The notes under the pieces: generated by a model
The model's input: the letters and a program-made list of their open reading frames with translations, nothing else
The model's database searches: none
Told to the model about the DNA's origin: nothing
Shown: piece by piece, positions 1 to 18,952 of the stretch
Layout of the letters: the number at the start of each line of letters is the position of its first letter
Position numbering within the stretch: position 1 is the first letter of the stretch
Position numbers and translations under genes: made by a program
Origin: Adineta ricciae
Taxonomy: Eukaryota
Reading direction: 5' to 3'
Length of the DNA stretch: 18,952 nucleotides
Assembly (NCBI GenBank): GCA_905250025.1
Contig: CAJNOJ010000333.1
Coordinates: forward strand, 27,220 to 46,171

Positions 1-3000
1 GTATAACACGAATCCGTGAAATATTACATAATCAATTAGGATCAAAATTATTATTACGTGTAAAGAAATAAGATTTTAAAACAAAAAGAAGGGAAAAAAA
101 AATGAATTTCTAAAATTTTTAGTCATTATTTAATCATCGTATTGATACACAAATACTTGATGAAAATGTATGTCAATTAATTGAATCAATTTGGTTAGAA
201 TCAATTGGTGATTTGAATAAAATTTTAAGTATAAAACCTGAATTATTTAATCTTAAAACGGTATTTACAAAAATATTTCTATAAATTTATGATTTAAAAT
301 TATTAAATAGATTATTGAAGCTGAAGCGGCATTACTTGAACTCAAATTAACTAATAATCCTGATGTTGCAGATCGTTTTTATTCATTAATACCACATCGA
401 TCACAATATCATATTGATCTTATTAAAAATCGTCGAATATTAATTGAAAAACTCGACTTGTGTCAAGTAAAATGATTTTTTTGAAAAATTTCTTTTCTTT
501 TTTTTATTTCTCTTCTCTTATTGAGATGCTTCGAGATATGTTAACAGTTAATGAACTAACTAATTGGAATGTAAAAGCATCAATTGAAGCAAAATATCGA
601 TCATTAAAATGTCATATTGAAACAATGTCAAATTCAACATCTGAATTTCAGAATATTTTTAATTTTATTCAATCATCTACAAATAGGTGAACAAATTCTA
701 CATAAACAATTTTATGATTATTTATTATTATTATAGGAATGAACAAATTATTATTCATAATATATTCAATGTTGTTAAACAAACAGATACTCTCAATTTT
801 TCTACAACATTATCCAATCAACAACAACTTTTTCATGGATCGAAATATTCAAATTTTCTTGGAATTCTTTCACGGTAAAGTATTTATTTAATTTTTAGAA
901 AAGATTTTTATACAACAAATTATATATATTTAGAGGTTTAGCAATGCCAAAAATGGTAATTGAAGAATTCGGTATTGATCGTACTGATATTGGTTGTCTT
1001 GGACATGGTATTTACTTTTCTAATTCTGCTTCAACATCTTTAAAATATACAACAGAAAGTACAATACGATCAGGTCGTCGTTTATTATGTATTTGTCAAG
1101 TAGCACTTGGTGAATCAGCTGATTATTATTCATTTTCACCAACACTTATCAAACCTCCTCATGGTTTTCATAGTACACATGGAATTAAACAAACTGAAGA
1201 TAATCATTCAATATTTAATGTAAGTTTCAATTAAACAATAAAAATTCAATTTAATAAGATTTTCTAAATATAATGATATAATTATATAGGATGATGAATA
1301 TGTTATTTATCAACTTGATCAACAACGTTTACTTTATATTGTAGAAGTTTCATGGATATTAAAAAATGAATTGAATATTGAATTAGAACGATTATCAATT
1401 ATTCATGATAAAGAAAATTTATTTAAAAAAAATGAAATTCCTACAATATTAATTGATGATGATAAAATCATTGAAATAGCTGAACAAGATTATGGTTTAA
1501 TATGTCCATCAACAGGAAAACTTATTCCACTTAAATCATTTCATATTCGTGCTCAAATTATCGATACTACAGTTGAAGTAATTTTATCGATTTTTCTATT
1601 CAATTAATTTATCATATTTATATTTTATTTTAAAAAAAAACAAAGGTTGTTCTTTATCAAGTTTATCAAAATACAAGTTCAATTCCAATTGAAGCTAAAT
1701 ATGTATTTCCTCTTGATGAAAATTCAATTGTTTGTGGTTTTGAAGCACATATTAATAATCAAATTATCAAAGGTATTGTTAAAGAAAAAGAACAAGCTAA
1801 ACAAGAATATAAACAAGCAATTGAAAAAGGTTATGGTGCTTATTTAATGCATCAAGAAGAAGCACAAGTATTTAGTGTTGCTGTTGGAAATTTACCAGCT
1901 CATAATGAAGTTATTATCAAAATAACTTATGTTGCAGAATTAGAAATTGAAAATAATGATATTATTTTTCGTTTTCCAGCTAAAATGGCTTTATGGCAAT
2001 CGAAAAAAGCGATTGAAAGCAAAGATCAATCAATTTTACAATCAATTAGTATTATCGATGAAAAAATTCAATTTAGTTTGAAAGTATCAATTCGAATGCC
2101 ATATAAAATATTAAAATTATTTTCACCAACACATCGTCTTCGTCGAAAATTAACTGATTGTATTGCTATGATTGAACTTGTTGATAAAATTTTATTTGAT
2201 CAAGATTTTATTCTTTCAATAACACTTAATAATCCTAATTTACCTCGAATATCAAATGAAATATCAAATAATGAGGATTCTCAAGTATCTATGCTTACTT
2301 TTTATCCACAATTTCAAACATTAATCAATTCAAACGAACAAATTGAAATTATTTTCATTGTTGATGTATCAAATTCAATGGATAACAGTCAGATACAACA
2401 AGCTAAACAATTAATTCATTTGTTTCTTATGAATTTGAAAGTTGATGATGAAAAAACATATTTTAATATCATTTTTTTTGGATCAGGTAAGAAAATACAA
2501 TTCTATAATGTTATTTTATTATCGAATAATTATCAATATTCATTTAGATAATGATGAATGTTTTCCTATATCAATGTTAACAACGAAAGAAAATCTGGAT
2601 AAAGCCAAATATTTTGTTCTAGTAACGATAATTTATCATTTTAATTGAATTTTTTATGTATTGAAATTTTAGCATTCACCTGTTTATCGTGGTAGTACAA
2701 ATCTATTTGCTGTTTTTCATCGTTATTCATTATTACCATCAACATTATCATCAAATTTTGGTCGTCAATTTATTTTATTATCTGATGGACATATTCATGA
2801 TCTTAATTCAATTCTTATTTTATTTAAACATCAATCAACTATGCAACATGATCGTTTATTTACATGTTCAATTGGTAATATTGCAAATAAACATAATTTA
2901 AAACAATTAACAAATGAAGCAAATGGAGGTGGTTTATTAACAATATTTGATTCAAATTATCGATCAAAATGGAAAATAAAAGTATTAAATATTCTTGATA

Positions 3001-3830
3001 AGATACAACAACCATGTATTACAAATATATCAATTGATTGGAATGGTTCTTTGAATAAAGAACAAAAGTTTCATATACAAGCACCAAAAATGATTCGTTC
3101 TTTATTTAATGGAATGCGACTTACTGTTTATCGATTCATAGAAAATTGTCATAAGGCAACATTAACAGCTATTATAAATGGACAAGAATTTGTTACAACT
3201 GTATTTAATAGTCCAATAACAAATACCAAAGGAAATATTTTACATTGTTTAACAACACGAGCGATCATTAATGATTATGACAATGGTCTATGGAATGTAG
3301 ATGAAAGTGAAAATGAATTGATTAAAATTCAATATAAACGAGATCTTATTGATCTTAGTATTAAACATTGTGTTATTAGTCCATATACAAGTTTTGTTGC
3401 CATCGAAGAACGTAATATTGAAATCAATCAAAATCATTTATCTTCTATTAGAAATGTTCGTTTACTTGATATTATGTTTGAACGAGATAATGATTTATTA
3501 CCATATATGAGTTGGGATGGTGATATATCAAATTTAACTTTAATCAAACAAAAATTAATCGATGCACGTATTTTACTTCAATGTGCATCGTTTCAGAGCA
3601 AAAAGGAAACAATTGTTGATATTGAAAAACTTTGTCAAAAAATTTCCTATCGAACAGGTGGAGATGAAAAATTCAATACAATGATGACTATCATACGTAC
3701 ATATCGTTATTCATTGAGTGAATATGATCAAGCAGATGAAATTGAAGAAAAAATGCGACATGGTATGTCATTCGATTTATTAATAATATTTATTTATTTA
3801 ATCGAAAAAATGAATAGATATAATCATTGA
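1..3830 (+). CDS. PARP4 / vault poly(ADP-ribose) polymerase-like protein (PARP regulatory + catalytic + VIT + vWA domains). Multi-exon; 5' end outside the window.
   Basis: Hand-spliced model: join(<1..59,123..260,311..466,526..686,737..874,934..1219,1290..1577,1646..2486,2548..2621,2673..3830). All introns are 50-70 bp GT-AG, and phases are consistent with the ORF-track frames. Peptides read from the sequence: regulatory helical domain '...RFYSLIPH...'; catalytic domain 'QQLFHGSKYSNFLGILSRGLAMPK...GIYFSNSASTSLKYT...DDEYVIYQLDQQRLLYIVEV' (the H/Y/E catalytic triad positions are present); VIT domain 'LIPLKSFHIRAQIIDTTVE|VVLYQVYQNTSSIPIEAKYVFPLDENSIVCGFEAHINNQIIKGIVKEKEQAKQEYKQAIEKGYGAYL...VGNLPAHNEVIIKITYV'; vWA domain with MIDAS 'IIFIVDVSNSMDNS', 'GSTNLFAV' and 'FILLSDGHI'. 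Alternative 3' end: a canonical ATG|GTATGT donor at 3769/3770 could splice to 3849..3917 instead of reading through to the stop at 3828..3830. Confidence 0.85.
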
Positions 3831-4082
3831 AATGATTAATGCAACAGCAGAAGAACGACAAATATTGGAAGAACAATGTTTCGCGAATAATTTTATAATC
3901 TCAAACGATCAATTGTAAATCAAAGACAAATCTTTTTCAAAAAAACAAATCAGAATTCGTTTATCTTGTAGTAAATCATTGGCTGAACATAATTCCACAG
4001 ACTTTTCAATTGCAAATAATACTAAAATAAGTGTACGTGAATGAAACTATAAGACGAATTCTTCTATATATAAATACTCTAG

Positions 4083-4593
4083 GCTGATCAATTGACTGAA
4101 GAACAAATAGCTGAATTTAAAGAAGCATTTTTTCTATTTGATAAACATGGTGATGGTACAATTACAACAAAACAATTAGGTACTGTAATGCGTAGTCTTG
4201 GTCATAATCCAACTGAAATTGAATTACAAAATATGATTGATGAAGTTGCTGCTGATGGTAAGATTTTAATCAATCAAATTTCATTTGATTCATTGTTTTT
4301 TTTTGTATTGTTAGGTAATGGTACAATTGATTTTCCTGAATTTTTAACAATGATGGTACGGAAAATGAAAGATACTGATTCAGAAGAAGAAATTCGCGAA
4401 GCATTCAATGTTTTTGATAAGAATGGTAATGGAATTATATCAATTGACGAATTTCGGTAATGAAAGAAAGATAAACATGCAAATTTATTTATTCTGTTTC
4501 TTCTTTTTTAAAGTCATGTTATGACAAATTTGGGTGAAAAACTTACCGATGAAGAACTTGATGAAATAGTTCGTGAAGCAGATGTTAATGGAG
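4083..4593 (+). CDS. Calmodulin-like EF-hand domain (exons 2-4 of the CaM-Hsp70SBD gene). Classic metazoan CaM gene structure, with the Met codon on a separate upstream exon.
   Basis: Exons 4083..4257, 4315..4456 and 4514..4593, with 57-bp introns (GTAAGA..TTAG, GTAATG..AAAG). Translation: [58 protein letters not shown]|[48 protein letters not shown]|[27 protein letters not shown]. Long stretches are identical to animal calmodulin. EF-hand loop positions are substituted: EF1 position 3 D->H, EF2 position 1 D->A, EF3 position 3 D->N, and EF4 is degenerate. Candidate Met-only exon 1: an ATG at 3767..3769 immediately followed by GTATGT. This is uncertain because it lies inside the PARP4-like last exon. 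Confidence 0.88.
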
Positions 4594-6405
4594 GTATACA
4601 TTTTTTTTTGTAACCAAAACCTACTGAAATTAATGTTAATACATGTTATGTTATGATTTGAGGTGTCGATTTGACAGTTTTATTTGGTTCGTCTAATCAT
4701 GCAGCTGATAAATCTGTATCGACTTCTGATAAGTCAAAATCATACGAACGATCTGAGAACATAGAAATATCTCCAAACATCTTATCATTTGATGCGGATA
4801 AAAGAGAAGAAAATCTGCAAGTTTCTGCAAATGAATCGAAAAATTCACTTTCAGCCAGTTCAGTATGTAAATTCTGCATGGAACTTTTTTAAATAAAAAT
4901 ATGATTGACTTTTAGATACAACATTATAAAGATGATATAATAACATTAACATGTAAAAATGTTGAATCAAAATTCAATATTTGTGATCTATTACTTCTCG
5001 ATGTTTGTCCACTTAGTCTTGGTATTGAAGATATTTATGGTAATATGCATATACTTATTCATCGTAATACAACGATTCCAGTACAAACACAATTTTATCA
5101 AATATTTACAAATGCTTATGCTTATCAAACATCAGTTAATATTCGTATATTTGAAGGTGAACATAAACTTACAAAATATAATGTATGTAATATTAAAACT
5201 TAAGAAACTTTTTGAATACAATTGTCTCTATTATAGATGTTTTTGGATGAATTTAGTCTTTTTGGTTTAACAAATAATTTTTTTGATCAAATACTTAAAA
5301 TAGGTGTTCGTATGAATATTGATGTCAATGGAATACTTCATGTTGATGTTGAAGAAACTTGTTCAGGAGCAAAAGCATTATTTATTCTTTCTTCTGATAA
5401 ACCAAGTTCGATAATTATTTTATATGTTCATAATGTTATCATTGAATATTATTTATATTTATATAGGAATGAGCAAAGAAGATATTGAAAAACATATTAC
5501 ATTTGTAGAAAGTTGTACAAATTTTATAGTTGATGATGATGATAAATCCAATGATTCATTATATCCGGTTTGTATTAGTTTATTTATATTTAATATAAAG
5601 TTTAACATTTCACTTTGTTTTTATCTTTTCTCAGCTCGATGGTCAAATTACAAATATACCACATAATTTTTCTGACAAATTGGATCCTTCATTTGGTAAT
5701 TTATTTTTATTTGCTATTTTATTGTAATGATATATGAATTTAGATCAAAAAGTTAAAATAACATTTCTTCGAAAAATGAAAGATATTCAATCTACAACAA
5801 GAATCATTGAAGAATTGCTAAAACTTCAATCTGAAGTAGAAATTTCCTTAAATATATAACTTATTTTCTATTTTATTCGAATATATAGGATGGAACATTT
5901 ATATTGAATCCAAATTTAGCTAATGTGTTTCATATTGATCCTAATAATTTAAATCATATTGAAATCTATTTATATAAACAAGGTTTTAATTTACTTGGTA
6001 AGATTCAAATGATTTATTTCATAAATATAAATTTTTATATTATTTTAAGCTTTAAATATTCAAAATGAAATTTATCGTTTAATTGGTACGGGTATCATTC
6101 TTCTTTGGTTTATACTTCAATTACCATCTCTACATCAGTATACAAACCAATTTTTATCTAACATTGACGAAATTAAAGTAAATTGAATTCTTTTTCGATC
6201 TTTTGTTTTTCTTTAAATCTTTAAGATTGATCTTTGCAACTTTTTTCCTGATAATATAATTGAACATATTAACAAAGCGATTGAATTCTATCGACAAACA
6301 AGTCAATGTAATGATATTTATTGTAAACAATTGGGATTGGATGATTCATCATGGAATATGTTTATTCAACGTATATTTATCGGACTTAACAATATTAATC
6401 ACTAA
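4083..6405 (+). CDS. Chimeric gene model: calmodulin-like N-terminus, acidic Ser/Lys-rich linker, Hsp70 substrate-binding domain (beta-sandwich + helical lid), and a C-terminal extension with one hydrophobic helix. No Hsp70 nucleotide-binding domain.
   Basis: Proposed join(4083..4257,4315..4456,4514..4593,4663..4862,4916..5182,5237..5405,5467..5567,5635..5695,5744..5835,5889..5997,6050..6177,6226..6405). The critical junctions stay in frame. CaM exon 4 (phase 1) joins the linker exon 4663..4862 ([67 protein letters not shown]). That exon has a canonical donor TCA|GTATGT at 4863 and a TTTTAG acceptor at 4915, and joins the Hsp70 SBD exon in phase 0. Weak points: the donor GTAGAA at 5836 (alternative stop at 5857..5859) and the choice of acceptor at 4663 versus 4678. 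Confidence 0.55.
4916..5567 (+). CDS. Hsp70-family substrate-binding domain (SBD-beta) exons
   Basis: Exons 4916..5182, 5237..5405 and 5467..5567. Translation: [89 protein letters not shown]|[56 protein letters not shown]|[34 protein letters not shown]. This matches the Hsp70 interdomain linker plus SBD signature (canonical ...[84 protein letters not shown]...ITITNDKGRLSKEEIE). It is divergent but unmistakable. Confidence 0.85.
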
Positions 6406-6847
6406 CCGATCATTATAATTGATTTCATTTCTTTTTAAGTTTGAATTACATTAAGAGTAACTCTCATATTTCTCGTTTTTAGATCAAAGGTTTAAATGTG
6501 AGTGTAAGGTGAAGATTAAGTCATCAATGTGTTATCTAAAAACGTTTTTACTCAGTAAGTTCTGTCCATAAAACCTATTCTATTTGATAGAAAATTAAAT
6601 TCTAAAACGAATGGACTAGATTTTATAGACTAGATAGGAACTCTTTAGTAAAATAGTTTTAATCTAAAATATCGTTTCATCAGATTAACTTCACACTGAT
6701 AACGAAAGCTTATGACGTAGATGTTCGTCACCAACAAGAGAATCTACTCACTTTTTCTGACATTTTGTCAACATACCTTTATAATTTTGATACGAAGAAT
6801 GAGACAAATAGTGGTCTTCATCATTTTTCTTATATCTTTCTTAAAAA

Positions 6848-7618
6848 ATGAAACAAATCTTTATGATATTTTTAATTATCATCTTGAATATAAAGAAGAA
6901 TGAATTGAAATGTCTTCAAGCTTGGAATGGAAGTGGAACAGGTGCATGGTATCGTGTAGATACTATTTGTAATTCTTCATTTATCTCAACAGAACTCATT
7001 AATTGTTTACCAACAATTATTTTACCTTTAAATTTAACGGAATTTACTGATGGATTCTATATTAGTTTAGGAGTTTTCAATCGTTTTAATGGAGTTTCGC
7101 TAGATATTGGTTTAACATTTGATTTGGAGAAAAATCGTTGGTTTTCTTACGGAAATGATCGATTAGGATGGAAATCCGGAAGTATTTCAATTGATTCCAA
7201 TGAAAATCGTTGTATTAATGTTTCTTTAAGTATTTTTAATGATTATATTCATTATATTATTCGAAACTCTAATGGTTCAATTATCTTAGGTGAAGATAAA
7301 TTTTATTCATTTCAAATTGATCCTCTATTAAATTTAACAAAAAATAATTCTGATTCATTTGGATTTTATCGTTTTGATAGTATTGCTCAAAGTAAAGAAA
7401 CATTGAAAAGTGGTTCTCAACTTATTCATGCGCAAATGTTCAATTGGACGGTTAAGTTTTCTTCAGGAGAAATTCTTCCAGCTAATGAATATAATATTGC
7501 TAAAAATATTAGTGGTTATTCACCAGGTATATGTTGTTCTAATCAAGAAATAAAAACAATTGAAATTCATCAACAAATCAAATGGAATCAATCGGATATA
7601 TCAATTCGTTATATTTAA
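6848..7618 (+). CDS. Secreted, heavily N-glycosylated protein of unknown family (single exon, 256 aa)
   Basis: ATG at 6848 and an uninterrupted 771-nt ORF. N-terminus MKQIFMIFLIIILNI is signal-peptide-like. There are about 13 N-x-S/T sequons and several Cys. I recognise no conserved domain. It is convergent with the Kelch gene, with 106 bp between the stops. Confidence 0.5.
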   Translation: MKQIFMIFLIIILNIKKNELKCLQAWNGSGTGAWYRVDTICNSSFISTELINCLPTIILPLNLTEFTDGFYISLGVFNRFNGVSLDIGLTFDLEKNRWFSYGNDRLGWKSGSISIDSNENRCINVSLSIFNDYIHYIIRNSNGSIILGEDKFYSFQIDPLLNLTKNNSDSFGFYRFDSIAQSKETLKSGSQLIHAQMFNWTVKFSSGEILPANEYNIAKNISGYSPGICCSNQEIKTIEIHQQIKWNQSDISIRYI

Positions 7619-7724
7619 TAATCAAAATACTTCAAATTTCTAAATTTTATGAAATGATTTTATTTTCAATATTTTGAATTCAATGAAAAAAATTACAATA
7701 TTTAGATTTTCGAATAAAATGTTG

Positions 7725-9392
7725 TCAATATAATTCATTTGTATTCAGAGAAACATTTCCATTTGATCCACTTGCAACTAATATAGTACCATCAAATAAA
7801 AGTGATGCGGTATGAGAATGTCGTATAGTACTCATATTCGATAGTATTGTCCAATTATTTGTTGATGGATCGTATAATTCAGCACTATTGAGATAAACAT
7901 TATTTTGACTTTGTCCACCTGTTACTAAAATTGTTCCATCCAATAAAACAGTCGCTGTATGAAAGTATCGCGCAGTTGTCATACTCGATGTTGTTATCCA
8001 ACTATTTGTTGAAGGATTATATAATTCAGCACTGTTCAGAGAATTACTGTTACCATAACCACCAATAACTAACACTTTTCCATTTTGTAGAAGAGATGCG
8101 GTATGAGAATATCGTGCAACAGTCATATTCGCCATTGTTGTCCAATTTCCTGTAGATGGATTATATAATTCAACACTATACAGAGGTGCATTATTATTAT
8201 ATCCACCTGCAACTAAGACTGTTCCGTTAAGTAAAACTGATGCAGTATGTCTAAATCTTGCAGAATTCATATTTCCTGTAGTTGACCAAGTGTTTATCGA
8301 TGGATCATACAATTCAGCACTGTTGACATAACCACTATTAGCAGAACCACCTGCAACTAATACTTTTCCGTTTTGTAAGAGTGATGCTGTGTGGTAGTAT
8401 CGTGTGATACTCATATTTCTCGTTGTTGTCCAATTACCTGTAGATAGATTGAATAATTCTACGCTATTCAGAGAAGCAACACTATTTTGTCCACCTGTTA
8501 TTAGTACTATCCCAGTTAATAAGAGTGATGAAGTGTGGTAACATCGAGTAGTTTTCATATTCCCTGTTATTGACCATATATTAGTAGATGGATCATACAG
8601 TTCAGCACTGTTAAGAAAAGCGTTATCATTCTGTCCACCAACAACTAATACTGATCCATTCGATAAAACTGATGCAGTATGTTTATTTCGGGCAATATTC
8701 AAGTTTTTCATCGTTGTCCATCCTAAAGAGTCAAAAAGTAAAAATCAGGTAAATTTACTCAATTAAAACTGTCAAATGTTGAAAGATAAATCGAAGTATT
8801 TCAATTACTAGACGATATTTTTCATTTATAAGAGAAGAGAGTTCATTATGCATTGATAAATATATAACATCAACATAATTACTATTTATCTTTTTCGTGA
8901 GGATTTTTCAAAATAGAAGAACGACAAGTAGTGAAATAATTATTTTAATTTTGCCTTACCTTTCAGTGATGCAGTTGTTGTGGATGTTGATTCTATAATT
9001 TGAGAGAATATCATAAAGAAAAACGAAGATTATTTTGCTTTTTCAAAATCTCGTTAAAATTCATTAAACTTACCATGTGTTGAGATTATTGTTACAATAA
9101 TCGATGTTCGATTAAGAAATACCATTGTAACATTCGAATAAGATTCAATTGTCAATGAATTATTATTTAAATTGAACAATTGGCACGTTTCATTTGAATT
9201 AAAATAATTCATAAGAGATATTGAATTGTTATTTAAATTAATCATTTGACAAATACATTCATCAAATGTTTTATTGAAAAAGATCTGATTTTCAGTACCA
9301 ATATATGTGTAGTCATATACTATTCCAATAGCAATCGTATGAATTGTAGGTATATAGAGTAGAATCAGGTTTAAAAAAATCACGTCTGTCAT
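7725..9392 (-). CDS. Secreted Kelch-repeat protein (7-blade beta-propeller) with an N-terminal signal peptide and a Cys/N-glycan-rich region
   Basis: Model: join(complement 9074..9392, complement 7725..8722). Exon 1 (MTDVIFLNLILLYIPTIHTIAIGIV...IISTHG) ends at a CATG|GTAAGT donor in phase 1. The acceptor TTTAG at 8723 then gives G-WTTMKNLNIARNKHTASVLSNGSVLVVGGQ... Seven tandem ~48-aa Kelch units follow (consensus AELYDPSTN.W..T.NM...R..HTASLL.NG.VLV.GG). An optional in-frame 33-nt micro-exon (complement 8960..8992, ESTSTTTASLK) is flanked by AG and GTAAGG and is also phase 1 to phase 1. Confidence 0.78.
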
Positions 9393-10160
9393 TCTACGAG
9401 TGTTTCTGGAGGAAATTTCAACTGATTTATATAGGAGGTTTTTTTCTATGCAACAGTTTCATCTAATTATTTTCCATTTAGAAGAGAAAAAGAGAGACAA
9501 AAGAAAACAAGGACCTCAGCATCTTTTGTTGAGTTATTGTCAAACAAAAATGCTATGAAACTATATTGTTATACATGAAATACAATTATCTTTATCTACC
9601 ATCATTGATTAACGAATGTTTGTTTATAGAATTTTTCCAAACGCGTTACACAACCTCGATATTCATAATTTTTCATGCAATTGAGTGCATATAATTAATA
9701 CGATGCAAACCTTTCCTTGATGAGAGTGCAAATGTTGGAAAAAAAGAAGAAAAAAATGTTGATATCAATAAGAATATAATTTATCAAAAAGAAGTAATTA
9801 TGATATCTTGTTCGATTTGAGAACTCATTTTGTTCTAAAAGATTTTTGTTAGTACCAAAAGAAAAATATTTGTTTAGTTTTTTTTCTCCATTGTAATAAT
9901 CAAAGTGCATGTTATAAAATGAAAGATAAAGAAGAAAATAATGCATTATCAGAACAATTGATAAGAAAAAAATGAGAAACTTTACTTATTTTACCTCATC
10001 ATTTTGAAAATAGAAGATCAGAAATGAAAACACATTCATCTTCAATAAATAGTTTGAATAAAAACGGAATTCCAGTAAATTAATAAGAGAAATTTTCTCT
10101 TAAACTGAACTTTTTCTCTTTTTTCTTTAAAAGATAAGTGTTATACCATCAGGATCACCT
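9393..10160. promoter_or_regulatory. Divergent (bidirectional) intergenic region between the Kelch gene (minus, ATG at 9392) and the permease gene (plus, ATG at 10161)
   Basis: 768 bp with no convincing ORF; A/T-rich and homopolymer-rich. Function is inferred from gene orientation only. Confidence 0.3.
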
Positions 10161-12101
10161 ATGAATGTCAATGATGAAACATCTGTTAATGATGTTCAAT
10201 TCAATCAAAATTTCTCTCAGGTAATAATCTTTTATTTTATTTTCATTATGACAAATGAGTTTTCATTTAGAGAAGATTTCTTAAAAAATTAATTCCAAAT
10301 TTTTTGCGAAAAAATTCTTCATCTGAAGATGTTGATAATCCATATGCAAATGAATATGCTGATACTGAAGTTTTAGTTCATGGAGAAAAAGTTGATTTAC
10401 ATCGAAATTTACAAGAACGACATATGATCATGATTGCATTAGGTGGAACGATTGGAACGGGATTATTTTTAGCATCTGGACAAGCTTTAGCATCGGCTGG
10501 ACCTGGTGGCTCTTTAGTATCTTATTTAATCATTTCTGTTATGGTTTATTTCGTTATGACGAGTTTAGGTAAAATTATTTGATTTCTTCAATGAAAAAGA
10601 CTTTTATGTTTTTTTTTAAAGCTGAATTAGCAACACAATATCCGATAAGTGGTTCATTTAATACATTTGGAAGTCGATTTGTTGATGAAGCTTTTGGATT
10701 TGCATTAGCATACAATTATTATTTTTCTTGGGTAACAACGATCGCAGGTGAATTAGTTGCTGCTGGTCTCATTGTTCAATATTGGTTGCCACATTTTCCT
10801 TCAATTATTTGGTCAATCCTGGGAATGTTAGTTATGTTTTTATTAAATGCATTTACAGTCAAAGGTTATGGTGAAGCTGAATATTGGTTTGCAATGATTA
10901 AGGTCATAACTGTACTCATATTTCTACTTGTTGGTGTTCTTGTTGATTCGGGTGCTATTGGAAAACCAAGAGAAACAATTGGTTTTAAGAATTGGAAAAT
11001 TGAAGGTGCACCTTTTGTTGGAGGAGTTGCTGGTGTTATTACAACATCAATTATATCTGGTTTTGCTTTTCAAGTACGAAGAATTTCGGTTTTTTTTCTC
11101 AAATATAATCTTCTATCGAATATATATAGGGAACAGAAGCAGTTGGAATTGCAGCTGGTGAAAGCTCCAATCCGAAAAAAGATGTTCCACGTGCAATGAA
11201 TGGAACAATTTGGCGTATTATTTTATTTTTTGTTGGTGCTATTTTTATTATGGGTTTAATTATTCCATATAATGATAAAAAATTAAGTCAAATTAATGGT
11301 GTTGACAGTATCGCTGTTTCCCCATTTACATTAGTATTTAGTCTATCGGGTATTCCAGGAGCTGATCATATTATGAATGTTGTTATTTTAACAACAATCT
11401 TATCAGCTGGTAATTCAGGTCTTTATTTATGTACAAGAATATTTTGGACTTTAGCAAATGAAGGCAAAGCACCGAAAATCTTTCGTCGTTTAACAAAAGG
11501 TGGAATACCAATTTATTGTTTAATTTTAACAACCGTTTTAGCAACTTCTTTATTTGGTTTATCATTTGTTGGAAATCAAGTTATTTACATTTGGTTAGTT
11601 AATATGACGAGTGTTATGGGTTTCATTGCTTGGTTTGGAATCGCTATTGCACATTGGAGATTTCGTCGAGCATTTCTCGCACAAGGTTATTCATTGAATG
11701 ATTTGGTTTATAAAGCGTTATTCTTTCCTGTTGGACCATTTTTGGCATCGCTACTTATTTTACTTTGTGTTTTTGGACAAGGTTATTCAGCATTTACACA
11801 AAAAACTTTTAATTGTACTCAGTTACATGAAGAAGAAACTTATCTTTTTGAATTCAATAATCAATATTTAATCGATAGCGGAAATTCAACAACGTGTACA
11901 AAAACAGTCTTTAATGTTCAAACATTTTTATCTGGTTATGTGATCTTACCAATCCTTGTTATTATGTTTTTCGTTTATAAATATGTTAAGAAAACGAAAT
12001 TTATTCCACTTAAAGATATTGATTTGCTTACTGATAGTGTTATGGAACGTGACCGTTTGAAACGAGAAAGAATACAACAATTACAACAAACAGACGCTTA
12101 A
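10161..12101 (+). CDS. Amino-acid permease of the APC superfamily, AAT/YAT family (LysP / Can1 / Gap1-like), about 593 aa, four exons
   Basis: Model: join(10161..10220,10271..10568,10622..11073,11130..12101), with introns of 50, 53 and 56 bp. Translation: MNVNDETSVNDVQFNQNFSQ|RRFLKKLIPNFLRKNSSSEDVDNPYANEYADTEVLVHGEKVDLHRNLQERHMIMIALGGTIGTGLFLASGQALASAGPGGSLVSYLIISVMVYFVMTSL(A)ELATQYPISGSFNTFGSRFVDEAFGFALAYNYYFSWVTTIAGELVAAG...GYGEAEYWFAMIKVITVLIFLLVGV...GFAFQ|GTEAVGIAAGESSNPKKDVPRAMNGTIWRIILFFVGAIF...MNVVILTTILSAGNSGLYLCTRIFWTLANEGKAPKIF..LTKGGIPIY...FIAWFGIAIAHWRFRRAF... These are all hallmark AAT/YAT motifs. A C-terminal loop insertion carries N-glycosylation sequons and Cys. AATAAA signals lie at 12136 and 12147. 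Confidence 0.85.
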
Positions 12102-12135
12102 TTTTATCTTCTACTTCAATTTCTCTTTTTTCTTC

Positions 12136-12152
12136 AATAAATTTTCAATAAA
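12136..12152 (+). promoter_or_regulatory. Tandem AATAAA polyadenylation-signal candidates, 35-50 nt downstream of the permease stop
   Basis: aataaa at 12136..12141 and 12147..12152. The permease stop is at 12099..12101. Confidence 0.4.
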
Positions 12153-12594
12153 AATCTAAACTAATTATTTAAGTTTCGTGTGTCAATATTCTTTCTTTCA
12201 TTAAGTATCATTTAAATAACACAGTTGACGCAAACATCTTGTGATTTGTCTTCTTCTTCATTTTGTGTTAATCTATGAAATCCTTTGTATCGATAGTTCC
12301 AATTACTAAACATCAAATTATTTCAGTTATTAATATTATTCAAATCAAACGTAATTTACCTATAAACAGCCACATGATACACAATCAAAAAACCCAAAAT
12401 CGATAAAAATATAATCAAACATATGATGAGAAAAAAATATAGTTTTGTTTTGTTAATTGTAATCGCCTGAAGATGTTTCAAATCAGTTAATAAGAATCGA
12501 ATTGTAGACCAATTTTCAACACCTGTATATGTATCTCCTTAGAAATAATAAATGAAATAAATTCAATATTTGAATAAACTAAACGTAAATTAAT

Positions 12595-14153
12595 TTATGA
12601 ATTACTAGTAGATGATTCTATTGTATGTTTCATGTGTATGTCATTATTCTTTTGTATTTGCTCAATAGTATATGGTTTGTCTGGAATAATGACACTATCA
12701 GATGGAATTAGCCTATATATATATCAAAAGTAGATATTGTATGAATATATAAAAATTAATTTTTACCTCGTTATATTACCGGAATATTCTCCCCAACAAA
12801 ATTCAATTAAAGGATTAAATCCTTCCCATTTATTATTATTTAGTACAGTTGGCTCATATGAATACATTGCATATATATTACACATTTCATCATCATGTCT
12901 TTGTCTAATTTTCCCAAATAAAATCTATTCTTTTGTATATAAAATTATTCGATCTTACCCGATGTTAATAATTCTATCATCATTGTTATCATAAACACAT
13001 TGACCAATAATAAAATCATTCTTTTCAATTTGTATAGATGATGAAAGTGGATAAAATGATTGAGGCCATTGTGGATTACTTTTACCAATCTGTAAAATAG
13101 TTTTATTTCGTACTCGATATATTGAAGATACCCTTCCTATGACAATAAATAGTTTCAATGATCTTCCATAAATATATACAAAAAAATCGAACCCCATTGA
13201 TGTGTATGATAGTGAAGAGCAAATATGGATATTGTAGGTCCAAGATAACGACATGAAAAGGGTGTTCGAATATCTAGAGAATTCAATTTGAGTAGGATAA
13301 AAGATACGTAAAAACCTTGTTCGAGTACCTTGTGTTCTTGGTGGTAAAGTGATATTCGATGTACCAGCTAAAAACATTCCTGCATGATACTTTCGCCTAT
13401 AAGATAAAAATGAAATCTTATCTAGAAAAAGGTGGTAACGGTATTTGAAATTATTTATTACATCTTTCGAGTAAAAAGAATTTGGATACCAGAATTATCA
13501 TTGGTAATAATTGGTAAATAATGAATATTCATTACAAGATATTTATATGATGTATTATGACCAACAACAAAACCAGTATCTTAATAGAATAACATTATGA
13601 TTTTTCTTTCTTATCTAGTGAAAAACACCTTTAGGTAATGCTAATGAAGATCCATTTCTTGACCAATCATAAATAATCATTTGTTTATTTCTGCATGCTG
13701 TTCCATCAAACCTATAAAAATAATTTTACTGTTTAATTTTTAAAGTCAAATTATTAAATAATACCAAATAGATTCATTAGATGTGGGAGTAACGCAAGCC
13801 AATGTGAGTATATGATGAGCTGTATTCATATTAACCAATGGTTTAAAATCAACTTCAGTTTTTGAAAGTAAATCATTTTCTCGATAAGTAAAATTTCAAA
13901 CTTACTAATCATCAATTTTTCATCAGGTAATTTATATTGGATATATACTTGTTGATCTCCCTAAAGATGTCAAGAATTATTTTTATAATCGTCGTTTTAT
14001 AATCATATTTACTTCTTTTGTTGTCACATTCTTCATAGTAAAATTAAAAGTGAAATTATCTTCATTATCATAAATATCTTGCGAATGAATGGATTTGATG
14101 TTAATAAGAAGAAAAATCAAAATATTTTGAATGACTAATATTTCTATATTCAT
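12595..14153 (-). CDS. Peptidylglycine alpha-hydroxylating monooxygenase / dopamine beta-hydroxylase-like protein (copper type II ascorbate-dependent monooxygenase fold). Secreted. The CuM His pair is absent.
   Basis: Model on the minus strand: exons 14013..14153 (MNIEILVIQNILIFLLINIKSIHSQ..., signal peptide), 13906..13960, 13765..13852, 13629..13711, 13462..13579, 12959..13396, 12780..12904, and a terminal exon at 12595..12680 (alternative acceptor 12694). Introns are 49-65 bp except the last, which is ~99 bp. All are GT-AG with consistent phases. Alignable with PHM: 'QVYIQYKLPDEKLMIIDFKPLVNMNTAHHILTLACVTPTSNESIW|FDGTACRNKQMIIYDWSRNGSSLALPK|DTGFVVGHNTSYKYLVMNIHYLP...|MRKYHAGMFLAG...SIYRVRNKTILQIGKSNPQWPQSFYP...GQCVYDNN...|GQRHDDEMCNIYAMY...'. 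The 26-nt intron alternative at exon 2/3 was rejected in favour of a 53-bp intron that restores the IDFKP alignment. The last exon is low confidence. Confidence 0.78.
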
Positions 14154-14357
14154 TATTTTATGTTACACTTTTCTTAACATCTAAAAATGTTAAAAACTAA
14201 TAATTGTTAGTTTATTCTACTCAATAAGATGAAAAAAAACGCACAGATCACTTGTAAAAGCAGAAGAAACGCAGTTTTAAATACATTAAATATTTTAAAG
14301 TCTGTTTAAACATTTGCTATCATTGTGAAGCTAGCACATCGATTCTTCGTGCTAGCT

Positions 14358-14788
14358 TCACGCTGGTGTTTTTGCTTGACAGCAACAATAAAAGTTTGTA
14401 TTAGAAGTGCAAATACCCTTATTACTGAGATTTATTGTGGAAGGTGTCATCATTCCTCGACGACGACGGCTACTCGCGAAACTGGTTCCGGAAAAAGACG
14501 TACGACAAGAGCCGTCGTTGCTAACAGGAACAGGGTTGATGACAGTGTCAAAACCACCTTTAGTACAATAGGTGTTACAATTAGTAGAACCAGTAGTGCC
14601 GTCAGATATAGTATAATCAACAGAACAAGTAGCACCTGTTGGCTTAGATGTTGTTGTGGTTGTAGTAGTAGTAGTGGTAGTAGTTGTTGTTGTCGTTGTG
14701 CTGGGAGTGGTAGTAGTAGTTGTCGTTGTCGTTGTGCTGGTAATGGTAGTAGTAGTTGTTATTGTTGTTGTCGTTAGTGGTATGATGA
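14358..14788 (-). CDS. Terminal exon of a mucin-like protein: Thr-rich (ACN)n tract followed by a short Cys-containing C-terminal module
   Basis: Minus-strand translation: VIIPLTTTTITTTTTITSTTTTTTTTTPSTTTTTTTTTTTTTTTSKPTGATCSVDYTISDGTTGSTNCNTYCTKGGFDTVINPVPVSNDGSCRTSFSGTSFASSRRRRGMMTPSTINLSNKGICTSNTNFYCCCQAKTPA*. Stop at 14358..14360; acceptor TATACAG at 14789. A candidate upstream 42-nt Thr-rich exon lies at complement 15133..15174 (acceptor TTTTAG, donor GTGAGT). Confidence 0.5.
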
Positions 14789-15325
14789 CTGTATAAAAAT
14801 GTAATTAGTCTCATTTAATCTTAAGTCGACTAATTCGGGTATTAAACCTTGTCGAAATCCTAAGAGAGTGTAGGTGTATGCGATATTTATGATTTCTCAC
14901 TTATGAATGTTTTTTATTTTGATATATATTTATATTTATGTCTAGCTCATATCAGTTATTCTCAACAATTTTGAAAGAAAATCAATAATATTTTGGAGAC
15001 GGGATGTGATTCATATTTTTCATGAAGTGCATTTCTCAATCCGCGATACCTGTCGTATCATTCAGCGAATTAGTCTGCGACATACACATACAAACCTCTT
15101 CTAACTACATATATCTTAGATAGGACACTCACCTTTTGTTGTAGATATTGTTTGCATCGTTGTAGTTGTTGACACTAAAATAACTGTAAAAAAAAACGAA
15201 GAAGGAATATTGCACACGGTTATAAACTTAGTCGTGAAAAAATCTATTCACAAAGATCTAACATATATATAAATGTCATGAGAAAATAATTGAACGCGAT
15301 CAATAAAAATAGGATGACATCTTTT

Positions 15326-16066
15326 TTATATGTCCTGTTTCAATCCGAGAGACAGACTATGTGAATAAACATGACGATAAATACCTGGTTGAATCTCACT
15401 AAACGAACAGAATGTGAGTCCAATTGTAATTGTTGAACCATTAACCGTTGTCAGCAGTAGTTGTGTTTGTTCACGCAAAGCCGTTTCAACTTTTGTCAAT
15501 GTTTCACGGAATGTCTTTTGACAATTATTCGAGAGACATGTAGATTTAGGTTTCAATATAAATCTAATAAAGAGATAGTCCCCTGATGTGCCCGAATCTA
15601 TGGTACATTGTTGAGCTTTTGATCTAGAAATAAAAAATATATTCAATTTTAGAGCAGTTAGAAGTATGTACTCGATGTCTCGTCGTTTCTTGTACGTATT
15701 TGTTGATACTGATGAAATGAATACAAATTTGGCTGTAGTAACAATAACATTTGGATATTGTGCTGTTAACTGTGAAATAAAAATAACCAAATGTAAAATT
15801 CTATTAATATGAAACAGTATACTAGAGCAGCTAAACTGTCAGCATTGGCAGCTACTACTGTATCAGTACTTTTAAAATTAGTTCCATAAGAGACACTTAT
15901 CATTTCGCTGACTAAAAATAAAGAAATTAAGTTTAATACAGATTAATATGGAAAAAAGTGAGTTCGTACGTGAAGCATTGTTAGTAACAGTGAAATCACT
16001 TCTTGATATGTATGTTGGAATTAAACTGAGCACAATAGCAATTGCAGCTACACAAGGAATACACAT
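15326..16066 (-). CDS. Signal-peptide-bearing Cys-containing protein; three candidate exons. Possibly the 5' part of the mucin-like gene.
   Basis: Minus strand: exon 15970..16066 (MCIPCVAAIAIVLSLIPTYISRSDFTVTNNAS, donor C|GTACGA), exon 15823..15911 (..SEMISVSYGTNFKSTDTVVAANADSLAAL, donor CTA|GTATAC), and exon from 15769 (acceptor TTTCACAG) down to the stop at 15326. An alternative donor CCA G|GTATTT at 15384 could join the 15174 mucin exon in frame. The model is tentative and rests only on splice-motif and frame logic. Confidence 0.35.
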
Positions 16067-16687
16067 TAAGCAACATAAAAAAGCCAGTGGCGTTCGTTTC
16101 CTGTAAAAAAAATGAAAATATTTTCTTATAGAAGATATTGCATATTCTATTATTGATCAAGACATAAATCTGACTATAGTATGTTTCTTATTGGCAACCA
16201 ACACAAAACTGTAGTAGTCACTCGAAAAATGTGAATGTAAAATAACACTCCTACCGTAACTTAATTGCTGTGCCATTATTCGTATCCATTTCAAGAGTTG
16301 TCAGATGACACGTACAGATAGTTAAAAATGCAATTATTTATCAAAACGATAAAGAAAATCTAAAAAAGATAAATTTCATTTAAGCTGGATAACAAAGAAG
16401 TGACGCCCATTCGTTGACTCTTTTTTGAAAGAGTTAGAAAAATAGTAGATAAAAATCCTCACTTTAATCTCAATCTAATCGGCTACGAACTGAAGTCTCT
16501 TTTATGCACATTCCTCCATTTTACCTCCTTCTACTTTATTCATGTCAAATTACCTCCAATTCGTTTGCCCAAATATGTCAGCAAAATAAATACTGTTTCG
16601 AAACATTTATTCATCGACTTTCTTTCGACTAGTTAAAATAAAAAATTAATTTACTTCCACTTATTTTATCTCTTCTAAGTGACCATA

Positions 16688-17004
16688 TGATGCGTTATAG
16701 TGTTTACCAGGAAATTCTATCTGTTTTCGGTATCAACTGATTTCCCGGAAATTGAATTTCTTGATCAGACAAACCGAACAGTACAAATAGTTATAATGCT
16801 CATATAGGGCATCTGGAGGGCGAGGGTGTGAGGTGGGTGTCGGTAGGGATTTCTCTCAGTGAGGGTACCGGGTGGGTGTCTGTGCCCTATATGAGCATTA
16901 TAACTATTTGTACTGTTCGGTTTGTCTGATCAAGAAATTCAATTTCCGGGAAATTAGTTGGTACCGAAAACATAGAATTTCCTGGTAAACACTATAACGC
17001 ATCA
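16688..17004. repeat. Foldback element: two ~123-bp arms (16688..16811 and 16883..17004) that are reverse complements at about 97% identity, around a 71-bp G-rich loop. MITE-like, foldback-transposon-like or a hairpin-RNA locus.
   Basis: Direct reading: the left arm tgatgcgttatagtgtttaccaggaaattctatctgttttcggtatcaactgatttcccgg...gctcatatagggca equals the reverse complement of the right arm, except for a 2-bp indel and two substitutions. The loop is tctggagggcgagggtgtgaggtgggtgtcggtagggatttctctcagtgagggtaccgggtgggtgtctg. No clear target-site duplication. Confidence 0.8.
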
Positions 17005-17297
17005 AATCTTTCCGGCCGGCTATTCAAAGAATACTGTACCTCCCCTCCTCCCGCTACGGCAAAATGTATCCATATGGATATATCCGGCTGGGAAGGGTTA
17101 AATTACTAATATCATAATGTGAGATATACCAGATCTTTTTATGTAGGCTCCGTAAACTACTGCCGTTGTACATATCACATCCGGGAATTGTGTTCAAACA
17201 ATTACCTTTTACAACAGAATTTTTAAAAAACACAGAAAAATATCTCCTTTGAAACAAGAAAGGAAGAAGTGTAAGCTTGGTGAATAAGAAAAAAACT

Positions 17298-17439
17298 AAG
17301 CTCAGATTTGAATTCTACGGCATCGATTACCCTTCGGTCAACCCTTAGTGTGAACATTATTATTCTATGCATAGTTAATTAATAATTAGTTAAAGCTAAC
17401 CTCAGATTGAAGTTCCCCGATCTCGATTATCGTACCGGT
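17298..17439 (+). repeat. Two degenerate ~42-47-bp direct repeats (about 75% identical) flanking an AT-rich palindromic spacer
   Basis: Unit A 17298..17338: aagctcagatttgaattctacggcatcgattacccttcggt. Unit B 17393..17439: aagctaacctcagattgaagttccccgatctcgattatcgtaccggt. The spacer contains ttaattaataattagttaa. Confidence 0.35.
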
Positions 17440-18361
17440 AATCATTTTCTAACAACTATCGATCAATTTCATTGATTTTAGAAATGCTCATTTCTGATTG
17501 AATAGGACAGACAGACAAACTTTAAGCTTTTTAGCACAGCATCTAAATGCTGTATAATCCTTTCTCTCAGAAAAGGGAAATAAAAAATCCCAAAAAAGCC
17601 TTAAAAGGATGAAAATTTCAGAAAAACATTCAAGAACTCGTTTCCTCACCTCCAGATACACAACTCGATGGGCTCCATCGACTTCAATCATAAAAAAATC
17701 TCCACACGCAACCTCATGACTGAAACATAATACGATACGATTTGTGGACCGCTGTTAAGGCAAATGAATAAGACTCACTTTTTGGGTACATAAAAAGGTG
17801 AATGACTGGTATATCTACTACGCCTTTAGTTACTTGTCTACTAATACACGAAAATGTGAATAAATATTTTCCATTTATACAGTCGCGAATATGCTAGTTT
17901 TTGTATTTTTTCTTGTTTTTGTGAATGTTCGCTTATACGGAGCTTTTGATGTCATTTTTTGTATACGATTGTTTTTATCCGTTCTTATCAACCGTTGTAT
18001 ATAAAATAAAAATTTGTTTTCACCAATAAGCTTATGCATTCTTCATTATATTTACAAGGAAAATGTAATCGGTGTCAAGCTGAGACACAATTTCGTTTGG
18101 ATGACTTCACAACGCTCAAGCCAATATGATTCGGTCGGTTAGTTTCATTTTACGACGATCATCCTGGACCGATCAAAACGTATGCAAAAGTTTCTTTGAC
18201 AAACAGAAACAATAATAAACAAGAATTCTTTACGATTAATATTAAAATAATTTCATTAATATATAAATATCAATAGAAGTTGAAAATTTGAACCAGAGCG
18301 AGTAAATTCTTTTTAAGATTTATTTTGAGTATTTTTTGTATAGTTCATTGTAAACCAGAGC

Positions 18362-18400
18362 TGAGCACAGGACAGGACAGAAAATCTTGTCCTGTGCTCA
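18362..18400. other. Perfect 12-bp stem / 15-nt loop hairpin
   Basis: tgagcacaggac-aggacagaaaatctt-gtcctgtgctca. The motif aaccagagc occurs twice just upstream, at ~18289 and ~18354. Confidence 0.4.
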
Positions 18401-18952
18401 TCTCTATTGTCAACACGATTGCATCTAGTGAAGTCGATGTTTACAGTTCCAATATAATTCTATAGGATTTTATCGACAAAAGACCAGTCATTGTATATGT
18501 TTTGAAAGGGTTTTTTACATATAATTTAACCCTTTGAGCCCCGACGACGCATATATGCGTCCAAATGCAATTATTTGACAAAGATACTCCTGATATAGTT
18601 TTTAATTGTTTATAACGCCTCTCACTCGTTTTATTTGATGTTACGACTCTTGAGTAATCCTCATTTCTTCCCTTTCTGCTTATTAATAATACATATTTAT
18701 ATTCTATGTGCTTTCTTTCGTTCTGTATGACAGTACACACTATCTCTCATTCTAGCACATTCCAAAACAGTCACTAAAATGGTACAAGAAGCTATTTTTC
18801 CATGTTTTGCATATGCCAGTGTACAATGCATTTGTTATTCAAAAAATGTAGAACAATATTTCCTCTGATCTATCTGATTTTCGACTTGAAGTAATCAGAC
18901 AAATTTTGACGAAGTGTGGACCACAAAGATCAACTACGATTGGGAGACCATC

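Follow-up and report, generated by a model that had tools for sequence, protein, structure and literature searches.

A calmodulin-derived module and an Hsp70 substrate-binding domain in the likely tail of a bdelloid PARP4-like gene

The window analysed here, an 18,952-nucleotide stretch of Adineta ricciae DNA (contig CAJNOJ010000333.1), contains at 4083-6405 a series of calmodulin-like exons that run in frame into part of an Hsp70, and the question raised by this arrangement is whether the interval constitutes a gene in its own right or belongs to something larger. Our analysis indicates that it is likely to be the 3' two-thirds of the tail of one long bdelloid-rotifer PARP4-like (vault PARP) gene, in which the order of modules is PARP catalytic domain, VIT, VWA, calmodulin-derived module, acidic disordered linker, Hsp70 SBD-beta (SBD, substrate-binding domain) with lid helix A only, and a PARP4 MINT-like helical domain. 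The exons are listed in Table 1.

Table 1. Exons of the chain and their supporting evidence, in window coordinates; a slash within letters marks an exon boundary.
Feature	Positions	Strand	Evidence and splice signals
PARP catalytic core exon segment (...GHGIYFSNSAS...)	899..1219	+	Pfam PARP PF00644 E=7e-11 on 899-1231; donor AAT/GTAAGT at 1219/1220
End of PARP catalytic domain (DDEYVIY, presumed catalytic Glu)	1290..1577	+	exact match to CAF1574739.1
VIT and VWA start	1646..2486	+	Pfam VIT E=3e-31, VWA E=2e-6; VIT E=1e-36 on P0251
Short VWA exon DNDECFPISMLTTKENLDKAKYFVL	2548..2621	+	exact match to CAF1574739.1
Remaining VWA and conserved post-VWA region, ends ...EEKMRH	2673..3762	+	VWA_3 E=5e-13 on P0251; donor G/GTATGT
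Exon DIIIEMINATAEERQILEEQCFANNFIISNDQ	3818..3914	+	phase-2 donor TT/GTAAAT; donor position conserved in L002, L004, L006
Conserved mini-exon (F)KSLAEHNSTDFSIANNTKIS, joins PARP4 N-part to calmodulin module	3972..4032	+	donor AGT/GTACGT, phase 0; exact match to CAF1574739.1
Calmodulin-derived exon E1, residues A1-G59 (EF1 and EF2 start)	4083..4257	+	acceptor ctctag/ in place of ancestral ATG (ctag/GCT)
Calmodulin-derived exon E2 (rest of EF2, central helix, EF3)	4315..4456	+	intron positions and phases as in canonical calmodulin gene; 83-85% identity to Rotaria copies
Calmodulin-derived exon E3 (26 residues + G)	4514..4593	+	ends at ancestral last calmodulin intron, phase 1 (GGAG/gtatac)
Acidic Ser/Asp/Lys-rich linker exon E4, no Met	4663..4862	+	ttgag/GT ... 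TCA/gtatgt; alternative in-frame acceptor at 4678
Hsp70 interdomain linker DLLLLD and first half of SBD-beta (FTNAYAYQ signature)	4916..5182	+	Pfam HSP70; alignment to Hsc70 387-523
Second half of SBD-beta	5237..5405	+	Pfam HSP70; Hsc70 alignment; orthologue model
Lid helix A, then acidic spacer	5467..5567	+	Hsc70 alignment stops at residue 523
Two spacer exons leading to first MINT helix	5635-5695, 5744-5835	+	exact match to CAF1574739.1
Three exons, helical PARP4 MVP-interaction (MINT)-like domain	5889-5997, 6050-6177, 6226-6405; stop TAA 6403-6405	+	family profile match to human PARP4; PF26156 on homologues

Over 4083-6405 an open reading frame of 12 exons and 567 codons was built, with GT..AG introns of 48-69 nt, and Pfam places on this one polypeptide both EF-hand_7 (E=8e-25) and the C-terminal part of HSP70 (E=5e-25; profile positions 376-517 of 599 only), thereby bearing out the sequence-only reading in which in-frame splicing connects a calmodulin paralogue, by way of an acidic linker, with an ATPase-less Hsp70 SBD. 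The full chain comprises 18 successive GT..AG exons, all in frame, free of stops over 2673-6405, and from 1290 to 6405 it equals, residue for residue, the partial, unnamed GenBank protein CAF1574739.1 (1390 aa, labelled Adineta ricciae), the exact match consisting of the exon chain plus six contig-edge residues. The public CDS of CAF1574739.1 has the same exon boundaries as the chain we built, and its contig matches window positions 1271-10786 with 2 mismatches, two independent assemblies thus being 99.98% alike; the gene model was derived from BRAKER with RNA-seq hints (PMC7943196). Pfam assigns VIT, VWA, EF-hands and HSP70 (profile positions 375-516 only) to this protein, and the gene call on its contig lists VIT, VWA and EF-hand along with eight more families. 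Logan contigs inspected as transcript candidates read through the introns and are therefore genomic. The public models of the orthologous loci disagree among themselves, being split or mis-joined, and could be corrected.

Upstream lie PARP catalytic, VIT and VWA domains, as in PARP4. The Pfam match to the PARP catalytic domain sits further upstream in the window, 5' of the region corresponding to the VIT and VWA domains of CAF1574739.1; the motifs LFHGS, GIYFS and DDEYVIY are all present, VIT is followed by VWA (E values in Table 1), and the exon that ends the VWA domain has 68-77% identity to Rotaria PARP4-like proteins. An N-terminal BRCT domain was sought in the ORFs at 123-687, which gave no Pfam match; the gene probably starts near the 5' edge of the window or before it.

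What joins this part to the calmodulin exons is a short bridge. The apparent stop TAA at 3915-3917 is part of the phase-2 donor, and the matching donor reads AA/GTATGT in the paralogous locus L002 and TT/GTAAGT in the Rotaria orthologues L004 and L006, in all three of which a homologous mini-exon, T(G/A)AATCA(T/A)T..., is also found. The public model P0234 reads ...KDD-FKSLAEYD..., passing from the post-VWA region into the EF-hands, and in Rotaria sp. Silwood-2 a phase-0 donor, ACG/GTGCGT, is able to join the conserved E1a. The PARP4-like gene had been taken to end at 3830, with a calmodulin-SBD gene starting at 4083, and neither boundary holds: the gene does not stop at 3830 nor at the TAA, which lies within a conserved donor and beyond which the mini-exon continues in frame, and E1 begins at a conserved acceptor that is reached in frame from the PARP-VIT-VWA exons, the path that the GenBank model likewise follows. 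Two alternatives were discarded, namely another mini-exon acceptor at 3954 (+6 aa), whose product is absent from the protein collection, and, as a separate start for the calmodulin part, a shared donor ATG/GTATGT at 3760-3765, which breaks the PARP4 frame and is superfluous given the mini-exon path. It is possible that a short PARP-VIT-VWA isoform also arises, retention of the 3915 intron leading to an immediate stop (TTG TAA), in which case a further start may be required for the tail.

The origin of the calmodulin module can be read from its comparison with the canonical Rotaria calmodulin gene (L003 8001-8681), to which it shows 85% nucleotide and 85% amino-acid identity over residues 1-132, and with which inserted exons 1-3 share three ancestral intron positions and phases. 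In contrast to the canonical protein, however, the window module lacks a start codon and a terminal exon, carries the Ca2+-ligand changes D22H, E31Q and D56A in E1, and lies inside a protein of >1390 residues. Where the canonical gene reads ATG GCT GAT, the fused copies of the window, L004 and L006 read TAG GCT GAT; at the other end, EF4 is cut in half because E3 stops at the ancestral last calmodulin intron, the canonical gene having GGAG/gtata at that codon and then the exon DGQVNYEEFVTMMTSK with its stop, which is missing from the window copy. We thus show that a genomic copy of calmodulin exons 1-3 resides in the PARP4 linker, the ATG having given way to a splice acceptor and the last exon to a PARP4 linker exon. 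With neither ATG nor terminal exon, these exons cannot stand alone, and in place of the four functional EF-hands, approximately 149 residues and own start and stop of calmodulin they encode a calmodulin-derived domain.

The insertion is common to loci of four species (the window, R. sordida, Rotaria sp. Silwood-2 and R. magnacalcarata), and orthologous fusions are hence present in three Rotaria species. Fused copies are nearer to each other at synonymous sites (dS 0.08-0.60) than to the canonical calmodulin gene (dS 0.62-0.79), and between the window and R. magnacalcarata dS is alike across modules (calmodulin 0.60, SBD 0.89, C-terminus 0.69). Purifying selection acts on all three modules, with dN/dS of 0.04-0.21 in the calmodulin exons, and in the Rotaria fused copies just 4-6 of 132 residues depart from canonical calmodulin, at a dS of about 0.78. 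The Rotaria modules look Ca2+-competent; in the window copy two of the three remaining EF-hands are without some Ca2+ ligands, and EF1 and EF2 look weakened, with EF3 left.

The proposed junctions 4593/4663 and 4862/4916, with their donors and acceptors (ttttag/ATA at the latter), recur in the chain exactly, and the first in-frame Met 3' of E3 falls within the SBD. Between E4 and the PARP4 linker of orthologue P0012, which is predicted to be disordered, there is weak collinearity (BLASTP, P0012 207-238, E=0.03); BLASTP speaks against E4 being a decayed EF4 or sharing the 'TVLxxF' motif of paralogue linkers. The domain that follows aligns to Hsc70 387-523 (E=6e-26) and has about 40% identity to the SBDs of Hsc70 and BiP, with which it shares the linker DLLLLD, an eight-stranded SBD-beta and lid helix A. 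A structure model of P0012, which stands in for the window protein and in which the SBD and MINT alone are confident, superposes on Hsp70 SBD structures with a TM of 0.72 and an rmsd of 2.7 A; the domain keeps a hydrophobic cleft, where the positions of the Hsc70 pocket are occupied by Phe, Val and Ile, and the FTNAYAYQ loop is invariant. Unlike Hsp70, the protein lacks a nucleotide-binding domain, lid helices B-E and EEVD, and its family-specific FTNAYAYQ loop has 2 extra residues. As had been claimed, no nucleotide-binding domain is found: full-length Hsc70 used in tblastn against both strands of the whole 18.9 kb window at E<=10 matches 4976-5609 only (Hsc70 387-553), in agreement with Pfam. 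The lid helices B-E and EEVD are likewise absent 3' of helix A, where the Hsc70 alignment ends at 523 and spacer and MINT follow.

Over its last approximately 130 residues the protein shows homology to the MINT domain that ends human PARP4, the family profile matching human residues 1575-1698 with E=1.4e-9 (PDB 9bw6/9bw7), and PF26156 is precomputed on homologues of this domain. In human PARP4 it is the MVP-docking domain (PMC12280208). Docking of the window protein to vaults is inferred from this homology; the human MVP-contact residues S1614, K1618 and R1689 align here to L (S in the family consensus), N and Q. About 25 bdelloid PARP4-like proteins have Hsp70-SBD plus MINT as their standard C-terminal module, which is bdelloid-only among the 120 best matches and rich in invariant residues. 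Two such proteins, P0030 of Rotaria sp. Silwood-1 and P0046 of A. ricciae (in UniProt, 'PARP4 MVP-ID C-terminal domain-containing protein'), share with the window the post-VWA region, the phase-2 donor, the mini-exon, the disordered linker and then SBD and MINT, with 42-61% identity over SBD+MINT, and differ in having a linker without the calmodulin module. Human PARP4, a clade 5 PARP, resembles the window gene in its PARP catalytic domain, VIT, VWA, long disordered linker and C-terminal helical MINT, but has no calmodulin-like or Hsp70-like domain (PMC12280208); conversely, BRCT is not seen in the window and the MVP salt-bridge residues are not conserved, and bdelloids have many PARP4-like paralogues rather than a single gene. 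PARP4-like scaffolds have a precedent for gaining protein-binding domains, both in clade-5 PARPs of amoebae, lancelet and sea urchin with appended 14-3-3, actin and ubiquitin-related modules (PMC4245714), which are other than calmodulin and Hsp70-SBD, and in engineered MINT/INT-tagged vault cargo, where MINT carries attached modules into vaults (PMC12280208). A literature search for PARP4 with Hsp70 or calmodulin in rotifers found no specific match, and the literature covered held no case of calmodulin plus Hsp70-SBD within PARP4. The PARP4-like family is known, and what is new is a variant with a calmodulin-derived module in the linker. Of the sequence-only reading as a whole, the calmodulin-linker-SBD fusion stands and the separate gene with a locus-specific Hsp70 truncation finds no support, the SBD followed by MINT being a common family module; it had also missed that the C-terminal approximately 200 residues are a predicted vault-docking domain.

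Could the locus nevertheless comprise two transcription units, one a PARP-VIT-VWA gene whose last codon is the TAA at 3915-3917, the other a calmodulin-linker-SBD-MINT gene further downstream with a promoter of its own? The TAA does come directly after ...NDQL, a TATA-like TATATATAAATA lies at 4066-4077, the R. sordida locus is annotated as two genes, and in R. magnacalcarata the tail unit is alone, with E1 missing and no PARP, VIT or VWA within 10 kb upstream, a tail that must be either expressed independently or decaying. We nonetheless consider two units unlikely, given that there is no in-frame ATG at or upstream of E1 (3918-4082) and that a start exon sought over the same stretch revealed no ATG/GT, that three species have TAG where the ancestral ATG stood, behind a pyrimidine tract as at an acceptor, and that the first in-frame Met, M36, has an out-of-frame ATG ahead of it. 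Furthermore, the TAA and E1 are just 165 nt apart, the TAA belongs to a donor that is conserved in a paralogue without a stop there, and the in-frame mini-exon path is conserved and is used in CAF1574739.1. No usable start codon would result from spliced-leader trans-splicing at 4083 or from a TATA-driven start within E1, and both were rejected; ATGGCACAATTGACC in R. magnacalcarata (L005 1792) is suggestive as a retained calmodulin start but clashes with the TAG in the other three copies.

Within a single gene, the calmodulin exons might be a non-coding relic or a skipped cassette in the PARP4 linker intron, the mini-exon being joined straight to 4663 from an alternative donor (A/GTGTAC 4030/4031, phase 1). 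That junction is likewise in frame, the window copy has lost Ca2+-ligand residues and EF4 is truncated in all copies; the low dN/dS, the intact splice sites and the absence of stops and frameshifts in four species at dS of up to 0.6 nevertheless make such a relic or skipping very improbable, and the few differences of the Rotaria copies from canonical calmodulin at their high dS require translation in this frame. Scarcely credible is the further notion that a pseudogene fragment in decay, or a chimera produced by assembly or annotation, makes up the whole tail: the models published for the orthologous loci do conflict and contigs are short, yet two independent assemblies coincide almost entirely, successive exons remain in frame throughout, and all three modules are under purifying selection, with many invariant family residues.

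The gene would probably encode, then, a PARP-VIT-VWA-calmodulin-linker-SBD-MINT protein for which vault docking is predicted, and the MINT-like domain shifts the likely biology from the free Ca2+-regulated holdase suggested earlier to a vault-tethered PARP. Like its counterpart in human PARP4, the MINT-like domain may anchor the protein within the vault shell; the SBD, having no lid but a hydrophobic cleft, could act as an ATP-independent, fast-exchange peptide clamp, and the three-EF-hand calmodulin remnant as a second binding module, for helical targets. Jointly, the three would deliver clients to the vault-tethered PARP domain or retain them in the lumen of the vault. To our knowledge, PARP4 is the sole enzymatic component of vaults, and bdelloids display extreme tolerance of desiccation and radiation. 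In A. vaga, MVP and PARP genes are stress-induced, and bdelloids have MVP genes (PMC10809525). One conjecture, which we regard as improbable, is that bdelloid vaults are stress-induced compartments whose PARP has in its tether a lidless Hsp70 peptide clamp, joined in this orthologue group by a sensor derived from calmodulin; unfolded proteins or targets of calmodulin would be captured there and either ADP-ribosylated or sheltered in the course of recovery from desiccation and radiation. If true, nature would here have made an ATP-independent 'holdase in a cage', perhaps gated by Ca2+.

Exon shuffling has here left a clean case of domain gain, in which three exons of calmodulin entered a host gene via their own ancestral introns. 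PARP4 has expanded in bdelloids with an Hsp70 SBD adjoining its predicted vault-docking domain, and one old orthologue group additionally holds a selectively maintained calmodulin module, which connects vaults, in a concrete and testable manner, with ADP-ribosylation, client capture and, possibly, Ca2+ signalling.

Exon chaining in the window joins 12 exons on the + strand into a 567-codon open reading frame at 4083-6405 (Table), with introns of 48-69 nt; GT..AG introns are very short across the window, which is AT-rich (GC 23-36%). The junctions 4593/4663 and 4862/4916 proposed by the sequence-only reading were recovered to the nucleotide, and its prediction of EF-hands and the C-terminal part of HSP70 on one polypeptide was borne out (Pfam, E=8e-25 and E=5e-25, respectively). 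The HSP70 match of this model is limited to profile positions 376-517 of 599, and the substrate-binding domain (SBD) aligns with Hsc70 residues 387-523 (E=6e-26), a range comprising the DLLLLD interdomain linker, SBD-beta and lid helix A. A tblastn search of both strands of the whole window (E<=10), with a full-length Hsc70 sequence as query, returned no further Hsc70-like region beyond the SBD. The open exon chain, the partial profile match and the lack of any other tblastn match in the window together establish that the in-frame arrangement of calmodulin, linker and SBD, lacking an ATPase domain, is real.

The same reading had placed the end of the PARP4-like gene at 3830, which proves incorrect: the PARP4 frame runs to a TAA at 3915-3917 that is itself part of a donor, TT/GTAAAT (slashes mark splice points), followed by a mini-exon. 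At the homologous codon, a paralogue locus (L002) shows AA/GTATGT as a phase-2 donor, followed by a short intron and a mini-exon beginning TGAATCATTCGTC..., and the public Rotaria sp. Silwood-1 model P0030 is read through both donor and mini-exon. The orthologues of R. sordida (L004) and Rotaria sp. Silwood-2 (L006) share the donor TT/GTAAGT, with acceptor and mini-exon tcttacag/TGAATCAATGGCT... and tcttgcag/TAAATCATTGGCT..., respectively. The matching intron in the window spans 3915-3971 (57 nt) and precedes a mini-exon at 3972-4032 (product F-KSLAEHNSTDFSIANNTKIS), whose phase-0 donor AGT/GTACGT joins the ctctag/GCT acceptor at 4083 across a 50-nt intron. The 2673-6405 exon chain is open throughout, and the upstream PARP4 gene does not stop at its apparent end but continues, in this gene model, into the calmodulin exons. 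Retention of the 57-nt intron at 3915 would yield an immediate stop in the PARP4 frame (TTG TAA); the orthologues of R. sordida and Silwood-2 carry the same TTGTAA, and a conserved short PARP-VIT-VWA isoform through intron retention is therefore conceivable.

The gene can also be followed in the public record. Contig CAJNOR010005744.1 (assembly GCA_905250095.1), on which the neighbouring single-exon ORF at 6848-7618 was found, equals window 1271-10786 but for two mismatches, and bears a gene call over window 1271-6405 (1390 aa, with VIT, VWA and EF-hand matches). Extended by the upstream exons and six contig-edge residues, the chain matches exactly CAF1574739.1 ('unnamed protein product, partial [Adineta ricciae]'), in which Pfam detects VIT, VWA, EF-hands and HSP70 (profile positions 375-516); for a variant with the acceptor at 3954 there is no protein on record. 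BRAKER predicted the models, guided by RNA-seq hints from the species (PMC7943196). Of the two differences, one falls at window 1289, near the contig edge, where C in the contig for G in the window turns the acceptor AG of intron 1220-1289 into AC, so that the GenBank CDS opens with six intron-derived residues (NDIIIY). As to provenance, the GenBank source label is Adineta ricciae; window GC is mostly <30%, and the A. ricciae reference assembly stands above it at 35.5% (PMC7943196). GCA_905250095.1 is absent from the main table of that paper, and the gene's closest homologues are from Rotaria, at up to 77% identity.

In the canonical Rotaria calmodulin gene (R. sordida locus L003) the ATG directly adjoins GCT GAT, introns lie at ELG/TVM, DADG/NGT, ELR/HVM and DIDG/DGQ, and the terminal exon is DGQVNYEEFVTMMTSK followed by the stop. 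In the window copy all but the first of these introns are retained, with codon position and phase unchanged; TAG stands in place of the ancestral ATG (TAG/GCTGATCAATTGAC is common to the window, L004 and L006) and the terminal exon is replaced by the PARP4 linker exon, so that the calmodulin module has neither start nor stop of its own, the first in-frame Met 3' of it lying inside the SBD. Calmodulin-exon dN/dS is 0.15-0.21 for the window against other copies and 0.04-0.05 for the Rotaria fused copies against canonical calmodulin (dS ~0.78); exons with no start or stop of their own that are under such constraint must be translated from within a longer ORF. The dS among the fused copies (0.08-0.60) lies below that to the canonical gene (0.62-0.79), which indicates one ancestral calmodulin insertion. 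In the comparison of the window with R. magnacalcarata, calmodulin, SBD and C-terminal part have similar dS (0.60, 0.89 and 0.69), with dN/dS of 0.20, 0.23 and 0.43. The 57-nt intron 4258-4314, inside EF2, is in frame and stop-free, and its retention would add 19 residues to the EF2 loop; at the equivalent intron, the Silwood-2 model P0234 takes an upstream acceptor, adding VVFAVLL.

Database searches with the model retrieved bdelloid-rotifer proteins (Rotaria, Adineta) carrying HSP70 and PF26156, labelled 'PARP4 MVP-ID C-terminal domain'; with the calmodulin part removed, ~25 such clusters were found, all bdelloid, below which scores fall to ordinary Hsp70s. A profile of the family's C-terminal ~220 residues matches human PARP4 1575-1698 (E=1.4e-9; vault-PARP4 cryo-EM entries), the helical MINT domain that docks PARP4 onto MVP repeats 3-5 within the vault (PMC12280208), and the window gene's C-terminus is thus MINT-like. 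In the AlphaFold model of the orthologue P0012 (R. magnacalcarata), the eight-stranded SBD-beta and helix A are confident, the linker is disordered and the C-terminal domain is helical; its SBD matches solved Hsp70 SBDs with a target-normalised TM of 0.72 (rmsd 2.7 A). In both P0030 and P0046 (A. ricciae) a single ORF connects the post-VWA region (...RTYRYxLxEY...ATxEERQxLxQxC...) to SBD and MINT-like domain via a long disordered linker, and in the window the PARP catalytic, VIT and VWA domains are encoded upstream of 4083 on the same strand. The earlier notion of an SBD-only Hsp70 fragment thus stands as regards the missing ATPase domain, but not as a truncated Hsp70 gene, since SBD plus MINT sits in bdelloid PARP4-like ORFs; judged by sequence, the SBD belongs to PARP4 and not to a broken Hsp70 gene.

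Orthologous fusions exist in related genomes, the order calmodulin-linker-SBD-MINT being found in R. sordida and R. magnacalcarata and the passage from post-VWA region to EF-hands in Silwood-2. L004 carries the VWA end, calmodulin E1-E3, linker, SBD and MINT on one strand, and its public annotation splits the locus into two genes; in L006, P0234 passes from the post-VWA region via FKSLAEYD... into the EF-hands, and a phase-0 donor ACG/GTGCGT permits inclusion of the strongly conserved E1a. The R. magnacalcarata unit (L001, L005) comprises no more than calmodulin E2-E3, linker, SBD and MINT, E1 being missing, with PARP, VIT and VWA absent within 10 kb upstream; this locus is the chief evidence that such a tail can occur separately from the PARP part. 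Its assemblies carry three mutually inconsistent public models (P0012, P0224, P0226) that join exons differently. E3 is set off from the linker there by an insert of 1.5 kb, and the sequence at L005 1792, ATGGCACAATTGACCACTT/GTATGT (MAQLTT), resembles a calmodulin 5' end minus the Asp codon. At the canonical R. sordida calmodulin locus (L003 8001-10992), model P0080 omits the true last calmodulin exon (8628-8678) and instead joins calmodulin to a gene that lies 1.5 kb downstream, at 10152-10989, and whose product can be aligned to the MINT-like domain (DGSF...EIYRLIS...W..YIQR; 24% identical to the window C-terminal region); this adjacency may bear on the origin of the calmodulin-PARP4 fusion.

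Table. Coordinates of the exon chain, neighbouring window features and the R. magnacalcarata unit
Feature	Position	Strand
Exons of the 567-codon ORF	4083-4257, 4315-4456, 4514-4593, 4663-4862, 4916-5182, 5237-5405	+
Exons of the 567-codon ORF, continued	5467-5567, 5635-5695, 5744-5835, 5889-5997, 6050-6177, 6226-6405	+
Upstream exons added to the chain	1290-1577, 1646-2486, 2548-2621	
256-aa ORF, hydrophobic N-terminus, no Pfam match	6848-7618	+
Kelch protein, single exon, six repeats	7725-8711	-
Amino-acid permease, at least 2 exons	about 10271-12098	+
Copper type II monooxygenase, C-terminal fragment	12958-13494	-
Long Thr-rich low-complexity ORF (T and TTTI runs)	14361-14804	-
R. magnacalcarata orthologous unit	L001 9950-14824 and L005 1792-7825	

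Elsewhere in the window, the Thr-rich ORF coincides with a GC rise to 0.32-0.36, and the GC-richer right part holds a nested near-perfect palindrome at 16685-17007 (inner arms of 90 nt, 16722-16811/16883-16972, 98% complementary; outer arms of 41 nt, 93%), which resembles a foldback or MITE-like element.

The protein, already public though unnamed, is neither a calmodulin nor an Hsp70: its domain content makes it a PARP4 family member, sharing PARP, VIT, VWA and MINT, with no BRCT domain seen in the window. Clade-5 PARPs to which other domains are appended are known (PMC4245714); in the searchable literature, no description of an Hsp70-SBD or calmodulin inside PARP4 was found. The SBD keeps residues at Hsc70 cleft positions in the alignment (Ile before Glu in LGIE, Phe in FTN, Val and Ile in SVNI), and the family alignment has an invariant stretch of 14 residues plus an invariant NG; as nucleotide-binding domain and lid helices B-E are missing, the domain, if it binds peptides, would do so independently of ATP and with fast exchange. 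Three EF-hands make up the calmodulin module, with nearly all ligand positions canonical in the Rotaria fused copies; in the window copy, D22H and E31Q (EF1) and D56A (EF2) remove ligands, leaving EF3. MINT homology suggests that the PARP4-like protein may dock to the vault, but the residues that contact MVP in human PARP4 are not conserved where its MINT-like domain is aligned to the human protein. MVP and PARP genes are stress-induced in bdelloids (PMC10809525), and the role that we favour as most likely, by way of hypothesis, is that of a PARP tethered to the vault and equipped with two extra client-binding modules.

Follow-up and report, generated by a model that had tools for sequence, protein, structure and literature searches.

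A calmodulin-derived internal domain in a PARP4-like gene of the bdelloid rotifer Adineta ricciae

Locus and gene model

The window analysed here is an 18,952-nucleotide stretch of contig CAJNOJ010000333.1 from Adineta ricciae, a bdelloid rotifer, in agreement with the metazoan host proposed in an earlier note made from the letters of this DNA. All coordinates are positions in the window and all features lie on the plus strand. Human calmodulin (CaM) was compared with the window using tblastn and gave a single collinear match, with CaM residues 2-133 at 4083-4592 and two short introns between the matching segments (E = 3e-65). The CaM exons sit in frame inside a 15-exon open reading frame (ORF) that was modelled manually with GT-AG introns and has one open frame throughout. 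The 983-aa product of the manual model matches the public A. ricciae protein P0001 at 100% identity and 100% coverage, and the ORF product is identical to NCBI CAF1574739.1 (A. ricciae). The public host protein record has 1390 aa, and the CaM exons are internal to its frame. Over 9516 bases, a public A. ricciae contig matches at 99.979% identity, and the protein that it encodes is identical, which would be weak support against read errors.

The host gene begins to the left of the window, and tblastn matches of the Rotaria homologues P0004 and P0018 start at their residue ~248. A BRCT domain (PF00533) is present in some Rotaria homologues; the 5' end of the A. ricciae gene is outside the window. 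The PARP regulatory and catalytic exons occupy 1-1586, with homologous blocks at 3-263, 332-469, 478-672, 741-875, 932-1216, and 1290-1586 (tblastn). The VIT domain, the VWA domain, and a conserved post-VWA region follow at 1634-3762 in exons at ~1643-2485 and 2529/2673-3762, as supported by Pfam, 100% identity to P0001, and tblastn. Pfam matches on this strand were, in order, PARP (E = 7e-11, 899-1231), VIT (E = 3e-31), and VWA (E = 2e-6), so that a PARP catalytic domain is followed by VIT and VWA as in PARP4-like proteins. The H-Y-E triad is readable in the translation (H-G-S, GIYF, and DDEYVIY).

Two small exons of the manual GT-AG model (3818-3914 and 3972-4032, together spanning 3818-4032) enter the CaM block in frame and in phase 0, with ANNTKIS joined to ADQLTEEQ. 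CaM exon 1 (4083-4257) runs from A1 to the first base of the G59 codon and holds the EF1 loop (4140-4175) and the start of EF2. A phase 1 intron with GT...AG boundaries lies in the Gly59 codon (4258-4314). CaM exon 2 (4315-4456) runs from G59 to R106 and contains the remainder of EF2 and the whole of EF3 (loop 4416-4451), and it is followed by a phase 2 intron in the Arg106 codon (4457-4513, GT-AG model). CaM exon 3 (4514-4593) begins in R106, ends one base beyond G132, in another Gly codon, and holds helix G and the start of the EF4 loop, DVNG (4581-4592). The next intron is in phase 1 (4594-4662, read from the sequence). The CaM block is 397 nt long, which is not a multiple of 3, so skipping it would break the downstream frame.

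Downstream of the block, a linker exon at 4663-4862 (ending in SASS) is Ser/Lys/Glu-rich, not CaM-derived, and predicted to be disordered. The exons at 4916-5182, 5237-5405, and 5467-5567 encode a match to Pfam HSP70 (E = 1.3e-24) that covers only profile positions 376-516 of 599, which is the substrate-binding beta domain (SBD-beta). The N-terminal actin-like ATPase domain that is coupled to this domain in an Hsp70 chaperone is not present. The C-terminal tail is encoded by exons at 5635-5695, 5744-5835, 5889-5997, 6050-6177, and 6226-6405, with the stop codon at 6403-6405, and has homology to the human PARP4 MINT domain. In a phmmer search of the tail against PDB, the sole match was human PARP4 residues 1575-1702 (E = 0.015), and a profile built from eight tails matched PARP4 1574-1694 (E = 1.3e-7). 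The MINT (MVP-binding) domain of human PARP4 is residues 1562-1724 (PMC12280208), and the PDB sequence and profile searches both place the tail there. A local Pfam scan of the tail gave no PARP4_MVP-ID match, and the precomputed PF26156 matches in homologues were weak or faint.

The domain order is therefore PARP catalytic, VIT, VWA, CaM(1-132), disordered linker, Hsp70 substrate-binding beta domain, and MVP-binding tail. Judged by sequence, the CaM module lies inside a PARP4 (vault PARP)-like gene as one of its domains. A stand-alone CaM gene or pseudogene was rejected as a candidate: the window has neither an ATG exon for the CaM block nor a CaM C-terminal exon, and both flanks are in frame. 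A retrogene was also rejected because the CaM block keeps introns.

The calmodulin module

The module encodes CaM residues 1-132 and differs from human CaM at 20 of the 132 positions (84.8% identity). All six of the peptides quoted in the earlier note as identical to animal CaM were found in it, and the proposed origin of the scaffold from an animal-type CaM is borne out by this identity. In a Pfam search, the isolated module matched EF-hand_7 (E = 1e-26) and EF-hand_1 (E = 1.7e-25). The hydrophobic core is preserved, and the sequence of helices A-G and of the central helix is kept. Of the seven Met residues in CaM 1-132, only one is changed (M124I), and all the Phe residues are retained.

The loops were aligned with those of CaM and scored at ligand positions 1, 3, 5, and 12, as the earlier note had proposed. 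Changes were found at 5/14 ligand positions versus 15/118 positions elsewhere, a modest enrichment (one-sided Fisher p = 0.039). The three substitutions reported previously for EF1-EF3 are present: D22H at loop position 3 of EF1 (codon 4146-4148), D56A at loop position 1 of EF2 (codon 4248-4250), and D95N at loop position 3 of EF3 (codon 4422-4424). A second change in EF1, E31Q at loop position 12 (codon 4173-4175), had been missed. The loops were also scanned with a regular expression of the PROSITE PS00018 pattern. Human CaM passes at all four loops, and in the A. ricciae module EF3 alone passes. Ligand residues are thus hit as claimed, but the claim of alteration in all four EF-hands has to be softened, since D95N keeps EF3 within the EF-hand consensus and "all four knocked out" is an overstatement.

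EF4 had been read as a mutated loop without Gly6 and Glu12. Instead, EF4 in A. ricciae consists of the half-loop DVNG, where the exon ends and the CaM-derived sequence stops, spliced to an apparent linker. The exon encoding the CaM C-terminus (QVNYEEFVQMMTAK) was searched for across the whole window and was not found. The exon starting at 4663 aligns weakly (E = 0.05) with the linker of the R. sordida homologue (LELAAPFDSSDH) and not with CaM. A reading of VDLTVLF in this exon as a degenerate EF4 exit helix was dropped, the weak match being to the downstream linker of R. sordida. A probable EF4-remnant exon is present in A. vaga (GSEDGRLTESDFLKLILKS) and is duplicated in R. sordida; no counterpart of the A. 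vaga exon was found in the window. In A. ricciae this remnant exon appears to have been lost, which would have left the EF4 half-loop joined to the linker.

An AF2 model from CaM through the C-terminus, built with a 12-sequence alignment, had a mean pLDDT of 48.6 and a pTM of 0.24, with the CaM module at 55-73. It was too poor for fold searches or domain contacts and was used solely for disorder of the linker, which is predicted by a pLDDT of <35 over the linker exon in this low-confidence model. The C-lobe without EF4 and helix H may fold unlike that of CaM.

Related genes and selection

The same CaM insertion was found in A. vaga, R. sordida, Rotaria sp. Silwood1 and Silwood2, R. magnacalcarata, and Didymodactylos. 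In R. sordida and on an A. vaga contig of chromosome scale, the VWA region, CaM, Hsp70 SBD, and tail also follow one another in this order. A. ricciae, A. vaga, and Rotaria have introns at the same positions in G59 and R106, with alignable intron sequences. CaM exon 1 of A. ricciae is without the G33 intron that the other bdelloid copies examined have. The synonymous divergence of the CaM module equals that of the other exons of the host gene. The earlier proposal of a recent CaM duplicate does not hold in the sense of a free-standing gene, the module being an internal domain of a PARP4-like gene whose insertion is common to A. vaga, several Rotaria species, and Didymodactylos.

The loops that pass PS00018 differ between copies. 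In the orthologue of Rotaria sp. Silwood2, loops 1-3 are all consensus, which suggests that the ancestral domain probably sensed Ca2+. In the A. vaga and R. sordida copies, only EF1 and EF2 pass and EF3 fails. The host family has expanded to many copies in bdelloids. CaM exons are absent from the A. ricciae paralogue P0003 (locus L002), which indicates that at least part of the family can do without the module, and P0022 of Rotaria has no such module either. A homologue search with the module and its flanks for more Adineta copies was swamped by tandem-CaM proteins and added one Rotaria fragment.

The dN/dS of the CaM module versus other copies was 0.22-0.27, and that of the host VIT/VWA exons was 0.19-0.29; these estimates use four sequences with an ancestor reconstructed by parsimony. 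The A. ricciae branch, with 24 synonymous and 24 non-synonymous changes, has an omega of ~0.25, and neutrality is rejected (binomial p = 4e-6). A module that evolves at the rate of the host gene and for which neutrality is rejected points to a maintained scaffold and not a relic. In the earlier note's idea of a Ca2+-insensitive or altered-affinity scaffold putatively kept for target binding, it is the retention that this purifying selection supports.

Separately, other VIT-VWA proteins, in protists and molluscs, hold ubiquitin, histone H3, a synaptobrevin SNARE motif, or a full CaM at the same position.

Interpretation

The CaM-derived internal domain of this PARP4-like protein is most likely a constitutive, largely Ca2+-independent binding or structural module, an explanation in which we have moderate confidence. 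A genomic copy of CaM, introns included, would have been spliced into the host gene via the intron after CaM's ATG, and the capture would have taken place before Adineta, Rotaria, and Didymodactylos diverged. Both N-lobe sites are predicted to be dead, site I by D22H and E31Q and site II by D56A. Site IV is physically gone, as A. ricciae has neither the second half of EF4 nor helix H nor the early part of the linker, and site III alone keeps a consensus loop, without its EF4 partner. The module is held by purifying selection like the remainder of the protein, beside the Hsp70 peptide-binding domain and just upstream of a predicted vault anchor. The loss of Ca2+ binding at the module, its binding function, and the vault association of the host protein are all suggested by sequence comparison. 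With EF3 intact, some Ca2+ response may persist. Different copies lost different sites, which would also fit relaxed constraint on Ca2+ binding in general.

The intact EF3 loop could have a larger role if the module were an altered Ca2+ sensor in which EF3, perhaps paired with the EF4 stub or another region, acts as a low-affinity, non-cooperative switch on PARP activity or partner binding. EF3 fully matches PS00018, functional EF-hands such as site III of yeast Cmd1 can have Asn at loop position 3, and three loops are still consensus in the orthologue of Rotaria sp. Silwood2. However, EF-hands act in pairs and here the partner loop and exiting helix are missing, each N-lobe site has a substitution that is also found in experimental Ca2+-site mutants, and in other species EF3 is among the sites lost, which leaves no site that all copies preserve. 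We give such a sensor a limited chance. The varied losses could also mark a vestigial domain, the leftover of an old fusion without a function of its own, eroding copy by copy. EF3 alone remains in A. ricciae and only EF1 with EF2 in A. vaga and R. sordida, half of EF4 and helix H are deleted in A. ricciae, two family members have no module, and a dN/dS of 0.25 is far above that expected for canonical CaM. This is unlikely in view of the selection on the A. ricciae branch, a module rate equal to that of the clearly functional VIT/VWA exons, an intact reading frame with all splice sites intact, and the conservation of the hydrophobic core and Met residues.

The gene model is based on genomic sequence, and the CaM exons could in principle stem from faulty annotation or assembly, or belong to a separate small CaM-like gene, or a pseudogene, that lies between two unrelated genes. 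Several Rotaria gene models end at DIDGG or skip parts of the block, showing that annotators struggle with this locus, and retention of the intron at 4594-4662 would introduce a stop after GGIHFFL, as read from the sequence. These readings are very improbable: the phases fit on both sides and the 15-exon frame is open, the same domain order recurs on the A. vaga chromosome-scale contig and in R. sordida, the identical protein is encoded by the public A. ricciae contig, the window holds no ATG or C-terminal exon for a separate gene, and in protists the proteins that combine VIT, VWA, CaM, and tail are each encoded by one uninterrupted ORF.

Domains resembling CaM with dead EF-hands are familiar, so that the loop substitutions are unremarkable by themselves. 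What stands out is the setting, with a CaM fragment and an Hsp70 peptide-binding domain inside a vault-PARP-like enzyme in an arrangement conserved across bdelloids. Orthologous tethered CaM domains with three, two, or one consensus Ca2+ sites form a natural series for studying the CaM scaffold without Ca2+. The ubiquitin, H3, SNARE, and CaM guests suggest a testable idea about what vault-associated PARP4/VWA5A-type proteins recruit. Speculatively, and with a rather small chance of being right, proteins with VIT, VWA, and a MINT-like tail (PARP4-like and VWA5A-like) could be a general display scaffold, in which guest copies of abundant, ultra-conserved host proteins, placed time and again between VWA and the tail and including CaM and the Hsp70 SBD of bdelloids, serve as tethered baits, decoys, or vault cargo adaptors for proteins that recognise hubs, such as pathogen effectors and toxins. 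If so, the bait need not bind Ca2+, which would explain why the CaM surface and core are kept while the Ca2+ ligands drift. Bdelloids have numerous PARP genes, which desiccation and radiation induce, and A. vaga expresses the major vault protein (PMC10809525).

Comparison with known systems

The module resembles canonical animal CaM (CALM1-3, Drosophila Cam) in its sequence over residues 1-132 and in the placement of two introns, one directly behind the site of the initiator Met and one within the Gly59 codon, both shared with animal CaM genes such as human CALM. It is not CaM proper. It is not a free protein of ~149 aa with its own start and stop, one of its four loops instead of four fits the EF-hand pattern, and the C-lobe is incomplete, with the alignment ending at residue 132/133 and residues 133-148 (second half of EF4, helix H, and Met144/145) missing.

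In plant and apicomplexan CDPKs, a CaM-like domain with functional EF-hands acts in cis on an adjacent autoinhibitory helix. In A. ricciae, too, a domain derived from CaM sits in cis within a catalytic protein, but most of the Ca2+ sites of this domain are lost. No junction motif was found in the host protein, and a regular expression search over the whole protein gave no IQ-type CaM-binding motif. Myosin essential light chains, the CaM-like domain of alpha-actinin, and site IV of yeast Cmd1 have lost Ca2+ binding and kept target binding. They share with the module a CaM fold with degenerate loops and, as proposed here, a role as a binding or structural element. They differ in being full four-EF-hand modules with known partners, whereas one EF-hand of A. 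ricciae is half deleted.

The engineered constructs CaM12 and CaM1234 are used to abolish Ca2+ binding. D56A is among their substitutions, CaM12 being D20A/D56A (PMC9988260). E31Q is the mutation named B1Q, and the N-lobe of the B12Q mutant (E31Q + E67Q) reportedly cannot bind Ca2+ (PMC3387242). With D56A in site II and E31Q in site I, the A. ricciae module resembles a CaM with a Ca2+-dead N-lobe. Unlike in the constructs, the changes are natural and include D22H, the C-lobe is shortened and not wild type, and the module is tethered in a protein of more than 1400 aa.

Literature searches for CaM-PARP4 or bdelloid PARP-CaM fusions returned nothing relevant, and they gave no PARP4 described as having a CaM or Hsp70 domain. 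Human PARP4 shares with the A. ricciae protein the PARP catalytic domain with H-Y-E, VIT, VWA, and a homologous MINT tail. It has a long disordered region between VWA and MINT (PMC12280208), whereas the bdelloid proteins hold CaM(1-132) and Hsp70 SBD-beta in this interval.

Calmodulin module and EF-hand loops

Human calmodulin (CaM) residues 2-133 were found by tblastn to be collinear with positions 4083-4592 of the window in a single match interrupted by two introns. The three exons (4083-4257, 4315-4456, and 4514-4593) are each bounded by canonical splice sites and encode 132 residues, 20 of which differ from human CaM; every peptide quoted in the earlier note was found in this translation. 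The EF1 loop carries D22H, as that note had read it, together with a change that it had overlooked, E31Q at position 12, a bidentate ligand position. The reported loss of position 1 in EF2 was confirmed in the exon translation as D56A. D95N in EF3 is real but stays within the consensus. EF4, described as a mutated loop, does lack a complete canonical loop, but it is truncated rather than mutated, with the exon ending directly after DVNG and the remainder coming from the next exon. The PROSITE loop pattern PS00018 (applied as a regular expression) passes 4/4 loops of human CaM and only EF3 of the A. ricciae module. Scoring of the alignment to human CaM, as had been proposed, gave changes at 5/14 ligand positions (1, 3, 5, and 12) vs 15/118 positions elsewhere, a modest enrichment (one-sided p = 0.039). 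Given the splice sites, the 132-residue alignment, and the loop readings, the observation of altered Ca2+-loop residues is therefore real, with the corrections at EF3 and EF4. Six of the seven Met and every Phe of CaM 1-132 are kept. The laboratory constructs CaM12 and CaM1234 serve to abolish Ca2+ binding. D56A is among their substitutions (PMC9988260), and E31Q is the "B1Q" substitution, the N-lobe of the B12Q mutant (E31Q + E67Q) being described as unable to bind Ca2+ (PMC3387242).

The exon following ...DIDG persists in A. vaga and Rotaria sordida, where it encodes GSEDGRLTESDFLKLILKS or GNEKERLTESNFLKLLSKS and is probably a degenerate remnant of DGQVNYEEFVQMMTAK. In R. sordida (locus L003), the GNEKERLTESNFLKLLSKS... 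exon is present in two copies (11202-11321 and 11754-11873) about 550 bp apart, and the public gene model omits it along with the first CaM exons. No counterpart of the remnant exon was found in the window, and the next window exon (4663-) matches the later linker of R. sordida weakly (E = 0.05); from these two results, the residues after DVNG appear to be linker, spliced to half an EF4 loop.

Host gene and genomic context

The spliced model matches CAF1574739.1 ("unnamed protein product, partial [Adineta ricciae]") at 100% identity and 100% coverage. Adineta ricciae is a bdelloid rotifer, and window positions 1271-10786 are 99.979% identical to a public contig of this species. The DNA is AT-rich (GC 23-36%), and its GT-AG introns are short, at about 50-70 nt. 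Positions 2673-6405 hold 15 exons that form one open frame when joined, and homologous exons run upstream as far as the window edge. Using Pfam, a PARP catalytic domain was placed at 899-1231 (+) and VIT and VWA domains at 1634-2548 (+), the EF-hands were also detected, and the Hsp70 match was confined to profile positions 376-516, which is the substrate-binding beta domain (SBD) without the ATPase. The H-Y-E catalytic residues are legible in the PARP translation. The sole PDB match of the C-terminal tail is to human PARP4 residues 1575-1702 (E = 0.015), and a profile of eight tails matches this region at E = 1.3e-7; the human PARP4 MINT domain (1562-1724) is the anchor to MVP inside the vault (PMC12280208). 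The tail profile also weakly matches (E = 0.058) the C-terminal residues 737-825 of PDB chain 9e5c_4s, a "VWFA domain-containing protein" of 842 aa with a solved structure. The PARP, VIT, and VWA domains, with the tail matching MINT, characterize the host at the sequence level as a PARP4 (vault PARP)-like gene; all tested PARP4 features are present in it, and the module lacks three of the tested features of calmodulin proper. A stand-alone CaM gene was ruled out, the CaM exons being joined in frame within the 15-exon open frame as part of the larger gene. With its length of 397 nt, the CaM block could not be skipped without a shift of the whole downstream frame.

The neighboring genes are ordinary: a 256-aa ORF whose N-terminus is hydrophobic and which gave no Pfam match (6848-7618, +), a six-blade Kelch-repeat protein (7725-8711, -), an amino-acid permease encoded in several exons (10304-12101, +), and a C-terminal fragment of a copper type II monooxygenase (12955-13377, -).

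Distribution and origin of the insertion

It is unlikely that the CaM insertion is an annotation artifact; it is common to A. vaga, R. sordida, Rotaria sp. Silwood1/2, R. magnacalcarata, and Didymodactylos carnosus, in proteins that are public but unnamed. The intron preceding Ala1 also occurs in the A. vaga and Rotaria copies and is missing from Didymodactylos, and the Gly59 and Arg106 introns are common to A. ricciae, A. vaga, R. sordida, and Rotaria sp. Silwood2. In the A. ricciae copy (4083-4257), codon Gly33 has lost its phase-1 intron, which is still present in all the other bdelloid copies examined (loci L001 5718-5955, L003 9500-9735, L005 14196-14431, L006, and L007). The kept introns favor a captured genomic copy of CaM over a retrocopy. 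An intron directly after the initiator ATG is typical of animal CaM genes; in a capture by the host, it would have formed the 5' junction. Adineta and Rotaria have CaM-block introns similar enough to align (window 4258-4314 and 4457-4513; L001 5815-5877; L003 9597-9657; L005 14293-14353), with 55/61 bases of the Gly33 intron identical between A. vaga and R. sordida, and synonymous divergence between the genera is only 0.15-0.57. The alignable introns thus indicate a surprisingly shallow Adineta-Rotaria divergence, uncalibrated against other genes, which may come from slow neutral evolution, from exchange among bdelloid lineages, or from some other cause. An A. ricciae paralogue (P0003, contig CAJNOR010001013.1) has the VIT, VWA, Hsp70 SBD, and tail with a long acidic/Ser-rich linker in place of the CaM exons, and a dS of about 1 separates it from the window gene.

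In VIT-VWA (VWA5A/PARP4-like) proteins of protists and molluscs, ultra-conserved host-protein "guest" modules were observed between the VWA and the MINT-like tail (loci L008 and L009), a slot equivalent to the position of CaM and Hsp70 SBD in the rotifer gene. These are full CaM (proteins P0054 and P0113), partial CaM (P0150), ubiquitin (P0148 and P0242), histone H3 (P0135, where it is C-terminal, and P0217), and the synaptobrevin SNARE motif (P0215 and P0246, with a match below the Pfam cut-off in P0138). P0054 and P0217 are each one uninterrupted ORF on their contig, so these two at least are not gene-model fusions. The papers searched describe no such modules; that they serve for display or as bait is speculative and quite improbable.

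Constraint and proposed function

Nei-Gojobori estimates over the 132 CaM codons of the A. ricciae copy vs three others gave dS of 0.40-0.57, dN of 0.09-0.13, and omega of 0.22-0.27, and in the VIT/VWA exons of these genes omega was 0.19-0.29 at similar dS. By parsimony, 24 synonymous and 24 non-synonymous changes were assigned to the A. ricciae branch (omega 0.25), far from the neutral expectation of roughly 1:4 (binomial p = 4e-6). The module is therefore constrained as the rest of the host protein is, and neutral decay is disfavored by omega; constraint is expected to be much weaker than that on canonical CaM. The claim of a recent CaM duplicate did not hold, as likeness to animal CaM reflects origin and moderate constraint, dS being like that of the host exons.

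Proceeding from the observed architecture, loop states, selection, and distribution, sites I and II would not bind Ca2+, site IV would be absent, and site III may bind Ca2+ weakly, though with no partner site. That EF3 alone acts as a residual single-site Ca2+ switch is rather doubtful; PS00018 passes only EF3 in A. ricciae, EF1-3 in Rotaria sp. Silwood2, and only EF1-2 in A. vaga and R. sordida. The CaM domain is most likely a constitutive binding or structural module; it lies beside the Hsp70 peptide-binding domain, with the predicted vault anchor a short way downstream. A search of the protein for IQ motifs found none. The AF2 model (mean pLDDT 48.6) is too poor for inference; helices A-G and a disordered linker are suggested as the predicted fold.

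Comparison with known systems

Bdelloids have numerous PARP genes, and radiation and desiccation induce many of them as well as a major vault protein (PMC10809525). The literature searched contained no description of a PARP4-like protein with a CaM or Hsp70-SBD insertion. Human PARP4 has a disordered interval where the bdelloid gene has CaM(1-132), a linker, and the Hsp70 SBD. A CaM-like domain with degenerate EF-hands is itself a well-known kind, seen in myosin light chains, the CaM-like domain of alpha-actinin, and the engineered CaM12 and B12Q, and the module is likewise of this kind.

Follow-up and report, generated by a model that had tools for sequence, protein, structure and literature searches.

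Gene structure and the TM11-TM12 loop

The window analyzed here, a stretch of 18,952 nucleotides from a contig of Adineta ricciae, contains an AA permease gene that spans positions 10024 to 12101 of the forward strand and is composed of five exons separated by four GT-AG introns of 59, 50, 53, and 56 bp. The 619 amino acid product of this gene model is 100% identical to the A. ricciae protein deposited in GenBank as CAF1404238.1, a match that identifies the host as an animal, the bdelloid rotifer A. ricciae, and not as a fungus or protist. An initial annotation, made from the letters of the window alone, had placed a permease gene at this location, and the placement is borne out by a match of the Pfam family PF00324 to residues 71-561 of the 593 amino acid protein proposed at that time (E = 2.5e-123). 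The three introns then proposed (10221-10270, 10569-10621, and 11074-11129; 50, 53, and 56 bp, each GT-AG) are likewise upheld, and their splicing yields an open frame of 593 amino acids. The proposed start is not: the Met codon at 10161 is internal, and the true start lies at 10024, upstream of an additional intron of 59 bp, such that the protein is 619 rather than 593 amino acids long.

Specifically, exon 1 (10024-10074, 51 nt, on the forward strand, as are all features described below) encodes Met1 to Pro17 and was absent from the earlier model; the same 17 amino acid first exon is found in A. vaga and in a second A. ricciae copy of the gene. Intron 1 (10075-10133; 59 bp, GT-AG, phase 0, 20% GC) occupies a position that A. 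vaga retains, and the I[SN]VI motif directly 3' of it likewise comes after the first intron of those bdelloid paralogues that were mapped. Exon 2 (10134-10220; amino acids 18-46), which includes the internal Met at 10161, is separated by intron 2 (10221-10270; 50 bp, phase 0), present only in Adineta long-form orthologues, from exon 3 (10271-10568; amino acids 47-145 plus one nucleotide), which encodes an N-terminal tail predicted to be disordered and cytoplasmic, TM1 with its GGTIGTG motif, and TM2. Intron 3 (10569-10621; 53 bp, phase 1), located between MTSL and AEL and common to Adineta and Rotaria paralogues, precedes exon 4 (10622-11073; amino acids 146-296), which spans TM3 to TM6a and carries Ser181, Trp182, and Glu189 (TM3), Lys239 (TM5), and Phe293 to Gln296 (TM6). 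Intron 4 (11074-11129; 56 bp, phase 0), between AFQ and GTE, is also common to paralogues of both genera and is missing in two bdelloid-like contigs, while exon 5 (11130-12101; amino acids 297-619 plus the TAA stop) encodes TM6b to TM12 and the C-terminal tail. Two candidate polyadenylation signals, recognized as matches to the AATAAA hexamer, lie at 12136 and 12147 (12136-12152), 35-46 nt past the stop. A scan of positions 9400-12600 for bacterial promoters and terminators found no enrichment (14 promoter-like sites, 19 expected), a result that has no relevance to a eukaryotic gene.

Between TM11 and TM12, alignment reveals an insertion of about 35 residues (amino acids ~521-555; 11802-11906) that is missing in short-form bdelloid paralogues, fungi, and bacteria and is confined to the Adineta long-form clade plus one 77%-identical fragment; the sequence P0125 carries an insertion of the same type. 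It contains two conserved Cys residues (C525 and C552) and two sequons (N524-C-T and N548-S-T), in agreement with the N-glycosylation sequons that the initial annotation had described in an extracellular loop, and AlphaFold2 renders it as a low-confidence beta-hairpin. The loop is possibly glycosylated, disulfide-stabilized, and extracellular. The suggestion that the insertion is an overlooked intron was rejected, as it is in frame, keeps both Cys residues, and occurs in three Adineta species and in a fourth related sequence.

Neighboring genes and genomic integration

As identified by Pfam domains, which served here in place of an HGT index to judge the origin of neighboring genes, the permease is flanked by genes encoding a PARP/VIT/VWA protein, a protein with six Kelch repeats, and a Cu2_monooxygenase of the PHM type. 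An animal-like neighborhood had been claimed previously, and with regard to these three genes the claim holds; the supposed identity of a fourth neighbor with animal calmodulin does not, as the translation of this EF-hand gene differs from the animal calmodulin sequence and the gene is calmodulin-like. In the terms used by Nowell et al., 2018 (PMC5916493), the permease gene is linked to metazoan-type genes, carries four introns, and resides on a scaffold that is not dominated by foreign genes.

Additional copies and orthologues place the gene firmly within bdelloid genomes. A second A. ricciae contig is collinear with the window at 92.8% identity over 17 kb, and P0131, a fragment from yet another genomic contig of A. 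ricciae, agrees with the window protein at every one of its 200 amino acids; the homologue P0017 comes from a genomic Logan contig. Independently assembled genomes of at least eight named bdelloid taxa contain orthologues, among them the chromosome-level assembly of A. vaga, in which the orthologue sits on a 13.9-Mb chromosome. When the A. ricciae and A. vaga loci are compared, the gene alone aligns (82% nucleotide identity) and the neighbors differ; synteny is thus of no help in dating the insertion.

The composition and structure of the gene are those of its host. Its GC3 is 0.152, compared to 0.162 in the pooled neighbors and 0.57-0.73 in fungal homologues, and its RSCU values correlate with those of the neighbors at r = 0.95, which agrees with the host-like, AT-rich codon usage proposed initially. 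At 50-59 bp, the introns fit the median intron length of A. ricciae (55 bp), three of the intron positions are common to the mapped bdelloid paralogues of both genera, Adineta and Rotaria, and the closest fungal genes are all intronless (4/4). The permease gene is also under purifying selection, since a comparison of the two A. ricciae copies gives a dN/dS of 0.14 and one with A. vaga gives 0.19. These values, together with conserved splice sites and the AATAAA hexamers, indirectly favor a gene that is transcribed and correctly spliced. Along with the distribution and the trees described below, the introns, codon usage, dN/dS values, and collinear copy speak for a gene that is ancient, integrated, and functional. 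The domestication suggested by the initial annotation is supported by the short introns and codon usage, both of the host type, by purifying selection, by linkage to the PARP/VIT/VWA, Kelch, and PHM-type genes, and by the collinear second copy.

These same data bear upon the proposal that the gene stems from a fungal or bacterial contaminant of the assembly, in favor of which one can cite only that the protein resembles non-animal sequences. This proposal, to which we assign practically no probability, is already refuted by the four host-type introns, absent from the closest fungal genes, by a GC3 like that of the neighbors and far from the fungal range, by the animal-type genes on the same contig, by the collinear second copy, and by the orthologues in independent assemblies.

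Family, fold, and binding site

The Pfam AA_permease model (PF00324) matches the protein at 412.7 bits, compared to a gathering cut-off of 24.6, and over profile positions 1-465 of 470. The best NCBIfam model is the LysP-type PRK10836 (NF008094), for which the score of 559.5 bits falls below the curated cut-off of 735, and the YAT model TIGR00913 (2A0310) scores 433.4 bits, below its cut-off of 578.7. Because the LysP cut-off is missed, the protein is best described by its sequence as LysP-like and not as an orthologue of bacterial LysP. It belongs to a LysP-like branch that links the bacterial AAT and fungal YAT permeases.

Structural comparisons agree with this placement. The AlphaFold2 model (pLDDT 80.8, core >90; pTM 0.80) finds its best Foldseek match in the solved PaLysP structure (9eyd_A; TM 0.87 by target length), followed by GkApcT, AdiC, and LAT1 among the other top matches, and at the sequence level the rotifer protein is 50% identical to PaLysP over 430 residues (E about 1e-139). 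The modeled fold is the LeuT-type 5+5 inverted repeat with 12 TM helices that characterizes the APC superfamily.

Work on PaLysP has assigned lysine binding and proton coupling to G33, N104, W105, E112, K162, F215, S216, Q218, and S377, with N104 and S377 proposed as positions of lysine specificity (PMC12764776). Six of these nine residues are identical in the rotifer protein (G110, W182, E189, K239, F293, and Q296), while N104 is replaced by S181, S216 by A294, and S377 by T456. Both specificity positions remain polar and uncharged, which is compatible with, though no proof of, lysine transport. Given the three binding-site residues that are unlike those of LysP, a specificity for lysine is tentative. 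The protein probably acts in the plasma membrane as an amino-acid:H+ symporter, with lysine or other basic amino acids as its most likely substrates. Import would proceed by alternating access with the substrate bound by TM1, TM3, TM6, and TM10, and Lys239 in TM5 would couple transport to protons, the role proposed for its counterpart in P. aeruginosa LysP.

Comparison with the individual groups of relatives delineates what is conserved and what is particular to the rotifer protein. Firstly, it shares with bacterial LysP of the AAT family the 12-TM LeuT/APC architecture and most functional residues, including the proposed proton-coupling lysine; unlike bacterial LysP, it is encoded by a gene with four introns and possesses a predicted-disordered N-terminal tail of ~90 residues, the Cys- and sequon-bearing loop of ~35 residues, and the three substitutions listed above. 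The rotifer presumably also lacks a CadC partner for the regulatory role that LysP fulfills in bacteria. Secondly, its closest non-rotifer relatives (46-55% identity) are the LysP-like permeases of Kickxellomycotina such as Tieghemiomyces, Ramicandelaber, and Dipsacomyces, and also of Basidiobolus and Mucorales. With such permeases of early-diverging fungi it has in common the Ser at the position of LysP Asn104 and a eukaryotic N-terminal tail, but those fungal genes that were inspected have no introns and a high GC content, and the fungal proteins are without the TM11-TM12 insertion and retain Ser at LysP positions 216 and 377. Thirdly, the yeast YAT permeases (Alp1, Can1, and Lyp1) resemble it in PF00324 membership, cytoplasmic tails, and general architecture, with S. 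cerevisiae Alp1 being 41% identical, yet they are more distant from it than are the LysP-like proteins. Lastly, the animal SLC7 transporters (CAT1, LAT1, y+LAT, and xCT), which carry out the amino acid transport that animals normally rely on, belong to the same superfamily and have the LeuT fold, but they constitute a separate, PF13520-type family. When aligned by structure, the solved SLC7 members are 14-19% identical to the rotifer protein, and sequence comparison yields weak E-values of 1e-4 to 1e-8. The other solved APC transporters reach identities of only 15-19%.

Phylogenetic position and history of the gene

Among the best 120 database matches, bdelloids are the only animals. The bdelloid sequences are followed by those of Kickxellomycotina, Basidiobolus, and Mucoromycota fungi (44-53% identity) and then by bacterial LysP (48-51%), and among the matches listed, homologues closer than the fungal ones are restricted to the bdelloid genera Adineta and Rotaria, in which they form several paralogous clades. 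Representatives of clusters at 50% identity included none closer than the listed bdelloid, fungal, and bacterial LysP matches; the 20 nearest that are named consist of 18 fungi and two environmental LysP-like sequences that score or cluster as bacterial. Neither the listed matches nor the named cluster representatives include any other animal, an absence that is read from ranked match lists.

Trees were built by neighbor-joining (NJ) on a simple corrected distance rather than by maximum likelihood, and the analysis of 199 taxa with 200 bootstrap replicates, in which distant representatives were included, replaces a first small tree. The midpoint rooting of that first tree was uninformative. 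In the larger analysis, the rotifer sequences are monophyletic in 200/200 replicates, group with fungi to the exclusion of bacteria in 200/200 (100/100 in another run), and, among the fungi, group with Kickxellomycotina alone in 189/200. A single rotifer clade nested among fungal sequences is the opposite of a vertically consistent animal phylogeny and supports the foreign origin put forward in the initial annotation. Two further features considered by Nowell et al., 2018 (PMC5916493) are also seen: the gene groups within a non-metazoan clan in the NJ trees, and in the ranked lists its best matches are non-metazoan, with no metazoan orthologues beyond the bdelloids.

We consider it probable that the gene entered a bdelloid ancestor by horizontal transfer from a fungus related to Kickxellomycotina and was subsequently domesticated; the APC permease that it encodes is probably a basic-amino-acid:H+ symporter. 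A direct transfer of a bacterial LysP gene into that ancestor, the grouping with fungi then being a tree artefact or a sign that the fungal genes came independently from bacteria, is unlikely. Such a donor would accord with reports that most bdelloid HGT candidates are bacterial (PMC5916493), with the LysP-type PRK10836 as best curated model, and with the nearly equal similarity of bacterial and fungal homologues, for which the mean distances to the rotifer sequences, 0.81 and 0.76, are close. Set against this, none of the 200 replicates places the rotifers with bacteria (although the named bacterial sequences are a narrow sample, from Morganellaceae and Bacillales), and in 22 signature columns the rotifers agree with fungi and not with bacteria (11 with Kickxellomycotina only and 11 with all fungi), compared to seven in agreement with bacteria only and two with other fungi only. 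Of 25 fungi, 14 likewise have the TM3 Ser in place of Asn104, which none of the sampled bacteria has. Less probable still, and indeed very improbable, is vertical inheritance, whereby a LysP-like permease of the opisthokont ancestor persisted in fungi and bdelloids while every other animal lineage lost it. The distribution of the family from chytrids to Dikarya does indicate a long history among fungi, but this scenario demands that the gene was lost independently many times, in Metazoa as well as in the unicellular relatives of animals, finds no other animal among the listed matches or named representatives, and is at odds with the position of the rotifer clade inside one fungal subphylum instead of as sister to all fungi.

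Under horizontal transfer from a fungus, the gene would have been acquired by the ancestor of the sampled bdelloids (Adineta and Rotaria), with a relative of today's Kickxellomycotina (Zoopagomycota) as the most likely donor; many Zoopagomycota live in association with small animals or parasitize them. Far from being specific to the A. ricciae genome, the transfer is an old one that Adineta and Rotaria have in common. Following transfer, the gene would have gained short spliceosomal introns of the host type, three of them at positions found in both genera and one confined to the Adineta long form, and would have taken on the AT-rich codon usage of the host. Duplication into several paralogous clades would have preceded the split of Adineta and Rotaria, because the long-form and short-form clades each include sequences of both genera, and the Adineta long-form clade would have acquired its longer N-terminal tail and its Cys- and sequon-bearing extracellular loop.

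Approximately 10% of bdelloid genes are already known to be foreign, most of them anciently so, and in A. ricciae 12.5% of genes, or roughly 6,000, are HGT candidates (PMC5916493). The permease resembles other bdelloid HGT genes (Boschetti et al., 2012, PMC3499245; Nowell et al., 2018, PMC5916493; Nowell et al., 2024, PMC11258130) in its non-metazoan best matches, acquired introns, metazoan-type genes on the same contig, presence in several bdelloid taxa, and multiple genomic copies, a combination that has been reported for most A. ricciae HGT candidates. As horizontal transfer is so well documented in bdelloids, the surprise with which the initial annotation greeted a foreign gene was overstated, and knowledge of the process is left unchanged by the permease. 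No naming of this permease was found in the bdelloid HGT papers and supplementary tables searched, and, unlike those reports, the present analysis proposes a specific donor lineage together with an intron and insertion history. The gene thereby adds to the catalogue of bdelloid foreign genes a clear and well-resolved case, which concerns a membrane transporter and not a soluble enzyme, can plausibly be traced to a donor within one fungal subphylum, and offers a datable order of events, from transfer through intron gain and duplication before the Adineta/Rotaria split to a lineage-specific loop insertion. This donor and order of events make it a convenient model of how an intronless microbial gene turns into an animal gene.

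A further question posed by the case is whether bdelloid nutrition draws in part on H+-coupled amino acid uptake of a microbial type. One can tentatively envision, as a conceivable though less than even prospect, that a single Kickxellomycotina-like gene captured by an early bdelloid gave rise to an animal-specific family of proton-coupled amino acid importers whose substrates then diversified; if true, bdelloids would possess a mode of nutrient uptake absent in other animals. In some paralogues, the gating Trp is replaced by Gly or Ala and the TM6 Gln by Gly.

Phylogenetic position and probable donor

The permease gene, proposed in the initial annotation to be a foreign AAT/YAT-type permease later domesticated, matches Pfam AA_permease (E=2.5e-123), and its two best NCBIfam models, both falling below the curated cut-offs, are the LysP-type subfamily PRK10836 (559 bits) and the fungal YAT model TIGR00913 (433 bits). 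The 120 best matches of a ranked database search form three tiers: bdelloid rotifers (A. ricciae, A. vaga, A. steineri and five Rotaria taxa) at 59-99% identity, fungi (Kickxellomycotina, Basidiobolus, Glomeromycotina and Mucorales) at 44-53%, and bacterial LysP (Providencia, Arsenophonus and Bacillales) at 48-51%, with no animal other than bdelloids among them. An exhaustive HMMER scan covering 1.84 billion cluster representatives returned nothing nearer than these tiers; 18 of the 20 nearest representatives given names are fungal (Harpellales, Mucorales, Mortierellales, chytrids, Amanita, Mycena, Saitoella, Saccharomycodes, S. cerevisiae Alp1), the other two being an ENA sequence clustering with bacteria and a JGI "lysine-specific permease."

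Neighbor-joining trees were built from Kimura-corrected distances for 74 taxa and for 199 taxa, the latter taking in distant representatives. In the smaller set, rotifers are monophyletic and bacteria are split from rotifers plus fungi in 100/100 bootstraps each, while fungi are monophyletic without rotifers in 0/100. In the larger set, rotifers are again monophyletic (200/200) and group with fungi to the exclusion of bacteria (200/200), with Kickxellomycotina only (189/200), within a clade of at least 15 Kickxellomycotina (172/200), and never with bacteria (0/200). Counting signature columns, a model-free approach, gives a result in agreement with the trees, though with some conflict: 11 columns are shared with Kickxellomycotina only, 11 with all fungi, seven with bacteria only and two with other fungi only. 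Together these data support a foreign origin, and the sequence comparisons indicate that the donor was probably a fungus resembling Kickxellomycotina. One Rotaria sordida protein (P0004, 629 aa) was left out of the trees; its deposited model contains the TM2-TM5 segment twice, which probably reflects either the merging of a tandem duplicate or an error of assembly or annotation.

Among animals, bdelloid rotifers are the classic example of horizontal gene acquisition on a large scale. Candidates for such transfer make up 12.5% of A. ricciae genes, and of those candidates that cluster with non-metazoan sequences ~80% are present in each of the four bdelloid genomes analysed (PMC5916493); many of the candidates are found in pairs or quartets, and the usual validation criteria include introns and linkage to metazoan genes (PMC5916493; PMC3499245). 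Every such criterion tested holds for the permease, which is thus a further instance of a known phenomenon and nothing new in kind. No paper or supplementary table naming it was found in the bdelloid transfer literature searched; new here are the corrected gene model, the probable fungal donor, a proposed sequence of domestication steps and the comparison of binding sites.

Gene structure and genomic setting

The three introns first described (10221-10270, 10569-10621 and 11074-11129) are all GT-AG, and their removal leaves a frame of 593 aa that stays open up to the TAA stop at 12099-12101; the start assigned at 10161 did not stand, an upstream exon having been missed. The database search returned a 619-aa A. 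ricciae protein with a longer N-terminus, and the missing portion was located in the window as a 51-nt exon followed by a fourth GT-AG intron. The corrected gene (+ strand) comprises exons at 10024-10074, 10134-10220, 10271-10568, 10622-11073 and 11130-12101, separated by introns at 10075-10133 (59 bp, phase 0), 10221-10270 (50 bp, phase 0), 10569-10621 (53 bp, phase 1) and 11074-11129 (56 bp, phase 0), with GC contents of 17-25%. Its 619-aa product is 100% identical to GenBank CAF1404238.1 (UniRef100_A0A815LA60, A. ricciae), which identifies the window as bdelloid rotifer DNA; public annotation already lists the gene as "amino acid permease/SLC12A domain-containing protein." Downstream of the stop, at a distance of 35-46 nt, are two AATAAA hexamers.

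A second A. ricciae contig (L001) is collinear with the window over 17 kb at 92.8% identity and encodes a 99% identical permease (P0001); a further contig fragment (P0131) contains an identical 200-aa stretch. The animal-like neighbors reported initially are all present (PARP/VIT/VWA, EF-hands, six Kelch repeats and a PHM-type Cu2_monooxygenase). The EF-hand exon (4092-4460, + strand), originally called an animal-identical calmodulin, proved only calmodulin-like and differs from animal calmodulin. Codon usage is host-like, as had been claimed: permease GC3 is 0.152 against 0.162 in its neighbors (RSCU r=0.95), whereas fungal homologs range from 0.57 to 0.73. Nei-Gojobori dN/dS is 0.14 for the pair of A. 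ricciae copies and 0.19 for A. ricciae versus A. vaga, indicating purifying selection. Fungal tree position, introns, host codon usage and metazoan-type neighbors thus all support acquisition followed by domestication.

Several further features were observed in the region. The deposited model at L001 1-6351 joins PARP-VIT-VWA and EF-hands in one 1921-aa product, perhaps two genes annotated as one. The Kelch gene (7725-8711, - strand) is a single-exon ORF of 328 aa whose six repeats (Kelch_1, E=5.7e-69) cross-align as DNA at 66-72% identity. A ~323-bp palindromic element (16685-17007), also present in L001, consists of inverted repeats (16685-16811 and 16883-17007) that are 93-98% complementary around a 71-nt spacer; the segment directly downstream (17008-17721) is ~465 bp longer than in L001, and the region could represent a MITE-like element or an insertion polymorphism.

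The A. vaga ortholog lies at 12.75 Mb on a 13.9-Mb chromosome among different neighbors, without synteny to A. ricciae. It (CP075497, locus coordinates 6560-9203) adjoins a type III polyketide synthase (Chal_sti_synt) and an FAD-dependent monooxygenase, domains rare in animals that may be further foreign genes. An A. steineri short-form paralog (CAJOAY010001539, 3222-5463, - strand) lies near a PPR-repeat gene with a DYW deaminase domain, an architecture typical of plant organelle RNA-editing factors.

Proposed intron gain and paralog expansion

At least three bdelloid permease clades exist, and the long-form and short-form clades each hold Adineta and Rotaria sequences, so that acquisition and first duplication predate the split of these genera. 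The nearest fungal genes checked are intronless (4/4: Tieghemiomyces, Basidiobolus, Dipsacomyces, Ramicandelaber), and three intron positions (before the I[SN]VI motif; MTSL|AEL, phase 1; AFQ|GTE) are common to the Adineta long form, the A. steineri short-form paralog and a Rotaria paralog, the intron after residue 46 occurring in the long form only. In the simplest history, introns would have been gained soon after transfer, ahead of family expansion. In two bdelloid-like genomic contigs encoding paralogs 66-68% identical (L010, Logan SRR27500695; P0019, ENA), the frame runs unbroken across AFQ|GTE, an intron site in the mapped Adineta and Rotaria copies, pointing to later loss or to a lack of gain in some copies. 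Permease introns (50-59 bp) agree in size with the 55-bp median reported for A. ricciae (PMC5916493). The MTSL|AEL intron of a Rotaria sp. Silwood1 paralog (L004, 8397-9662) measures 1,266 bp versus 53 bp in A. ricciae, in line with reports that Rotaria introns are longer.

Fold, loop insertion and binding site

An AlphaFold2 model built on 47 homologs (pLDDT 80.8, pTM 0.80) has very low confidence over the N-terminal ~85 residues, which are probably disordered. Its top Foldseek match is P. aeruginosa LysP (PaLysP; 9eyd_A, TM 0.87 by target length), the sole close solved structure (50% identity over 430 residues), whereas alignments with animal SLC7 transporters show no more than 14-19% identity. 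APC transporters have 12 TM segments with both termini intracellular, so the TM11-TM12 loop faces outward. The sequon-bearing loop noted initially corresponds here to a ~35-residue insertion (aa ~521-555) in the Adineta long form, with two conserved cysteines and the sequons NCT and N[SA]T; it recurs in a fourth sequence, 77% identical, and lacks a counterpart in all other aligned homologs. This loop may be glycosylated and carry a disulfide.

Substrate-contacting and coupling residues of LysP have been named (PMC12764776), and alignment pairs PaLysP G33, N104, W105, E112, K162, F215, S216, Q218 and S377 with rotifer G110, S181, W182, E189, K239, F293, A294, Q296 and T456, respectively. The gate residues, carboxylate ligand and proposed proton-coupling lysine are all retained, and the proposed specificity positions N104 and S377 are still polar and uncharged. 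On this residue-level evidence the permease is a putative amino-acid:H+ symporter, with lysine or other basic amino acids its likely preferred substrates. Among 15 bdelloid paralogs in the permease alignment, the TM3 gating Trp (W182 equivalent) is replaced by Gly or Ala in four and the TM6 Gln (Q296 equivalent) by Gly in six, suggesting that substrate specificity has been altered within the expanded family.

Follow-up and report, generated by a model that had tools for sequence, protein, structure and literature searches.

The foldback described here, a 325-bp piece of non-coding DNA in the genome of the bdelloid rotifer Adineta ricciae, predates the split of two homologous haplotypes. It lies at 16684..17008 of the window (the whole stretch of 18,952 nucleotides that was analysed), and it occupies the same site in both haplotypes, which have diverged by 4.7%. 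Its two arms change together within each haplotype, and the spacer between them stands in opposite orientations. We consider it likely that this is an old long inverted repeat, with concerted arms and a spacer inverted between haplotypes, which is both maintained and flipped by recombination from arm to arm.

For comparison, two contigs of assembly GCA_905250095.1 were used. CAJNOR010005744.1 (L001) is 99.98% identical to window positions 1271-10786. CAJNOR010001146.1 (L005), which was reached through a near-identical protein (P0122), carries the other haplotype and aligns with window positions 1-17007 at 92.8% identity, gaps included. The coordinates of the features discussed below are collected in Table 1.

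Table 1. Features of the foldback and of the DNA next to it (window coordinates unless stated otherwise)
Feature	Position	Strand	Basis or remark
Orphan gene model, 336 aa, no Pfam family	~14360..16285 (L005 17508-19428)	-	Coordinates transferred by haplotype alignment
Left arm of the inverted repeat	16684..16811		Repeat finder, arm alignment, haplotype comparison
Spacer (loop), degenerate telomere-repeat-like tract	16812..16882	+	G-rich strand is + here, reverse-complemented in the other haplotype
Two 23-nt direct repeats in the spacer	16822..16883 (16822-16844, 16861-16883)	+	78% alike
Right arm of the inverted repeat	16883..17008		Compared with the left arm, carries the 2-bp deletion and the two internal substitutions
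Right-flank segment, unalignable with the other haplotype	17009..17725		Starts exactly at the repeat end

Structure of the foldback and its G-rich spacer

Two pairs of arms were reported by the repeat finder, one of 90 nt at 98% (16722-16811/16883-16972) and one of 41 nt at 93% (16685-16725/16967-17007). The two pairs are collinear, with just a 2-bp indel between them, and together they make up one stem. When the left arm is aligned globally with the reverse-complemented right arm, this indel and two internal substitutions appear, and all remaining mismatches are confined to the outermost 3-4 nt. The 317-bp foldback that the preliminary description had placed at 16688-17004 is thus found there, with the differences it had listed. 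Position 16688 is the start of the left-arm core, and the four nucleotides before it (CATA, 16684-16687) are paired solely in the L005 haplotype. With a length of about 125 nt and a complementarity of 97-98%, the arms qualify as terminal inverted repeats. The foldback is the sole inverted repeat of at least 30 nt in the window, and the same is true of the 20.8-kb homologous locus (L005).

The predicted folds are very stable. As DNA, the element reaches -141 kcal/mol (z = -34 against dinucleotide shuffles), and as RNA of the + strand about -225 kcal/mol (-225.5; z = -30); none of the shuffles was as stable in either case. The minimum free energy of the - strand RNA is -204 kcal/mol. All six reading frames across the element are closed by stops. 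Tandem Repeats Finder detected no tandem arrays in the 16.6-17.0 kb region, and the arm sequence is unique. Searches against Rfam, over the whole window at gathering thresholds and over 16500-17200 in a permissive E-value scan, returned noise only, with no family at E<0.3; neither a hammerhead ribozyme nor another Rfam family was found at the element. The window contains no tRNA genes.

The spacer is 71 nt long and 62% G+C, with 35 G versus 9 C, in a window whose mean G+C is ~28%. Its G-richness and its seven GGG runs agree with what had been described before. In contrast, the canonical G-quadruplex (G4) motif claimed for it fails the strict definition (four runs of at least three G, loops of 1-7 nt), which has no match in the spacer, as two loops reach a length of 8 nt. 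Under a relaxed definition, with loops of up to 12 nt, there are two overlapping matches. A G4Hunter-style score has its maximum in the spacer (1.52 over 25 nt), which is the top value of the window, but only a moderate one. The second-highest score of the window, on the minus strand, belongs to a C-rich block (CCTCCCCTCCTCCCGC) at 17033-17058, 30 bp to the right of the element; this block is absent from L005.

Concerted arms and an inverted spacer in two haplotypes

In L005, the element is located at 19827-20151, at the same site as in the window, with arms of 129 nt that are 98% complementary and a spacer of 67 nt. The left flank is 93-98% identical between the haplotypes right up to the repeat, and the substitution divergence of 4.7% was measured over 4.6 kb of it. 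Since one and the same site is occupied in two haplotypes this diverged, the element is not recent. The recent origin that had been suggested to lie behind the 97% identity of the arms is therefore contradicted by the haplotype comparison, in which the arms are also seen to change together within each haplotype.

Between haplotypes, the left arms differ at ~6 and the right arms at ~8 of ~125 positions. This amounts to ~4.7-6.3%, versus 4.7% in the flank, which gives the neutral rate, whereas the two arms within one haplotype differ by ~2% only. Therefore, the complementarity of the stem has been conserved and its primary sequence has not. In a two-sequence consensus fold, four stem pairs (columns 18/310, 100/228, 103/225 and 122/206) have changed on both sides between the haplotypes, and about six (five or six) have changed on one side, all of them still pairing as G-U on the + strand. 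Mirrored identical changes would be expected by chance 0.13 times, versus the four that are seen (P about 1e-5). Moreover, the spacer of L005 corresponds to that of the window in reverse complement, which makes its + strand C-rich. Further peculiarities of the L005 spacer are a deletion of 11-12 nt between GGGTGT units and an imperfect duplication of 9 nt at one of its junctions. The deletion shortens the direct repeat at 16822-16844 by 11-12 nt, as would be expected from slippage between such units.

Because the spacer is flipped between the haplotypes, the arms have recombined with each other. The evidence for the flip and for conversion comes from two sequences, which do not resolve the number and direction of the events. 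The spacer orientation of the window haplotype is that of one assembly, and a short-k assembler could in principle mis-orient this spacer, because the innermost ~72 nt of the window arms are perfectly symmetric.

Probably, the arms pair with each other, be it as a hairpin or cruciform formed by a single strand or through intrachromatid recombination. A non-crossover outcome would amount to gene conversion, in which changes are copied from one arm to the other, and a crossover would invert the spacer. Near-perfect arms would then be the steady state of an old palindrome and not a mark of its youth. As conversion may keep a palindrome near-perfect indefinitely, a high arm identity is silent on age; arms that recombine with each other can be near-identical without being of recent origin.

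Inverted chimeras are a product of multiple displacement amplification. DNA of A. ricciae ARIC003 was amplified by this method (PMC7943196), and a symmetric inner stem can confuse graph assemblers, both of which speak for an artefact, be it an inverted chimera that arose during whole-genome amplification or an inverted duplication that was mis-assembled or collapsed. However, two contigs of diverged haplotypes have the element at an identical site, the mismatches between the arms and the indels in the spacer are peculiar to each of them, and both contigs run on into the conserved right flank (window 17722 / L005 20401), unlike a snap-back chimera. Therefore, we regard the element as real, and the assembly artefact brought up in the preliminary description as extremely improbable.

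The concerted change would also follow from selection on an RNA hairpin. If the locus were a functional hairpin-RNA (endo-siRNA) gene, with a + strand transcript whose pairing is under selection, one would expect a stem like the present one, ~125 bp and almost perfect. All of the five or six one-sided substitutions are transitions that leave G-U pairs on the + strand and would leave A-C on the - strand. Given a transition fraction of 0.68 in the flank, the post-hoc probability of this pattern is ~0.009, but the statistic concerns five events and ignores the 2-nt bulge, which breaks the pairing; the one-sided pattern could also reflect strand-biased C-to-T change. A divergent promoter is conceivable, the start of a minus-strand gene being ~400 bp away, and long inverted repeats are known as siRNA sources (LIRBase, PMC8728187). 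Yet the arms match nothing else in the window and their open frame has no protein relative, so that no target gene emerges. The primary sequence evolves at the neutral rate, and the flipped spacer shows that recombination at the DNA level can by itself explain the concerted change. On these grounds a hairpin-RNA gene appears improbable. Selection for pairing, the other reason given earlier for the likeness of the arms, is thus left in an intermediate position: the paired changes do keep the arms alike, but gene conversion, which the preliminary description had not listed, is the simpler cause, as the flipped spacer bears witness to arm-to-arm recombination. A hairpin RNA derived from a protein gene was considered separately and rejected, the 38-aa open stretch in the arm having no relative among 1.84 billion representative proteins. 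The foldback resembles the long inverted repeats and hairpin-RNA loci of eukaryotes that are collected in LIRBase (PMC8728187) in having arms of at least 100 nt, a short spacer and no coding capacity, and it would likewise give a long double-stranded RNA if transcribed. It differs from them in its telomere-repeat-like spacer and in that it is known from DNA alone.

The locus and the breakpoint in the right flank

The element is intergenic and lies within the last 5 kb of the window, which is gene-poor. The genes of the window are split by introns and encode a VIT/VWA-EF-hand protein, a Kelch-repeat protein, an amino-acid permease and a copper monooxygenase; an ORF at 6848-7618 is identical to A. 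ricciae CAF1404223.1/CAF1574746.1. For the Cu2-monooxygenase, splice-site enumeration led to 33 equally valid protein models, and one of its exons, used as a query for an orthologous locus, retrieved short metagenomic fragments only. The foldback is upstream of the orphan gene model, whose start codon is the one ~400 bp to its left. The longest ORF in the range of this model, which adjoins the element, has 154 aa (15326-15790, minus strand); no protein relatives of it were found, and in L005 it is split into ORFs of 76 aa and 56 aa (18456-18924). Therefore, the 336-aa model may be spurious or decaying.

Several other features of the locus were observed. Inside the orphan gene model there is a (TAGTTG)n / 36-nt tandem repeat (14645-14782), which on the minus strand would encode Asn/Tyr/His-rich low-complexity sequence. 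The bin with the highest substitution divergence between the haplotypes (11%) is 14351-14600; the following bin, 14601-14850, which contains this repeat, has 6% divergence and the most gapped columns. The Kelch-repeat ORF (7725-8711, minus strand) consists of 6.6 tandem units of 144 nt, 66-75% alike, and the annotated Kelch gene model is longer in the sister contig (449 aa). In the models at window 1847-4460, L001 1-5135 and L005 2350-9531, PARP/VIT/VWA domains are fused with a calmodulin-like EF-hand region in a product of 1390-1921 aa, so that either the architecture is unusual or the gene model has been merged. Outside the rotifers, the permease (window 10297-12101; L005 1-1437) has its closest relatives in bacteria (Providencia, Peribacillus, 42-46% identity) and in zygomycete fungi. 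L005 additionally carries a type III polyketide synthase and a FAD monooxygenase/halogenase-like gene. Judging by sequence similarity, the neighbourhood of permease, polyketide synthase and FAD monooxygenase looks like a cluster of horizontally acquired genes. Bacterial- and fungal-like genes are typical of bdelloid subtelomeric regions and are concentrated near the chromosome ends.

On the right side, the homology between the haplotypes stops at the base of the stem (window 17007 / L005 20150), and collinearity returns at window 17722 / L005 20401. The DNA in between measures 717 bp in the window versus 254 bp in L005, and the sole block in common is 54 nt at 72%. The palindrome structure probably makes the site prone to breakage; its link to the rearrangement of the right flank consists in the coincidence of coordinates. 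A larger transposon spanning 16684-17725 was considered as well and is unlikely, its far end having no matching terminus. The segment (17009-17725 versus L005 20152-20405) is hypervariable between the haplotypes. It includes a direct repeat of ~45 nt with a spacing of 100 nt (17298-17345 and 17398-17445; motif CTCAGATT.GAA..C.ATCGATTA), which is present as a single copy in L005 (20268-20311).

Origin of spacer and arms, and related systems

The telomeric repeat of bdelloids is TGTGGG (Gladyshev and Arkhipova 2007, as cited in PMC7943196). The spacer contains 8 permuted TGTGGG hexamers, derived from three motif occurrences, versus 1.6 expected from its composition (P=0.008). It can be aligned in phase to (TGTGGG)n over ~66 nt, with a similarity of ~65-70% and a score of 23 versus 13.9 for shuffles (P=0.002), and the L005 spacer behaves alike. 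The telomere-like character attributed to the loop by the preliminary description is thus borne out statistically, though the spacer does not contain a single pair of adjacent perfect units, and tandem telomeric repeats were found neither in the window nor in L005. Some variant units, for example GGGTGTCGGT and GTGAGT, are common to the spacer and to true interstitial telomeric arrays of Rotaria sordida, which adjoin the homologous amino-acid permease gene just downstream of it. These (TGTGGG)n arrays (L004 16835-17125; L002 and L003 about 16840-17100) lie beyond the last coding exon of the permease, 170-450 bp downstream, occur in both orientations within ~300 bp and include the variant units GTGAGT, GTCGGT and GTATGG. 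From their arrangement, they look like a former chromosome end beside a possibly horizontally acquired gene.

A reasonable reading of the spacer is that it may represent a decayed interstitial telomeric tract. Tracts of this kind are left by telomerase or by break repair at healed breaks. With interstitial telomeric sequences, including the bdelloid (TGTGGG)n arrays, the spacer has in common its G-richness, its hexamer periodicity and the variant units also found in R. sordida. In contrast to them, it is heavily degenerate, without two perfect units, and it is located at the centre of a palindrome, not between telomere-associated retroelements. A terminus of a Penelope/Athena telomeric retroelement was also considered and discarded: the element has no ribozyme, no trace of a reverse transcriptase, no ORF and no protein relative.

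The arms could have originated as a palindromic MITE-like insertion flanked by TA or as a fold-back duplication. According to the former possibility, which we entertain only tentatively, the element would be what remains of a palindromic DNA transposon of the non-autonomous kind (a MITE, for example of Tc1/mariner type with a TA target-site duplication) that was inserted before the haplotypes diverged, and any function would be incidental. Such an origin is compatible with conversion and flipping, which would then act on a transposon relic. It agrees with an element that is small, non-coding and nearly all terminal inverted repeat, and MITEs have been reported from bdelloid genomes (PMC7943196). 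In L005, the core TGATGCG...CGCATCA has TA on both sides, as in Tc1/mariner; however, TA is palindromic and cannot be distinguished from an extension of the repeat, the L005 repeat runs 2 bp beyond TA, and in the window AA stands in place of the right TA. Apart from these TA flanks in L005, no target-site duplication of 3-10 bp was found at the element. The rearrangement of the right flank starts exactly at one terminus, as it would with breaks induced by a transposase, or by a hairpin. On the other hand, no further copy was found in the window, in 16 other rotifer loci (~270 kb) or in the metagenome, prokaryote and viral collections, and both haplotypes are filled, so that no empty site, and hence no presence/absence polymorphism, was found. 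In the metagenome scans, a 22-mer from the arm had no matches, and the 5 matches of a terminal 19-mer are all due to chance (~20 nt, in contigs of 40-48% G+C, without repeat structure); the prokaryote and viral scans had 0 matches. The R. sordida loci and the metagenomic rotifer contigs show no similarity to the element and share only the permease exons with the locus. The Foldback (FB) family in particular is ruled out, since the arms are without the tandem sub-repeats that define it.

A fold-back inverted duplication, arising when a chromosome broke at a former telomere, or close to one, and was repaired, is in our opinion unlikely, and less favoured than a transposon relic. In that case the left arm and the G-rich tract would be original sequence with telomeric repeats at its end, the right arm would be a copy that had snapped back, and the right boundary would be an old repair junction. 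The spacer does resemble a telomeric tract, and in the window it is G-rich in the 5' to 3' direction away from the left arm, like a chromosome end; yet no perfect tandem telomeric units occur in the window or in L005, and the flipped L005 spacer means that the ancestral orientation is not given. The absence of a convincing target-site duplication, the bacterial- and fungal-like genes nearby, which are of a subtelomeric kind, and the position of the R. sordida permease homologue beside true interstitial telomeric arrays in both orientations are in agreement with such a repair event. The right boundary is indeed a homology breakpoint, but it is common to both haplotypes, which means that the right flank peculiar to each haplotype must have come about separately and later, and the fold-back model leaves unexplained why this later rearrangement began at that very boundary. 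Moreover, the ends of the spacer are without microhomology for fold-back priming.

A more elaborate scenario, which we judge to be improbable, would make the element a record of break repair. A perfect palindrome would have been cleaved at its centre and healed with repeats added by telomerase, which became the asymmetric spacer; flipping and conversion, and a second break at the base of the stem, would have followed. Alternatively or additionally, the + strand would be a hairpin-RNA gene under selection.

The behaviour attributed here to an old inverted repeat maintained by arm-to-arm recombination has parallels elsewhere. Human MADE1 is a palindromic MITE derived from Tc1/mariner. Like such palindromic MITEs, the foldback is small, non-coding, almost wholly composed of terminal inverted repeats and maybe flanked by TA. 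It differs from them in that neither a second copy nor an unambiguous target-site duplication was found; its arms are longer than typical, its spacer is G-rich and its parent transposon is not known. Kelchner and Wendel reportedly described, in 1996, small inversions associated with hairpins in plastid non-coding DNA and attributed them to recombination in the stem. The flip-flop of a short spacer between inverted repeats, with both orientations present in related sequences, is the same here. However, the present locus is nuclear and belongs to an asexual animal, its arms are ~125 bp versus 10-30 bp in plastids, and both orientations coexist as haplotypes of one genome. For sex-chromosome palindromes, arm-to-arm gene conversion is said to have been described by Rozen et al. 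in 2003. The likeness lies in arms that are more alike than their age predicts, owing to conversion within the palindrome, and in spacer inversion polymorphisms. The scale is different by 3-4 orders of magnitude (125 bp versus 10 kb to 1 Mb), and the arms of the foldback are devoid of genes.

The most plausible activity of the element would be that of a hotspot of recombination and fragility and, if it is transcribed, of a source of ~125-bp double-stranded RNA. Current concepts are not changed by it, as the behaviour is already familiar from plastid hairpins, sex-chromosome palindromes and long inverted repeats. It does illustrate that the near-identity of palindrome arms is no clock: the arms are ~98% alike in an element older than a haplotype split of 4.7%. 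Being small and of a size suited to PCR, the locus offers a way to trace intrachromosomal recombination, gene conversion and spacer inversion by comparing the haplotypes of a clonal animal. If small RNAs arise here, the element would become a candidate for an endogenous hairpin-RNA locus, and such loci have been little studied in this group. Finally, the element may connect the fragility of palindromes with the insertion of telomeric repeats, and the break-repair scenario, if true, would concern an animal that is both desiccation-tolerant and asexual.
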